In this document: positions 1 through 5,101 of the stretch, one piece after another
Layout of the letters: each line of letters opens with the position of its first letter
Position numbering within the stretch: position 1 is the stretch's first letter
IMG/VR virus record: IMGVR_UViG_2609459833_000010
Span: 1 to 5,101 of that record
From: a virus
Taxonomy: Duplodnaviria > Heunggongvirae > Uroviricota > Caudoviricetes
Direction: 5' to 3' (one strand)
Length of the DNA: 5,101 bases
The notes under the pieces: generated by a model
Database searches by the model: none
Seen by the model: the letters and a program-made list of their open reading frames with translations, nothing else
What the model was told of the DNA's origin: nothing
Program-made: the position numbers and the translations under genes

Positions 1-276
1 CAGGCTAACTGGCCGAATCTTGCCACGTTCTTCGCTTATCCAACGGACATCCGCAAAGTGATCTATACGACGAATGCCATCGAGTCGCTAAACAGCGTGA
101 TCCGCCATGCGATCAAAAAGCGTAAAGTGTTCCCGACAGACGACTCGGTGAAAAAAGTGGTGTGGCTGGCAATCCAGGCGGCTTCACAGAAATGGACGAT
201 GCCACTGCGGGACTGGCGTATGGCAATGAGCCGCTTTATTATCGAGTTCGGTGACCGCCTGGACGGCCACTTCTGA
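1..276 (+). CDS. IS256-family (Mutator-type) transposase, C-terminal fragment; the 5' end lies upstream of the window
   Basis: Frame 1 is open from base 1 to the stop at 274-276. The translation (QANWPNLATFFAYPTDIRKVIYTTNAIESLNSVIRHAIKKRKVFPTDDSVKK...KWTMPLRDWRMAMSRFIIEFGDRLDGHF) carries the C-terminal motifs typical of IS256-family transposases (YTTNxIESLN, KWTMP, F..RL). Recognised from memory, not searched. Confidence 0.8.
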   Translation, partial: QANWPNLATFFAYPTDIRKVIYTTNAIESLNSVIRHAIKKRKVFPTDDSVKKVVWLAIQAASQKWTMPLRDWRMAMSRFIIEFGDRLDGHF

Positions 277-290
277 GAAAAGGTATTTAC
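1..290 (+). mobile_element. Right-hand end of an IS256-family insertion sequence; the exact terminus is not determined
   Basis: Inferred from the transposase 3' end at 1-276. The terminal inverted repeat could not be located from sequence alone. The element must end within a few tens of bp of the stop and may overlap the 3' end of the convergent gene at 287-523. Confidence 0.45.
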
Positions 291-523
291 ACAGAATCCT
301 GAACAGGCTCTCCCCATTGTTTGTTCTTAAGTTCGATCTCCTCCTGGCAACTTGCACAAGTCCGACAACCCTGAACAGCCAGGCGTCTTCGCTCATCTAT
401 CGGATCGCCACACTCACAACAATGAGTTGCGGATACAGTCTGGTAGTTCAGACGACGCATTTTTATTGCTGTATTGCGCTGTAATTCTTCGATTTCTGAT
501 GCTGAATCAATGATGTCTGCCAT
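287..523 (-). CDS. TraR/DksA-family C4 zinc-finger protein (phage TraR-like, of the lambda Orf73 class)
   Basis: 78-aa ORF with an ATG start. It contains C-x2-C-x17-C-x2-C (CCEC...GDPIDERRRLAVQGCRT...CASC), the zinc-finger signature of TraR/DksA proteins, and its size matches F-plasmid TraR (73 aa). Confidence 0.8.
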   Translation of the reverse strand: MADIIDSASEIEELQRNTAIKMRRLNYQTVSATHCCECGDPIDERRRLAVQGCRTCASCQEEIELKNKQWGEPVQDSV

Positions 524-576
524 CTTTCATTAATCCCTGAATTGTTGGTTAATACGCTTGAGGGTAAATGCGAATA

Positions 577-600
577 ATAAAAAAGGAGCCTGTAGCTCCC
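577..600 (-). terminator. Weak candidate intrinsic terminator for the minus strand
   Basis: On the minus strand, a GGAGC / 5-nt loop / GCTCC hairpin (586-600) is followed by TTTTTTATT (577-585), about 20 nt after the stop of the 622-903 ORF. The stem is only 5 bp. Confidence 0.3.
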
Positions 601-621
601 TGATGATTTTGCTTTTCATGT

Positions 622-903
622 TCATCGTTCCTTAAAGACGCCGTTCAACATGCCGATCGCCAGGCTTAAATGAGTCGGTGTGAATCCCATCAGCGTTACC
701 GTTTCGCGGTGCTTCTTTAGTACGCTACGGCAAATGTCATCGACGTTTTTATCCGGAAACTGCTGTCTGGCTTTTTTGATTTCAGAATTAGCCTGACGGG
801 CAATGCTGCGAAGGGCGTTTTCTTGCTGAGGAGTCACTGAACAAGCCCCATGCCGGCAAGCATAAGCACACAGAATATGAAGCCCGCTGCCAGAAAAATG
901 CAT
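622..903 (-). CDS. Hypothetical small phage protein; the real start may be the internal GTG at 835-837, giving 71 aa
   Basis: 93-aa ORF from an ATG. The C-terminal 70 residues look protein-like (SEIKKARQQFPDKNVDDICRSVLKKHRETVTLMGF...), while the N-terminal 22 are Cys/His/Gly-rich and overlap another ORF. A GTG at 835-837 overlaps the stop of the 834-917 ORF. Confidence 0.45.
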   Translation of the reverse strand: MHFSGSGLHILCAYACRHGACSVTPQQENALRSIARQANSEIKKARQQFPDKNVDDICRSVLKKHRETVTLMGFTPTHLSLAIGMLNGVFKER

Positions 904-917
904 TCAGTGGTTGTCAT
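834..917 (-). CDS. Putative 27-aa hydrophobic single-helix peptide (MTTTECIFLAAGFIFCVLMLAGMGLVQ)
   Basis: Not in the supplied ORF track because it is short. Its ATG (915-917) overlaps the TGA stop of the upstream 914-1105 ORF as ATGA, suggesting translational coupling, and a purine-rich GAGAGAG lies 6 nt upstream. The product is almost entirely a transmembrane-like segment. Confidence 0.3.
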   Translation of the reverse strand: MTTTECIFLAAGFIFCVLMLAGMGLVQ

Positions 918-1105
918 ACCTGGTCTCTCTCATCTGCTTCTGCTTTCGCCACCATCATTTCCAGCTTTTGTGAAAGGGATGTGGCTAACGTATGAAATTC
1001 TTCGTCTGTTTCTACTGGTATTGGCACAAACCTGACTCTAATTTGAGCAAGGCTATGTGCCATCTCAATACTCGTTCTTAACTCAACAGGAGATGCTTTG
1101 TGCAT
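914..1105 (-). CDS. Small lambda early-left protein (orf60a/orf63 class), function unknown
   Basis: 63-aa ORF. It sits in the same position relative to exo as the small non-essential ORFs in phage lambda and overlaps the next ORF by 28 nt, as those do. Confidence 0.6.
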   Translation of the reverse strand: MHKASPVELRTSIEMAHSLAQIRVRFVPIPVETDEEFHTLATSLSQKLEMMVAKAEADERDQV

Positions 1106-1266
1106 ACCGCCTCCCGTTTATTATTTATCTTCTCAGCCAGCCGCTGTGCTTTCAGTGGATTTCTGATAACAGAAAGGCCGGGAAATACCCAGCCTCGCTT
1201 TGTAACGGAGTAGACGAAAATGATCGCGCCTACCCGGATATTATCGTGAGGATGCGTCATCGCCAT
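1078..1266 (-). CDS. Small phage protein immediately downstream of exo, function unknown
   Basis: 62-aa ORF ([62 protein letters not shown]). Its start overlaps the exo stop by 10 nt, so it belongs to the same leftward operon. Confidence 0.5.
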
Positions 1267-1937
1267 TGCTCCCCAAATACAAAACCAATTTCAGCCAGTG
1301 CCTCGTCCATTTTTTCGATGAACTCCGGCACCATCTCGTCAAAACTCGCCATGTACTTTTCATTCCGCTCAATCACGACATAATGCAGGCCTTCACGCTT
1401 CATGCGCGGGTCATAGTTGGCAAAGTACCAGGCATCTTTTCGCGTCACCCACATGCTGTACTGCACCTGGGCCATGTAAGCCGATTTTATTGCCTCGAAA
1501 CCACCGAGCCGGAATTTCATGAAATCCCGGGAGGTAAACGGGCATTTCAGTTCAAGGCCGTTGCCGTCACTGCATAAACCATCGGGAGAGCAGGCGGTGC
1601 GCATACTTTCGTCGCGATAGATGATCGGGGATTCAGTAACATTCACGCCGGAAGTGAATTCAAACAGGGTTCTGGCGTCGTTCTCGTACTGTTTTCCCCA
1701 GGCCAGCGCCTTAGCATTAACTTCCGGAGCCACACCGGTGCAAACCTCAGCCAGCAGGGTGTGGAAGTAGGACATTTTCATGTCAGGCCACTTCTTTCCT
1801 GAGCGGGGCTTTGCTATCACGTTGTGAACTTCTGAAGCGGTGATGACGCCGAGCCGTAATTTGTGCCATGCATCATCCCCCTGTTCGACAGCTCTCACGT
1901 CGATCCCGGTACGCTGCAGGATAATGTCCGGTGTCAT
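1257..1937 (-). CDS. exo: Lambda exonuclease (Red alpha), 5'-3' dsDNA exonuclease
   Basis: 226 aa, the length of lambda Exo. The sequence ([43 protein letters not shown]...) is recognised as essentially lambda Exo. Its start overlaps the bet stop by 4 nt, as in lambda. Confidence 0.96.
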
Positions 1938-2719
1938 GCTGCCTCCTTCTGCTCAGTGGCTTTCTGTTTCAGGAATCCAAGAGCTTTCACTGCTTCGGCC
2001 TGTGTCAGTTCTGACGATGCGCGAATGTCGCGGCGAAATATCTGGGAACAGAGCGGCAATAAGTCGTCATCCCATGTTTTATCCAGGGCGATCAGCAGAG
2101 TGTTAATCTCCTGCATGGTTTCATCGTTAACCGGAGTGATGTCGCGTTCCGGCTGACGTTCTGCAGTGTTAGCAGTATTTTCGACAATGCGCTCGGCTTC
2201 ATCCTTGTCATAGATACCAGCAAATCCGAAGGCCAGACGGGCACACTGAATCATGGCTTTATGCCGTAACATCCGTTTGGGATGCGACTGCCACGGTCCG
2301 GTGATTTCTCTGCCTTCGCGGGTTTTGAATGGTTCGCGGCGGCATTCATCCATCCACTCGGTAACGCAGATCGGATGATTACGGTCCTTGCGGTAAATCC
2401 GGCATGTACAGGATTCATTGTCCTGCTCAAAGTCCATGCCATCAAACTGCTGGTTTTCATTGATGATGCGGGACCAGCCATCAACGCCCACCACCGGAAC
2501 GATGCCGTTCTGCTTATCAGGGAAGGCGTAAATTTCTTTCGTCCACGGATTAAGGCCGTACTGGTTGGCGACGATCAACAATGCGATGAACTGCGCATCG
2601 CTGGCATCACCTTTAAATGCCGTCTGGCGAAGAGTGGTGATCAGTTCCTGTGGGTCGACAGAATCCATGCCGACACGTTCAGCCAGCTTCCCAGCCAGCG
2701 TTGCGAGTGCTGTACTCAT
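1934..2719 (-). CDS. bet: Lambda Beta (Red beta) single-strand annealing protein
   Basis: 261 aa, the length of lambda Bet. The sequence ([66 protein letters not shown]...) is recognised as essentially lambda Bet. A GAGG Shine-Dalgarno lies about 10 nt upstream. Confidence 0.96.
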
Positions 2720-2724
2720 CCGTT

Positions 2725-3021
2725 TTATACCTCTGAATCAATATCAACCTGATGGTGAGCAATGGTTTCAACCATGTACCGGATGTGTTCTGCCATGCGC
2801 TCCTGAAACTCAACATCGTCATCAAATGCACGGGTAATGGCTTTTTTGCTGGCCCCGTGGCGTTGCAAATGATCGATGCAGAGTGATTCAAACAGGTGCT
2901 GTGGAAGACCTTTTTCCATGTCGTCTGCCAGTTCTGCCTCTTTCTCTTCACGGGCAATCTGCTGGTAGTGACGCGCCCAGCTCTGAGCCTCAAGACGATC
3001 CTGAATGTAATAAGCGTTCAT
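2725..3021 (-). CDS. gam: Host-nuclease (RecBCD) inhibitor Gam, short form
   Basis: 98-aa ORF ([60 protein letters not shown]...[10 protein letters not shown]) recognised as lambda GamS. An AGGAG Shine-Dalgarno lies 7 nt upstream of the ATG. An in-frame stop at 3076-3078 with no start codon in between rules out the longer lambda-type form here. Confidence 0.94.
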
Positions 3022-3096
3022 GGCTGAACTCCTGAAAATGGCTGTGAAAATATCGCCCGCGAAATGCCAGGCTGATTAGGAAAACAGGAAAGGGGA

Positions 3097-3507
3097 TTAG
3101 TGATTCAGGCCGTTGCCTCGTCCGTCGAGAAAAACTTCCACGAGCAAATCACGGGTATAAGTGCGCTCGATGCCGCGATGCAGATATAGCCGTCCGCGTA
3201 AATTAGCTGATGCTGTCCAGGTACCATCTTTGTGTTTGACCAGCATTCCTGGCATGACCGCACCGCGATTAACGGTCTGCGTTCCGTAATGTTGATGAAC
3301 CATAAAAACTCCTGCCCGTAAGCTGGGCTGCTGAACATATAAAGACTTCTGCGCGTATTCAGGCGGTGGATGGCCGCCGGTTGTCATAACTAAGCCGCCT
3401 CGTTGAAGCGACTGAGGTATGAAATGTTGAGTTAATTTCAGCTGGTCACACCGACGTTCACGCGTCCGCTTCACCCCTCGCACTTCCCGGAGCCTGCTGA
3501 AATTCAA
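3097..3507 (-). CDS. Hypothetical Arg-rich protein or gene remnant; no ATG at the head of the ORF
   Basis: 136-codon open frame, and the plus strand here is closed in all frames. The frame opens right after a stop at 3517-3519 and its first start-like codon is TTG. The first ATG is codon 41, preceded by GAGG about 10 nt upstream, which would give 96 aa. No family recognised. Confidence 0.3.
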   Translation of the reverse strand: MNFSRLREVRGVKRTRERRCDQLKLTQHFIPQSLQRGGLVMTTGGHPPPEYAQKSLYVQQPSLRAGVFMVHQHYGTQTVNRGAVMPGMLVKHKDGTWTASANLRGRLYLHRGIERTYTRDLLVEVFLDGRGNGLNH

Positions 3508-3588
3508 GCTACGGATCTAAGCGGTCATCGCAACGGTGAATCAGGTGGTTGCCGTATCGTTGTGTTGTTGCGATATGATGATAATAGC

Positions 3589-3625
3589 TATTGCTATTGG
3601 TGATATCAATACTTATTGCTATTGG
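3589..3625. repeat. Two perfect copies of a 12-bp direct repeat, TATTGCTATTGG, 25 bp apart in AT-rich intergenic DNA
   Basis: Read directly: 3589-3600 and 3614-3625. Each copy is itself a GCTATT-type tandem, and both lie in the AT-rich spacer between the terminator at 3747-3774 and the ORF at 3097-3507. Confidence 0.5.
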
Positions 3626-3746
3626 CTGATGTGTTTTGATATTAAATGTTTGATAGCAAAAAGAATTAATTTTGTGACTTGCATCGCATAGCGATAACTG
3701 AAGCAGGGGCATGGTGGTTTTTTGAACGGTGTGTGATGAGGGGAGG

Positions 3747-3774
3747 CAAAAGAAAACCCGGCACGACGGCCGGG
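3747..3774 (-). terminator. Intrinsic (rho-independent) terminator downstream of the membrane-protein gene
   Basis: On the minus strand, a GC-rich hairpin CCCGGC-cgtcgt-GCCGGG (3757-3774) is followed by TTTTCTTTTG (3747-3756), starting 9 nt after the TGA stop at 3783-3785. Confidence 0.55.
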
Positions 3775-3782
3775 GAGGGGGG

Positions 3783-4289
3783 TCATTTTAATCTATCAAG
3801 GAGTGACTCTCTTTCCTTCTTCTCTGATTCTCTTCGGTTTAATAACGCTTTAAACTCTTGAAGCTCAACCATTATTTTATGAACGAATACACTGGTATAG
3901 AGAGAAATAAAGAGTAATCCACCTGAAATTTTTAAGACCCTGAAGAGTAGGGCTTGATCATTTGTGCTTGCTATTAACCCCAAGATTACAAACAAAGTTG
4001 AAAATACATAGAAAGCTAATAATAAAACCAATTTCAGTCTCTTGGATTTGACTATTGGCACTAATCGCCTAACCTCACTAGGGGTTAAAGACGAGTGGTC
4101 ATTGGCCTCATTTGCCTTAAAAATGGCTTGTATACAATATGATAATGGCAATTGCATGAGTCCAACCACAGCCCACGGAGCTGTTAGGACAACACCCGGT
4201 GTAATATAGCCCAATGCTGACTTGAACAAAAAGTAACCAGCAACATAGAAGACCAACATACCAATAAGGTGGATGATGTTCGATTTCAT
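3783..4289 (-). CDS. Predicted integral membrane protein (about 4 transmembrane helices, charged C-terminal tail), function unknown
   Basis: 168-aa ORF with an ATG start and a canonical AGGAGG Shine-Dalgarno 5 nt upstream. Hydrophobic stretches sit at about residues 5-22, 30-57, 85-107 and 112-136, followed by a Lys/Glu/Arg-rich tail (LQEFKALLNRRESEKKERESLLDRLK). The gene is AT-rich and starts 21 nt after the upstream gene's stop. Confidence 0.75.
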   Translation of the reverse strand: MKSNIIHLIGMLVFYVAGYFLFKSALGYITPGVVLTAPWAVVGLMQLPLSYCIQAIFKANEANDHSSLTPSEVRRLVPIVKSKRLKLVLLLAFYVFSTLFVILGLIASTNDQALLFRVLKISGGLLFISLYTSVFVHKIMVELQEFKALLNRRESEKKERESLLDRLK

Positions 4290-4310
4290 TATCGCCCTCC
4301 TTTTGGTAGG

Positions 4311-4781
4311 TTATTTTGCAACCAATTCTCCGGCATCAAGTTTTGAGAACAGCCACTTATGCATTTTTAAGAATAAATCATTTTCATCAATAATGCCATT
4401 GTTATGTTCAACGCTAATTTTTCCGGATAATTTTATCTCTTTTCCCGTTATTTCCCCACCGCCTTGAAGTTTGATGCTAATATCATCCTCATCTAGATGT
4501 CGTAGTGAGGTAGCAATACTGTCTATAACAGCTTGACCGCTATCATTTGTTTTTCTGAAGTATGTAATCTCGAGGCTTACTTGTAAATTGGCCTCATCTA
4601 ATGAATCTTTAATGTTTATATCATTTGCCCAGTTATCGCCAAAAAATGCTTTTAGTAGCGCACCTCCTTTCCCTATTGGGCGGTATTTTATTGTCTTCAC
4701 CGAACCATTTGAAAAGGAGGGTGTTTGGTTCTCTGAATTTTTAACTTCTGAAGTAATGGGTAATCTGATCTTACCCAGCAA
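4311..4781 (-). CDS. Hypothetical soluble protein, first gene of the two-gene cassette; 5' end apparently truncated by the IS3 insertion
   Basis: 156-codon frame ending in TAA at 4311-4313. The head of the frame (4766-4781) is IS3 inverted-repeat sequence and the first start-like codon is a TTG inside IS3. The native portion (4765 and below) has no ATG until near the C-terminus, and its only GTG (codon 28) has no Shine-Dalgarno. No family recognised. Confidence 0.55.
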   Translation of the reverse strand: MLGKIRLPITSEVKNSENQTPSFSNGSVKTIKYRPIGKGGALLKAFFGDNWANDINIKDSLDEANLQVSLEITYFRKTNDSGQAVIDSIATSLRHLDEDDISIKLQGGGEITGKEIKLSGKISVEHNNGIIDENDLFLKMHKWLFSKLDAGELVAK

Positions 4782-5101
4782 TAGTGGACACGCGGCTAAG
4801 TGAGTAAACTCTCAGTCAGAGGTGACTCACATGACAAAAACAGTATCAACCAGTAAAAAACCCCGTAAACAGCATTCGCCTGAATTTCGCAGTGAAGCCC
4901 TGAAGCTTGCTGAACGCATCGGTGTTACTGCCGCAGCCCGTGAACTCAGCCTGTATGAATCACAACTCTACAACTGGCGCAGTAAACAGCAAAATCAGCA
5001 GACGTCTTCTGAACGTGAACTGGAGATGTCTACCGAGATTGCACGTCTCAAACGCCAGCTGGCAGAACGGGATGAAGAGCTGGCTATCCTCCAAAAGGCC
5101 G
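4766..5101 (+). mobile_element. IS3 (IS3 family), left end and start of orfA; continues beyond the window
   Basis: The left inverted repeat begins at 4766 (TGATCTTACCCAGCAATAGTGGACACGCGGCTAAGTGAG...), followed by the orfA start at 4831. Recognised as the E. coli IS3 left end. Confidence 0.93.
4831..5101 (+). CDS. insE: IS3 OrfA (transposase N-terminal helix-turn-helix / leucine-zipper protein), 3' end outside the window
   Basis: Translation from the ATG at 4831 (MTKTVSTSKKPRKQHSPEFRSEALKLAERIGVTAAARELSLYESQLYNWRSKQQNQQTSSERELEMSTEIARLKRQLAERDEELAILQKA) is recognised as IS3 OrfA (InsE). It is absent from the ORF track only because no stop falls inside the window. Confidence 0.93.
   Translation, partial: MTKTVSTSKKPRKQHSPEFRSEALKLAERIGVTAAARELSLYESQLYNWRSKQQNQQTSSERELEMSTEIARLKRQLAERDEELAILQKA

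What the first reader, a model, noticed from the sequence alone, without database searches (positions are those of the whole stretch)
287..523. Phage-encoded TraR/DksA-like zinc-finger protein, a likely RNA polymerase secondary-channel binder
The C4 zinc-finger spacing and size match TraR-family proteins, which bind the RNA polymerase secondary channel and reprogramme host transcription without ppGpp. Phage copies act as host-takeover factors. Here the gene's 3' end is within about 10 nt of the stop of the convergent IS256-family transposase, so its C-terminus or terminator may have been altered by the insertion.
Basis: partly seen in the sequence, partly recalled or inferred. Interest (0 to 1): 0.4.

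Follow-up and report, generated by a model that had tools for sequence, protein, structure and literature searches.

The report
Prophage Orf73/TraR gene with IS-derived tail
This is an ordinary copy of the well-studied phage lambda orf73 gene, a small TraR-like zinc-finger protein that binds RNA polymerase, sitting in a decaying E. coli prophage where an IS1414 element has replaced its last amino acid and stop codon with seven IS-encoded residues.

Summary
Window 287-523 (minus strand) is a 78-aa ORF with a TraR/DksA C4 zinc finger (Pfam PF01258 above its cut-off). Its stop codon lies 10 nt from the stop of a convergent IS256-family (IS1414) transposase. The gene is the orthologue of lambda orf73: 85% identical to lambda Orf73, and identical over residues 1-71 to the 72-aa protein of phage 2G7b. 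It sits in the conserved exo-orf60a-orf63-orf61-orf73 block of a lambdoid prophage collinear with phage Perceval.

Lambda Orf73 has been shown experimentally to bind RNA polymerase, to inhibit rRNA and ribosomal-protein promoters without ppGpp, and to raise phage yield. All sequence hallmarks are intact here, and the predicted fold best matches RNAP-bound TraR.

IS1414 ends at 310 and phage DNA starts at 311, so native "...KQWG-L-stop" has become "...KQWG-EPVQDSV-stop". The change affects only the naturally variable extreme C-terminus, the tail is predicted disordered, and F TraR tolerates four extra C-terminal residues, so activity is probably retained. That is inferred, not shown.

The protein is already in RefSeq (WP_032270893.1). 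It is already known and of low interest.

The parts
287..523 (-). 78-aa Orf73/TraR-like CDS, a chimeric reading frame. Codons 1-71 are native phage sequence; codons 72-78 and the stop come from IS1414.
311..523 (-). Native phage part of the CDS (residues 1-71). It contains DxxDxA (D3, D6, A8), the zinc ligands C35/C38/C56/C59, extra cysteines C36 and C53 as in lambda Orf73, ExxRL (E44-L48) with R46/R47, and a C-terminal helix with invariant E64.
   Evidence: Phage homology starts exactly at 311. Alignments. Hallmarks as defined in PMC9239242 and PMC8614690.
287..310 (-). IS1414-encoded tail EPVQDSV plus the TAA stop, replacing native Leu72 and TGA.
   Evidence: Low pLDDT and coil in the model.
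281..310 (.). Terminal inverted repeat of IS1414 (30 nt, imperfect; outermost bases GAGCCTGT... read from the end).
   Evidence: Inverted-repeat arms L006 307-336 and 1592-1621 map to window 310-281. Independent IS1414 copies match up to about 312-314.
1..276 (+). 3' end of the IS1414 (IS256-family) transposase gene, convergent with the TraR-like gene.
   Evidence: Pfam PF00872; RefSeq annotation under the matches; full 402-aa transposase in L006.
573..601 (-). Terminator-like hairpin plus T-run between the orf61 homologue and the TraR-like gene. It is native and identical in lambda and 2G7b.
622..1266 (-). Upstream exo-xis block genes: orf61 homologue (622-903, 93 aa), orf63/DUF1382 (914-1105) and orf60a/DUF1317 (1078-1266).
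1257..3303 (-). exo (1257-1937), bet (1934-2719), gam (2725-3021) and kil (3097-3303), all in the same leftward operon.
3581..3625 (-). Candidate leftward promoter (TTGATA-17-TATTAT) with two TATTGCTATTGG repeats as candidate operators. This is an inference.
4766..5101 (+). Left end of an IS3-family element that truncates the phage 340-aa gene. It marks the other boundary of the phage segment.

Best explanation
The ORF is the orf73 gene of a lambdoid (Perceval-like) prophage of E. coli. Its product is a TraR-family protein of about 72 aa. By homology to lambda Orf73 and F-plasmid TraR, it inserts its N-terminal helix (DxxDxA tip) into the RNA polymerase secondary channel. It seats its zinc-bound globular domain on the beta' rim helices and beta'Si3, and lays its C-terminal helix on the beta lobe-Si1. 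In this way it inhibits rRNA and ribosomal-protein promoters without ppGpp and diverts host resources when the leftward early operon is induced. An IS1414 end now abuts codon 71, so the frame runs 24 nt into the IS inverted repeat. Leu72 and the stop are replaced by EPVQDSV and a new stop, giving a net gain of 6 residues. Everything the family needs lies upstream of the junction, so the protein most likely keeps its activity when expressed. The IS event also cut the gene off from the downstream hypothetical-xis-int end of the prophage, which is a decaying remnant with a second IS (IS3) further upstream. What is shown: gene identity, synteny, motif integrity, the exact junction and the predicted fold. 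What is inferred: RNAP binding by this allele, tolerance of the tail, and expression.
For: Family hits: Pfam PF01258 above its cut-off; PHROG 54 at E 6e-26; PDB TraR by sequence. The AlphaFold model (pLDDT 78; 89-94 over residues 31-70) has an N-terminal helix at 8-27, a zinc globule and a C-terminal helix at 57-69. Its best PDB fold hit is TraR bound to RNAP, 6n57_M, at E 4e-4 and TM 0.53/0.57, followed by YbiI, 5w1s TraR and DksA.

Orthology: 85% identity to lambda Orf73, and residues 1-71 identical to the 72-aa 2G7b protein. The gene sits in the exo-orf60a-orf63-orf61-orf73 order seen in lambda and Perceval. Window 311-4765 is collinear with Perceval at 97.7%.

Hallmarks: D3, D6, A8, C35, C38, C56, C59, R46, R47 and E64 are invariant or nearly invariant across F TraR, lambda, 2G7b and 80 homologues.

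Junction: phage homology starts at 311 and the IS1414 inverted repeat ends at 310.

Tolerance of the tail: natural homologues vary in their last 1-3 residues and by up to about 5 residues in length. Tail residues 71-78 have mean pLDDT 55 and are modelled as coil. F TraR with four extra C-terminal residues (LVPR) has unchanged activity (PMC9239242, PMC6970531).

Function of the orthologue: PMC9239242 shows RNAP binding, rrn and rpsT inhibition in vitro and in vivo, delta-dksA complementation, about 4-fold higher phage yield, and loss of activity with D3A/D6A.
Against: No experiment exists on this 78-aa allele. TraR's C-terminal helix contacts beta lobe-Si1 (PMC6970531), so a 7-residue acidic, proline-containing tail directly after that helix could perturb the contact or the protein's stability. 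NCBIfam TIGR02419 (TraR family) scores 53.5 bits, below its 59.7 cut-off. However, validated lambda Orf73 also falls short at 54.7 bits. Expression is uncertain: the prophage is defective, a conserved terminator-like hairpin lies just upstream, and no N-like antiterminator was seen. Model confidence in the N-terminal helix is only moderate (pLDDT 56-76).
Confidence: 0.85

Rival explanations
1. The IS-derived tail makes the protein a hypomorph or null, through misfolding, proteolysis or a disturbed beta lobe-Si1 contact. The ORF would then be effectively a pseudogene in a decaying prophage.
For: The junction falls directly after the C-terminal helix that contacts beta Si1 in TraR (PMC6970531). 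The tail adds Pro and two acidic residues. orf73 homologues are often found inactivated in prophages, with frameshifts inside the zinc finger or Cys substitutions among the 120 homologues. Orf73 expression is growth-inhibitory (PMC9239242), so loss could be favoured.
Against: Only one native residue, at a naturally variable position, is lost. Natural variants with tails up to 5 residues longer exist, for example P0064. TraR with LVPR added has full activity (PMC9239242). The tail is predicted disordered and does not disturb the modelled fold.
Confidence: 0.12
2. The coding sequence is intact enough, but the gene is silent in this strain. It would be a passenger in a cryptic prophage remnant, with no present role whatever its biochemical competence.
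For: The prophage segment is bounded by IS1414 and IS3, and the xis-int side is no longer adjacent. A terminator-like hairpin precedes the gene, and no N-like antiterminator gene is visible in the window or in L003. The allele is invariant in all 19 contigs found, so there is no sign of selection either way.
Against: A good promoter-like site with repeated operator-like motifs lies inside the window, downstream of the IS3, and all intervening genes (kil to orf61) are intact. Relatives without the IS3 keep the CI repressor and replication genes (L003), so SOS induction could still fire the operon. This reading is compatible with the best explanation and does not exclude it.
Confidence: 0.3
3. 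It is a DksA/TraR-fold zinc-finger protein with a function other than RNAP secondary-channel binding, for example a YbiI-like protein of unknown role.
For: The best PDB sequence hit by E-value is YbiI, 2kgo, at 1.2e-5, slightly ahead of TraR. The NCBIfam TraR models score below their cut-offs.
Against: The YbiI match covers only the zinc finger (residues 30-67), whereas the TraR match is full length, 1-70. The best fold hit is RNAP-bound TraR. The protein is 85% identical to lambda Orf73, for which RNAP binding and D3A/D6A dependence are demonstrated (PMC9239242), and the DxxDxA motif is present.
Confidence: 0.03

Closest known systems
Bacteriophage lambda Orf73 (exo-xis region; Gopalkrishnan et al. 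2022, PMC9239242)
   Same: 85% amino-acid identity with the same length class. Same position after orf61 in the exo-orf60a-orf63-orf61 block of the leftward early operon. Same DxxDxA, CxxC-17-CxxC and ExxRL motifs, and the same two extra cysteines (C36, C53). The upstream hairpin and ribosome-binding region are identical.
   Different: The C-terminal helix variant is EEIELKNKQWG here and EDLELISKQRGSK in lambda. The native end is replaced by 7 IS1414-encoded residues. Downstream genes are missing: ea22 and the rest in lambda, or hypothetical-xis-int in Perceval.
72-aa TraR-like proteins of phages 2G7b (YP_009910004.1) and Perceval (CAH1234856.1)
   Same: Residues 1-71 are identical to 2G7b and differ from Perceval at 3 positions. 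The surrounding DNA is 97.7-99.5% identical.
   Different: Those proteins end ...KQWGL-stop and are followed about 48 nt later by the next phage gene. Here the end is ...KQWGEPVQDSV-stop, followed by IS1414.
F-plasmid TraR (PDB 5W1S, 6N57)
   Same: Three-element architecture of N-terminal helix, C4 zinc globule and C-terminal helix. D3/D6/A8, the four Cys and the R48/R49 equivalents are conserved. It is the best fold match.
   Different: Only 31% identity. TraR is carried on a plasmid, not a phage. Lambda Orf73 activates promoters weakly if at all, unlike TraR (PMC9239242).
DksA
   Same: Shared zinc-finger domain (PF01258) and secondary-channel binding mode.
   Different: DksA is 151 aa with a coiled-coil N-terminal domain and needs ppGpp. 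This protein is half that size with a single helix.

Membership tests
DksA/TraR C4 zinc-finger superfamily (Pfam PF01258) | Profile match above the curated gathering score | tested here: met
   36.4 bits against a cut-off of 24.9, E 5.3e-9, residues 34-64
DksA/TraR C4 zinc-finger superfamily (Pfam PF01258) | Four zinc-ligand cysteines arranged CxxC-17-CxxC | tested here: met
   C35, C38, C56 and C59 are invariant across 81 sequences and align with TraR C37/C40/C58/C61
TraR subfamily (short, ppGpp-independent secondary-channel binders) | About 70-80 aa with a single N-terminal helix in place of the DksA coiled coil | tested here: met
   78 aa; the model has helix 8-27, a globule and helix 57-69; the best fold hit is RNAP-bound TraR 6n57_M at TM 0.53/0.57
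TraR subfamily (short, ppGpp-independent secondary-channel binders) | N-terminal DxxDxA motif | tested here: met
   D3-I-I-D6-S-A8, invariant in the alignment with F TraR and lambda Orf73. The motif is defined in PMC9239242.
TraR subfamily (short, ppGpp-independent secondary-channel binders) | Equivalents of TraR R48 and R49 (contacts to the rim helices and beta'Si3) | tested here: met
   R46 and R47 are invariant. The ExxRL form matches lambda Orf73 (PMC8614690).
TraR subfamily (short, ppGpp-independent secondary-channel binders) | C-terminal helix with a conserved acidic residue (beta lobe-Si1 contact) | tested here: met
   Helix 57-69 with pLDDT about 89-93; E64 is invariant. The helix is intact, and the IS junction lies after G71.
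TraR subfamily (short, ppGpp-independent secondary-channel binders) | NCBIfam TIGR02419 (C4_traR_proteo) score above its curated cut-off | tested here: not met
   53.5 bits against 59.7. Experimentally validated lambda Orf73 (54.7) and intact 2G7b (53.9) also fall short, whereas F TraR scores 80.5. The shortfall belongs to the whole Orf73 clade, not to this allele.
TraR subfamily (short, ppGpp-independent secondary-channel binders) | Direct binding to RNAP and ppGpp-independent regulation of rrn and r-protein promoters | not testable with these tools
   Shown for lambda Orf73 (85% identical) in PMC9239242. Not shown for this allele.
Lambda Orf73 orthologue group (exo-xis block) | Synteny: last member of the exo-orf60a-orf63-orf61-orf73 block on the leftward early strand | tested here: met
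   DUF1317, DUF1382, YqaJ exonuclease, RecT and Gam lie in order upstream, in the same order as in lambda and Perceval
Lambda Orf73 orthologue group (exo-xis block) | High identity to lambda Orf73, including the two extra cysteines | tested here: met
   85% identity, with C36 and C53 present. The extra cysteines are described in PMC9239242.
Lambda Orf73 orthologue group (exo-xis block) | Native C-terminus and stop codon | tested here: not met
   Leu72 and TGA are replaced by EPVQDSV and TAA from the IS1414 inverted repeat. This makes it a disrupted-end allele, not a different family.
DksA proper | About 150 aa with an N-terminal coiled coil | tested here: not met
   78 aa. The NCBIfam DksA models are not hit, and DksA structures align over only part of their length.
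IS1414 (IS256 family), the flanking element | Mutator-type transposase plus terminal inverted repeats | tested here: met
   PF00872. 99-100% identity to annotated IS1414 copies. A 30-nt imperfect inverted repeat at both ends of the 1315-bp element in L006.
IS1414 (IS256 family), the flanking element | 8-9 bp target-site duplication showing a simple insertion | tested here: inconclusive
   The only contig spanning the IS (L006) shows no duplication and has ireA on the far side. It is a short-read metagenome contig, and the IS1414-ireA junction also exists elsewhere without orf73. Searches for the reciprocal junction found nothing, but the positive control was also absent.

The most novel reading that the evidence does not exclude
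The IS1414-encoded tail (EPVQDSV) after the beta lobe-Si1-contacting helix changes the protein's behaviour without abolishing it. For example, it could weaken growth inhibition or shift promoter selectivity. A normally toxic phage takeover factor would then have been tamed and kept in an E. coli lineage in which the same IS event removed the excision and integration genes and locked the prophage in place.
Probability: 0.04. Interest if true: 0.35.

Novelty: already known. Interest (0 to 1): 0.1.

Why it matters
It matters little beyond correct annotation. The gene family, its mechanism and its phage role are published, and this exact protein is already catalogued (WP_032270893.1). The practical point is that the 78-aa product is an IS-phage chimera, not a natural length variant. 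It is a natural C-terminal extension of Orf73 that could serve as a ready-made test of how much the beta lobe-Si1-proximal end tolerates. The shared junction is also a clean lineage marker for the E. coli strains that carry this prophage remnant.

Tried and rejected
1. Resolving the far side of IS1414 failed. The window starts inside the IS, and nearly all public contigs with the junction also break there. The one spanning contig, L006, joins the IS to ireA with no target duplication. I first assumed that ireA usually carries IS1414 at that spot, then found that the element in L009 is unrelated at the DNA level. A further search showed that the exact IS1414-ireA junction does exist on five complete plasmids that lack orf73. 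L006 therefore cannot separate an assembly chimera from a real IS-IS recombination or adjacent deletion.

2. Exact-pattern scans for the junction and for the expected reciprocal junction in genome contigs and metagenome contigs all returned zero, including the positive control, so they are uninformative.

3. No complete RefSeq E. coli genome and no phage record contains the junction.

4. Rfam found nothing at gathering threshold in the window. In 3250-3800 it gave only one chance-level hit (CRISPR-DR16, E 0.61), so there is no recognisable put-like antitermination RNA.

5. PADLOC gave no meaningful hit for the TraR-like protein (mREase_II at E 0.0065, dismissed as noise) or for the two rex-position proteins.

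6. I considered and rejected that the sub-threshold TIGR02419 score argues against TraR membership, because validated lambda Orf73 behaves the same way.

7. I considered and rejected that the IS removed a native terminator. Intact relatives have none immediately downstream.

Full report
**Observation**

The window is contig JNRV01000145.1 of E. coli 3-073-06_S1_C2 (GCA_000704865.1), read in reverse. ORF 287-523 on the minus strand encodes 78 aa: MADIIDSASEIEELQRNTAIKMRRLNYQTVSATHCCECGDPIDERRRLAVQGCRTCASCQEEIELKNKQWGEPVQDSV. Family and structure searches agree:
- Pfam PF01258 (zf-dskA_traR): 36.4 bits against a gathering score of 24.9.
- PHROG 54, 'DksA-like zinc-finger protein': E 6e-26.
- F-plasmid TraR chains 5w1s and 6n57: full-length sequence matches at E 6.5e-5 and 1.6e-4.

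The convergent partial CDS at 1-276 is the 3' end of an IS256-family transposase (PF00872). It is 99-100% identical to elements annotated as IS1414. The two stop codons, at 274-276 and 287-289, are 10 nt apart.

**What the gene is**

The surrounding genes on the same strand are as follows:

| Window position | Gene |
|---|---|
| 622-903 | orf61 homologue |
| 914-1105 | orf63 (DUF1382) |
| 1078-1266 | orf60a (DUF1317) |
| 1257-1937 | exo (YqaJ) |
| 1934-2719 | bet (RecT) |
| 2725-3021 | gam |
| 3097-3303 | kil |

This is the lambda exo-xis arrangement. Lambda's own unannotated orf73 lies between ea22 and orf61 and translates to a 73-aa protein that is 85% identical to the window protein. The 72-aa protein of phage 2G7b is identical over residues 1-71. 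Window 311-4765 is collinear with the functional phage Perceval at 97.7% identity. In Perceval the gene is annotated 'dksA/traR C4-type zinc finger' and is followed by a small hypothetical gene, xis and int. The ORF is therefore the orf73 orthologue of a lambdoid prophage.

**The junction**

Phage homology begins exactly at window 311. In a contig that spans the whole element (L006), IS1414 is 1315 bp long with 30-nt imperfect terminal inverted repeats (GAGCCTGT...). The repeat nearest the gene corresponds to window 281-310. Intact phages read ...CAA TGG GGA CTG TGA (Q W G L stop). The window reads ...CAA TGG GGA | GAG CCT GTT CAG GAT TCT GTG TAA. Codons 1-71 are therefore native, and codons 72-78 (EPVQDSV) plus the stop are IS sequence.

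One native residue is lost and seven are gained. No native terminator was lost, because in 2G7b and Perceval the next gene starts about 48 nt downstream.

The chimeric protein is already catalogued as WP_032270893.1 / KDZ56281.1, 'TraR/DksA family transcriptional regulator', with n=11 E. coli in UniRef. It occurs on at least 19 public contigs. No complete RefSeq E. coli genome and no phage record carries the junction. L003 has the IS1414 junction but no IS3, while L005 has both, so the IS1414 event is the older of the two.

**Integrity of functional determinants**

The literature defines the TraR and Orf73 hallmarks (PMC9239242, PMC8614690, PMC6970531):
- an N-terminal DxxDxA motif that reaches the RNAP active site;
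- a C4 zinc motif;
- R48 and R49, which contact the beta' rim helices and beta'Si3, within an ExxRK/L motif;
- a C-terminal helix, including a conserved acidic residue, that contacts beta lobe-Si1.

The window protein has D3, D6 and A8. It has C35, C38, C56 and C59 with 17-residue spacing. It has E44-x-x-R47-L48 with R46 and R47, and it has E64. All of these are invariant against F TraR, lambda and 2G7b, and invariant or nearly so across 81 homologues. It also has the two extra cysteines (C36, C53) noted for lambda Orf73.

An AlphaFold model built with the 81-sequence alignment has mean pLDDT 78, and 89-94 over residues 31-70. It shows helix 8-27, a zinc globule and helix 57-69. Its best PDB match is TraR bound to RNAP (6n57_M, E 4e-4, TM 0.53/0.57), followed by YbiI, TraR 5w1s and DksA. 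The moderate TM-score and the 4-5 A rmsd agree with the published observation that free Orf73 models differ from RNAP-bound TraR in their helix angles (PMC8614690).

The one membership criterion not met is the NCBIfam TIGR02419 cut-off (53.5 bits against 59.7). Experimentally validated lambda Orf73 (54.7) and intact 2G7b (53.9) miss it too, so this says nothing specific about the present allele.

**Does the tail matter?**

Among 120 homologues, the segment after the second CxxC is 13 or 14 residues long in 82 cases. The last one to three residues vary freely (GL, GSK, GIQ, GVK, GSWI, GVRWS), and at least one natural variant is as long as the window protein (P0064, 78 aa). The window keeps everything through the conserved ...KNKQWG.

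The tail is modelled as coil with low confidence: mean pLDDT is 55 for residues 71-78 and below 50 for 76-78. F TraR with four extra C-terminal residues (LVPR) had the same activity as tagless TraR (PMC9239242, PMC6970531).

I therefore infer that the 78-aa protein retains Orf73 activity. This is inference, not demonstration. The tail follows the helix that touches beta lobe-Si1 and contains a proline and two acidic residues, so a hypomorphic effect cannot be excluded. I give that about 12%.

**Mechanism and expression**

Lambda Orf73 binds RNAP and inhibits rrn and r-protein promoters in vitro and in vivo as efficiently as TraR. It complements delta-dksA, slows host growth, raises phage yield about 4-fold after induction, and depends on D3 and D6. 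It activates promoters weakly if at all (PMC9239242). The same mechanism is the best-supported reading here.

Expression in this strain is uncertain. The prophage is a remnant bounded by IS1414 at 310 and an IS3-family element starting at 4766, which truncates a 340-aa phage gene. However, a 10/12 sigma-70-like site at 3609-3581 on the minus strand is flanked by two exact TATTGCTATTGG repeats. Related motifs sit in Perceval's CI/cro intergenic region. This suggests that the repressor-controlled leftward promoter lies inside the window, downstream of the IS3, with kil through orf61 intact between it and orf73.

A terminator-like hairpin with a T-run at 601-583 immediately precedes orf73. It is identical in lambda and 2G7b, so it is a native feature and not a consequence of the IS. 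No N-like gene and no known antitermination RNA was detected.

**What lies beyond the IS**

This is unresolved. L006 joins orf73, IS1414 and the 3' end of ireA with no target-site duplication: the flanks are CAATGGGGA and GACATTACT. That pattern would fit an IS-mediated deletion or an IS-IS recombination that removed the xis-int end. But L006 is a short-read metagenome contig, and the identical IS1414-ireA junction exists on five complete plasmids that lack orf73, so a chimeric assembly is equally possible. Scans for the reciprocal junction were uninformative because the positive control was also absent.

**Comparison and verdict**

The feature is a member of the TraR family, and specifically the lambda Orf73 orthologue group, with a trivial IS-generated C-terminal chimera. 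Nothing here departs from known biology, so the finding is already known and of low interest. The most novel reading still open is that the tail tames a toxic takeover factor in a prophage locked in place by the same IS event. Nothing positive supports it, and I rate it at about 4%.

Noticed in passing
window 3783-4765 (minus strand); intact copy at L003 5191-6741 and Perceval PERCE_42/43: A 340-aa soluble protein and a 168-aa multi-pass membrane protein lie directly downstream of the CI repressor on the same strand and end with a terminator-like hairpin (3774-3757). This is the position and architecture of lambda rexA-rexB. There are no Pfam, NCBIfam or PADLOC hits, only PHROGs of unknown function, so this is a candidate exclusion or abortive-infection cassette. 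In the window it is inactivated by an IS3-family insertion at 4766.
   Followed up: partly
window 3581-3625 (minus strand): A promoter-like site (TTGATA-17-TATTAT, 10/12) is flanked by two exact TATTGCTATTGG repeats 25 bp apart. Similar motifs occur in Perceval's CI/cro intergenic region (L010 8891 and 8943). These are candidate OL/pL elements of the kil-to-orf73 operon. No N-like gene or put-like RNA was detected downstream.
   Followed up: partly
window 573-601 (minus strand): A terminator-like hairpin (GGGAGCTACAGGCTCC plus a T-run) sits between the orf61 homologue and orf73. It is 100% conserved in lambda and 2G7b, which implies that orf73 expression needs read-through or antitermination.
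   Followed up: partly
window 622-903 (minus strand), compared with L002 (lambda) 3213-3525: The orf61 homologue here is 93 aa, as in Perceval and PHROG 303. Lambda's annotated 61-aa orf61, together with an overlapping 60-aa ORF in another frame, reproduces the 93-aa protein. The lambda reference orf61 therefore looks like a frameshifted version of a longer conserved gene.
   Followed up: no
homologue set P0001-P0120: Many database orf73 homologues carry frameshifts within the zinc finger, Cys-to-Arg/Tyr/Ser changes, or foreign C-terminal extensions of 83-102 aa. This suggests frequent inactivation of this growth-inhibitory gene in resident prophages.
   Followed up: no
L006 1-2166; L011 (plasmid NZ_CP060062.1): A metagenome contig joins orf73, a complete IS1414 and the 3' end of the siderophore-receptor gene ireA, with no target-site duplication. 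The same IS1414-ireA junction occurs on five complete E. coli plasmids within an IS mosaic. This is either an assembly chimera or evidence of IS1414-mediated recombination between a prophage and an ireA island.
   Followed up: partly
window 3097-3516 (minus strand): The start of the kil homologue is ambiguous. It is called as 68 aa (window contig, L004), 96 aa (L003 and L005) or 139 aa (the Perceval annotation). The PHROG and NCBIfam Kil profiles cover only the C-terminal 68 aa.
   Followed up: no

Follow-up and report, generated by a model that had tools for sequence, protein, structure and literature searches.

A probable small protein gene of 27 codons between orf63 and orf61 in the pL operon of lambda-type phages

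A 27-codon open reading frame, referred to here as orf27, lies on the minus strand of the window (the whole 5,101-nucleotide stretch of phage DNA that was analysed) and, from comparison of its many copies, is probably a genuine, translationally coupled small protein gene of the lambda-type pL operon. Its neighbours would be the true 71-aa orf61 downstream and, upstream, orf63 or, in certain phages, a gene for a Dam methyltransferase. The proposal of the earlier note that this frame is a real protein-coding gene is supported, the frame being kept in relatives with an omega of about 0.35 in this frame only. If orf27 is accepted the local annotation is corrected, such that Orf61 is a protein of 71 aa, lambda has a frameshifted remnant of orf61, and the readings of 93 aa and 61 aa run across orf27 in another frame. 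Conserved hydrophobic microproteins are common in enterobacteria (PMC11188072) and orf27 would be one more of this kind, standing out in that it is found in phage lambda and in more than half of the complete E. coli genomes, and in that orf61 has to be read differently because of it. Few genomes have been annotated as closely as that of lambda, yet orf27 is missing from its reference record.

Layout of the pL fragment

On its minus strand the window holds part of the early leftward (pL) operon of a lambda-type prophage, a fragment with insertion-sequence remnants on either side. Positions 560-1300 are 96.8% identical to lambda 30650-31391 and are matched at 90% identity or above by 181 phage records, nearly all of them at more than 95%. 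The features that are needed for the argument are the following.

About 3100-3300, minus strand: kil, first in transcription order
2725-3021, minus strand: gam, after kil
1934-2719, minus strand: bet, after gam
1257-1937, minus strand: exo (lambda exonuclease), an ORF of 226 aa; exonuclease annotation in lambda and related records
1078-1260, minus strand: orf60a (DUF1317); Pfam PF07026, E 1e-37, and lambda annotation
914-1105, minus strand: orf63 (DUF1382), 63 aa; Pfam PF07131, E 9e-29, and lambda annotation
834-917, minus strand: orf27, the 27-codon ORF, from the ORF list; encodes MTTTECIFLAAGFIFCVLMLAGMGLVQ
622-837, minus strand: true orf61, 71 aa from GTG 837; from the starts of homologues, RefSeq/PGAP and an omega of 0.15
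838-903, minus strand: 22-codon N-terminal extension of the 93-aa ORF; non-coding in that frame and overlapping orf27
530-625, minus strand: 31-aa ORF, MNMKSKIIRELQAPFLLFAFTLKRINQQFRD, from the ORF list; omega 0.25, p 0.02
583-601, minus strand: terminator-like hairpin with a T-run, from the consensus scan; inside the 31-aa ORF
287-523, minus strand: TraR/DksA-type gene, after the 31-aa ORF
850-1035, plus strand: antisense ORF of 61 aa, overlapping orf27 and orf63

The TGA of orf63 (916..914) overlaps the ATG of orf27 (917..915) to give ATGA at 914-917, and the TGA of orf27 (836..834) in turn overlaps a GTG (837..835) to give GTGA at 834-837. Read from this GTG, the frame of the 622-903 ORF gives a 71-aa version. 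Every element of this chain of stop-start overlaps is present as the earlier note had described it, and the chain is longer than first described, with ATGA also joining the bet stop to the exo ATG (1934-1937), the exo stop to the lambda-type ATG of orf60a at 1260 (1257-1260) and the orf61 stop to the ATG of the 31-aa ORF (622-625). The start of orf63 lies 28 nt inside orf60a and has a strong Shine-Dalgarno sequence, GGGAGG. A second in-frame ATG for orf60a is present at 1266, two codons upstream of 1260. The 31-aa ORF is probably the 'orf2313' of lambda, which, according to a review (PMC8614690), was found at this place by ribosome profiling. The hairpin at 583-601 corresponds to the t2 terminator between orf61 and orf73 that has been predicted at this place (PMC4195576).

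The same layout is seen in lambda, where orf27 is at 30925-31008 on the complement strand, encoding MTTTECIFLAAGFIFCVLMLADMGLVQ, and its TGA overlaps an ATG rather than a GTG. There it lies inside the annotated orf61 (30839-31024), which starts from an ATG further upstream. None of the phage and RefSeq records examined annotates orf27, and the start given for orf61 differs between records. In E. coli chromosomes the current PGAP annotation calls the 71-aa orf61 and leaves a 76-nt 'intergenic' gap at orf27; if orf27 is left out, nothing explains why these 76 nt from orf63 to orf61 are so highly conserved. The suggestion that such a peptide is often missed in annotation holds for lambda, 933W and current RefSeq E. 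coli, but not for the protein databases, as the exact peptide is present in NCBI nr and UniRef as a 'hypothetical protein' from some older E. coli annotations (981 contigs).

Conservation of orf27 and purifying selection in its frame

Copies of orf27 were pooled from phage records, IMG/VR contigs, gut metagenome contigs and three E. coli chromosomes. Of 323 full copies all but one have the frame open (321 of 322 in the pooled count), the sole broken copy, from a contig at 1.3x coverage, having lost 1 nt; two further copies lose the last codon only and in one the stop is read through. The other 322 copies comprise 37 nucleotide haplotypes, and the peptide is identical in 271 of them (84%). Among the phage records orf27 is full length in 175 of 176, and in complete E. 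coli genomes it is found at 4255 places in 3142 of 5426 (58%), Shiga-toxin prophages included. Since 36% of shuffled spacers with fixed ends also stay open, the openness of orf27 is not significant by itself and was not used as evidence.

The evidence comes instead from the substitutions, for which each site-and-allele was counted once and a binomial p calculated against an expected synonymous fraction of 24-26%. Over 29 mutational events only, drawn from close relatives (at least 90% identical), the three sense frames gave the following counts.

27-codon frame: 14 synonymous, 15 non-synonymous; omega about 0.35; p 0.003-0.01
Sense +1 frame: 7 synonymous, 22 non-synonymous; omega about 1; not significant
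Sense +2 (93-aa) frame: 7 synonymous, 22 non-synonymous; omega about 1; not significant

These counts show that the amino-acid sequence of orf27 is under purifying selection, in this frame only. Counted per copy, synonymous variants occur 453 times in the orf27 frame and non-synonymous variants 57 times, and of the 14 variants present in at least five copies 10 are synonymous. Two lines of inquiry had been laid out in the earlier note, a comparison of synonymous with non-synonymous change in the 27-codon frame and a search for relatives with stops or frameshifts in this frame that keep the 93-aa frame. The first gives the ratio of 14 to 15 above, in favour of a coding frame; for the second the opposite was found, in that the 27-codon frame persists in relatives and it is codons 1-22 of the 93-aa frame that change as non-coding DNA does. 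By the same procedure omega was 0.15 for the 71-aa orf61, 0.25 for the 31-aa ORF, 0.36 for orf27, 0.48 for orf60a and 0.74 for orf63, and by this measure orf27 looks at least as 'coding' as neighbours with studied products.

The junctions of orf27 are likewise kept. The ATGA overlap at its start is present in 312 of the 312 copies with enough flank. The gene before it is either orf63 (274 copies) or an unrelated Dam-type methyltransferase (38 copies); where it is the methyltransferase, homology to the window sets in precisely at the orf27 ATG, and a GGAGG lies 4 nt upstream. At the other end the orf27 stop and orf61 start read CAATGA in 278 copies, CAGTGA in 41 and TAATGA in 2, [A/G]TGA at the orf61 start thereby being kept in 319 of 322 and TAATG being found in 2 more. 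As far as can be read from sequence, these mosaic joints mark orf27 as a gene. In a few contigs a 1-nt deletion has produced a natural in-frame fusion of Orf63 and orf27 of 89 aa (P0016). A programmed -1 frameshift joining Orf63 to the orf27 peptide was also considered and rejected, the slippery heptamer being absent before the stop.

No diverged homologues of orf27, below 90% DNA or 92% peptide identity, were obtained with distant-mode blastn or with tblastn of the phage collection, and in those searches none was found outside E. coli lambdoid phages. A scan for Orf63 with one genome per species gave only lambda itself, as contamination in unrelated assemblies.

Nature of the product and its translation

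The GRAVY of orf27, 1.73, is the highest among the 56 ATG-initiated ORFs of at least 20 aa in the window, and is reached by only 0.4% of stop-free 27-aa windows over all six frames. For the 21-residue segment from residue 6 to 26 the summed Hessa insertion energy is -2.9 kcal/mol in the window variant, while the common lambda-type variant, which has Asp22, is borderline at only about 0 kcal/mol. The description in the earlier note of an almost pure transmembrane helix agrees with the prediction of a single hydrophobic helix. Lys and Arg are absent from the peptide, whose sole charges are Glu5 and, in most copies, Asp22; with no Lys or Arg the positive-inside rule gives no topology. A lipoprotein signal peptide was rejected, as there is no lipobox and Phe precedes Cys16. 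The product is predicted to be one very hydrophobic helix that would most likely end in the inner membrane.

Searches of the peptide against Pfam, PHROGs, NCBIfam and PADLOC gave no family, with only insignificant matches to transmembrane segments. The peptide string has no match in the paper texts searched, and it is missing from the searched supplements of the Sakai small-gene study and of the Entero67K study (PMC11188072). The latter describes conserved intergenic microproteins of 15-70 codons in Enterobacteriaceae, mostly hydrophobic and recognised by purifying selection (PMC11188072), and orf27 is like its members in being a short hydrophobic ORF under purifying selection in an annotated 'intergenic' gap.

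In the membrane orf27 would most likely act as a small partner, or as a modulator, of a membrane protein belonging to the host or the phage, an assignment that is putative. KdpF, AcrZ, MgtS and PmrR are enterobacterial inner-membrane proteins of 27-50 residues, with about one transmembrane helix each, that bind larger membrane proteins, and KdpF is also without positive charges. With these orf27 has in common its size and single helix, but there is no sequence similarity, and orf27 is phage-borne with a membrane location that is predicted.

Type I toxins (Hok, Ibs, TisB, DinQ and ShoB) are likewise short and hydrophobic, frequently reside in prophages and tend to be overlooked by annotation; a locus of this type has a promoter of its own, an untranslated leader that is structured and an antisense RNA. 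At 27 aa and a GRAVY of 1.73 orf27 has the size and hydrophobicity of this group, in which it resembles peptides of the Ibs, DinQ and TisB type. A membrane-damaging toxin, either type I or holin-like, that acts in host killing or abortive infection is therefore a functional reading compatible with orf27 being a gene, but an unlikely one, as none of those locus features is detectable. The start of orf27 overlaps the upstream stop and has no promoter-like site of its own, and the RNA over 790-960 is less structured than shuffled sequences (z +2.4); a structured RNA element at orf27 was accordingly rejected, this region folding worse than the shuffles. Near 834-917 no plus-strand promoter-like site for an antisense RNA antitoxin was picked up in a consensus scan, which leaves room for one. 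Moreover orf27 is embedded in an operon, apparently coupled in translation to its neighbours, and PADLOC gave no match. In favour of a toxin, orf27 lies within the early 'bin' region, which is harmful to the host when expressed (PMC9239242). The silent carriage of orf27 in 58% of E. coli genomes speaks neither for nor against a toxin.

Returning to orf27 as a coupled gene, the duplex energy with the anti-Shine-Dalgarno sequence is -10.3 kcal/mol for orf63, -3.1 to -5.6 kcal/mol for orf27, -3.9 to -4.7 kcal/mol for orf61 and -3.8 kcal/mol, with poor spacing, for ATG 903. Since its own Shine-Dalgarno sequence is weak, orf27 is probably translated by restart. Ribosomes terminating at the TGA of orf63 (or of the Dam methylase) would restart at the overlapping ATG of orf27, and those finishing orf27 would restart at the overlapping ATG or GTG of orf61, for which the Shine-Dalgarno sequence is also weak. 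The simplest reading would be a termination-reinitiation relay running from orf63 to orf27, to orf61 and to the 31-aa ORF. From 1105 to 622 on the minus strand no promoter-like or terminator-like site was found in the scan, which was for consensus sites only. The translational coupling suggested in the earlier note is therefore upheld in its layout, with the overlaps kept, two weak Shine-Dalgarno sequences and no promoter-like or terminator-like site between; from this layout we infer the coupling itself, and we take orf27 to be translated and its product to insert in the membrane. An arrest or leader peptide of the SecM, MifM or TnaC type finds no counterpart here, there being no stable structure over 790-960 to sequester a downstream ribosome-binding site.

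The stop/start geometry, within one transcription unit, is like that of the 4-nt ATGA termination-reinitiation reported by Huber et al, 2019 (PMC6728339); in contrast to the coupling described there, here two junctions flank one 27-codon ORF in a relay layout. No report of the translation of orf27 was found, and a review that covers the lambda ribosome profiling (PMC8614690) names, for this region, extra ORFs of 7 aa and 31 aa only. The 31-aa one, 'orf2313', is like orf27 in being tiny, in lying in the exo-xis block on the same strand, in being joined upstream by ATGA and in being missing from the classical annotation, and its omega of 0.25 is a signal of purifying selection similar to that of orf27. 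It differs in that its translation has been reported from ribosome profiling, as cited in the same review (PMC8614690), and in not being a pure hydrophobic helix.

It might be argued that orf27 is translated solely to hand ribosomes from orf63 to orf61, the peptide itself being functionless and degraded. The weak Shine-Dalgarno sequences and 4-nt overlaps at the starts of both orf27 and orf61 would fit with this, as would the finding that orf27 is never seen without orf61, which in a sample anchored on orf27 is directly behind every true copy. Where orf61 lacks orf27 it has either its own GAGG, as in the PhiR5_1-type phages, in which the first residues of orf61 are also different, or direct ATGA coupling to an upstream methylase, as for the orf61 homologue of a Klebsiella phage and the methyltransferase gene before it. 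However, a pure relay needs an open frame only and its sequence should drift, yet omega is about 0.35 and the peptide is identical in 84% of copies from 37 DNA haplotypes; nor does a relay give any need for the most hydrophobic ORF in the window. We consider this explanation quite improbable. As orf27 is always found with orf61 while orf61, in the PhiR5_1 type and in other genera, is found without orf27, it follows that orf27 is dispensable for orf61.

The start of orf61 and other readings of the overlap

With the 71-aa Orf61 as the query tblastn gave homologues of 30-47% identity in phages of Klebsiella, Yersinia, Vibrio, Erwinia and Enterobacter. The annotated homologues from Klebsiella (72 aa), Yersinia (74 aa) and Vibrio (66 aa), which are 37-46% identical, start at the residue aligned with the GTG/ATG, and none of the distant homologues has anything that corresponds to residues 1-22 of the 93-aa ORF. 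The start codon is GTG in the window and ATG in lambda and in 278 of the 322 copies. The true start of the downstream gene is thus the 71-aa start, as the earlier note had it, and because the distant homologues all begin there the 93-aa reading and the 61-aa reading of lambda are annotation artefacts. In the window orf61 is intact, with a tract of six A (A6) at about 775-780, and in lambda PaPa it is frameshifted (A7), ending early because of the one extra A. The A6 tract is the commoner, with 197 copies against 21 for A7 among 218 copies not selected on the tract. That Orf61 of lambda appears truncated has already been noted in a review (PMC8614690).

The idea that the 93-aa ORF (622-903) or the 61-aa orf61 of lambda is the real gene, with the 27-codon frame a chance out-of-frame ORF, draws on the annotation of these forms in many GenBank and RefSeq phage records and on the inclusion of the N-terminal extension of the 93-aa ORF in PHROG 303. 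It is nevertheless very hard to sustain. The 93-aa frame over the overlap has the 7 synonymous and 22 non-synonymous changes, with omega about 1, given above; ATG 903 has no usable Shine-Dalgarno sequence, and the upstream ATG of lambda orf61 is cut off by an in-frame TGA that follows it in the window and in about 57% of copies. All of the distant homologues begin 22 residues later than the 93-aa ORF, the current PGAP calls the 71-aa Orf61, and the published AlphaFold model of the 93-aa form, a three-helix fold, takes in residues 24-93 only (PMC8614690). The set of Orf61 homologues for structure prediction consists almost entirely of frameshift variants of the same E. coli protein. RefSeq often names the 71-aa protein ZapA; against ZapA (Pfam PF05164) it scores 16.1-16.2 bits, under the gathering cut-off of 23.8, with an E of 0.014, and it has no match in NCBIfam.

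The position of orf27 also affects how published mutants are interpreted. When the deletion primers of PMC4699033 were mapped onto lambda, the delta-orf61 deletion was seen to remove 30889-30971, which corresponds to codons 13-27 of orf27 together with the first 13 codons of the true orf61, and the deletion in Phi24B starts at nucleotide 73 of orf27. Since the deletions also cut orf27, the phenotypes assigned to orf61 (lysogenisation, prophage induction and adsorption) are confounded, and since the orf61 of lambda is already frameshifted the delta-orf61 phenotypes (PMC6213356) could reflect the loss of orf27, the truncated orf61 or polarity. Similarly, ribosome density credited to 'orf61' in lambda could come from orf27. 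It is conceivable, though on present indications doubtful, that orf27 is a functional membrane microprotein behind some or all of the lysis-lysogeny and induction phenotypes of lambda delta-orf61; were this true, orf27 could act on a host inner-membrane protein in the earliest minutes of infection.

Finally, the third codon positions of the plus-strand ORF at 850-1035 coincide with those of orf27. This antisense ORF is uninterrupted in most copies and has some of the synonymous excess (11 synonymous, 15 non-synonymous), but that the signal of orf27 really belongs to it is scarcely credible. It has no promoter-like site and lies on the strand of the pL operon that is not transcribed, its ATG is lost in 9 copies, its sequence varies freely across the overlap with orf63, and in the Dam-type phages it runs past the start of orf27 into upstream sequence that is unrelated. 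The first 203 copies contain 26 changes, four of which tell the two frames apart; each of these four is synonymous in orf27 but non-synonymous in the antisense ORF, while the synonymous orf27 changes at positions 72 and 81 fall outside the antisense ORF.

A prophage remnant between insertion sequences

Both ends of the window carry transposase sequence, and a two-ORF cassette adjoins one of them:

1-276, plus strand: transposase gene of the Mutator/IS256 family (Pfam PF00872), 3'-terminal part
287-523, minus strand: orf73, a TraR/DksA-type gene
3783-4781, minus strand: AT-rich two-ORF cassette, between kil and the IS3-family element
3783-4289, minus strand: 168-aa ORF of the cassette, with several hydrophobic stretches
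4311-4781, minus strand: 156-aa ORF of the cassette
4831-5101, plus strand: IS3-family transposase orfA (Pfam HTH_Tnp_1), beginning of the gene

The start of the IS3-family orfA and the Mutator/IS256 element at the opposite end together identify the prophage fragment as a remnant with insertion sequences on both sides. The Mutator/IS256-family transposase gene and orf73 adjoin at their 3' ends, and since the last C-terminal residues encoded by orf73 differ from those of lambda, the end of the gene seems to have been replaced by the insertion. The cassette occupies the place expected for cIII, ea10, ral and N. Neither of its ORFs was matched in Pfam or PADLOC. A moron is one possible identity for the cassette, an unclassified defence cassette another.

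The orf61 reading frame and its neighbours

530-625, minus strand: 31-aa ORF, coupled to the stop of orf61
583-601: terminator-like hairpin, inside the 31-aa ORF
About 775-780: poly-A tract within orf61 (lambda orf61, 30839-31024)

The window has A6 in the orf61 tract, as do 197 of the 218 copies that were not selected on this tract. The other 21, lambda PaPa-type sequences, have A7, which cuts lambda Orf61 to 29 aa, counted from its true start. The 71-aa Orf61 is named 'cell division protein ZapA' in many RefSeq and GenBank records; this looks like an over-call, because the protein scores 16 bits against Pfam ZapA, below the threshold of 23.8, and has no match in NCBIfam. As the hairpin lies within the coding sequence of the 31-aa ORF, translation of this ORF would take ribosomes across the terminator stem.

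Orf63 in other assemblies and as a fusion

A scan for Orf63 in one genome per species gave matches (L011-L029) in assemblies labelled as Shewanella, Pseudomonas, Bradyrhizobium, Kitasatospora and Paenibacillus, among others. These matches are lambda DNA on short, low-coverage or about 48 kb contigs, and were therefore rejected as real prophages and attributed to spike-in or reagent contamination.

On six contigs Orf63 is naturally fused in frame to the 27-aa hydrophobic peptide, giving an 89-aa protein (P0016; …AKAEANERACMTTTECIFLAAGFIFCVLMLSGMGLVQ) in which Orf63 would be tethered to the hydrophobic helix.

Follow-up and report, generated by a model that had tools for sequence, protein, structure and literature searches.

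The window, the 5101-bp stretch of DNA analysed here, is the reverse complement of an entire draft contig (JNRV01000145.1) and carries a set of lambdoid phage genes between parts of two insertion sequences (Table 1). Its predicted minus-strand order begins with the 3' part of a RexA-like gene and a gene for a RexB-like partner, which are followed by a terminator, a candidate OL/pL region, a leader, kilR, gam, bet and exo; after exo come orf60a, orf63, an orf61-like gene and a traR-like gene.

Table 1. Features of the window, with position, strand and the evidence for each
Feature	Position	Strand	Evidence
IS1414 (IS256 family), right end	1..310	+	100% identical to annotated 'IS256-like element IS1414' copies; Pfam Transposase_mut
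TraR/DksA-like zinc-finger gene	287..523	-	Pfam zf-dskA_traR, 5e-09
lambda orf61-like gene, 93 aa	622..903	-	PHROG 303; Perceval annotation
lambda orf63 homolog (DUF1382)	914..1105	-	Pfam DUF1382, 9e-29; 92% identical to lambda orf63
lambda orf60a homolog (DUF1317), 60 aa	1078..1260	-	Pfam DUF1317, 1e-37; 95% identical to lambda orf60a
exo (Red alpha), 226 aa, intact	1257..1937	-	223/226 identical to lambda Exo
bet (Red beta), 261 aa, intact	1934..2719	-	258/261 identical to lambda Bet
gam, 98 aa short form, intact	2725..3021	-	96/98 identical to lambda Gam residues 41-138
kilR-type gene (predicted cell-division inhibitor), 68 aa	3097..3303	-	PHROG 294; Pfam KilR; BLASTP
Leader, ~270 nt, predicted start site to kilR	3304..3574	-	Alignment of five phages
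Predicted OL/pL	3575..3668	-	Promoter scan, repeats, comparative co-variation
Intrinsic terminator of the cI-proximal cassette	3747..3774	-	Terminator scan; 6 G-C pairs, then TTTTCTTTT
168-aa membrane protein, RexB-like partner	3783..4289	-	Hydropathy; conserved next to the RexA-like gene
RexA-like gene, 3' 151 codons of a 340-aa gene	4311..4765	-	IS3 cuts after codon 189
IS3, left end	4766..5101	+	99.4% identical to annotated IS3 in T309.Ta3; Pfam HTH_Tnp_1

The Red genes and the kil position

Alignment with the phage lambda genome matched positions 328-3103 of the window to lambda 30418-33193 at 96.8% identity with two gap openings, and revealed no frameshift or stop in exo, bet or gam relative to lambda. 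The first-pass annotation had described the three genes as complete, close to those of lambda and joined by the native overlaps, and this description is confirmed: the proteins are 98-99% identical to their lambda counterparts, and gam, bet and exo follow one another in a single leftward operon in which bet and exo overlap by 4 nt (ATGA, 1934-1937) and a gap of 5 nt separates gam from bet, both as in the lambda annotation. Exo contains a lambda-exonuclease/YqaJ domain of the PD-(D/E)XK type (Pfam YqaJ, 5e-30). Bet is a Red-beta/RecT-family annealing protein (Pfam RecT, 2e-33), which scores 169.5 bits against the NCBIfam equivalog model TIGR01913 (bet_lambda; cutoff 76.95). Gam matches the Pfam model of its family over its full length (residues 1-98 on model positions 1-98, 3e-65, 216.8 bits) and is thus the short form, whereas the ORF annotated in NC_001416 has 138 aa; the long form is impossible here because lambda homology stops at 3103 and a TAA closes the gam frame about 20 codons before its ATG. 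The Red module occurs at a coverage of at least 80% in more than half of the complete E. coli genomes (3137/5426, 58%). Downstream of exo, the start of orf60a overlaps the exo stop by 4 nt, and the orf61-like protein is 91% identical to lambda orf61 over 46 aa. At the far end of the segment, IS1414 replaces only the last codon of the traR-like gene, so that its product changes from 72 aa to 78 aa, as judged from the C-terminus in phage Perceval and in an IS1414-free sibling contig.

Directly upstream of gam, and preceded by a strong AGGAG ribosome-binding site, is a gene of the KilR family of prophage FtsZ inhibitors. Its product matches PHROG 294 ('Kil protein for bacterial septation inhibition', 1e-37), has a precomputed match to Pfam PF27398 (KilR), is 36% identical to KilR of the K-12 Rac prophage (BLASTP, E 9e-13) and is 100% identical to KilR of the active phage Perceval. 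Given that it scores 63 bits against the NCBIfam subfamily model PRK11354, under the cutoff of 92, it is a family member that falls outside the Rac subfamily; inhibition of division by this protein is predicted from its family membership. No similarity to lambda Kil was found, and the homology with lambda ends at 3103, exactly at lambda kil. Since a different Kil type occupies the position of lambda kil, kilR represents a mosaic swap rather than a loss. The earlier statement that kil, cIII, ral and N are missing therefore holds in that no lambda-type versions of these genes lie between gam and IS3, but the segment cannot be said to lack kil. Neither does the absence of N and cIII speak for decay: the same layout without N and cIII is seen in Perceval, 4A7, Turner and 43 complete E. 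coli genomes. No N or cIII is annotated in the first three, and mosaic lambdoid phages without N have already been described (PMC12315714). We propose that lambda kil, cIII, ral and N are missing through an exchange of modules at the gam/kil boundary and not through decay.

Insertion sequences and sibling contigs

The two flanking elements named in the first-pass annotation, one of the IS256 family and IS3, are both present with real junctions, and the distance from gam to IS3, given there as roughly 1.7 kb, is 1744 bp. In the IS1414 part, the transposase gene is represented by its 3' portion, with the stop codon at 274-276, and the terminal repeat ends at 310; the junction at 310/311 was set by comparison with the IS1414-free sibling. 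The IS3 terminal repeat starts with TGATCTTACC, its orfA ATG is at 4831, and its transcription is directed away from the Red genes. Both ends of the contig thus fall within IS copies. Because short-read assembly breaks at repeats and the window is a whole contig, these ends are assembly break-points and no sign of a decayed remnant, and a window that is an entire draft contig ending in IS copies gives no ground for calling it an IS-flanked remnant.

Sibling contigs that are 99.9% identical to the window each contain just one of the two elements. One (L005/L049) has IS1414 without IS3, differs from the window by one mismatch in 4581 nt, and runs onward through an intact RexA-like gene to cI, ydaS/ydaT, O, P and nin; another (L004) has IS3 without IS1414 and extends to the integrase and host genes. 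The site of IS3 is empty in L005, and since this sibling shows only the one mismatch in 4581 nt, the IS3 insertion must be very recent. Contigs that share this IS1414 junction retain 16 kb or more of prophage, with cI, O, P and nin among the genes kept. Positions 311-4765 are moreover collinear with Perceval at 97.7% identity and with 43 complete E. coli genomes (coverage of at least 80%), and the layout shared by Perceval and these genomes is cI, a two-gene cassette, a terminator, OL/pL, kilR, gam, bet and exo. Perceval is an active, plaque-forming phage (PMC9928086). Together these observations make it very probable that the window derives from a mosaic lambdoid prophage of a common kind, the Perceval/4A7 type (Bievrevirus), and represents the segment with its early-left (pL) operon, seen as one short-read contig with its ends in repeated ISs.

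The first-pass annotation had favored a decayed prophage in which IS elements deleted the sequence on both sides while the recombination genes were selectively kept. We consider this improbable, although several observations would fit it. Both ends of the phage segment abut ISs, and neither IS junction was found in complete genomes, so that no complete genome has either of them within a full prophage. Furthermore, the only contig that reads through IS1414, the metagenomic contig L050, enters the ireA flank and not phage xis/int, and does so without a target duplication, which is compatible with a deletion of the left arm. The junction may reflect a genuine rearrangement mediated by the IS, with loss of that arm; it may equally be an assembly chimera, given that an identical IS1414-ireA junction was found on a plasmid. 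Against decay stand the expectation of IS ends in a whole contig, the prophage of 16 kb or more behind the same IS1414 junction, and the recent arrival of IS3. In T309.Ta3, IS3 lies in the same RexA-like gene, 154 bp from the site in the window, as a simple insertion with both halves of the gene kept. The segment kept is also the whole pL operon together with the cassette rather than Red alone, and, by analogy with Rac KilR, an intact kilR behind an intact pL would probably be harmful without the cognate repressor.

Leader, predicted left promoter and expression of the Red genes

The promoter of the Red genes had been called unclear. Comparative analysis of the region upstream of kilR predicts a repressor-controlled pL/OL inside the window. 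A promoter scan detected a sigma-70 match (10/12) at 3609-3581, with a -35 hexamer TTGATA at 3609-3604 and a -10 hexamer TATTAT at 3586-3581 separated by a spacer of 17 nt. These hexamers sit in two tandem 25-nt predicted operator repeats (3576-3600 and 3601-3625), and an inverted partial copy of the repeat is found at about 3653-3668. Exact matches to the motif CAATASCAATA are seen only at the OL site and in the cI-ydaS intergenic region (L005, Perceval and 4A7). The surrounding patch of about 95 bp is bimorphic and tracks the HTH type, or N-terminal domain, of the repressor, while the -35 and -10 hexamers keep the same aligned position in both patch types; in the other immunity type, OL and OR have an 18/19-nt palindrome in common, which constitutes a reciprocal match. 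Thus motifs shared by OL and OR, their overlap with the hexamers and their co-variation with the repressor all point, by comparison, to a pL/OL under CI control, and for this phage lineage a short predicted control region of the Red genes can be placed at 3575-3668. The possibility that pL and N lie just outside the window, as in lambda, is not realized in that form, with pL predicted inside and no N found. Taken as a whole, the first-pass annotation is partly supported: it stands with respect to the intact, near-lambda Red genes and the IS junctions, whereas the lack of kil, the decay, the remnant and the unclear promoter are not supported.

Between the predicted start site and kilR is a leader that is nearly invariant in five phages of two immunity types. 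Its predicted fold is no better than that of shuffled sequences (3304-3574, z = -0.66), the window has no Rfam match anywhere, and the leader shows neither similarity to the kilS small-RNA region of Rac nor a convincing coding signal. None of the ORFs between 3304 and 3782 matches any Pfam family, and the components of a lambda-type, N-dependent early-left operon (N, nutL and cIII) were not found. As a lesser possibility, the invariant leader of 270 nt may carry a cis-acting control element that replaces N/nut. A separate candidate for an N-like protein, an in-frame extension of kilR (a 136-aa ORF from a TTG at 3507, arginine-rich, RLREVRGVKRTRERR), was rejected: the strong AGGAG site favors the 68-aa start, the extension is broken by a 1-nt deletion in Turner, its substitutions are without third-position bias, and it has no Pfam match.

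An intrinsic terminator separates the predicted pL from the cassette, and the homology with 4A7, Turner and the PhiR phages, in which the cassette is different or absent, ends at 3774, with the terminator as the boundary. In Turner cI abuts the patch with no cassette in between, and 4A7 combines the same patch with another cassette, which rules out a position of pL upstream of the cassette. These observations bear on the idea that the Red promoter is located next to cI, beyond IS3, in the manner of lambda pL before N, such that IS3 would be polar and silence Red. The first pL gene of lambda is indeed close to the immunity region, and L005 has promoter-like, A+T-rich sequence between its cI and 340-aa genes, but the terminator after the 168-aa gene, the immunity-specific patch with OR-shared motifs downstream of it, and the arrangements in Turner and 4A7 leave such a location very unlikely. 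In the lysogen of Perceval, cI and the membrane protein are expressed well above background (81-fold for the ortholog of the 168-aa protein in LF82), whereas the Red genes are not listed (PMC9928086). Given this contrast in expression, cassette and Red constitute separate transcription units; and since IS3 lies within the RexA-like gene, upstream of both pL and the terminator, it does not part Red from its promoter.

In this reading the cassette sits beside cI and is expressed in the lysogen, where an S24-type CI bound to the two tandem operator repeats over the -35 and -10 hexamers would keep kilR and the Red genes silent. Upon SOS induction CI would be cleaved and pL would fire without an N antiterminator; we infer this independence of N because there is no N gene and because the 2.3 kb from pL to exo showed no strong terminator. 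As in lambda, Gam would then block RecBCD, Exo would resect 5' ends and Bet would anneal single strands. The suggestion that the Red proteins are functional is supported by their sequences, and it is scarcely credible that genes intact in frame are functionally dead through their substitutions relative to lambda, of which there are three in Exo (N168D, D192N, I202M), three in Bet (Y184N, A255T, V259E) and two in Gam: none of them affects Exo R28, L78, D119, E129 or K131, which are all present in the translation (roles after published lambda Exo structures, with D119, E129 and K131 as catalytic residues), the Bet changes fall beyond the N-terminal domain that the RecT and bet_lambda models cover, several assemblies and samples contain the exact Bet protein, on at least 19 contigs, and module variants of 99.2% identity occur in complete E. 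coli genomes.

A cassette between cI and pL, and comparison with known systems

The cassette comprises a soluble component with a RexA-like fold, cut by IS3 in the window, and a 168-aa protein with three clear and one weaker hydrophobic segment by hydropathy, encoded at a G+C content of 35-40%. A small multi-pass membrane partner is encoded immediately downstream of the RexA-like gene in loci of E. coli, Klebsiella, Pseudomonas and Aeromonas, and the partners from these loci align at 21-32% identity. Comparison of the cassette with RexA/RexB did not reveal sequence homology (BLASTP E 0.79 and 2.5; hhalign probability 0.2), and searches for its function with PADLOC, Pfam, NCBIfam and PDB sequences were without match. 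Besides lambda RexA/RexB, a RexAB-type system of Pseudomonas putida (RexApp) offers itself for comparison with the cassette; a scan of species-representative genomes did not return P. putida. Two independent IS3 sites, together with seven or more distinct truncation points in fragments from databases, support repeated disruption of the RexA-like gene. For the part of this gene on the far side of IS3, a protein search returned no cluster of N-terminal fragments, the cluster members listed being all C-terminal. We tentatively suggest, as a possibility somewhat short of even, that the RexA-fold protein of 340 aa and its membrane partner of 168 aa, encoded between cI and pL, form a widespread and unannotated Rex-like exclusion system in prophages and satellites of Gammaproteobacteria, which occupies the slot of lambda rexAB and has been repeatedly knocked out in E. 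coli lysogens. If this is true, IS3 would here have disabled a costly defence gene instead of trimming the prophage. The cI-pL slot holds interchangeable cassettes, one of them a remote RexAB-like pair missed by current defence-system catalogues. The pair differs from lambda RexA/RexB itself in having no detectable sequence similarity to it, and its RexA-like gene is disrupted in the window.

With respect to lambda Red, the window has the same genes in the same order with the same overlaps and spacing, and the DNA identity noted above includes orf61, orf63 and orf60a. It differs upstream of gam, where kil, cIII, ea10, ral, sieB, N and nutL of lambda are absent and the predicted pL is about 550 bp from gam with only kilR and the leader between them; the repressor, the operators and the Cro/CII analogues (YdaS/YdaT type) of this lineage are likewise not those of lambda. 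The Rac prophage of E. coli K-12 (recET, kilR, racR, ydaS, ydaT) resembles it in placing a KilR-family inhibitor upstream of the recombination genes, in its rightward genes of the YdaS/YdaT type and in having an early-left operon without N. However, Rac uses RecE/RecT where the window has Exo/Bet and Gam, its KilR is the 36%-identical relative described above, its repressor is RacR as against CI of the S24 type, and its kilS small-RNA region has no homolog here. Perceval, a prophage of E. coli LF82, and 4A7, both of the genus Bievrevirus, have KilR and the operator motifs in common with the window. Perceval also carries the same cassette of RexA-like and membrane proteins, and its CI is 97.8% identical to that of L005, while 4A7 has a 353-aa protein and an ASCH-domain protein in the same slot. 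What sets the window apart from both is its two insertion sequences, IS1414 where the traR-like gene ends and IS3 within the RexA-like gene.

Red genes and the adjoining kil gene

The window reads as the ordinary intact Red operon, predicted to be repressor-controlled, of a common mosaic lambdoid prophage, viewed through a contig that breaks at two IS copies. The first-pass annotation, which took the window for a Red module kept in a decayed prophage, was correct in its observation and mostly not supported in its interpretation. ORFs, protein identities and family models agree with its description of exo, bet and gam as intact and near-lambda, and the coordinates are exactly those it gave. The 4-nt bet/exo overlap and the 5-nt gam/bet gap match lambda. 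Residues identical to those of lambda number 223/226 in Exo, 258/261 in Bet and 96/98 in Gam, and alignment to the lambda genome gives 96.8% DNA identity between window 328-3103 and lambda 30418-33193. The products match the Pfam families YqaJ, RecT and full-length Gam, and the bet_lambda equivalog model is matched above its cutoff. Exo R28, L78, D119, E129 and K131, whose roles we take from published structures, are unchanged in the window translation. The 98-aa Gam spans the entire Pfam Gam model; the lambda record NC_001416 annotates a 138-aa gam ORF, a long form that is impossible in the window. The Red module is an ordinary feature of E. coli, with the exo-bet-gam segment found in 3137 of 5426 complete genomes (at least 80% coverage) and at up to seven places per genome.

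Homology to lambda ends at window 3103, equivalent to lambda 33193 and the end of lambda kil, and a 68-aa gene lies beyond this breakpoint. It matches PHROG 294 (E = 1e-37), has a precomputed Pfam KilR match and shares 36% identity with the KilR of the K-12 Rac prophage (E = 9e-13), with no similarity to lambda Kil; it is 100% identical in phage Perceval, 4A7 and T309.Ta3. The region, described earlier as lacking kil, thus has a KilR-family gene. Given this kil of a different family at the breakpoint, the missing lambda genes probably reflect modular exchange. Nor does the want of kil, cIII and N point to decay, since kil is present in another family and the active phage Perceval likewise has no N or cIII.

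Features of the window and equivalents of the cI-to-OL/pL slot in related phages
Feature	Position	Strand	Details
IS1414 (IS256 family)	310		phage-side end
exo	1257-1937	minus	226 aa, intact ORF
bet	1934-2719	minus	261 aa, intact ORF
gam	2725-3021	minus	98 aa, intact ORF
kilR-family gene	3097-3303		68 aa, strong ribosome-binding site, beyond the breakpoint
Tandem 25-nt repeats (two)	3576-3625		contain both promoter hexamers
Best sigma-70 match in the region	3609-3581	Red strand	TTGATA-17-TATTAT, 10/12 match
Intrinsic terminator	3774-3757	Red strand	directly after the 168-aa gene
IS3	4766		phage-side start, after codon 189 of the RexA-like gene
Slot, Perceval and window	3775-4765 (window)		RexAB-like pair
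Slot, 4A7	L012 8469-9885		353-aa protein and ASCH-domain protein
Slot, Turner	L013 ~8467-8587		nothing

The predicted leftward promoter and its leader

The promoter driving Red was earlier called unclear; comparison of five phages points to repressor-controlled leftward operators and promoter (OL/pL) at 3575-3668, including the sigma-70 match. These ~95 bp occur as two haplotypes that track repressor type between nearly identical flanks, and the -35 and -10 hexamers of the two haplotypes align with each other. In the sibling contig L005, and likewise in Perceval and 4A7, the core motif CAATASCAATA has exact matches at no sites other than OL/pL, where it occurs twice, and the cI-ydaS intergenic region. 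In T309.Ta3 and Turner, whose repressor has a different N-terminal DNA-binding domain and the same C-terminal domain, the motif is absent at both places; in this second type AAAACAACTATAGTTTTAA within the OL patch matches AAAACAACCATAGTTTTAA within the rightward operator (OR) at 18/19 positions. In Turner cI adjoins the patch and the cassette of a 340-aa RexA-like gene and a 168-aa membrane-protein gene is absent; 4A7 shares the patch and cI with the window type and carries another two-gene cassette. Expression in the LF82 lysogen is 11-fold above background for cI and 81-fold for the membrane protein, and the set of expressed genes does not include Red (PMC9928086). Together, motif location, repressor co-variation, the OL/OR match, the cassette slot and lysogen expression suggest that OL/pL is inside the window. 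IS3 would lie upstream of this predicted Red promoter, not between it and the Red genes.

The leader that separates pL from kilR (3304-3574, ~270 nt) hardly varies between the two immunity types. It contains a 12-nt inverted repeat (3434-3445 / 3493-3504) and an open in-frame kilR extension with an arginine-rich stretch RLREVRGVKRTRERR, for which a coding reading was rejected; the leader had no Rfam matches and no significant fold.

Native layout and the IS junctions

Window 311-4765 is collinear with Perceval (97.7%), an active prophage of strain LF82 that forms plaques (PMC9928086). Among complete E. coli genomes, 43 reach at least 80% coverage of the window, and the best-matching of them are collinear with the same segment at 96.6-98.9%. 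Perceval-type phages have the order cI (S24 type), 340-aa gene, 168-aa membrane-protein gene, kil, gam, bet, exo, orf60a, orf63, orf61-like, traR-like, DUF4222, xis and int; N and cIII are absent from the layouts compared, and N-less lambdoid phages have been described previously (PMC12315714). The stretch of 1.7 kb that separates gam from IS3 is native phage DNA. Near-identical early-left regions are joined to different integrases and host sites (loci L004 5206-6414 and L001 4200-5342), one integrase being of 402 aa beside the ydiY/pfkB/yniA-yniB region and that of Perceval and T309.Ta3 of 380 aa at icd, a further sign of modular exchange.

An IS256-family element and IS3 do flank the phage segment. 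The window is the exact reverse complement of JNRV01000145.1, a 5101-bp contig of GCA_000704865.1. It stops a few hundred bases inside each of two multi-copy IS elements, as short-read assemblies do at repeats, so that "IS-flanked" describes the junctions and says nothing of how large the phage segment is. IS1414 replaced the last codon alone of the traR-like gene, and neither IS junction is carried by any complete genome. Selective retention of Red in a decayed remnant is not supported, and is contradicted for the closest relatives, by sibling contigs that keep cI, O, P and nin genes or an integrase. The 16-kb L005/L049, with one mismatch in 4581 nt, shares the IS1414 junction, has no IS3 and runs on through an intact 340-aa gene, cI, ydaS/ydaT, O, P and the nin genes; L004 has the same IS3 junction without IS1414 and runs through DUF4222 to integrase and host genes. 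An IS1414-specific fusion ORF is found on 19 contigs, nine of them of 10-20 kb. By analogy with Rac KilR, an intact kilR behind an intact predicted pL argues that a cognate repressor is probably still present.

Three of the four IS combinations are seen at 99.9% identity, namely IS1414 alone (L005), IS3 alone at the identical site (the metagenomic L004) and both (the window and L010), which implies recombination between prophage copies or mixed-strain assembly. The only contig reading through IS1414, the 2.2-kb metagenomic L050, links the traR-like gene of the phage with the 3'-flanking DNA of ireA and lacks a target duplication. Since plasmid NZ_CP060062.1 has the identical IS1414-ireA junction (junction loci L050 1-2166 and L054 4873-5545), L050 may have arisen when IS1414 copies recombined, or through chimeric assembly.

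The cassette between cI and pL

The one feature of mild novelty is the Rex-like cassette disrupted by IS3. Homologs of the 340-aa protein number 129 across Gammaproteobacteria; none has a name or a Pfam domain, and the cassette has no PADLOC or NCBIfam matches. At the loci compared, the 340-aa gene is always followed by a ~170-aa membrane-protein gene, as in a Klebsiella prophage (beside hicAB), a Pseudomonas prophage (beside an S24 repressor) and an Aeromonas P4-like element (at the element end). C-terminal fragments of the RexA-like gene in E. coli assemblies have at least seven start points (cluster P0001, members P0121-P0134), and IS3 occupies two independent sites in the same orientation, that of the window and position 12577 of L002 (T309.Ta3), a simple insertion 154 bp away. 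The varied starts and the two IS3 sites indicate recurrent interruption, which could come from selection acting against a gene that is costly, or from a tendency of IS elements to insert in A+T-rich DNA.

The cI-to-OL/pL slot is interchangeable, and window/Perceval, 4A7 and Turner all become homologous again from the terminator (window 3774). Just after cI, before the 340-aa gene (L005 7290-7330), a hairpin with a perfect 12-bp stem, ATAGCTACCGAT...ATCGGTAGCTAT, precedes a T-rich run; this suggests that the cassette may be transcribed from a promoter of its own and not be simply co-transcribed with cI. By comparison with related phages, we infer that the cassette is a separate unit expressed in the lysogen, like lambda rexAB. 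Comparable evidence recently led to a RexAB-type assignment for a P. putida prophage pair, which proved to be a defence system (PMC12894663).

Follow-up and report, generated by a model that had tools for sequence, protein, structure and literature searches.

[quoted passage not shown] Secondary statements in the literature describe the isoforms as "presumably translated from two start sites", and the GamL open reading frame (ORF) still serves as 'full-length Gam' in experiments (PMC5218532, PMC11785009). The locus studied here raised the question of whether a gam gene closely similar to that of lambda can encode the long form at all, and of how far upstream of gam its similarity to lambda extends. 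The analysed DNA (the window) is 5,101 nt long and corresponds to positions 1–5,101 of IMG/VR virus record IMGVR_UViG_2609459833_000010. With high confidence, 3022–3100 was identified as the spacer between a KilR-type gene and a short-form-only gam in the exo-bet-gam module of a lambdoid prophage, with the break in homology to lambda at 3103/3104. The alignment, the reading frames, the exchange of modules and the population frequencies on which this reading draws are direct observations.

The gam gene and its genetic context

The following features were assigned in and downstream of gam.

2725–3021, minus strand: gam, 98 aa, predicted GamS-type inhibitor of host RecBCD (ORF and profile matches)
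3029–3033, minus strand: Shine-Dalgarno sequence AGGAG, 7 nt 5' of the gam ATG (read off the sequence)
1934–2719, minus strand: bet, RecT-like annealase (ORF; 97% nucleotide identity to lambda; annotated as bet in relatives)
1257–1937, minus strand: exo, lambda exonuclease (ORF; aligned with lambda exo; annotated as exonuclease in relatives)

The genes gam, bet and exo followed one another on the minus strand. The start codon of gam is the ATG at 3021–3019, where translation would begin, and the AGGAG upstream of it is identical in lambda, in the Salmonella relatives and in the Citrobacter relatives. The predicted protein matched Pfam PF06064 with 216.8 bits (cutoff 25), residues 1–98 falling on profile positions 1–98 of 98, and matched PHROG 259 with E = 1.2e-60 (1–98 of 98 covered). 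Residues 1–98 also matched PDB entries 5MBV (98 aa) and 2UUZ/2UV1 (99 aa) with E of about 2.5e-61; the solved Gam structures are those of the 98/99-aa form. The Gam profiles of both Pfam and PHROG have 98 positions, and lambda GamL aligns to both via residues 41–138. The window Gam and lambda GamS had 96 of 98 residues in common (98% identity, 2 differences). Judged by this identity and by PMC5218532, it would be an inhibitor of RecBCD.

Lambda NC_001416, positions 31000–35000, was used as the reference for blastn. A single alignment joined window 909–3103 to lambda 31000–33193 with 97.1% identity and one gap. Because of this alignment, the window is taken to represent the orf63-orf60a-exo-bet-gam block of a lambdoid prophage.

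Related prophages matched the window only at 311–4765. The right end of an IS256-like element, IS1414, lies at 1–~313; it carries the C-terminal portion of the transposase (ORF 58–276, plus strand) and adjoins a prophage gene of the DksA/TraR zinc-finger type (287–523, minus strand). In related prophages, DUF4222, xis and int genes take the place of IS1414. The left inverted repeat and start of an IS3 element (TGATCTTACCCAGC...) occupy 4766–5101, upstream of gam in the same operon. This element removes the 5' part of a gene of about 340 aa in relatives (PHROG 3482) and leaves a C-terminal ORF of 156 aa at 4311–4781. Since IS3 interrupts the operon upstream at 4766, expression of gam in the host is uncertain, and transcription from the native early promoter may be absent.

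Homology of the spacer to lambda

The features of the spacer and its upstream border were as follows.

3022–3096, minus strand: kil-gam intergenic spacer, 75 nt, homologous to the part of lambda encoding GamL residues ~16–40 (78/82 identity over 3022–3103)
3035–3040, minus strand: polymorphic site CATTTT (TA-TTT in lambda), an extra T and a C/T change (pairwise alignments)
3055–3072, minus strand: putative terminator-like hairpin GCCUG-(8 nt)-CGGGC, 5 bp (consensus terminator match and RNAalifold)
3076–3078, minus strand: in-frame TAA closing the frame 19 codons 5' of the gam ATG (translation)
3097–3103, minus strand: TCACTAA, fragment of a His codon and stop at the homology boundary (alignment; blastn endpoint 3103)
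3097–3303, minus strand: putative KilR-family cell-division inhibitor gene, 68 aa (PHROG 294, BLASTP)

The initial annotation proposed a sharp lambdoid mosaic joint upstream of gam, with similarity to lambda ending about 20 nt 5' of the ATG. The joint exists at another position. The 82 nt upstream of the ATG (3022–3103) were identical to lambda 33113–33193 at 78 of 82 positions (95.1%), and the gamS coding part showed 96.6% nucleotide identity. Identity stopped at 3103/3104, at a distance of 82 nt from the ATG. The next 100 nt showed 49.6% identity, level with the 47.7 ± 2.3 obtained from shuffles. Sensitive blastn of 3104–3800 against lambda and against the Rac kilR/KilS region gave chance matches only, and the matches to Stx phages stopped at the same window position, 3103. 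This moves the breakpoint from near 3040 to 3103/3104, a correction of about 63 nt. Similarity well beyond 3040 had been taken beforehand as a sign that the assumed N-terminus of the lambda long form was wrong; the similarity does extend that far, and the 138-aa long form is nonetheless real.

Within the spacer, the differences from lambda were substitutions at minus-strand positions 3096, 3069 and 3040 and one extra T. The extra T is the only gap in the whole alignment. The window has TTTT at 3035–3038 where lambda has TTT, with the linked C/T change at 3040, and this difference in the length of the T-run sits immediately 5' of AGGAG. The amino-acid match to GamL was limited to its last ~5 residues, FRSSA, because the 1-nt length difference shifts the frame; the DNA beyond this point is still homologous. 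The loss of protein similarity near 3040 is due to a frameshift in homologous DNA and not to a recombination joint. Among relatives the length of the spacer differs by 1–2 nt, which fits non-coding DNA.

Reading frame upstream of gam

Translation reproduced exactly the string of 18 residues that had been read upstream of gam, with TAA at 3076–3078 and no ATG, GTG or TTG in the 18 codons. The lambda long form is equally real: in the lambda annotation, gam (32816–33232) overlaps kil (33187–33330) by 46 nt and encodes 138 aa. A frame for GamL is open back to an ATG 40 codons upstream, and the frame in the window is closed by TAA at 19 codons. A stop within 19 codons and the absence of a start codon are not statistically unusual by themselves, and the closed frame is meaningful only by comparison with lambda.

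In lambda, GamL starts at an ATG (33232) within kil, 39 nt past the homology boundary. Since the boundary precedes it, this ATG is absent from the window, and no similarity to lambda was found past 3103 at the nucleotide or protein level, so that a lambda-type kil is missing upstream of gam. Long Gam is therefore abolished by the frameshifted spacer with its in-frame TAA and, independently, by the replacement of lambda kil. As the initial annotation held, only the short form is available: the 98-aa GamS form is the only one that can be encoded, and standard initiation cannot yield a long Gam.

The difference between the two phages can be described by the following mechanism. The C/TTTT spacer puts the lambda GamL frame out of register, the TAA closing the frame 19 codons upstream, and Gam would be translated solely from ATG 3021 via AGGAG 3029–3033 as a 98-aa GamS-type inhibitor of RecBCD. 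The T/TTT spacer of lambda, 1 nt shorter, leaves the frame open to a chance ATG inside lambda kil and so gives the 138-aa GamL ORF.

The gene in the kil slot

The stop codon of lambda kil (33187–33189) aligned exactly with the stop of the 68-aa ORF of the window. No BLASTP alignment between this ORF and lambda Kil was obtained even at E ≤ 100. The ORF matched Rac KilR with 36% identity (BLASTP, E = 9e-13) and PHROG 294, 'Kil protein for bacterial septation inhibition', with E = 1.3e-37. Its score against NCBIfam NF008465, 'FtsZ inhibitor protein', was 63.1 bits, under the cutoff of 92. No match was found in the local Pfam copy; Pfam KilR family PF27398 is recorded for the Salmonella relatives. 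The identical gene is named 'phage encoded cell division inhibitor protein' in RefSeq. The kil slot appears to be filled by an unrelated functional analogue, named as a cell-division inhibitor by annotation.

Identity to lambda of 95–97% thus extends to 3103 and falls to background beyond it, the break falling on the upstream gene's stop codon. A break at the 3' end of the KilR-like gene, where kil is exchanged for an unrelated gene, is a textbook case of lambdoid mosaicism. The sequence TCACTAA is common to two unrelated E. coli genes, which places the module boundary just inside the upstream ORF. All four gam-adjacent inhibitor genes examined (the window KilR-like gene, lambda Kil, Salmonella Kil and Salmonella KilR) end in His-stop; Rac KilR, which is located away from gam, does not.

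Upstream of the KilR-like gene, about 480 nt (3304–3782) contained no credible ORF. This stretch is followed by a predicted membrane protein of 168 aa (3783–4289, PHROG 16807), and neither phage 4A7 nor the RefSeq prophages have any annotation in it. On its minus strand, a GC-rich terminator-like hairpin (3774–3757) and a promoter-like site (3609–3581) were observed. The stretch matched no Rfam family and did not resemble the KilS small RNA located upstream of kilR in Rac.

Frequency of the spacer alleles and of short Gam

An allele-neutral pattern downstream of the T-run was used to collect 120 IMG/VR contigs, and the 104 with enough flank were classified by spacer allele and upstream gene.

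C/T4 with KilR-type gene: 46 contigs (41 distinct)
T/T3 with lambda kil: 28 contigs (24 distinct)
C/T4 with lambda kil: 28 contigs (22 distinct)
T/T3 with KilR-type gene: 1 contig (1 distinct)
Other spacer allele with KilR-type gene: 1 contig (1 distinct)

The C/TTTT allele was present in 74 of the 104 contigs, and the 138-aa ORF occurred only in the class combining T3 with lambda kil. The equivalent of TAA 3076–3078 was found in 70 of the 79 classified T4 loci (70 of 80 including one with the upstream gene unclassified). The C/T change and the indel were completely linked in 116 loci; other spacer SNPs were found in all combinations. Lambda-kil and KilR-type genes each occurred with both spacer alleles. 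Such combinations of alleles and modules would be expected from reassortment of the modules through homologous recombination in the gam-side DNA that they share.

Complete E. coli genomes (5,426) were searched with allele-specific queries of 53–54 nt that had no 28-nt word common to the alleles. The counts depend on megablast seeding and are lower bounds: the T4 spacer was found at least 2,903 times in at least 2,593 genomes, and the T3 spacer at least 975 times in at least 903 genomes. The KilR-type junction was present in at least 1,507 places and the lambda-kil junction in at least 1,700. At least 1000 contigs carried the exact window Gam, compared with 136 for the exact lambda GamL. Among the best 120 clusters of Gam homologues, 93 had a length of 97–99 aa, and a 138-aa Gam occurred only at 96% or higher identity to lambda.

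Short-form gam with the TTTT spacer is the majority state in E. coli and is already annotated; the gene, its product, its neighbour and the mosaicism are known. No more than about a quarter of natural gam loci can encode the GamL ORF, which matters to anyone taking GamL as the native protein.

Rare kil-gam fusion ORFs of 171–213 aa, consisting of lambda Kil and GamL and matching Pfam Lambda_Kil and Gam, were found in public read assemblies; two of them also take in a further upstream ORF. These fusions may reflect genuine frameshift variants or faulty assembly.

Ancestral state of the spacer

The gam loci of Salmonella (72% protein identity) have Lambda_Kil or KilR upstream, a spacer of 80–90 nt and a 98-aa Gam, and those of Citrobacter resemble them. 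Beside the conserved ribosome-binding site, the outgroups read CCAAATTCAGGAG or CCAAATTTCAGGAG. These outgroups (Salmonella, Citrobacter and an E. coli lineage with a RecE-like gene ahead of gam) carry C at the polymorphic site, and their spacing is equal to or longer than that of the window, never the shorter form of lambda. This points weakly to the lambda T/TTT as the derived state, with the GamL ORF created when a non-coding spacer lost 1 nt; the polarity of the indel is read from a small number of outgroups, and their spacers can be aligned well only over the ~30 nt beside the ribosome-binding site.

We lean slightly towards the view that GamL is a young, lineage-restricted by-product, which arose from an ancestral non-coding spacer, variable in length by 1–2 nt and bearing the small conserved hairpin, by a 1-nt deletion and a C-to-T change together with a chance ATG in kil. 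If so, the window would represent the ancestral majority state, and about three quarters of E. coli gam loci would have no possible long form. Every divergent Gam homologue sampled would likewise be unable to make the long form. In the non-overlapping part of the GamL extension, 21 distinct ORFs had 5 synonymous and 3 non-synonymous sites, and GamS had 10 and 13, numbers too small to judge coding constraint.

In the RecE-preceded E. coli gam lineage (~80% protein identity), a RecE-like (Exonuc_VIII) gene of 660–690 aa lies upstream and overlaps the gam start by 4–23 nt. Lambda-type bet and exo still follow gam. These prophages would have two exonuclease genes flanking gam.

Alternative explanations

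A recombination joint within ~20 nt of the gam ATG, with all upstream DNA being non-lambda, would account for an in-frame protein that matches GamL only over FRSSA. The DNA itself argues otherwise, since the region up to 3103 retains 95% identity with three substitutions and a single 1-nt indel and background is reached only from 3103/3104, and a joint near 3040 is refuted by this alignment. The extra T could also reflect faulty sequencing, or a pseudogenising frameshift acquired recently by a prophage remnant whose ancestor encoded long Gam. Homopolymer runs are error-prone, and the position of the segment between two IS ends suggests a decaying prophage, but the same C/TTTT allele recurs in independent viral contigs (74 of 104) and in at least 2,903 places in complete E. 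coli genomes, and the C with longer spacing is common to the Salmonella and Citrobacter outgroups. Even without the frameshift there would be no start, lambda kil being absent, and two T3 loci with a KilR-type gene have no in-frame start. The sequencing-error and pseudogene readings were rejected on population frequency, and we assign them hardly any probability.

A longer Gam might still be made by a non-standard route, such as readthrough of the KilR-like stop, a non-canonical start (ATT) or frameshifting on the T-run. The KilR-like ORF is in the same frame as gam, the T-run just 5' of the ribosome-binding site looks slippery, and rare kil-gam fusion ORFs exist in public assemblies. Readthrough would nevertheless have to pass two TAA codons (3097–3099 and 3076–3078), no known recoding signal and no Rfam match were found in the window, and the spacer varies in length by 1–2 nt among relatives in the manner of non-coding DNA. 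Such a route is judged very unlikely. A short-form-only gam behind a non-coding spacer is the preferred reading.

The spacer hairpin

The hairpin at 3055–3072 was kept across E. coli, Citrobacter and Salmonella, and RNAalifold on seven spacers gave compensatory changes in 2 of its 5 pairs. Of the cells, 97% were paired, compared with 29–51% in slid controls, and 1 of 500 shuffles equalled the observed value. The match to a terminator was weak, and the single-sequence fold of the spacer was unremarkable (z = −1.4). Conservation seen in seven sequences is suggestive only; the hairpin may be a terminator or a processing site. An Rfam scan of the whole window gave no family at the gathering score. 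The counterpart of the hairpin in lambda would fall within the GamL extension. The tL2 terminator cluster of lambda is presumably placed in the spacer region, and the hairpin may correspond to lambda tL2c. A literature search for the coordinates of the lambda tL2 terminators yielded nothing usable.

Comparison with named relatives

The window resembles lambda in gam (96.6% at the nucleotide level, two residues apart in Gam), in the ribosome-binding site, in bet and exo downstream and in the 82 homologous nucleotides upstream. It differs from lambda in having no GamL ORF, a T-run one T longer, an in-frame TAA and a replaced kil.

The Rac prophage KilR, an FtsZ inhibitor, is a homologue of the upstream gene of the window (36% identity, PHROG 294). 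The two genes differ at the C-terminus and are not similar in nucleotide sequence, and nothing corresponding to the KilS small RNA turned up in the window.

The closest architecture was that of Escherichia phage 4A7 (Bievrevirus, NC_049946) and RefSeq E. coli prophages (e.g., NZ_CP019455), which have the same architecture with 97–99% identity. The 68-aa KilR-like gene, the 75-nt spacer, the 98-aa Gam, Bet and Exo follow in the same order as in the window, and the gene-free stretch of ~480 nt upstream of the KilR-like gene is common to the window, 4A7 and the RefSeq prophages. Unlike the 4A7 type, the segment in the window is bounded by the IS1414 end (1–~313) and the IS3 end (from 4766).

Phages of the Stx2 phage 86 / BP-4795 type have the C/TTTT spacer and a 98-aa Gam as in the window, but retain a lambda-type kil and cIII upstream, where the window has the KilR-type gene. 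The annotation of Stx2 phage 86 lists, beside the 98-aa gam, a 'gam alternate' of 50 aa, the relic of the GamL start left by the frameshift.

Follow-up and report, generated by a model that had tools for sequence, protein, structure and literature searches.

The window, by which we mean the whole stretch of 5,101 nucleotides analysed, is the early-left arm of a lambdoid, Bievrevirus-like prophage. Its genes lie on the minus strand and comprise those for a TraR/DksA zinc-finger protein, for lambda orf61-, orf63- and orf60a-like proteins, exo (YqaJ), bet (RecT) and gam, and then kil (3097-3303, minus strand; 68 codons plus TAA), which encodes a cell-division inhibitor of the KilR / phi80-Kil type. 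kil heads the early-left operon kil-gam-bet-exo, and the immunity region lies upstream of it. A scan for promoters returned TTGATA-17-TATTAT (3609-3581; 10/12) as the sole promoter-like match on the minus strand, and this match is overlapped by two CCAATAGCAATA repeats and by CAATAnnTATTG palindromes (3618-3607, 3593-3582); together with these operator-like repeats, the candidate pL spans 3581-3625. The AATAGCAAT core of the repeats recurs in the cI-cro intergenic region of an identical prophage (L003), and the hexamers are kept in Citrobacter and Kluyvera loci, with a changed spacer. We infer that the site at 3609-3581 is pL/oL, which would give kil a leader of about 270 nt. No N gene lies between the predicted pL and kil. 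A mosaic boundary with other immunity types is found near 3530-3545, and the promoter-proximal part of the leader has much C and little G (C 30-35%, G 12-17%), a composition that fits a putative Rho loading site.

The interval from the repressor gene to the predicted pL also holds an AT-rich (37.5% GC) two-gene unit (3783-4289 and 4311-4781, both minus strand), whose placement and arrangement are those of lambda rexA-rexB and whose end is marked by an intrinsic terminator (3774-3757; CCCGGC-CGTCGT-GCCGGG followed by TTTTCTTTTG, together 3747-3774 on the minus strand). In the full copy of the unit (L003:6762-8312) a 340-aa protein is followed by a 168-aa multi-pass membrane protein. The unit matches only function-unknown PHROGs (33638/3482 and 16807), PADLOC, Pfam and NCBIfam gave no match to it, and it possibly represents an uncharacterised pair acting in exclusion or abortive infection. 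The segment is flanked by two insertion sequences (~4766-5101 and 1-276), both of which are missing from the otherwise identical prophage of E. coli OkiPb01701. An IS3-family element (HTH_Tnp_1 orfA from 4831) removes the N-terminal half of the 340-aa gene and leaves positions 78-220 of PHROG 33638, and 1-276 is the 3' end of a Mutator/IS256-family transposase gene.

In a preliminary description, 3097-3507 (minus strand) had been treated as one unassigned, Arg-rich frame of 136 codons with no ATG at its head. The ORF listing bears out the frame and its TTG head; the first ATG is indeed codon 41 (3387-3385), with GAGG 10 nt ahead of it as read from the sequence, and the second is codon 69 (3303-3301). 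The opposite strand is closed across the frame, as had been stated, the largest ORF inside the span being only 42 aa (3161-3289, plus strand). Arg accounts for 16 of the 136 residues, the GC content of the frame is 52% (about 50% had been given), and the DNA to the right is AT-richer, with 45% GC at 3508-3782 and 37.5% at 3783-4790. Ahead of the TTG the frame stays open for another three codons, as far as a TAG at 3519-3517. The frame had further been judged unlikely to be open by chance at this length, which holds for the 3' half, a real gene, but not for the 5' extension, which is unremarkable in length (by our own calculation, 68-71 open codons have a chance probability of ~(61/64)^71 = 0.03).

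The kil gene and its start codon

Residues 60-136 of the translation match PHROG_294 ('Kil protein for bacterial septation inhibition'; E=2e-38), and positions 1-70 of the NCBIfam model NF008465 (PRK11354, 'FtsZ inhibitor protein', the Rac KilR model) align with residues 69-136 (E=9e-17). The score against NF008465 is 61-63 bits, under the NCBI curated cut-off of 92 bits, and by its sequence the gene is placed in the broader KilR / phi80-Kil family, outside the narrow Rac KilR subfamily model. BLASTP against K-12 KilR gave 36% identity over 61 aa (E=9e-13) with M1 on M1 (MVHQHYGT / MIAHHFGT), and tblastn gave 85% identity with HK225 Kil and 41% with phi80 Kil. The preliminary description was right that the frame occupies the position of lambda kil and resembles neither lambda Kil nor cIII: its sole PHROG match is the KilR-type one, and a Pfam scan of the 136-aa translation returned 0 families at E<=1, because PF27398, which the homologues carry as a precomputed assignment, was missing from the Pfam set searched. 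What it missed is the second, non-lambda kil family (Rac KilR / phi80 Kil), which includes this gene.

The gene is already known and annotated, and it is neither new nor broken. RefSeq WP_000233576.1 ('phage encoded cell division inhibitor protein') corresponds exactly to 3097-3303 in the 100%-identical chromosome of E. coli OkiPb01701, and the same 207-nt gene is annotated in phages 4A7 and HK225 (HK225 Kil is 68 aa long). The stretch 3022-3774 is present in 2,021 of 5,426 complete E. coli genomes (at least 80% query coverage, mostly 90-99% identity), and a HMMER search of 1.84 billion representatives returned only 66 matches, the distant ones among them (<60% identity) being mostly 62-79 aa long and aligning from their residues 1-4. 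Homologues of about 96 aa had been expected in the case of an intact small gene; the search did recover homologues that are intact small genes, but their length is about 68 aa, not 96 aa. The AF2 model of the 68-aa Kil (pLDDT 80.6) contains six beta strands and floppy ends, with low confidence at residues 1-5 and in the last block, and PDB sequence and fold searches returned no meaningful relative. Its beta core and floppy ends agree with the description of the AF3-predicted KilR (PMC12482147), in a comparison of one prediction with another.

A 96-aa protein starting at codon 41 had been offered as one reading of the frame, but the family N-terminus, the cross-genus homology boundary, a strong Shine-Dalgarno sequence and RefSeq all place the start at codon 69. 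The Shine-Dalgarno sequence AGGAG (3309-3313, minus strand; read from the sequence) lies 5 nt ahead of the kil ATG, and an SD-like GGAG/GGGA at the same place is the only upstream feature that all genera compared have in common. Profile position 1, M1 of KilR and the first residues of the distant representatives all align to codon 69. When comparing the loci of Citrobacter, Kluyvera, Enterobacter, Silvania and Pseudocitrobacter, we observe that the Kil protein is 79-87% identical and that nucleotide homology begins exactly at the codon-69 ATG and ends at the stop. The variable columns of the kil core are distributed by codon position as 17/11/54 in this unbiased cross-genus comparison (p=2e-9), and as 0/1/16 among the polymorphic sites of close relatives (minor allele count >=2 here and below), in which the third-position bias is inflated by the choice of that set for an identical core protein.

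Several further observations concern the surroundings of kil and its public versions. In the Citrobacter, Kluyvera and Enterobacter loci (L005-L011) the kil leader differs and holds a conserved palindromic block, TTCCGCCAGCCTGGCGACAAGGGCAAA; their kil upstream regions show in-frame open stretches of 44-73 codons without conserved starts, and a YdaE-like zinc-binding gene follows kil, as in Rac. A shadow ORF of 77 aa with an ATG start (3105-3338, minus strand, +1 frame) overlaps kil and has no support. Phage Perceval (OV696612.1 PERCE_41) annotates an over-long 420-nt / 139-aa version as 'phi80 Kil homolog', many metagenomic calls are of 96 aa (the 96-aa form, P0002, counts 472 member sequences), and public protein sets (P0002, P0005-P0007 and others) contain over-extended or frameshift-chimeric kil versions, the chimeras having the +1 frame start 'MFSSPAYGQEFLWF'. 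Such versions are gene-calling or assembly artefacts. In itself, the finding does little more than correct an over-extended ORF call to a gene already in RefSeq and in several phage records.

The leader and its conserved module

We compared the 5' half of the frame (3304-3507, minus strand; 204 nt) across 87 loci with an essentially identical kil core, taken from E. coli genomes, phages and IMG/VR contigs. CAG has become TAG at codon 32 in 27 of the 87 loci, four carry a frameshifting 5-nt insertion, and in one a different leader extends to 52 nt ahead of the kil ATG; across genera this half cannot be aligned at all. Its polymorphic sites are distributed by codon position as 7/3/5 and show no codon periodicity, in contrast to those of codons 69-136. 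The 84 nt just before the kil ATG hold two polymorphic sites, with 0 of 28 third positions affected (16 of 68 in the core; p=0.005), a degree of conservation that exceeds that at synonymous sites of kil. In 108 of 111 close relatives the frame that opens at the invariant codon-41 ATG is unbroken, whereas in L219-type relatives (same kil, other spacer) and in other module-preceded kil genes this frame ends after 16-39 codons. That the window's frame is open from codon 1 is explained by this leader variant happening to lack an in-frame stop, and the Arg/Gly-rich translation by the first 35 codons coinciding with a G-rich stretch (G 33-43%). We conclude that the frame is very probably an intact kil gene (codons 69-136) together with an untranslated leader (codons 1-68), and not one gene.

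Part of the leader recurs widely. By blastn, 3424-3342 is 79-97% identical to stretches in HK225, phi80, HK639 and phages of Enterobacter, Salmonella and Klebsiella, in which the neighbouring genes are far more diverged than this module. Its order is 'CATACC', a hairpin with a phage-specific stem, a 26-mer, a variable spacer and 'GAAGTCTT'; the core (3360-3423, minus strand), consisting of hairpin 1, the invariant 26-mer and hairpin 2, matches our covariance model (CM R1) with 93.7 bits. The 26-mer TTATGACAACCGGCGGCCATCCACCG (3364-3389, minus strand) holds the codon-41 ATG and the GGCGG/CCGCC hairpin, and exact matches to it occur in at least 120 IMG/VR contigs. Among 206 module copies examined, more than 30 different first genes lie downstream, with their ATGs 84-107 nt away, and outside the window's lineage a terminator made of a hairpin and a T-run nearly always stands immediately ahead of the module. 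Depending on the copy, the frame opened by the codon-41-type ATG spans 15 to 226 codons, and the conserved block GAAGTCTT (3342-3349, minus strand) is read in three different frames in different phages. These variable frame lengths, the block read in three frames and the out-of-frame kil copies indicate that the ATG belongs to a nucleotide-level element, and its in-frame fusion to kil here appears to be incidental. In one IMG/VR contig (L195) we observe two same-strand module copies about 600 nt apart (6646-6708 and 7252-7309; 68.8 and 50.7 bits).

Hairpin 1, AGTCGCTTC-AAC-GAGGCGGCT (3393-3413, minus strand), contains the GAGG in its 3' arm, and all of its variants fold as a hairpin of 8-10 bp. 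When 24 distinct sequences are aligned in the same register, 96% of the cells are paired and five pairs show compensatory changes. In a covariance-model alignment of 45 distinct sequences, which is fitted to the model and therefore favours structure, 97% are paired versus 30-52% when the partners are slid, and both sides change in 7 of 11 pairs. A first RNAalifold run, on a MAFFT alignment with the variants in different registers, missed this hairpin. On the opposite strand its many U.G pairs would read as A.C, so that hairpin 1 is to be read as an RNA hairpin in the kil sense; the module scores 60-94 bits in sense and 18-31 bits in antisense. Hairpin 2 (GGCGG-CCATCCA-CCGCC; 3362-3378, minus strand) is invariant and so lacks covariation support; in HK639-type copies a T-run comes after it and the annotation calls it a terminator. 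Directly 5' of the Shine-Dalgarno sequence lies hairpin 3 (GCCC-AGCTTAC-GGGC; 3314-3328, minus strand), which alternates with GCGC...GCGC and GCC...GGC in other copies, a weak signal given one compensatory switch only.

A scan for rho-independent terminators found nothing on the minus strand between 3304 and 3574, and the tails after the hairpins (UUAGUUAU after hairpin 1, UGAAUACG after hairpin 2) are neither of them a proper U-run. Minimum free energies of the leader were no better than those of shuffled sequences (z = -0.84 for 272 nt and +1.4 for 117 nt), an Rfam scan of the whole window gave no match at E<=1, and inspection by eye for promoters inside the module found no acceptable -35/-10 pair on either strand. 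A literature search for a 15-mer of the module found no occurrence in the papers covered, and searches on HK639 and phi80 tL1 likewise turned up nothing useful. The leader module is an unannotated cis-RNA with a probably cis-regulatory role, in which it may act on termination or translation ahead of the toxic kil.

A putative gate ahead of a toxic gene

We propose that 3303-3097 (minus strand) encodes a 68-aa Kil, all-beta in the model, which would be the first product of the early-left operon. By homology to KilR, this protein would block host cell division by disturbing FtsZ ring assembly, possibly also MreB, and would act on prophage induction or when transcription reads through. KilR itself blocks Z-ring assembly and, at high dose, MreB, its disordered C-tail being needed and its first six residues dispensable (PMC12482147), and kilR is silenced by Rho/NusG and released under oxidative stress via OxyS (PMC5793797). 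The leader of about 270 nt would start at the pL-like promoter (3609-3581), from a predicted transcription start, and would include the upstream 68 codons, which very probably lie outside the translated Kil; along it would follow the covarying hairpin, the invariant 26-mer with its chance ATG, the second hairpin and the small SD-adjacent hairpin. In other lambdoid phages the module sits after the tL1 terminator, ahead of whichever gene is first, and by analogy it may limit or time kil expression, with Rho-dependent or translation-coupled termination, or mRNA stabilisation, as possible routes. As a tentative reading, we suggest that a widespread structured cis-RNA gates the gene after tL1, here kil, and that its mini-frame is fused to kil in this lineage, with a minor N-extended Kil as a possible product. 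The module is a testable candidate for keeping toxic early genes quiet or timed in many lambdoid phages, and kil-type toxins, which Rho/NusG keep silent in K-12, shape prophage-host interactions.

Two other readings of the module are each unlikely in our judgement. The first takes the ATG-41 mini-ORF (MTTGGHPPP...) as a translated leader peptide, with translation or polyproline stalling controlling termination or kil translation in an attenuation-like manner. The ATG and the first 8-9 codons, including Pro-Pro-Pro, are invariant, hairpin 2 lies inside the mini-ORF and is the element that bears the T-run and terminator annotation in HK639-type copies, and the rho-dependent tL1B of phi80 is annotated about 115 nt downstream. 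However, neither the length of the mini-ORF nor its sequence past codon 9 is conserved, the GAGG is sequestered in hairpin 1, of its letters only GAG never varies, and a Shine-Dalgarno spacing of 10 nt is long; the lack of synonymous variation makes constraints on peptide and on RNA inseparable. Alternatively, the module could be a mere recombination linker, that is, mosaic boundary sequence functionless as RNA, as its place at junctions ahead of many different genes and its unexceptional folding energy might suggest. Against this improbable reading, the pairing of hairpin 1 is kept through seven compensatory pair changes with strand-specific G.U pairs, and the sense scores of the module lie far from the antisense ones.

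It is very doubtful that codon 41 serves as a real initiation site in the leader, fused in frame to kil here and yielding a 96-aa Kil isoform. Its ATG is invariant with GAGG 10 nt upstream, the frame from it is intact in nearly all close relatives (as counted above), gene callers often give the 96-aa form (P0002), and N-terminally tagged KilR is still active (PMC12482147), so that an extension could be tolerated. On the other hand, the GAGG falls in the 3' arm of a 9-bp hairpin with covariation, and the 26-mer is invariant at all codon positions, which argues for constraint at the nucleotide level and not on a peptide. The same ATG moreover opens frames of 15-226 codons before more than 30 unrelated genes, with the downstream block read in three frames, other module-preceded kil genes are out of frame with the module, and the extension is absent from family members outside this clade. 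Finally, the reading first put forward, that the frame is what remains, at the 3' end, of a longer gene cut by acquisition of the AT-rich segment to its right, could draw on the lack of an ATG at the frame head and on the compositional change that adjoins it at ~3508, but is scarcely tenable given full-length homologues of 62-79 aa (the length of the family) that align end to end with codons 69-136, no homologue with a conserved N-terminal extension, upstream sequences wholly different between genera next to a 68-aa core 79-87% identical, stops and frameshifts in the 5' part of relatives, and a mosaic boundary (~3530-3545) that falls in the promoter-proximal leader, outside the frame.

Comparison with known kil genes and leader elements

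The module is homologous to sequence inside the tL1 regions of other phages (phi80 tL1A/tL1B, the annotated terminators of HK639), but the window's hairpins are without a proper U-run and the preceding intrinsic terminator of those phages is missing. HK022-type put RNAs are two-stem structures of about 70 nt; putL closely follows pL, and putR is found some 270 nt downstream of PR. In the window, the module is some 150-210 nt away from the predicted start; in other phages it comes after N and a terminator, and in HK639 the putL-like RNA (L100:1344-1469) is annotated apart from the module copy (L100:2481-2543); by position and by this separate annotation, we provisionally set aside a put RNA as the identity of the module.

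Lambda Kil, a 47-aa ZipA-dependent FtsZ inhibitor, shares with the gene described here its map position by gam and, by analogy, its kind of target, and many E. coli prophages carry a lambda-type kil at this very spot, but there is no sequence relationship between the two proteins. KilR and lambda Kil are likewise unrelated (PMC12482147, PMC5793797), and the toxicity of KilR is independent of ZipA, unlike the mechanism of lambda Kil (PMC12482147). Phages phi80 and HK225 have the same Kil family and the same leader module as the window. In phi80, the module comes after N and tL1A (which is right after N) and other ORFs lie between module and kil, whereas the window has neither an N gene nor a tL1A-type terminator ahead of the module.

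Rac KilR (E. coli K-12 b1352, 73 aa) is homologous to Kil here and is likewise a small beta-rich protein with floppy ends, encoded in the early-left region of a lambdoid prophage with a long leader ahead; by analogy, toxic inhibition of FtsZ (and MreB) would be expected here too (PMC12482147, PMC5793797). The two differ in the C-tail, which is ...DGRGNGLNH here and has a Glu-Ser-Trp end in KilR, and in the genes after kil, which are gam-bet-exo here and ydaE-racC-recE in Rac. They differ as well in the leader: that of Rac starts 273 nt upstream of kilR and holds the KilS sRNA with its intrinsic terminator (PMC8175672), KilS (L013:6406-6503) ending at GGCGGCATCAG...CTGATGTCCGCC and a T5 terminator 176 nt before kilR. 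Pairwise alignment found no homology between the window's kil leader and the Rac kilR-kilS region, and CM R1 has no match in K-12 Rac (L013). With neither a KilS homologue nor a terminator in the window's leader, the two kil lineages represent different leader solutions of similar length (~271 and 273 nt).

Follow-up and report, generated by a model that had tools for sequence, protein, structure and literature searches.

An AT-rich stretch of a lambda-like prophage combines conserved regulatory DNA with part of a putative RexAB-type cassette interrupted by IS3

In a viral sequence of 5,101 nucleotides (the whole stretch of DNA that we analyzed, hereafter the window), the DNA at positions 3508-4765 is AT-rich relative to the lambda-like genes on its left and abuts an IS3 element on its right. 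This raises the question of whether the stretch is a separately acquired segment, as the original prediction proposed. We identified two parts within it: phage backbone at 3508-3774 and a partial cassette at 3775-4765. On the combined evidence, the stretch probably forms the left-hand end of the immunity region in a degraded lambda-like prophage, in which conserved regulatory DNA adjoins the distal part of a RexAB-type two-gene cassette that was inactivated by IS3.

The predicted shift in composition relative to the left-hand DNA was borne out, with a GC content of 0.390 (39.0%) at 3508-4765 and of 0.502 (50.2%) at 344-3507 (chi-square 45.4, p 1.6e-11). The lowest 991-bp window within 344-3507 has a GC content of at least 0.456; in this sliding-window analysis, the 991 bp at 3775-4765 (0.377) therefore fall under every window of the flank. 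At third codon positions, the two cassette genes have a GC content of 0.30-0.39, compared with 0.49-0.62 for exo, bet, gam, and kil. The predicted value of mid-30s percent was slightly low, as GC is 36-38% for the coding part of the stretch and 43% for 3508-3774. The drop was also placed too far left, as 3508-3574 is 52% GC; the best GC change point lies at 3555-3573, and the onset of the AT-rich tract corresponds to the promoter/operator region at 3575-3756 (35.7% GC). Nor does the cassette lie outside the recognizable phage genes: it occupies the position of rexAB in lambda and is typical phage cargo. Such a compositional shift is ordinary and expected in lambda-like prophages, and it marks the well-known variable slot beside the prophage repressor.

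The backbone to the left of the cassette comprises the following features:

3097-3507, minus strand: kil-type cell-division inhibitor (68-aa core at 3097-3303; the open frame reaches a TTG at 3507)
3508-3574, minus strand: putative 5' leader of the pL (early leftward) transcript, 52% GC, between the predicted -10 and kil
3581-3609, minus strand: candidate pL promoter (-35 TTGATA at 3609-3604, 17-bp spacer, -10 TATTAT at 3586-3581)
3583-3623, no strand assigned: oL operators, two 16-bp palindromes 25 bp apart (AATAGCTATTGCTATT at 3583-3598; AATACTTATTGCTATT at 3608-3623)
3747-3774, minus strand: intrinsic terminator at the end of the cI-cassette operon (stem CCCGGC/GCCGGG at 3774-3757, then TTTTCTTTT)

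The kil frame matches the Kil family phrog_294 (E 2e-38, residues 60-136), and the gene is annotated as a 68-aa “phage encoded cell division inhibitor” in RefSeq and as a “phi80 Kil homolog” in phage Perceval; it is the left neighbor of the AT-rich unit and lies outside it. The adjoining 267 bp (3508-3774) were found in 2022 of 5426 complete Escherichia coli genomes, which identifies them as conserved lambdoid regulatory DNA and not as part of an acquired segment. The two oL sites lie within this interval, and AATASN6STATT is matched nowhere else in the window. An intact relative, L002, carries this motif at the corresponding oL positions and 3-4 times between cI and cro, again with 25-bp spacing; L002 contains nine matches against 1.5 expected, and 0 of 200 shuffles reached nine. 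A repeat search also recovered the 25-bp operator tandem (as repeat D1). The interval thus contains two cI-type operators that overlap a candidate leftward promoter. This candidate pL is the top promoter-like match in 3000-4800 (10 of 12 positions), and both of its hexamers overlap operators; because the promoter scan as a whole was not above chance (5 found vs. 4.1 expected), the pL assignment relies on this overlap. An Rfam scan of 3300-4800 returned no match and hence no known RNA element in the leader.

The terminator was identified by a terminator scan and by RNA folding (-12.1 kcal/mol). It starts 8 nt past the stop codon of the membrane-protein gene described below and takes the place of the terminator that follows rexB in lambda. 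Five phages share its stem, and directly to the right of the stem their sequences diverge. Beyond this point, the window contains:

3775-4765, minus strand: retained part of the cassette, 991 bp (59%) of 1681 bp, GC 0.377, delimited by similarity breakpoints
3783-4289, minus strand: 168-aa membrane protein with four long helices, candidate RexB-like effector, intact ORF
4311-4765, minus strand: 3' fragment of a gene for a 340-aa protein with a predicted RexA fold, 150 codons (residues 191-340), cut by IS3
4766-5101, plus strand: left end of IS3, covering its terminal inverted repeat and the beginning of the first transposase ORF

In intact relatives, the 1681-bp cassette exactly fills the gap between the terminator and the cI stop codon, on the cI strand. 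Similarity to phages 4C10 and PhiR30_1 stops at window position 3774/3777 and restarts at the cI stop codon of L002. Flanks that are ~97% identical on both sides enclose four different occupants of this slot; the unrelated alternatives to the window's cassette (PDC-M11, PDC-M63, and a lipoprotein) are also AT-rich. The original prediction named conservation among related lambdoid phages as an observation that would count against acquisition; such conservation applies to 3508-3774 but not to the cassette, which is present in 42 of the 5426 E. coli genomes.

The cassette is thus a rare, swappable unit, and to that extent the proposal of separate acquisition stands; low GC, however, is no good sign of recent import. 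Cassette GC is below flank GC in 34 of 34 loci, across hosts in which the flanks range from 35% to 64%, and both the alternative cassettes (35-39% GC) and lambda rexAB (40-42.5% vs. 51%) deviate in the same direction, so a recent origin is poorly supported by base composition. It is unlikely that all of 3508-4765 was recently imported as one block from a low-GC donor, with the difference in GC recording the event. Such an import would fit the contrast of 0.39 to 0.50, the rarity of the cassette, and the spread of its closest homologues over many genera; however, the left 267 bp are backbone in 2022 genomes, and cassette GC follows the host (0.33-0.58), which argues for long residence with a persistent bias that the other slot occupants and lambda rexAB share. 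Furthermore, the intact copy has no bounding direct repeats, and no integrase or transposase of its own was found. Low GC is a property of this class of cassette in every host rather than the mark of a recent import, and exchange between phages at the conserved flanks is the simpler route for the cassette.

IS3 starts at 4766 with TGATCTTACCCAGC..., and in E. coli T309.Ta3 the same 30-mer directly precedes a transposase annotated as that of IS3. The junction is therefore as exact as originally described; however, the element cuts the upstream gene, and in intact copies the cassette continues for 690 bp beyond this point before cI is reached. We considered IS3 as the delimiter of an acquired segment and rejected it, as it interrupts a gene and is a later, secondary insertion. 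Because IS3 splits the putative sensor gene after codon 190, leaving the membrane-protein gene as the only intact cassette gene in the window, the window's system is very probably inactive, and no phenotype is likely in the source strain. Two independent IS3 insertions were seen in the gene for the 340-aa protein. Among complete RefSeq E. coli genomes, the best matches to the window are missing either the IS3 or the IS fragment at its left.

The intact upstream gene encodes a 340-aa protein that is predicted to be soluble, with a modeled fold closest to that of lambda RexA. The AF2 model has the architecture of the RexA/RdgC class, namely a split globular beta-sheet domain into which a dimerisation domain is inserted, and is of moderate quality (pLDDT 69; residues 191-254 below 50). 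The protein had no match to Pfam PF15969 or to PADLOC RexA at E up to 1, whereas the same libraries matched lambda RexA at 1e-97 and 9e-110. When family profiles of 72 and 131 sequences were aligned with a 25-sequence RexA profile in hhalign, the probabilities were 0.06% and 0.8%; the latter match is co-linear within the dimerisation domain and not significant. BLASTP detected no similarity of the 340-aa and 168-aa proteins to lambda RexA and RexB, and scans of both against Pfam, PADLOC, and NCBIfam assigned no family, with matches in PHROGs to families of unknown function alone. Family-profile HMM searches of PDB sequences returned chance matches only; Foldseek comparison of the 340-aa model with viral models returned only uncharacterised proteins, with lambda RexA absent; and a literature search by protein accessions and PHROG numbers returned no papers.

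For the 168-aa protein (phrog_16807, function unknown), the AF2 model (pLDDT 85) and the distribution of hydropathy and charge indicate four helices, with a charged C-terminal helix. In the family alignment, E72-x-R74-R75 is invariant in the central cytoplasmic loop. The protein did not match Pfam PF15968 or PADLOC RexB; as a control, lambda RexB was matched at 8.5e-92. Four-helix membrane proteins are common. In a Foldseek search of viral models, the second match was a 165-aa protein of phage Sbash (probability 0.97, TM-score 0.47), at an E of 0.12 that is not significant. The loop motif is comparable to the loop of Sbash gp31, in which R70A and D73A abolish defence (PMC6426596).

A reading in which the membrane protein acts as a superinfection-exclusion factor, blocking DNA entry or altering the envelope, while the RexA resemblance is a modeling artefact, has in its favor that small membrane proteins with such roles are common in prophages, that the 340-aa model is of moderate quality, and that no sequence homology to RexA was found. 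We regard this reading as very improbable. In the window and its intact relatives, the gene with the predicted RexA fold is immediately followed by the gene for the four-helix membrane protein. The cassette pair is most likely a RexAB-type abortive-infection system.

The two genes occur together well beyond the window. Of 31 species loci, 28 have the 168-aa gene downstream of the 340-aa gene; among the other three, one lies at a contig end, one has a disrupted gene, and one, a distant locus, truly has no partner. Conservation of the pair extends across Gammaproteobacteria, where it is found in prophages and also in a P4-like satellite. Medically relevant carriers include LF82 Perceval, Stx2a-converting phages, and Shigella SfIV; the named homologues include none from Vibrio or Salmonella. 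The family comprises 794 clusters at 50% identity and has no Pfam, NCBIfam, or PADLOC model. An Acinetobacter phage homologue was labelled “DefenseFinder protein” by its depositors, a label that names no system and is compatible with Sucellos, the Vibrio cholerae system discussed below.

In ~8 of the 31 species loci, the gene immediately upstream encodes a cI-type repressor on the same strand, and this placement in the repressor operon was found in E. coli, Perceval, Pseudomonas, Methylobacter, Morganella, Marinobacter, and Acinetobacter phage loci. It is not universal, as other pairs are located in the interval from Q to the lysis or stx genes, or in the P4-like satellite. Both the Q-to-lysis/stx interval and P4-like satellites are known hotspots for accessory or defence genes. 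These placements bear on whether the pair serves the prophage itself rather than acting against phages, either by biasing the choice between lysogeny and lytic growth, as lambda RexA does without RexB, or as an addiction or toxin-antitoxin-like module. Lambda RexA and RexB do have such a role (bioRxiv 10.1101/2021.04.19.439022; PMC11077077), the pair adjoins cI in several hosts, and a cost to fitness could explain why IS3 has inserted twice in the sensor gene; however, pairs far from any repressor, including one in a satellite that has no lambda-type switch, fit portable cargo better, and a role in service of the prophage is quite unlikely to be the explanation. Such a role would also be compatible with defence.

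If the pair is a RexAB-type abortive-infection system, it would be co-transcribed with cI in the lysogen, as the layout suggests. The RexA-like protein would sense an infecting phage, probably by way of DNA or of a protein-DNA intermediate, and may then activate its membrane partner through the conserved cytoplasmic loop of that partner. The membrane would be depolarised or damaged, and the infection would be aborted by growth arrest or death.

The slot itself corresponds to a previously described site. The cI-to-N/pL mosaic hotspot of lambdoid prophages, where BstA and rexAB are located (PMC8585504, citing Degnan 2007), is a variable slot downstream of the repressor with defence cargo expressed during lysogeny, and it is occupied by the window's cassette and by its alternatives PDC-M11 and PDC-M63. 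What sets this phage group apart is that the cI stop codon and the conserved terminator mark the exact limits of the slot, and that N is absent to the left of pL. With boundaries defined this exactly, candidate defence cassettes could be collected from thousands of E. coli prophages.

In lambda RexA-RexB (PF15969, PF15968; PDB 8TWQ) as in the pair described here, the first gene encodes a soluble protein and the second a small four-helix membrane protein. Both pairs come immediately after cI, on its strand, and are followed by a terminator and then by the oL/pL region; ~120 bp separate cI from the first gene here and ~110 bp in lambda, and both gene pairs are richer in AT than the recombination genes. 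At 340 aa, compared with 279 aa for lambda RexA, the soluble protein of the present family has a low-confidence insertion at approximately residues 191-254; the membrane protein, at 168 aa compared with 144 aa for lambda RexB, has a long charged C-terminal helix. Unlike these shared features of layout, sequence similarity between the two systems was not detected by BLASTP, HMM, or profile-profile comparison.

Assignment by fold and layout rather than by close sequence similarity also applies to other Rex-type pairs, namely RexABpp of Pseudomonas putida (PP_5643/PP_5644), Sbash gp30/gp31, and CarolAnn gp44/gp43. Defence phenotypes have been demonstrated for RexABpp (PMC12894663) and for the Sbash and CarolAnn pairs (PMC6426596; PMC11077077). 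Like the family described here, RexABpp and the actinophage pairs are prophage-borne, often lie near a repressor, and include a four-helix membrane partner, the central cytoplasmic loop of which is functionally important in the known systems. RexApp was found by HHpred comparison with RexA, whereas the present family was not recovered in this way with the profiles that we built. The comparison with RexABpp and with Sbash gp30 was made by description.

Sucellos (SclA/SclB), from the chromosomal integron of Vibrio cholerae, has a RexAB-like structure and no Pfam match, according to its preprint (bioRxiv 10.1101/2024.07.02.601686). The preprint also reports that both genes are needed for defence, which proceeds by abortive infection, and that outside Vibrio the system occurs mostly in prophages. 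Compared by description, the present family shares with Sucellos the structural resemblance to RexAB, the lack of a Pfam match, and the association with prophages, and the two may be the same. We would entertain only tentatively that the pair belongs to a RexAB-type defence family of its own, large and uncurated, that is distinct from lambda RexAB, RexABpp, and Sucellos. If so, the family has diverged from RexA beyond sequence recognition while keeping the fold and the partner, and comparison of the two families could show which features of RexA-RexB are essential. To our knowledge, the mechanism of RexA-RexB has been unsettled for ~70 years; if functional, the family described here would supply numerous natural variants with which to study how sensors of the RexA type activate their membrane partners.

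The compositional shift in this window is real yet mostly ordinary: it marks the repressor-side accessory slot of a lambdoid prophage, which holds a truncated RexAB-type cassette adjoining an AT-rich promoter/operator region. The window is a degraded lambda-like prophage, and every gene from exo to the interrupted open reading frame (ORF) lies on the minus strand.

1257-1937, minus strand, exo
1934-2719, minus strand, bet
2725-3021, minus strand, gam (Pfam Gam, 3e-65)
3097-3303, minus strand, kil-type gene, open frame extending to 3507
3508-3782, non-coding gap
3609-3581, minus strand, predicted promoter TTGATA-17-TATTAT
3583-3598, 16-bp palindrome AATAGCTATTGCTATT
3608-3623, 16-bp palindrome AATACTTATTGCTATT
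3783-4289, minus strand, 168-aa ORF
4311 onwards, minus strand, ORF running into IS3

On the plus strand, 58-276 encodes a C-terminal fragment of a Mutator/IS256-family transposase (PF00872, 3e-8; junction near 311-343), which takes the place of the prophage's integrase/excisionase side; with IS3 on the right, insertion-sequence DNA thus borders the prophage at either end of the window. Upstream of the 68-aa Kil core, the putative product of 3304-3507 (minus strand) contains an arginine-rich stretch, RGVKRTRERRCDQLK, that by sequence appears similar to the motif with which N-type antiterminators bind RNA. An N gene is absent between pL and kil in this phage group, and in PhiR30_1 the counterpart of 3304-3507 is a separate 68-aa ORF.

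Based on sliding-window analysis, GC content is ~0.50-0.55 up to ~3500 and then 0.35-0.45 to ~4800. The AT-rich shift that the original prediction assigned to 3508-4765 is borne out, with 39.0% GC vs. 50.2% in the phage DNA at 344-3507 (chi-square 45.4, p 1.6e-11). The lowest 991-bp window within 344-3507 has 45.6% GC, compared with 37.7% for 3775-4765, and third-codon-position GC is 0.30-0.39 in the cassette's two genes vs. 0.49-0.62 in exo, bet, gam and kil. The right edge falls, as proposed, exactly at the IS3 terminus (IS3 starts at 4766). The left edge had been placed too early: a single change point fits best at 3555-3573 rather than 3508, and 3508-3574 has 52% GC, so the onset lies ~60 bp further right.

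The 1258 bases at 3508-4765 recur with 100% identity in E. coli CB6837 and with 98.4% identity in phage Perceval (a prophage of strain LF82). Of 5426 complete E. coli genomes, only 42 have at least 80% of this query, vs. 2022 with a match to it; in the phage collection, all matching records but Perceval align only over roughly its first 267 bases. Aligned to phages 4C10 and PhiR30_1, the intact locus shows ~97% identity in the left flank as far as window 3774/3777 and ~97% identity in the right flank from exactly the cI stop codon onward, with unrelated content in between. In a five-phage alignment, similarity extends no further than the outermost base of a conserved hairpin (3757-3774). The flank comparison and hairpin edge therefore divide the segment into backbone (3508-3774) and 991 bp of a 1681-bp exchangeable cassette (3775-4765); the idea of a single acquired segment stands for the cassette but not for the backbone, which is found in 2022 genomes.

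In near-identical E. coli phage backbones, the slot holds PDC-M11 or PDC-M63 (PADLOC candidate systems) or a lone lipoprotein gene (alternative contents at L013 3772-5188, L014 3780-5134, L050 2777-4205 and L051 2776-3156). PDC-M11 has an ASCH-domain partner here and is annotated GevT/GevA in PhiR47_2; PDC-M63 comprises DUF6932 and a 310-aa protein. In lambdoid prophages, the cI-to-N region is documented as a mosaic hotspot that carries defence cargo (PMC8585504). A search for direct repeats bounding the cassette found none, and exchange probably proceeds by recombination within the conserved flanking DNA.

On the minus strand, 8 nt past the stop of the 168-aa gene, CCCGGC-CGTCGT-GCCGGG is followed by TTTTCTTTT, by sequence a canonical intrinsic terminator. 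The two 16-bp palindromes are spaced 25 bp apart; in the intact relative, the motif occurs 3-4 times between cI and cro, also at 25-bp spacing, and has 9 matches vs. 1.5 expected (0 of 200 shuffles reach 9). We read the palindromes as putative operators of the phage's own repressor. The predicted promoter overlaps both, as lambda pL overlaps its operators, and this combination marks the AT-rich stretch at 3575-3756 (35.7% GC) as probable promoter/operator DNA, in which no Rfam family was matched.

In intact relatives, a 340-aa gene precedes the 168-aa gene, and the leftward order is cI, 340-aa gene, 168-aa gene, non-coding region, kil, gam, bet, exo; lambda has cI, rexA, rexB and then oL/pL at the equivalent positions. 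The IS3 site in the window corresponds to 7258/7259 of L002, an intact relative locus, and 150 codons (residues 191-340) of the 340-aa gene remain. Because IS3 splits this gene, which encodes the putative sensor, the pair should be inactive in the window.

In E. coli T309.Ta3 (L046), IS3 cuts the same RexA-like gene at 8580; this insertion and that at window 4766 are independent, lie 158 bp apart and share one orientation. In T309.Ta3 the insertion is simple, and the remainder of the gene and cI follow beyond it. Such repeated hits could mean that the RexA-like gene is costly to carry or that IS3 favours AT-rich targets. Past the equivalent IS3 site, L002 has a 44-bp near-perfect palindrome at 7877-7920 (22-nt arms, 86% complementary, no spacer), within the 122-bp gap that separates the cI stop codon from the RexA-like gene start in intact copies; it could act as a regulatory hairpin or bind a protein.

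Neither cassette protein had a match in Pfam, PADLOC or NCBIfam, and PHROGs places both in unknown-function families. The 340-aa protein has 129 relative clusters at 90% identity, mostly in Gammaproteobacteria, and a profile search identified 794 clusters at 50% identity (E up to 0.001). Its AlphaFold2 model (72-sequence alignment) is of moderate quality (pLDDT 69, pTM 0.67), with residues 191-254 poorly defined; the predicted fold resembles that of RexA. The 168-aa model is confident (pLDDT 85) and shows four long helices, the last reaching into a charged tail; hydropathy and charge are consistent with four membrane spans and a positively charged central loop, in which E72, R74 and R75 are invariant among distant partners. 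[quoted passage not shown] Using Foldseek against viral models, we found as second match of the 168-aa protein a 165-aa Sbash protein, not equated with gp31 (probability 0.97, E 0.12). A further match was a 172-aa protein of "Siphoviridae sp. ctylc9," also the source of the best viral match of the 340-aa model (E 1.6e-12).

Among 31 loci with a 340-aa relative (one genome per species), the membrane partner directly follows on the same strand in 28; of the remaining three, one meets the end of its contig, one has a disrupted gene and one is a distant Cytophagales locus. About 8 of the 31 have a same-strand cI-type repressor immediately upstream, a layout that also occurs in Pseudomonas sp. 273, Methylobacter and an Acinetobacter phage. 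In Acinetobacter phage phi1_092021, the homologue (L047 2483-3990, 32% identity, 167-aa partner) lies downstream of the phage repressor and is annotated "DefenseFinder protein," with the system unnamed in the record. A different site, that between the Q antiterminator and the lysis or stx2 genes, holds copies in a Klebsiella aerogenes prophage, Stx2a-converting phages (L048 2492-4055, Stx2a_1447) and Shigella SfIV (L049 2405-3827); the SfIV membrane-partner gene is shortened and adjoins a transposase gene. An Aeromonas copy sits behind the primase of a P4-like satellite, and such satellites are documented to carry hotspots where antiviral systems reside (PMC9122126).

A recent import from a donor of low GC was considered and rejected: cassette GC is below its surroundings in 34 of 34 loci (mean difference 9.9 points) and tracks the host (0.33-0.58). 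The alternative cassettes have 35-39% GC, and lambda rexA and rexB have 40% and 42.5%, vs. 51% for lambda exo-bet-gam. Low GC in all loci, in other cassettes and in rexAB thus indicates that the shift marks a class of exchangeable, lysogeny-associated cargo. "Separately acquired" is apt in that sense, but not as a record of recent low-GC import.

Layout, resemblance of the modeled fold, conserved pairing and hotspot context are observations; function is read by analogy with lambda RexAB, P. putida RexABpp and actinophage systems. In a lysogen, the pair would be transcribed together with cI, the RexA-fold protein would detect infection, and the membrane partner would then compromise the membrane, aborting the infection. 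We consider this functional reading, taken as a whole, reasonably likely.

BLASTP of the cassette proteins against lambda RexA and RexB gave no match, and Pfam and PADLOC RexA/RexB models, which score strongly on lambda's own proteins, did not match them. Profile-profile comparison gave a probability of 0.06% against a 25-sequence RexA profile, and 0.8% with a more diverse 131-sequence family profile. Judged by sequence, the pair is outside the RexA and RexB families, so the RexAB link rests on fold, gene pairing and position. A 2026 P. putida paper counted only five Rex-like systems (PMC12894663). The 340-aa/168-aa family may be the same as Sucellos (SclA/SclB), which resembles it in its published description. 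Sucellos, from a V. cholerae integron, has a RexAB-like structure and needs both genes; it is unmatched by Pfam models and outside Vibrio occurs mainly in prophages (2024 preprint, bioRxiv 10.1101/2024.07.02.601686). According to later preprints, Sucellos is now recognised by defence-annotation tools.

What the first reader, a model, noticed from the sequence alone, without database searches (positions are those of the whole stretch)
3589..3625. Paired 12-bp direct repeats in the AT-rich spacer: possible operator or iteron-like sites
TATTGCTATTGG occurs twice, perfectly, with 25-bp centre-to-centre spacing (about 2.4 helical turns), inside an AT-rich intergenic region between the cassette terminator and the 3097-3507 ORF. 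Repeats spaced like this are typical binding sites for dimeric regulators or nucleoid proteins. Two copies are far too few for a CRISPR array.
Basis: seen in the sequence. Interest (0 to 1): 0.35.

Follow-up and report, generated by a model that had tools for sequence, protein, structure and literature searches.

The report
Prophage repressor operators at PL
The two 12-base repeats are the conserved halves of two neighbouring binding sites for a lambda-like prophage's CI repressor, placed over the promoter for its early-left genes; this is the ordinary OL/PL switch for an immunity type whose operators I found no description of.

Summary
TATTGCTATTGG occurs exactly twice (3589-3600 and 3614-3625), 25 bp apart, in DNA of 37% GC.

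The window is a lambdoid prophage of the Perceval/LF82 type. Its layout is cI, then a cargo cassette like rexAB, a terminator, an AT-rich spacer, then kil-gam-bet-exo.

Each 12-mer is the right part of a 16-bp dyad site of the form AATAGC-N4-GCTATT. OL1 is 3583-3598 and is a perfect dyad; OL2 is 3608-3623. They overlap the -10 and -35 hexamers of the only sigma-70 promoter found in 3050-3900 (TTGATA-17-TATTAT, minus strand), which reads toward kil.

Close relatives carry three sites of the same type, also 25 bp apart, between cI and cro.

Phages with the same flanks but a different CI helix-turn-helix region have a different ~95-bp block here. That block carries AACAAC-N4-GTTGTT sites, which recur in their own cI-cro region. 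The association held in all 17 records examined.

A matrix trained on Salmonella BTP1 and a Klebsiella phage ranks OL1 and OL2 first in the window. Its six best hits in the 50-kb Perceval genome all fall in OL or OR.

Verdict: these are OL operators over PL, a new member of a well-known kind. Binding and repression are inferred, not measured. Interest is low.

The parts
3589..3600 (+). First copy of the reported 12-mer TATTGCTATTGG. It is the last 10 bases of OL1 plus 2 flanking bases.
   Evidence: Exact match.
3614..3625 (+). Second copy of the reported 12-mer. It is the last 10 bases of OL2 plus 2 flanking bases.
   Evidence: Exact match. The last base is A in close relatives.
3583..3598 (.). 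OL1: 16-bp operator AATAGCTATTGCTATT, a perfect 6+4+6 dyad. It fills the promoter spacer and overlaps the -10 hexamer by 4 bp.
   Evidence: Best PWM hit in the window at 21.7 bits. It is the only zero-mismatch match to AATAGC-N4-GCTATT in the window and in the 50-kb Perceval genome.
3608..3623 (.). OL2: 16-bp operator AATACTTATTGCTATT, 25 bp from OL1. It overlaps the -35 hexamer by 2 bp and extends upstream.
   Evidence: Second-best PWM hit at 20.3 bits; the next hit scores 11.9.
3628..3643 (.). Candidate weak OL3, GATGTGTTTTGATATT, 20 bp from OL2.
   Evidence: Only 5.8 bits, but BTP1 and the Klebsiella phage have clear sites at the same 25+20-bp geometry. Tentative.
3652..3667 (.). Possible fourth, half-matching site GATAGCAAAAAGAATT at the outer edge of the immunity block.
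   Evidence: 8.7 bits. The stretch TTGATAGCAAAAWGAATT is conserved in BTP1 and the Klebsiella phage. Function not established.
3581..3609 (-). PL promoter: -35 TTGATA (3609-3604), 17-nt spacer, -10 TATTAT (3586-3581). Predicted start near 3574, reading toward kil-gam-bet-exo.
   Evidence: The only sigma-70-like site found in 3050-3900, matching 10 of 12. BTP1 and the Klebsiella phage have matching hexamers (TTGATA/TATTGT; TTGCTA/TATTAT) at the same positions relative to OL1 and OL2. In the other immunity type TTGACG aligns with the -35. The start site is inferred.
3575..3668 (.). Immunity-specific block, about 95 bp. It is replaced as a unit in phages whose CI has a different helix-turn-helix region, while both flanks stay conserved.
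   Evidence: Alignment A1, columns 96-189; T309.Ta3.
3747..3774 (-). Intrinsic terminator ending the cI-cargo (lysogenic) transcription unit, equivalent to lambda tIMM.
   Evidence: CCCGGC-CGTCGT-GCCGGG followed by TTTTCTTTT. Conserved in both immunity types.
3097..3303 (-). kil (FtsZ inhibitor), the first gene downstream of PL, followed by gam, bet and exo.
   Evidence: RefSeq and Perceval annotation; PHROG 294 and NF008465.
3783..4289 (-). 168-aa transmembrane cargo protein, the last gene of the cI operon (the position of rexB in lambda).
   Evidence: Annotation in relatives. Expressed in the LF82 lysogen at 81 times local background (PMC9928086).

Best explanation
The repeats belong to the left operator (OL) of a lambdoid prophage. 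Two 16-bp dyad sites, OL1 (3583-3598) and OL2 (3608-3623), are 25 bp apart, with one or two weaker sites further upstream. They overlap the -10 and -35 hexamers of PL, the leftward early promoter that drives kil-gam-bet-exo. In the lysogen, dimers of the prophage CI repressor (an HTH domain like that of the 434 repressor, plus an S24 self-cleavage domain) are proposed to bind OL1 and OL2, probably cooperatively, and keep RNA polymerase off PL. After RecA-stimulated CI self-cleavage, PL fires. Cro, whose sequence changes together with these sites, probably binds them later, as in lambda. Shown here: the sequence features, the promoter overlap, the same motif in OR of relatives, and the change of site sequence together with the CI HTH region. 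Inferred, not shown: binding, cooperativity, repression, the transcription start, and any OL-OR looping.
For: (1) Gene order. Relatives have the order cI, two cargo genes, terminator, this spacer, then kil-gam-bet-exo, all leftward. This is the lambda order cI-rexA-rexB-tIMM-OL/PL. In the LF82 lysogen, Perceval's cI and the TM cargo gene are among the few prophage genes reported well above local background; kil, gam, bet and exo are not on that list.
(2) Promoter. The only sigma-70 match in 3050-3900 is TTGATA-17-TATTAT on the minus strand at 3609-3581. Copy 1 lies in its spacer and copy 2 abuts its -35.
(3) Same motif in OR. The cI-cro region of a relative 98.9% identical to the window has TATACGCTTGCGTATT, AACACGTTTTGCTATT and AATACGCATTGCTATT at 25-bp steps. 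One lies over a PRM-like promoter. Another lies over a PR-like TTGCTT-17-TATTAT, with the same 4-bp overlap of the -10 as at PL.
(4) Specificity. The 8-mer TTGCTATT occurs 6 times in the 50-kb Perceval genome, and 4 of those are in OL or OR. A PWM trained only on BTP1 and Klebsiella-phage sites puts OL1 and OL2 first in the window (21.7 and 20.3 bits; next 11.9). Its six best Perceval hits are all in OL or OR. None of 20000 shuffles of the spacer reached the observed scores.
(5) Co-variation. All 10 phage records with the window-type CI N-terminus carry this OL block. All 6 with the other N-terminus, plus E. coli T309.Ta3, carry a different block with AACAAC-N4-GTTGTT sites that recur in their own OR. 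Meanwhile the flanks, the CI C-terminal domain, cII (97% identical) and, in T309.Ta3, even the cargo cassette stay the same.
(6) Other genera. Salmonella BTP1 and a Klebsiella phage have CI N-termini 74-78% identical to this one. Both have the same dyad type at the same 25+20-bp geometry over their PL, and 25+25 bp in OR.
(7) Dyad symmetry. The outer arms AATA/TATT are almost invariant in both halves of 18 sites: A at position 2 in 36 of 36 halves, T at 3 in 33 of 36, A at 4 in 34 of 36.
(8) Protein. CI has HTH_3 and Peptidase_S24 domains, and its nearest solved relative is the 434 repressor DNA-binding domain.
Against: There is no binding, footprint, reporter or start-site data for this immunity type, and I found no paper that describes its operators. 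The window ends inside IS3 before reaching cI, so the cognate repressor and OR are seen only in relatives. The BTP1 and Klebsiella modules are homologous to this one, so the PWM test is not fully independent. Co-variation cannot separate CI from Cro as the binding protein. OL3 is weak in the window (5.8 bits). The PR -35 matches only 3 of 6 and was seen by eye, not by the scan.
Confidence: 0.88

Rival explanations
1. The sites are real regulatory sites, but the direct repeats are the unit recognised, as with the P2 C repressor. The repressor would then bind head to tail, and the left 'half-sites' would be incidental.
For: The right half GCTATT has the same orientation in OL1, OL2, OR1 and OR2 and is better conserved than the left half (AATAGC, AATACT, AATACG, AACACG).
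Against: The outer AATA and TATT arms are almost invariant on both sides, at a fixed 8-bp separation, in 18 sites. In OL1 of BTP1 and the Klebsiella phage the better half is the left one, and the 12-mer is not conserved. OR3 (TATACG-CTTG-CGTATT) and OL1 are near-perfect dyads. The repressor is a 434-like HTH plus S24 protein, a class that binds dyads as dimers (established knowledge).
Confidence: 0.05
2. The repeats bind some other factor: a nucleoid protein (IHF, Fis, H-NS), the CII-like activator, or a replication initiator (iterons). They would then not be CI/Cro operators.
For: The DNA is AT-rich, which H-NS and Fis favour. Lambda CII recognises TTGC direct repeats, and each 12-mer contains TTGC.
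Against: The block changes with the CI HTH region and Cro, while host factors and the CII-like protein (97% identical) stay the same. The TTGC spacing is 25 bp, not the TTGC-N6-TTGC of lambda CII sites. Only two strong copies exist, and they lie about 3.5 kb from the replication gene in relatives. In lambda-type phages the iterons lie inside the O gene (established knowledge).
Confidence: 0.04
3. A chance or neutral 25-bp tandem duplication in AT-rich spacer DNA, with no function.
For: There are only two exact copies, and 1.5% of whole-window simulations give some exact 12-mer repeat within 50 nt.
Against: The same motif occurs at the same spacing in OR. The block is present in 527 of 5426 complete E. 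coli genomes. The dyad geometry is kept in Salmonella and Klebsiella phages. The block co-varies with the CI N-terminus. PWM scores were never reached by shuffles.
Confidence: 0.02

Closest known systems
Phage lambda OL1-OL2-OL3 / PL, with OR1-3 / PR / PRM
   Same: Same position in the genome, after the cI-rex unit and its terminator and before the early-left genes. Three partly symmetric operators overlap the -10 and -35 of PL. The same operator type occurs three times between cI and cro. Spacing is 20-25 bp (23-24 bp in lambda; my own knowledge). The repressor has an HTH and an S24 self-cleavage domain. A PRM-like promoter ends about 8 nt before the cI ATG, which suggests a leaderless cI mRNA as in lambda (inference).
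   Different: The operator sequence and length differ: a 16-bp AATAGC-N4-GCTATT here, a 17-bp site in lambda. No N gene or nutL follows PL; kil is the first gene, after a 270-nt leader. The cargo genes are unrelated to rexAB.
Phage 434 repressor and its 14-bp operators (ACAA-N6-TTGT)
   Same: This is the closest solved structure to the CI N-terminal domain (E = 2e-5). The operator has conserved 4-bp outer arms and a variable centre, like AATA-N8-TATT here.
   Different: Only distant sequence similarity, different arm sequence, and 16 rather than 14 bp. Contacts have not been modelled.
Immunity region of Salmonella phage BTP1 (also ST104, ST160, SE1) and Klebsiella phage ST11-VIM1phi8.2
   Same: The CI N-terminus is 74-78% identical. 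The same dyad type occurs at the same geometry in OL (25+20 bp) and OR (25+25 bp), and OR2 (AACACGTTTTGCTATT) is identical. These are probably the same or an overlapping immunity specificity.
   Different: Different phage backbones; BTP1 is P22-like and has an N gene after PL. A different cargo sits after cI (BstA in BTP1). Individual sites differ, and the 12-mer direct repeat is absent.

Membership tests
Lambdoid OL/PL operator-promoter region (CI/Cro operators) | Lies between the end of the cI lysogenic transcription unit and the first early-left gene, with a leftward sigma-70 promoter. | tested here: met
   Gene order in Perceval, FHI_NMBU_03 and CB6837. Terminator at 3774-3757 and promoter at 3609-3581, both on the minus strand.
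Lambdoid OL/PL operator-promoter region (CI/Cro operators) | Two or three partly dyad-symmetric sites of about 14-20 bp, about 20-25 bp apart, overlapping the -10 and -35 hexamers. | tested here: met
   OL1 is a perfect 6+4+6 dyad overlapping the -10. OL2 is 25 bp away and overlaps the -35. OL3 is weak.
Lambdoid OL/PL operator-promoter region (CI/Cro operators) | The same operator consensus is present in OR, between cI and cro. | tested here: met
   Met in relatives 94-100% identical across the OL block: three sites at 25-bp steps, and the six best PWM hits in Perceval all fall in OL or OR. This cannot be checked in the window, which ends in IS3 before cI.
Lambdoid OL/PL operator-promoter region (CI/Cro operators) | The operator sequence changes with the repressor's DNA-binding domain (immunity specificity). 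| tested here: met
   The association held in 10 of 10 and 6 of 6 phage records, plus T309.Ta3, with flanks and the CI C-terminal domain unchanged.
Lambdoid OL/PL operator-promoter region (CI/Cro operators) | CI and Cro physically bind the sites and repress PL; prophage induction relieves the repression. | not testable with these tools
   Needs EMSA or footprinting, reporter fusions, or ChIP.
Iterons of a replication origin | Several (usually at least 3-4) direct repeats of about 17-22 bp, next to an AT-rich unwinding element, within or beside the initiator gene and specific to that initiator. | tested here: not met
   Only two strong copies exist. They lie about 3.5 kb from the replication gene in relatives. 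The block changes with CI and Cro across phages that share the lambda O/P-type replication gene order, though those proteins were not compared. The sites are dyads, not head-to-tail units.
Lambda CII-type activator sites (TTGC-N6-TTGC flanking a -35) | TTGC direct repeats with a 10-bp period across a weak -35, specific to CII. | tested here: not met
   The TTGC motifs are 25 bp apart (sequence). The CII-like protein is 97% identical between phages whose block differs completely.
HK022/HK639 put antiterminator RNA (considered for the leader just downstream of PL) | A two-hairpin RNA of about 70 nt, starting just after the PL start site, with the conserved put sequence. | tested here: not met
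   No sequence similarity to HK022 putL or to the annotated HK639 putL-like element. No Rfam hit. The predicted fold is only weakly better than shuffles, z = -1.6. This is a sequence-level test only.

The most novel reading that the evidence does not exclude
The bias toward one strongly conserved half (GCTATT, same orientation in OL1, OL2, OR1 and OR2) over degenerate left halves could mean something. This CI family might read asymmetric operators and assemble directional head-to-tail arrays at a fixed 25-bp period, which would be a variation on the lambda cooperativity model. Alternatively, the extra outer sites (3652-3667 in OL; one near the cro ribosome-binding site in OR) could make four-site arrays that loop across the variable cargo slot.
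Probability: 0.07. Interest if true: 0.35.

Novelty: new member of a known kind. Interest (0 to 1): 0.15.

Why it matters
This defines, by sequence analysis, the operator (AATAGC-N4-GCTATT) and the PL, PR and PRM layout of an immunity type. That type's OL block is found in about 10% of complete E. coli genomes, and related versions occur in Salmonella BTP1-like and Klebsiella phages. The result helps predict which prophages are homoimmune and helps design induction reporters. It also marks the boundary of the cargo slot next to cI, which holds BstA in BTP1 and an uncharacterised two-gene cassette here. It does not change how lambdoid switches are understood.

Tried and rejected
- Rfam: no match on either strand at E up to 1, so the region is no known RNA family.
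- CRISPR or a longer array: only two copies exist.
- Coding explanation: the ORFs over the repeats (67 aa at 3509-3712 on the minus strand; 51 aa at 3536-3691 on the plus strand) are unconvincing. The 67-aa ORF has no Pfam hit, and the block is replaced by unrelated sequence in sister phages.
- Iterons, CII sites and nucleoid-protein sites: rejected on spacing, copy number and co-variation.
- put-like antiterminator in the leader: no similarity to HK022 or HK639 put, and only a weak fold signal.
- Literature: searches for published operators of Perceval, BTP1 or the motif strings found nothing relevant.
- PADLOC, Pfam and NCBIfam on the two cargo proteins: no hits.
- A simple 12-mer scan with 3 mismatches on the 9.4-kb relative was not informative by count (16 hits against 10.9 expected). 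The signal appeared only when position and dyad structure were taken into account.

Full report
**1. The observation**

TATTGCTATTGG occurs exactly twice, at 3589-3600 and 3614-3625 on the + strand, 25 bp apart. The nearest other match in the window has two mismatches. The repeat finder shows that the copies belong to a 25-nt tandem unit, 3576-3600 and 3601-3625, 80% identical. GC is 0.37 over 3501-3700, against about 0.5 in the genes to the left. It is the only exact 12-mer repeated within 50 nt in the window. Such a repeat arose in 46 of 3000 Markov simulations of the window and in 49 of 20000 simulations of the spacer.

**2. Context**

The window is a lambdoid prophage.
- On the minus strand lie exo (1257-1937), bet (1934-2719), gam (2725-3021) and kil (3097-3303).
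- Next come the spacer and a terminator hairpin at 3774-3757 followed by a T run.
- Beyond the terminator lie a 168-aa membrane protein gene (3783-4289) and a 341-aa gene cut by IS3 at 4766.
- Intact relatives are phage Perceval of E. coli LF82, strain FHI_NMBU_03 (98.9% identical) and strain CB6837 (identical over 3560-3690). They continue with a CI repressor gene, a divergent cro-like gene, a cII/YdaT-like gene and O/P replication genes.
- CI has HTH_3 and Peptidase_S24 domains.

This is the lambda order cI-rexA-rexB-terminator-OL/PL-early left genes (my own knowledge of lambda). The spacer therefore sits exactly where OL/PL is expected. In the LF82 lysogen, Perceval's cI and the membrane cargo gene are listed at 11 and 81 times local background. 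The kil-gam-bet-exo genes are not listed (PMC9928086).

**3. Promoter**

The only sigma-70-like site in 3050-3900 is on the minus strand: TTGATA (3609-3604), a 17-nt spacer, then TATTAT (3586-3581), matching 10 of 12. Copy 1 of the repeat lies in the promoter spacer. Copy 2 lies immediately upstream of the -35. The predicted start is near 3574 (inference).

**4. The real unit is a 16-bp dyad**

OL1 (3583-3598) reads AATAGC-TATT-GCTATT, with perfect 6-bp arms. OL2 (3608-3623) reads AATACT-TATT-GCTATT. OL1 overlaps the -10 by 4 bp and OL2 overlaps the -35 by 2 bp. A weak third site, GATGTGTTTTGATATT (3628-3643), and a half-matching stretch at 3652-3667 follow.

**5. The same sites occur in OR**

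In FHI_NMBU_03 the 110-bp cI-cro region holds three sites, each 25 bp from the next:
- TATACG-CTTG-CGTATT at L002 8350-8365;
- AACACG-TTTT-GCTATT at 8375-8390;
- AATACG-CATT-GCTATT at 8400-8415.

The first lies over a PRM-like promoter, TTGACC-17-TAAATT on the minus strand at 8374-8346. Its -10 ends 8 nt before the cI ATG, which suggests a leaderless cI mRNA as in lambda (inference). The third overlaps by 4 bp the -10 of a PR-like TTGCTT-17-TATTAT. That promoter was read directly from the sequence; its -35 is too weak for the scan. The second overlaps that -35 by 2 bp. This is the same geometry as OL1 and OL2 at PL.

**6. Specificity**

- TTGCTATT occurs six times on both strands of the 50-kb Perceval genome. 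Four of these are the OL1, OL2, OR1 and OR2 positions.
- AATAGC-N4-GCTATT with up to 2 mismatches gives four hits in Perceval, three of them in OL or OR.
- A symmetric PWM trained only on eleven sites from Salmonella BTP1 and Klebsiella phage ST11-VIM1phi8.2 ranks OL1 (21.7 bits) and OL2 (20.3 bits) first in the window. The next hit scores 11.9 and overlaps them.
- In Perceval the six best hits (14.6-22.1 bits) are all in OL or OR.
- None of 20000 shuffles of the spacer reached the observed first, second or third score.

The training modules are homologous to this one, so this test is supportive rather than independent.

**7. Co-variation, the strongest evidence**

- Sixteen phage records match 3400-3800: ten at 92-96% identity and six at 82-86%.
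- The ten are exactly the records whose CI N-terminus is at least 94.7% identical to the window type (MKKETLADRL...). The six are exactly those with a CI N-terminus 55-57% identical (MKTTLSERLKEARLARG...).
- In the alignment, 3480-3574 and 3669-3780 are conserved in all six sequences aligned. A block at about 3575-3668 is replaced in the second group.
- The replacement block carries TAAAAC-TATA-GTTGTT and AACAAC-AAAA-GTTGTT, 24 bp apart, with TTGACG aligned to the window's -35. The same AACAAC/GTTGTT motif recurs in those phages' own cI-cro region. That block is found in exactly those six records.
- E. coli T309.Ta3 carries the same cargo cassette as the window, and also an IS3, but has the second CI type, the second OR and the second OL block.
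- Between the two types, CI differs only in residues 1-47 and in the linker at about residues 66-81; residues 48-62 are nearly identical and residues 82-230 are identical. Cro is 48% identical and the cII-like protein 97% identical.

The block therefore tracks the HTH region of CI (and Cro). It does not track the flanks, the cargo, cII or the host.

**8. Other genera**

BTP1 is a P22-like Salmonella phage whose CI N-terminus is 77.7% identical to this one. The Klebsiella phage's CI N-terminus is 74% identical. Both have the same dyad type in OR at 25+25 bp. Upstream of their early-left genes they have three sites arranged OL3, 4 nt, OL2, 9 nt, OL1, with the -35 and -10 in the same places. Over 18 sites the outer arms AATA/TATT are almost invariant in both halves, while the 12-mer direct repeat is not conserved. 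This argues for dyad recognition by a dimer. It fits the nearest solved relative, the 434 repressor DNA-binding domain.

**9. Mechanism**

CI dimers are proposed to occupy OL1 and OL2 and block RNA polymerase at PL during lysogeny. SOS-induced self-cleavage then releases PL and turns on kil-gam-bet-exo. Cro probably uses the same sites later. Binding, cooperativity, the start site and any OL-OR looping (the two are about 2.6 kb apart in Perceval) are all inferred.

**10. Rivals**

Direct-repeat recognition, other binding proteins (nucleoid proteins, CII, a replication initiator) and a neutral duplication were each considered. All are disfavoured by the symmetry, spacing, copy number and co-variation data above.

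**11. Novelty**

I found no paper describing operators for Perceval, BTP1 or these motif strings in the library searched. The OL block occurs in 527 of 5426 complete E. coli genomes, usually once per genome. The matching CI N-terminus plus OR occurs in 719 genomes. This is an ordinary lambdoid switch element of a common but apparently uncharacterised immunity specificity: a new member of a known kind, of low interest.

Noticed in passing
window 3783-4765 (minus strand); L002 5973-7523: The slot between cI and the terminator, where lambda has rexAB, holds a low-GC (36-40%) pair: a 341-aa protein and a 168-aa membrane protein. Neither has a Pfam, NCBIfam or PADLOC match; their PHROGs are of unknown function. 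The membrane protein is strongly expressed in the LF82 lysogen. Sister phages carry other cassettes in this slot: 357+125 aa, a 126-aa lipoprotein, BstA in BTP1, and a ParA-like protein in the Klebsiella phage. This pair is a candidate uncharacterised exclusion or defence system.
   Followed up: partly
window 4766 onward; L011 9080: IS3 interrupts the 341-aa cargo gene in the window. It also interrupts the same gene in E. coli T309.Ta3, 156 bp away and in the same orientation, in a prophage of the other immunity type. These are two independent insertions in one gene, which could hint that the gene is costly to its host.
   Followed up: partly
window 3304-3574 (minus strand): No N-like antiterminator gene is annotated in Perceval. 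PL is followed by a leader of about 270 nt before kil. The part of it that was aligned (window 3480-3574) is conserved across both immunity types and has two predicted hairpins near the 5' end (z = -1.6). It shows no similarity to HK022 putL or the HK639 putL-like RNA, and has no Rfam hit. Its role is unknown.
   Followed up: partly
window 3097-3507 (minus strand): The kil annotation is inconsistent. Perceval lists 139 aa and the ORF finder gives 136 aa from a TTG start. RefSeq gives 68 aa from the ATG at 3303, which has an AGGAG 5 nt upstream. The Kil profiles match only the C-terminal 68-77 residues.
   Followed up: yes
window 3669-3756: About 90 bp between the immunity block and the terminator is conserved in both immunity types and contains the palindrome ATCGCATAGCGAT (3684-3696). 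No function has been assigned.
   Followed up: no
window 1-310: The 3' end of a transposase ORF lies at 58-276; I think it is IS256/mutator-like, but that was not tested. Homology to related prophages starts at 311, near the TraR/DksA gene. The int-xis end of the prophage therefore seems to have been replaced or separated by an insertion sequence.
   Followed up: partly
L002 7646-8338; L003 6382-7071: cI is a mosaic. Residues 82-230 are identical between the two immunity types, residues 48-62 are nearly identical, and only the HTH region (residues 1-47) and part of the linker differ. This implies recombination inside cI, which creates new immunity specificities together with matching OL, OR and cro.
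   Followed up: yes
L008 35765-35780 (Perceval); L002 about 8429-8444: A fourth operator-like site, AATACCAATAGGAATT (16 bits), lies downstream of the PR -10 near the cro ribosome-binding site, 29 bp from OR1.
   Followed up: no

Follow-up and report, generated by a model that had tools for sequence, protein, structure and literature searches.

The window, that is the whole 5,101-nt stretch of viral DNA analysed here, carries a short AT-rich segment between an exo-bet-gam region and the end of an IS3 element. On the minus strand, this segment contains an intact gene for a small membrane protein, in the following termed B, and upstream of it the 3′ part of a second gene, A (Table 1). The initial annotation had described a two-gene cassette with a 168-aa minus-strand ORF and a 21-nt gap; this ORF and the gap were both recovered, with the ATG of B at 4289 and the stop codon of the upstream ORF at 4313–4311. 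The AGGAGG reported in front of B is likewise present, at a spacing of 6 nt (GCGATA) instead of 5 nt from the ATG. In agreement with the claim that the pair is more AT-rich than its flanks, the GC content of 3783–4765 is 37.3%, compared to 51.8% in exo-bet-gam and 49.7% in the IS3 part. The cassette itself is incomplete, since the window holds only one intact gene and the 3′ 44% of its partner, and the 5′ 190 codons of A are absent. The 156-aa upstream ORF listed at 4311–4781 proved to be a mechanical ORF and no whole gene: its residues 7–156 correspond to residues 191–340 of an intact 340-aa protein, its six initial codons, with the TTG start among them, are supplied by the IS3 terminal repeat, and similarity to IS-free genomes ends at 4765, with 4766–4781 being IS3 sequence outside the module.

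Table 1 Features of the A-B module and its surroundings in the window.
Feature	Position	Strand	Basis
Putative OL/pL for kil-gam-bet-exo, marking the module boundary	3581..3623	minus	consensus matches only
Two 17-bp operator-like repeats	3582-3598, 3607-3623		
Promoter-like TTGATA-17-TATTAT, overlapping the operator-like repeats	3609-3581		promoter scan score 10/12
Intrinsic-terminator-like hairpin and T tract ending the module, at the position of lambda tIMM	3747..3774	minus	sequence; LF82 transcript drop
B gene (RexB-like), 168 aa, pI 9.8, intact	3783..4289	minus	ORF with ATG start
Intergenic spacer, 21 nt, containing the Shine-Dalgarno sequence AGGAGG (4301-4296)	4290..4310	minus	sequence reading
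A gene, 3′ fragment, codons 191-340 and stop codon	4311..4765	minus	
IS3 end, terminal repeat TGATCTTACCCAGCAATAGTGGACAC..., and start of the first transposase ORF (ATG 4831)	4766..5101	plus	megablast to the annotated IS3 of T309.Ta3; junction sequence

What remains of the module in the window was inactivated by IS3 only recently. Over 1166 bp, it matches the DNA of an intact copy at 100% identity, and its B protein is identical to WP_021544413.1 of E. coli CB6837 and belongs to PHROG 16807 (function unknown). IS3 interrupts the 340-aa A gene at 4765/4766, so that B is no longer joined to the promoters on the cI side. As the insertion removed the first 190 codons of A, the candidate sensor is lost, which leaves B as the only product that the module can yield; with A cut in this way, the window copy is very probably non-functional. 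A second, independent IS3 disruption of A was found in E. coli T309.Ta3, 153 bp from the site in the window, and in both broken copies B is intact and identical or nearly so.

Downstream of B, the initial annotation had placed a strong hairpin and T-tract terminator. The structure is present, starting 8 nt past the B stop codon with the hairpin CCCGGC-CGTCGT-GCCGGG (3774–3757) followed by TTTTCTTTTG; its folding energy of -12.1 kcal/mol is unexceptional compared to shuffled sequences (z = -0.9). In the near-identical prophage of LF82, the transcript level drops from 578 to the background of 5 across this point. Beyond the terminator lies the putative OL/pL region. Its operator-like repeats belong to a family (D1) that recurs in L001 (10610–10626), where this third copy is situated between the cI-like gene and the cro-like gene. 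A search of the window against Rfam returned no RNA family.

In IS-free relatives, for example E. coli CB6837 and the LF82 phage Perceval, the A-B pair is located directly downstream of a cI-like S24 repressor on the same strand, and the order reads cI-like repressor, 340-aa A, 168-aa B, terminator, OL/pL-like operators and kil-gam-bet-exo. This is the cI-rexA-rexB-OL/pL layout of lambda, where a soluble gene and a four-TM gene, followed by a terminator and OL/pL, occupy the same slot next to cI in the same orientation. In CB6837 the two proteins are WP_000654525.1 and WP_021544413.1, and in Perceval the genes are PERCE_43 and PERCE_42. Protein identity at the Perceval locus is 99.7% for A and 99.4%, or one substitution, for B. 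Published RNA-seq data of the LF82 lysogen assign 78 fpkm to cI, 27 to A and 578 to B, with kil, gam and cII at the background of 5 (PMC9928086 S1 Table). Both genes of the Perceval locus are thus expressed from the repressed prophage, with B being by far its most highly expressed gene. In overnight-LB samples, B mRNA is about 20 times as abundant as A mRNA; after 6 h in culture medium the ratio is about 1.6. The level of A varies about 40-fold between growth conditions, independently of cI. The A/B ratio points to an internal promoter for B, for which the promoter scan gives no support: sites upstream of B inside A occur at chance frequency (5 found, 4.2 expected). Expression in the lysogen and the repressor-adjacent position rule out a lysis/holin pair.

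These expression data and the two IS3 insertions also bear on the idea of a toxin-antitoxin or addiction module, in which B would be a membrane toxin restrained by A and the prophage would thereby be stabilized. A tightly spaced, AT-rich, mobile two-gene cassette with a small membrane protein would fit such a module. However, a host would not be expected to tolerate the loss of an antitoxin, whereas IS3 broke A twice independently and left B intact; the roughly 20-fold excess of B mRNA in overnight LB occurs without host killing, and no known toxin or antitoxin was matched. We therefore regard an addiction module of this kind as very improbable, and the loss of A on two occasions beside an intact B led us to reject A as its antitoxin.

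Next, we analyzed the intact A protein at the level of structure and sequence. The best match of its predicted model in a Foldseek search against the PDB was lambda RexA (8twq_B; E = 3.2e-4, probability 1.0). The model suggests a domain rich in beta structure at the N-terminus, followed by an alpha/beta part in the middle and a long helix at the C-terminus, and its order of secondary-structure elements fits the split globular domain of RexA with an inserted domain; on this predicted model, A combines the split globular and dimerisation domains typical of the RexA/RdgC fold. Model confidence is moderate (mean pLDDT 69, with residues 190–253 below 50), and the structural alignment of 165 residues may cover the globular domain only. 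At the sequence level, intact A, 46 family members and the homologues from Acinetobacter, Stx2a and SfIV gave no match to the RexA profiles (Pfam PF15969, PADLOC PDLC02339) at E <= 1, while lambda RexA itself scored 1e-97 and 9e-110 with the same Pfam and PADLOC tools. When profiles of the A family (Neff 2.8 and 6.0) were compared by hhalign with lambda RexA, a 24-sequence RexA alignment and Sbash gp30, the probabilities were at most 1%. The only co-linear alignments, covering A residues ~213–337, were sub-threshold (E 0.05–0.09) and were not counted as evidence. The N-terminal motif K-x-[IV]-H-Y-K is nearly invariant across the family. From its model, A appears to be a cytoplasmic protein of the RexA/RdgC fold. 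RdgC (PF04381) genes are found beside cI in some lambdoid phages, but A shows no match to this Pfam family. We know of no RdgC gene described with an obligatory four-TM partner.

To see how far the pair is conserved, its genomic neighbourhoods were surveyed, as the initial annotation had proposed. Among 80 viral loci that contain an A homologue, 77 carry, directly downstream of it, a same-strand ORF of 160–207 aa with three to four hydrophobic peaks; the other three are contig ends, so that the pair is kept together in 77/77 usable loci. The window B sequence recognises 58 of 59 distinct B sequences. The same pairing was found in seven further genomes or phages (Photorhabdus, Methylobacter, Pseudomonas, Chromohalobacter, an Acinetobacter phage, SfIV and a Stx2a phage), and in all these cases the soluble and the four-TM genes are adjacent, co-oriented and co-inherited, as in RexAB-type systems. 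At 50% identity the family comprises 785 clusters and ranges over Enterobacterales, Pseudomonadales, Oceanospirillales, Methylococcales, Aeromonas and Acinetobacter. Chance ORFs are ruled out, as both proteins belong to large conserved families. One Acinetobacter homologue bears the product name "DefenseFinder protein" in a record that names no system.

The pair occupies at least three prophage cargo sites. In about 34/76 viral loci, and in every E. coli copy, it directly follows the repressor. About 23/80 viral loci, together with the phages SfIV and Stx2a_1447, carry it on the opposite strand, with the Q antiterminator on one side and the lysis/stx region on the other. Further copies sit at P2-like prophage ends, a long way from any switch. 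In this it differs from lambda rexAB, as sites other than the cI-adjacent one are also occupied. This distribution is relevant to the possibility that the pair modulates the lysis-lysogeny switch, with A acting on the immunity region of its own prophage, B as an accessory and no defence role. [quoted passage not shown] The predicted RexA fold of A, the frequent adjacency to the repressor and the cI-independent variation of A mRNA would all be consistent with such a role. The copies in the Q–lysis/stx region and at P2-like prophage ends argue against it, and a DNA-level role would not need strict pairing with a membrane protein. Altogether, a function restricted to the switch is unlikely. In lambda, switch and exclusion functions are not mutually exclusive.

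The second protein had been described as a four-helix membrane protein, and the prediction of its topology agrees with this. Hydropathy analysis of B revealed four hydrophobic peaks (residues 4–22, 29–47, 88–106 and 118–136), and the AlphaFold model (pLDDT 85.7) contains four long helices (2–26, 37–62, 70–107 and 112–167), the last of which has a charged C-terminal part. Lysine and arginine residues cluster at the N-terminus, in the central loop (6) and in the tail (8), and are absent from loops 1 and 3. Hydropathy, model and charge distribution together describe a small inner-membrane protein with four TM helices and both termini on the same side. According to the positive-inside rule, the N-terminus, the central loop and the C-terminal tail would face the cytoplasm; this basic, predicted cytoplasmic central loop is also the most conserved segment, with S67, L68, E72 and R74/R75 among its conserved residues. 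The best named structural match of B, at rank 2 of a Foldseek search against BFVD, is a 165-aa protein of Mycobacterium phage Sbash (probability 0.99, E = 0.06, TM 0.48), equal in length to the RexB-like gp31, although four-helix membrane bundles readily match one another in structure searches. No entry named RexB was among the top 50 BFVD matches.

Sequence searches with B gave no match to the RexB profiles (Pfam PF15968, PADLOC PDLC02340), an E value of 2.5 in BLASTP against lambda RexB, and a probability of 0.7% in an hhalign comparison of 59 B sequences with 19 RexB sequences; a profile comparison of the B family with Sbash gp31 likewise found no significant similarity. Kiwa (four-TM KwaA, KwaB with DUF4868), SieB and CBASS-type 4TM effectors were included as systems that likewise contain a small membrane component; for the E. 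coli proteins, neither PADLOC nor Pfam reported a match to their models. The sole match, below threshold, was that of the Acinetobacter B protein to a model named "4TM effector", over 36 residues (E 0.0014). Searches of A, B and the 46 family members against Pfam, PADLOC, NCBIfam and PDB sequences returned no match. Both proteins had been left unrecognised by the initial annotation, and the profile HMM searches bear this out; neither resembles a housekeeping, phage structural or lysis family in these databases.

Several features of the pair recall characterized Rex-type systems. Like A-B, lambda rexA and rexB are AT-rich relative to their own phage, RexB has four hydrophobic helices, and the lysogen expresses both genes, the membrane gene more strongly. 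In lambda, this excess arises via the separate pLIT promoter. In contrast, neither A nor B shows detectable sequence similarity to RexA or RexB. Lambda RexA has 279 aa and a pI of 8.6, whereas A is a mildly acidic protein of 340 aa (pI 6.4) with a variable low-confidence insert at residues ~190–253, and B (168 aa) exceeds RexB (144 aa) and carries a 30-residue charged C-terminal helix.

Similarly, Sbash gp30/gp31 and CarolAnn gp44/gp43 combine a soluble protein (~370 aa) with a four-TM protein (~165 aa) and are expressed in the lysogen. In Sbash gp31, defence is abolished by substitutions such as R70A and D73A in the conserved central cytoplasmic loop (PMC6426596), to which the predicted cytoplasmic loop of B is equivalent. 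Unlike the cI-adjacent A-B copies, the Sbash genes do not adjoin a repressor; they come from phages of a different host phylum, and their products show no significant sequence similarity to A and B. A further system, RexABpp of the Pseudomonas putida prophage P1 (PP_5643/PP_5644), consists of a RexA-fold and a four-TM protein with experimentally proven phage defence, in which both genes are needed and the membrane protein is the growth-arresting effector (Rosendahl et al. 2026, PMC12894663). As in the E. coli copies of A-B, it is located downstream of a cI-like repressor. Its sequences resemble lambda RexAB little or not at all, and BLAST does not recognise it as Rex; PP_5643 was linked to RexA by HHpred only (98% probability), and no homologue was found for PP_5644 (PMC12894663). 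The A-family profile, in contrast, does not reach RexA. The terminal peptides (MHRTATFV..., ...VYNKQSRLMV), deduced from published primers only, lack the K-x-[IV]-H-Y-K motif of A, and RexBpp has at least 181 aa. Judged by these sequence comparisons, RexABpp probably represents a different family from A-B. A search of viral and genome contigs with the published primer sequence gave no match.

These comparisons also touch on envelope superinfection exclusion, in which B, with the help of A, would block the entry of phage DNA in the manner of P22 SieA or T4 Imm and leave the host unharmed. A small inner-membrane protein that is the top-expressed product of a repressed prophage would suit this role. 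However, B matches neither SieB nor any other Sie family, a co-inherited 340-aa cytoplasmic partner with a DNA-binding fold would be unexpected, and the structurally closest characterized systems act after entry (PMC6426596, PMC12894663). A block of DNA entry is therefore improbable.

Considering all evidence, the locus is probably the broken copy of a two-component prophage module of the RexAB type, for which analogy suggests a defence activity. A RexA/RexB-like accessory or defence module had already been proposed in the initial annotation, and the rexA-rexB position, the four-helix B, the Sbash match and the co-occurrence of both genes support it. The description as an undescribed module holds for the sequence family and not for the kind of system: the literature searched contains no description of the A-B family and no phage-challenge, toxicity or DNA-binding data on it. 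One possible scenario is based on lambda RexAB, Sbash gp30/gp31 and RexABpp. Here, A (~340 aa, predicted RexA/RdgC fold), encoded immediately upstream of the inner-membrane protein B (168 aa), would be a dimeric, DNA-binding sensor, and both would be present in the repressed lysogen with B in excess. An infecting phage might switch A on by a replication or recombination intermediate or by a phage protein. Activated A would then activate B, which would compromise the membrane, and the resulting loss of energy would lead to growth arrest and abort the infection. With somewhat less assurance, we favour the broader view that A-B stands for an extensive, unnamed lineage of abortive-infection systems of the RexAB type, orphan in sequence, travelling as a self-contained cassette and missed by Pfam, NCBIfam and PADLOC 2.0.

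To our knowledge, no abortive-infection system has been known for longer than lambda RexAB. Against the total of only five Rex-like systems described so far according to a 2026 paper, the ~800 clusters (50% identity) of the A-B family suggest that Rex-type modules form a wide class which defence catalogues under-count. If A-B defends its host, current catalogues would greatly understate how common Rex-type immunity is in Gram-negative prophages, and Stx2a and Shigella serotype-converting phages would count among its carriers. Natural A-B variants would then help to resolve the way in which a sensor of the RexA fold gates a membrane effector with four helices. Members of the family reside in medically relevant prophages, including LF82 Perceval, Stx2a phages, Shigella SfIV and Acinetobacter baumannii phages, and could alter the host range of therapeutic phages in strains carrying such elements.

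The best-supported reading of the minus-strand gene pair A-B, which the initial annotation had proposed as an accessory or defence cassette, is an abortive-infection or exclusion module of the RexAB type. Here, A (340 aa when intact) would act as a dimeric, DNA-binding sensor with a RexA/RdgC fold; it would be activated by an infecting phage and would then trigger the four-helix membrane protein B (168 aa). Once B is triggered, the membrane would lose its integrity or potential, and growth would be arrested. Our own results on the pair comprise its architecture, fold, conservation as a pair and lysogenic expression only; every mechanistic step is modelled on lambda RexAB, Sbash gp30/gp31 and RexABpp of P. 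putida.

In the window, the 168-aa ORF of B is present at 3783-4289, and the reported gap of 21 nt was borne out by the stop codon of the upstream ORF at 4313-4311. The AGGAGG preceding the ATG of B is found at 4301-4296, albeit with a spacing of 6 nt and not 5 nt. Directly after B, the predicted terminator has a hairpin stem made of six G-C pairs and then the T tract TTTTCTTTTG (3774-3747), and the described AT-richness is reflected in a GC content of 37.3% over 3783-4765 versus 51.8% in exo-bet-gam. However, the upstream ORF is a 3' fragment: in a megablast comparison of the window with 5,426 complete E. coli genomes, the similarity to IS-free relatives stops at window 4765. Beyond this position lies the IS3 terminal repeat, TGATCTTACCCAGCAATAGTGGACAC; the apparent TTG start codon (4781), together with the five codons after it, is IS3-derived. 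Compared to the intact 340-aa counterpart in E. coli CB6837 (WP_000654525.1), only residues 191-340 of A are found in the window. The insertion is recent, as the remaining 1,166 bp (3600-4765) match CB6837 at 100% identity. Residues 1-190, including the entire confident N-terminal domain of the A model, are absent and the cI-side promoters are displaced by IS3; therefore, this copy has lost its sensor. Its B gene is intact and perhaps still transcribed, but, by analogy to known Rex systems, B alone should provide no defence. A second, independent IS3 insertion in A was observed in E. coli T309.Ta3 (L002 7258; window junction at 4766), 153 bp away and in the same orientation, again with an intact B. 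Possible reasons for this double hit are selection against the sensor gene, a preference of IS3 for AT-rich targets, and chance.

Next, we considered the genomic position of the intact pair. In CB6837 and in Perceval, a prophage of the Crohn's-disease isolate LF82 (protein identity 99.7%), a cI-like S24/HTH repressor is followed by A, B, the terminator, an intergenic region of ~480 bp, kil, gam, bet and exo, while the repressor is flanked on its other side by a cro-like gene, a cII/YdaT-like gene and the O and P genes. This order matches the cI-rexA-rexB-OL/pL layout of lambda (NC_001416). Downstream of the terminator, two 17-bp repeats (window 3582-3598 and 3607-3623) are both overlapped by a promoter-like TTGATA-17-TATTAT, and a third copy of the repeat is located between the cI-like and cro-like genes of CB6837. 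From consensus matching only, we read the window repeats and the promoter-like site as a putative OL/pL. Between this site and kil (window 3304-3581), we found no N-like antiterminator ORF and, using Rfam, no RNA family. In addition, the intact loci contain a 44-bp near-perfect palindrome between the repressor gene and A (L001 9785-9828 in CB6837; 22-nt arms, 86% complementary, no spacer), which is absent from the window and may represent a regulatory site for condition-dependent transcription of A.

Examination of 80 viral contigs encoding an A homologue (36-100% identity) showed that A and B are inherited as a unit: 77/80 encode, after A and on the same strand, a protein of 160-207 aa with three or four hydrophobic peaks, its ORF starting -80 to +131 nt from the stop codon of A; the remaining three are contig ends. 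Used as a phmmer query, the B protein of the window detects 58 of the 59 distinct B sequences. The pair also occurs in Photorhabdus, Methylobacter, Pseudomonas lundensis and Chromohalobacter, as well as in an Acinetobacter baumannii phage, Shigella phage SfIV and Stx2a-converting phages. About 34 loci are located directly downstream of an S24/cI-type repressor. In about 23, the pair is encoded on the opposite strand, in the interval from the Q antiterminator to the lysis or stx region, and further loci map to the ends of P2-like prophages. This mobility between several cargo sites argues for a self-contained accessory cassette and not for a part of the genetic switch. A role purely in the lysis-lysogeny switch is also weakened by the many copies distant from any repressor. 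Examples of the location between Q and the lysis/stx genes are SfIV (L093 3501-3827) and Stx2a phage 1447 (L094 3492-5055); in SfIV, B is interrupted by IS1, which adds a second case of IS damage to the module. Within E. coli the pair is rare (43/5,426 complete genomes), always with at least 99% identity. Acinetobacter phage phi1_092021 (L091 2983-3984) encodes a 32%-identical A homologue after a repressor, followed by a 167-aa membrane ORF. This homologue has no match in PADLOC 2.0 and is labelled "DefenseFinder protein" in GenBank, with the system unnamed; a newer or structure-based annotation pipeline may thus already link it to a defence protein.

At the sequence level, A has no match in Pfam, PADLOC 2.0, NCBIfam or the PDB sequences, and its only PHROGs match is phrog_3482, of unknown function. 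A word-indexed search yielded 137 clusters from Enterobacterales, Pseudomonas, Halomonas, Methylobacter, Aeromonas and other hosts, all annotated as "hypothetical" except one auto-labelled "peroxiredoxin family protein", and exhaustive searching of 1.84 billion representatives with a profile gave 785 clusters at E <= 1e-3. The AlphaFold model of A (46 homologues, mean pLDDT 69) is of good confidence at residues 1-80, 115-188 and 285-340 and poor at 190-253. Its top PDB match in Foldseek is lambda RexA (8TWQ chain B, E 3.2e-4), with CHL4 (7.0), RdgC (6.6), CENP-N (6.4) and IML3 (6.3) as the next matches and the Corynebacterium epimerase 3OH8 ranking lower. RdgC, CHL4, IML3 and the Corynebacterium epimerase are also listed as structural relatives of RexA itself in the RexA structure paper (PMC11077077). 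As modelled, A runs from a beta-rich N-terminal domain through a middle alpha/beta part to a long C-terminal helix, an order that agrees with the split globular domain of RexA, interrupted by its dimerisation domain; the alignment of 165 residues could correspond to the globular domain alone. hhalign comparisons of A-family profiles, including one of 144 sequences (Neff 6), reached at most 1% probability against lambda RexA, a 24-member RexA alignment and Sbash gp30. An envelope-level block of phage entry is a weakened explanation for the pair, given the DNA-binding fold of the obligatory partner. In the Methylobacter prophage, an RdgC-family gene (L004 9263-10174) lies ~2.7 kb downstream of the pair on the same arm, so two members of one fold superfamily co-occur.

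B shows four hydropathy peaks, and its AlphaFold model (pLDDT 85.7, pTM 0.72) consists of four long helices (2-26, 37-62, 70-107 and 112-167), the last extending into a charged tail. The central loop and the tail contain six and eight lysines or arginines, respectively; these residues also cluster at the N-terminus, and loops 1 and 3 have none, so the positive-inside rule predicts that both termini and the central loop are cytoplasmic. This loop is the most conserved segment among the 59 distinct B sequences (S-L-x3-E-x-R-R-L, 67-76). In the equivalent loop of the RexB-like Sbash gp31 (165 aa), R70A and D73A abolish defence (PMC6426596). The top BFVD match of B in Foldseek is the IS1-truncated SfIV homologue, followed by a 165-aa uncharacterised protein of Mycobacterium phage Sbash (prob 0.99, E 0.06, TM 0.48). 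The latter is no more than suggestive, given that helical bundles readily match one another and that the top 50 matches include no entry named RexB. Sequence comparison of B with RexB and Sbash gp31 revealed no similarity.

In published RNA-seq data from overnight LB cultures of LF82, the Perceval repressor, A and B reach 78, 27 and 578 normalised units, while kil, gam, cII and O stay at the background of 5 (PMC9928086 S1 Table), indicating that cI-A-B is the block expressed by the repressed prophage. The authors listed B among the Perceval morons (PMC9928086). A mRNA rises from log2 4.2-5.2 in overnight LB to 9.6 after 6 h in cell-culture medium, with 6.4-6.9 inside macrophages, compared with 6.2-8.1 for cI and 8.4-10.4 for B under the same conditions (L092 4001-5551; PMC9928086 S1 Table). 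B exceeds A in every condition (PMC9928086 S1 Table), and A varies ~40-fold while cI is nearly constant. These profiles imply separate promoters for A and B and do not fit a simple single transcript of cI, A and B. The apparently separate promoter of B recalls lambda, where rexB has its own promoter, pLIT. Sequence scans for promoter sites remained at chance level, so no promoter is assigned to a specific site. A toxin-antitoxin system with A as the antitoxin is weakened by B mRNA levels far above those of A in healthy cells, and by the two independent IS3 knockouts of A that left B intact.

RexAB-type modules as a kind of system are already known. RexABpp of P. putida likewise combines a RexA-fold protein (~37 kDa) with a four-TM protein, and was not recognised as Rex by BLAST (PMC12894663). 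For the A-B sequence family, we found no description in the literature searched, and Pfam, NCBIfam and PADLOC fail to detect it. The P. putida family is probably a separate one: the terminal peptides compared, as deduced from published primer sequences, lack the near-invariant N-terminal K-x-[IV]-H-Y-K motif of the A family. Moreover, PP_5643 is connected with RexA by HHpred (98% probability), whereas the A-family profile never reaches RexA.

The window covers the early-left arm of a lambdoid prophage, whose genes are encoded on the minus strand. IS elements bound the segment on both sides, and the entire prophage appears to be a remnant.

Features of the prophage arm surrounding the A-B pair in the window
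Feature	Position	Strand	Remark
IS256-family transposase, 3' fragment	58-276	+	NCBIfam NF033543, E 3e-10
TraR/DksA gene	287-523	-	
ZapA-like ORF	between TraR/DksA and exo		
DUF1382 ORF	within 738-1093		in a ~360-bp stretch
exo	1257-1937	-	
bet	1934-2719	-	
gam	2725-3021	-	
kil-type FtsZ inhibitor	3097-3303	-	
B and the A fragment, then one IS3 end	high-coordinate side of the window		

At the left edge, the IS256-family fragment adjoins the prophage (1-310) and replaces the sequence left of 311; as similarity to related prophages starts only at this position, the last codons of the TraR/DksA gene are non-native. In CB6837, the ZapA-like gene and exo are separated by an insert of ~2.6 kb (L001 2918-5494) encoding a hypothetical protein, a SAM methyltransferase, a PAPS-reductase family protein and DUF1317, which is replaced in the window by the stretch with the DUF1382 gene. 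This interval is another variable cargo site of the same prophage arm. Finally, the annotated length of kil differs between the RefSeq genomes (68 aa) and phage Perceval (139 aa).

What the first reader, a model, noticed from the sequence alone, without database searches (positions are those of the whole stretch)
4750..4835. IS3 insertion appears to decapitate the first gene of the cassette
The IS3 left inverted repeat begins at 4766, and the open frame of the 156-codon gene runs straight into it. The native part has no ATG and no Shine-Dalgarno-preceded start near its 5' end, so the original N-terminus and promoter probably lie beyond the 1.26-kb IS3. The cassette may therefore be inactive here, or the membrane protein may be expressed alone from IS-derived transcription.
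Basis: partly seen in the sequence, partly recalled or inferred. Interest (0 to 1): 0.5.

Follow-up and report, generated by a model that had tools for sequence, protein, structure and literature searches.

The report
IS3-split RexAB-like prophage defence cassette
An IS3 mobile element has cut a 340-codon prophage gene in two, which probably disables a two-gene anti-phage module that resembles phage lambda's RexA/RexB; the insertion itself is ordinary, but the module had not been recognised as Rex-like.

Summary
Homology with IS-free prophages runs colinearly over window 311-4765 and stops at 4765. IS3's left inverted repeat starts at 4766.

The uninterrupted gene is 340 codons. The window keeps only codons 191-340 plus 2 nt of codon 190, and no credible start codon remains.

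Joining the flanks in silico with a 3-bp duplication (ATC) predicts a 195-aa N-terminal fragment. That exact protein is annotated in E. coli 3-073-06_S1_C2, the window's source strain. So this is a simple IS3 insertion, and the missing half lies beyond the IS.

In the near-identical LF82 prophage Perceval, published RNA-seq shows membrane-gene transcript levels 1.6-22 times those of the upstream gene. Its expression here therefore probably does not need IS-derived transcription. Defence is probably lost.

Verdict: an ordinary IS pseudogenisation in a mildly novel Rex-type module.

The parts
4766..5101 (+). Left end of IS3. The left inverted repeat starts at 4766 (TGATCTTACCCAGC...). The orfA (InsE-type, HTH_Tnp_1) ATG is at 4831. 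The contig ends inside the element.
   Evidence: 335/336 identity to the complete 1258-bp IS3 of T309.Ta3. Homology to IS-free prophages stops at 4765. Pfam HTH_Tnp_1 is recorded on the called gene. PGAP labels the T309.Ta3 copy 'IS3-like element IS3 family transposase'.
4763..4765 (+). Left copy of the 3-bp target-site duplication, ATC (GAT on the gene strand: nt 2-3 of codon 190 plus nt 1 of codon 191).
   Evidence: Only the 3-bp-duplication reconstruction gives a protein (195 aa) that exists in the source strain. The 0-bp and 4-bp variants are absent. The 190-aa product of the 2-bp variant is also in the collection, but as a protein annotated 'partial' in other assemblies, so it does not argue for a 2-bp duplication.
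4311..4765 (-). 3' remnant of the RexA-like gene: codons 191-340 of 340, the stop codon, and 2 nt of codon 190. It lacks the whole N-terminal domain and has no usable start.
4311..4781 (-). Chimeric 156-codon ORF (TTG start inside IS3, MLGKIR + 150 native residues). RefSeq annotates it as WP_248841938.1, but it has no Shine-Dalgarno sequence.
4296..4302 (-). Strong Shine-Dalgarno sequence AAGGAGG, 6 nt upstream of the membrane gene's ATG (4289). It lies in the 21-nt spacer after the upstream gene's stop, so the membrane gene is translated independently.
   Evidence: Read directly from the sequence.
3783..4289 (-). Intact RexB-like gene: 168 aa, four transmembrane helices, a C-terminal charged helix, and a conserved basic loop between helices 2 and 3 (E72, R74, R75, K83 invariant).
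   Evidence: Hydropathy. AlphaFold model with pLDDT 85 and four long helices. Partners conserved at 36-38% identity in Photorhabdus and Methylobacter. Annotated 'transmembrane protein' in phage Perceval.
3757..3774 (-). Intrinsic-terminator-like hairpin (6 G-C pairs followed by TTTTCTTTT) 9 nt after the membrane gene's stop. This is the end of the cassette.
3576..3625 (-). pL-like promoter (TTGATA-17-TATTAT, 3609..3581) embedded in two 25-bp direct repeats that are putative operators. It drives kil-gam-bet-exo leftward. It is listed as context, because it shows that the cassette occupies the slot between cI and pL.
   Evidence: Function is inferred.

Best explanation
The window is a whole 5.1-kb contig of E. 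coli 3-073-06_S1_C2. It carries the early-left arm of a Perceval-like lambdoid prophage.

Between the cI repressor gene (off-contig here) and the pL region sits an AT-rich two-gene module transcribed leftward. The first gene encodes a 340-aa cytoplasmic protein with the RexA/RdgC fold. The second encodes a 168-aa four-helix membrane protein. By fold, partner and position, this is a RexAB-type abortive-infection or exclusion module. By analogy, the RexA-like protein would sense an infecting phage (probably through DNA or a DNA-protein complex) and activate the membrane protein, which would then damage or depolarise the membrane.

A 1258-bp IS3 transposed into codon 190/191 of the RexA-like gene and duplicated ATC. 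Its transposase is oriented opposite to the cassette. The window therefore keeps only the C-terminal 150 codons with no start. The N-terminal 190 codons, the gene's promoter region and cI lie on the other side of IS3, on another contig.

Consequences, all inferred:
- No functional RexA-like protein is made, so the defence function is lost.
- The membrane gene is intact. It keeps its own strong ribosome-binding site and terminator. It is probably still expressed, because in an IS-free near-identical prophage its transcript levels are well above those of the upstream gene.

Shown: the insertion, the truncation, the duplication, fold similarity to RexA, conserved gene pairing and position, and expression in LF82.

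Inferred: the defence function, the sensing and effector mechanism, continued expression of the membrane gene in this strain, and contiguity of the two halves across one IS3.
For: Insertion and truncation.

IS3 anatomy: a complete IS3 is 1258 bp with a 3-bp duplication.

Both halves in one strain: the predicted 195-aa N-terminal chimera is present in the same strain as the window's TraR/DksA protein.

Full-length family: homologues are 325-398 aa with invariant N-terminal residues.

Position: the cassette lies directly downstream of the cI-like S24 repressor in E. coli, phage Perceval, Methylobacter and Pseudomonas. In an Acinetobacter phage it lies downstream of a 'transcriptional repressor' gene, with one small gene between. 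This is the same order as lambda cI-rexA-rexB.

Membrane partner: it is conserved and has four helices.

Composition: the cassette is 37% G+C and its flanks are 50%.

Expression: LF82 RNA-seq gives log2 values of 8.4-10.4 for the membrane gene, 4.2-9.6 for the upstream gene and 6.2-8.1 for cI (PMC9928086).

Against: - No sequence-level link to Rex. Pfam RexA/RexB and PADLOC RexA/RexB profiles hit the lambda proteins strongly and hit nothing in this family. hhalign against lambda RexA and RexB is negative.
- The AlphaFold model is only moderate (mean pLDDT 70). The C-terminal domain mostly scores below 70 until the last about 50 residues.
- A four-helix membrane bundle is a generic fold. Lambda RexB was not among the top 50 BFVD matches.
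- No phage-exclusion experiment exists for this family in the searchable literature.
- RNA-seq is per gene. It cannot place the membrane gene's promoter relative to the IS3 site, and differential RNA stability could contribute to the difference.
- The two sigma-70-like sites in the remnant are no more than chance would give.
- The two halves are on different contigs, so an IS3-mediated rearrangement after insertion cannot be excluded.
Confidence: 0.75

Rival explanations
1. The junction is real, but the locus has been rearranged. IS3-mediated deletion, inversion or recombination between IS3 copies has moved the N-terminal half and cI elsewhere, so what lies beyond this IS3 copy is unrelated DNA.
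For: Both halves end in IS3 at contig ends, so adjacency is not shown. The contig's other end is also an IS (IS256/Mutator-type), which indicates an IS-rich, degrading prophage. E. coli genomes carry a median of 3 places that match the IS3 end.
Against: The N-terminal fragment in the same strain carries exactly the 3-bp duplication expected for a simple insertion. The 0-bp and 4-bp reconstructions are absent. An independent IS3 insertion in the same gene in a complete genome (T309.Ta3) is a simple insertion with both halves contiguous.
Confidence: 0.1
2. The cassette is not a Rex-type defence module. It is another kind of lysogen-expressed moron, for example a toxin-antitoxin-like pair, a superinfection-exclusion membrane protein with a regulator, or a DNA-binding modulator of the lysis-lysogeny switch. 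Its RexA/RdgC fold would then reflect only generic DNA binding.
For: No RexA/RexB profile hits. There is no experimental phenotype. RexA itself has RexB-independent roles in the lambda switch. The membrane gene is expressed far above the upstream gene, which hints at a function of its own.
Against: RexA is the clear top structural match by two methods, and the neighbour list is the same as RexA's own. The pairing with a four-helix membrane protein and the position after cI recur from E. coli to Methylobacter, Pseudomonas and Acinetobacter. Equally divergent systems of this architecture have been shown to defend.
Confidence: 0.2
3. The truncated ORF (156 codons, or a shorter form starting at GTG 4700) is translated and keeps a function, so the insertion remodels the first gene rather than inactivating it.
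For: RefSeq annotates the 156-aa ORF (WP_248841938.1). The remnant corresponds to a discrete C-terminal domain that follows a variable linker.
Against: None of the three in-frame starts has a Shine-Dalgarno-like sequence. No promoter-like site is found on that strand in the IS3 end. The missing 190 residues hold most of the family's invariant positions, 20 of 31.
Confidence: 0.04

Closest known systems
Bacteriophage lambda RexA-RexB exclusion system (Pfam PF15969/PF15968; PDB 8TWQ)
   Same: - Two genes in the order cytoplasmic protein then small four-helix membrane protein.
- They lie immediately downstream of cI on the same strand, followed by a terminator and the pL/oL region.
- The first protein's model has RexA as its top structural match.
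- The genes are expressed in the lysogen, with the membrane gene in excess over the first gene. From my own knowledge, this resembles lambda, where rexB has an extra promoter (pLIT) inside rexA.
   Different: - No detectable sequence similarity.
- The first protein is 340 aa, against 279 for RexA.
- The membrane protein is 168 aa, against 144 for RexB, and has a long charged C-terminal helix.
- There is no N gene between the cassette and kil.
- Function is untested.
RexAB-type system RexABpp of Pseudomonas putida prophage P1 (PP_5643/PP_5644; PMC12894663)
   Different: I did not compare the P. putida sequences directly with this family. There, two extra genes separate the system from the repressor. 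That system has experimental proof and this one has none.
Actinobacteriophage Rex-like systems (Sbash gp30/gp31, CarolAnn, Butters gp30/gp31)
   Same: A cytoplasmic protein is paired with a four-helix membrane protein expressed from the prophage. In Sbash gp31 the charged loop between helices 2 and 3 is essential (R70, D73). The membrane family here has invariant E72, R74, R75 and K83 in the equivalent loop. A 165-aa Sbash protein is the second-best BFVD match to the membrane-protein model (probability 0.97, E 0.12).
   Different: Sbash gp30 carries the DUF4747 motif shared with RexA, and this family matches no Pfam model. I could not confirm that the BFVD hit is gp31. The hosts and phage lineages differ.
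IS3 insertional gene disruption (IS3 family, 1258 bp, 3-bp target duplication)
   Same: All features match: imperfect terminal inverted repeats beginning TG, the orfA start, a 3-bp duplication, and a simple insertion that splits an ORF.
   Different: Nothing is unusual. The only notable point is a second, independent IS3 insertion 156 bp away in the same gene and in the same orientation in another lineage.

Membership tests
IS3 (IS3 family insertion sequence) | Terminal imperfect inverted repeats (about 39 bp, TGATC...GATCA) and identity to reference IS3 | tested here: met
   Window 4766-5101 differs at 1 of 336 positions from a complete IS3. Its left and right repeats match at 27 of the first 40 positions. 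Only the left end lies in the window.
IS3 (IS3 family insertion sequence) | 3-bp target-site duplication | tested here: met
   This was tested indirectly. The 195-aa protein predicted with an ATC duplication exists in the source strain, and the 0-bp and 4-bp variants do not. It is seen directly (ATG) for the independent insertion in T309.Ta3.
IS3 (IS3 family insertion sequence) | orfA/orfB transposase made by programmed -1 frameshift; element length 1258 bp | tested here: inconclusive
   Only the first 90 codons of orfA are in the window (HTH_Tnp_1). Full length and a PGAP-annotated programmed frameshift are seen in the near-identical T309.Ta3 copy. The copy at this locus is not assembled.
RexA (Pfam PF15969 / PADLOC PDLC02339 / DUF4747) | Match to the family's sequence profile | tested here: not met
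   None of 37 family members hits RexA or DUF4747 at E<=1. Lambda RexA, as a control, hits at 1e-97 (Pfam) and 9e-110 (PADLOC). hhalign probability is 0.1%.
RexA (Pfam PF15969 / PADLOC PDLC02339 / DUF4747) | RexA/RdgC two-domain fold (globular domain plus beta-sheet dimerisation domain) | tested here: met
RexA (Pfam PF15969 / PADLOC PDLC02339 / DUF4747) | Non-specific DNA binding; dimer | not testable with these tools
   This needs EMSA or a multimer-plus-DNA model.
RexAB-type system (architecture) | RexA-like gene followed by a gene for a small four-helix membrane protein, co-conserved | tested here: met
   The pairing is kept in E. coli, Photorhabdus, Methylobacter, Pseudomonas and an Acinetobacter phage. 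The Photorhabdus and Methylobacter partners are 36-38% identical to the window's protein. There are four hydrophobic helices.
RexAB-type system (architecture) | Location in the immunity region downstream of the cI-like repressor and expression in the lysogen | tested here: met
   Searches show the location in IS-free relatives. LF82 RNA-seq shows expression above prophage background. In the window itself cI is off-contig.
RexAB-type system (architecture) | Both genes required for exclusion of superinfecting phage; membrane depolarisation or damage on activation | not testable with these tools
   No experiment on this family was found.
RexB (Pfam PF15968 / PADLOC PDLC02340) | Match to the family's sequence profile | tested here: not met
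   No hit for the 168-aa protein. Lambda RexB, as a control, hits at 8.5e-92 and 8.6e-61. hhalign probability is 1.5%.
Kiwa (KwaA membrane protein + KwaB), considered because of a similar size pairing | Match to KwaA/KwaB profiles | tested here: not met
   No PADLOC model of any system matches either protein at E<=10. That PADLOC-DB holds Kiwa models, and that Kiwa's gene order (membrane protein first) is the reverse of the order here, are both from my own knowledge.

The most novel reading that the evidence does not exclude
This family (PHROG 3482 + PHROG 16807) could be an unrecognised clade of RexAB-type defence modules. It is widespread in Gammaproteobacteria and invisible to the Pfam and PADLOC profiles tested here. 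Its membrane subunit may also have a selectable function of its own. Three observations point that way. Membrane-gene transcript levels are up to about 20 times those of the sensor gene. The membrane gene stays intact while the sensor gene is knocked out repeatedly and independently: IS3 at codon 190, IS3 at codon 138, a -1 frameshift in an A7 tract, a frameshift near codon 55, and a deletion. That pattern would parallel lambda RexB's RexA-independent activities. Alternatively it could mean that the sensor is costly and counter-selected.
Probability: 0.3. Interest if true: 0.5.

Novelty: new member of a known kind. Interest (0 to 1): 0.3.

Why it matters
The IS3 insertion itself is routine prophage decay. 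It matters only for annotating this strain: the 156-aa ORF and the 195-aa ORF are two halves of one pseudogene.

The by-product is more useful. A pair of 'hypothetical proteins' found in 43 of 5,426 complete E. coli genomes, including the Crohn's-associated strain LF82, and in many other Gammaproteobacteria can now be proposed as a RexAB-type exclusion module. The Pfam and PADLOC profiles tested here miss it.

If confirmed, this would extend the Rex family. It would also offer a natural allelic series (intact, IS-split, frameshifted) for asking what a RexB-like membrane protein does without its sensor.

Tried and rejected
- Sequence-profile searches gave nothing for either protein: Pfam, PADLOC and PDB-sequence searches. 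PHROGs returned only unknown-function families.
- hhalign of the family alignments against lambda RexA and RexB was negative.
- An exact search for the window's IS3 junction found nothing in genome contigs or metagenome contigs. The junction is also absent from 5,426 complete E. coli genomes.
- IS-derived outward promoter: no promoter-like site on the - strand within 4766-5101. The two weak sites inside the remnant (4713..4685, 4587..4559) are no more than shuffled sequence gives, 5 found against 4.1 expected. I rejected this as evidence.
- Kiwa and other two-gene membrane systems were considered. No PADLOC model matched.
- An Acinetobacter phage homologue is labelled 'DefenseFinder protein' by its depositors. 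I could not find out which model caused that label, and PADLOC gives no hit for it.
- My guessed accession for phage Sbash was wrong; it was phage Cosmo. The identity of the Sbash BFVD hit as gp31 therefore remains unverified.

Full report
**What the window is.** The 5,101-bp window is an entire contig, JNRV01000145.1 of assembly GCA_000704865.1. Its 78-aa TraR/DksA protein is KDZ56281.1 of E. coli 3-073-06_S1_C2.

On the - strand it carries the early-left arm of a lambdoid prophage:
- TraR/DksA zinc-finger gene (287-523)
- a small ORF (622-903)
- DUF1382 and DUF1317 genes
- exo (1257-1937), bet (1934-2719) and gam (2725-3021)
- kil (3097-3303)
- a 168-codon membrane-protein gene (3783-4289)
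- the 156-codon ORF of the finding (4311-4781)

Both contig ends are insertion sequences. Positions 1-310 are the end of an IS256/Mutator-type element. Positions 4766-5101 are IS3.

**Checking the observation.** BLASTN against the IS-free prophage of strain FHI_NMBU_03 (L001) gives a single gap-free alignment. Window 311-4765 matches L001 1612-6066 at 98.9% identity and stops exactly at 4765. The native sequence reads ...ggtaatc|caccaat; the window reads ...ggtaatc|TGATCTTACCCAGC. From 4766 on, the window differs at 1 of 336 positions from a complete 1258-bp IS3 found in strain T309.Ta3.

The ORF frame continues 16 nt into IS3 to a TTG at 4781. The in-frame candidate starts are TTG 4781, GTG 4700 and ATG 4364, and none has a Shine-Dalgarno-like sequence upstream.

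The junction is also not an assembly artefact. It recurs in an independent metagenome scaffold (L005). Proteins annotated as partial in other isolates break at the same codon (P0142 of 190 aa and P0166 of 150 aa).

**The uninterrupted gene.** Of 5,426 complete E. coli genomes, 43 carry the cassette, and 42 of them match at least 80% of the two-gene query (coverage only, so small frameshifts would not show). The annotated loci I inspected encode a 340-aa protein followed by the 168-aa membrane protein.

About 120 homologues from Enterobacterales, Pseudomonas, Aeromonas, Halomonas, Methylococcaceae and phages are 325-398 aa. Their N-terminal domain is well conserved: 20 of the 31 invariant positions lie in residues 1-190.

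The window keeps codons 191-340 plus two bases of codon 190. The insertion falls at the invariant Gly (G189) just before the variable inter-domain linker.

**Finding the other half.** The contig ends in IS3, so I rebuilt the locus in silico. I joined the window up to 4765, the 1258-bp IS3, a duplication of 0-5 bp, and the L001 continuation.
- With a 3-bp duplication (ATC), the N-terminal fragment reads through the IS3 right end as ...SIKIGG-LILPT*, 195 aa.
- That exact sequence is KDZ57040.1 / WP_032270812.1 (locus tag AB44_4779) of E. coli 3-073-06_S1_C2, on contigs up to 12.1 kb.
- The 0-bp and 4-bp variants are not in a collection of 15 billion proteins.
- The 190-aa product of the 2-bp variant is in the collection, but as a protein annotated 'partial' in other assemblies (P0142). 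It therefore does not point to a 2-bp duplication.

This is the strain that carries the window, so both halves are in one genome with the signature of a simple IS3 insertion.

I could not show that a single IS3 joins them.

**What the cassette is.** Neither protein matches any Pfam or PADLOC model, and only unknown-function PHROGs (3482, 16807) match.

The genomic position is informative. In IS-free E. coli prophages, including phage Perceval of strain LF82, the order is cI repressor, 340-aa gene, membrane gene, kil, gam, bet, exo. In the window the membrane gene is followed by a G+C-rich terminator hairpin (3774-3757). After that comes a pL-like promoter (TTGATA-17-TATTAT, 3609-3581) set in 25-bp direct repeats. 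That is the layout of lambda cI-rexA-rexB-terminator-oL/pL.

The same pair follows an S24/HTH repressor gene in Methylobacter and Pseudomonas. In an Acinetobacter phage it follows a 'transcriptional repressor' gene, with one small gene in between. In Photorhabdus it occurs next to a tail gene. The cassette is 37% G+C in a 50% background.

An AlphaFold2 model of the full-length protein (37-sequence alignment; pLDDT 70, pTM 0.66) gave these results:
- Foldseek top hit: the same chain, E 1.7e-3, probability 0.99.

The partner protein has four hydrophobic helices and a basic loop between helices 2 and 3 with invariant E72, R74, R75 and K83. In the Rex-like membrane protein Sbash gp31, the corresponding loop is essential.

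**Consequences of the insertion.** In Rex-type systems that have been tested, both genes are needed. A copy lacking the N-terminal 190 residues and any start codon should therefore be defence-null. This is an inference.

The membrane gene is intact. It has its own AAGGAGG ribosome-binding site 6 nt before its ATG and keeps its terminator.

I found no promoter-like site pointing outward from the IS3 left end.

Published RNA-seq of LF82, whose Perceval cassette is 99.8% identical, gives the following log2(fpkm+5) ranges across five conditions:

| Gene | log2(fpkm+5) |
|---|---|
| Membrane gene | 8.4-10.4 |
| 340-aa gene | 4.2-9.6 |
| cI | 6.2-8.1 |
| kil, gam (background) | about 2.3-3.4 |

The membrane gene exceeds the upstream gene by about 20-fold in overnight LB and by 1.6- to 6-fold elsewhere. 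The authors list it as a moron at 81 times background. This argues for a separate promoter, or for selective transcript stability, for the membrane gene. From my own knowledge, lambda rexB has such a promoter, pLIT.

If that start site lies in the retained 455 bp, the membrane protein is still made alone in this strain. Per-gene counts cannot settle the position.

**Recurrent disruption.** The same gene is hit in several other ways:
- a second, independent IS3 in T309.Ta3, 156 bp further upstream at codon 138, in the same orientation, with duplication ATG. Matching contig breaks occur in 12-15 draft assemblies.
- a -1 frameshift in an A7 tract (DKKREF to DKKESL*, 118 aa; at least 22 contigs)
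- a frameshift near codon 55
- a deletion on the 43-kb plasmid record of strain SZQ1 (pOHT76-1_1)

In the cases I could inspect, the membrane gene stays intact. I did not normalise these counts against neighbouring genes, so I record this as a lead and not as a result.

**Verdict.** The event is an ordinary IS3 pseudogenisation. The one nuance is that the membrane gene probably does not depend on the IS for expression. The added value is that the interrupted 'hypothetical' cassette is best explained as a sequence-divergent RexAB-type prophage exclusion module.

Noticed in passing
window 1-310 (and 287-523): The other contig end is the 3' end of an IS256/Mutator-family element (Transposase_mut C-terminus at 58-276). 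Homology to IS-free prophages starts at 311. The insertion therefore replaces the last codons of the TraR/DksA zinc-finger gene, which is 78 aa here and 72-73 aa elsewhere. The DUF4222, xis and int genes that follow in relatives are off-contig.
   Followed up: partly
L003 4233-5490 (E. coli T309.Ta3): An independent IS3 insertion lies in the same RexA-like gene, 156 bp further 5' at codon 138. It has the same orientation, a length of 1258 bp and target duplication ATG. Partial proteins of 138 and 202 aa that break at this codon occur in 12-15 draft assemblies.
   Followed up: yes
L001 6289-6295 (upstream of the IS3 site, not in the window): An A7 tract on the gene strand (codons 114-116) carries a -1 frameshift allele (DKKREF to DKKESL*, 118 aa). 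The rest of the gene is re-called as a 208-aa protein from Met133. The allele is seen on at least 22 contigs. It probably explains why PHROGs has separate families for the two halves (phrog_29708 and phrog_33638).
   Followed up: partly
window 3576-3625 and 3581-3609 (- strand): Two 25-bp direct repeats ending in TTGCTATTGG overlap the best sigma-70-like site in the region (TTGATA-17-TATTAT, 10 of 12). They are likely the pL promoter and its operators for the kil-gam-bet-exo operon of this immunity type.
   Followed up: no
window 3783-4289; LF82 genes LF82_152/153/154: Published LF82 RNA-seq shows that membrane-gene transcript levels are up to about 20 times those of the gene upstream and always above cI. 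In one condition (B6) the 340-aa gene is about 5 times above cI. This implies promoters independent of the repressor's promoter.
   Followed up: partly
P0142 / P0166 (other E. coli assemblies): Partial proteins break at exactly the window's insertion codon (190 | 191), but the C-terminal part carries Tyr where the window has His in the motif ISVEHNNG. Either the same site was hit twice or the allele has since diverged or recombined.
   Followed up: no
window 3097-3507: The kil region is annotated inconsistently. PGAP aa (3097-3303), the Perceval record calls a 139-aa Kil, and the longest ORF here is 136 aa from a TTG.
   Followed up: no
L012 2483-3484 (Acinetobacter phage phi1_092021): A 32%-identical homologue of the RexA-like protein is labelled 'DefenseFinder protein' by its depositors. 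It lies downstream of the phage repressor gene and is followed by a 167-aa protein that weakly matches a PADLOC '4TM effector' model (E 0.0014). I could not identify which DefenseFinder model caused the label.
   Followed up: partly
L010 (E. coli SZQ1 plasmid pOHT76-1_1, 43 kb): A 43-kb record deposited as a plasmid carries the same prophage arm. A deletion there has removed most of the RexA-like gene, cI, cro and part of ydaT, and the membrane gene is intact.
   Followed up: no
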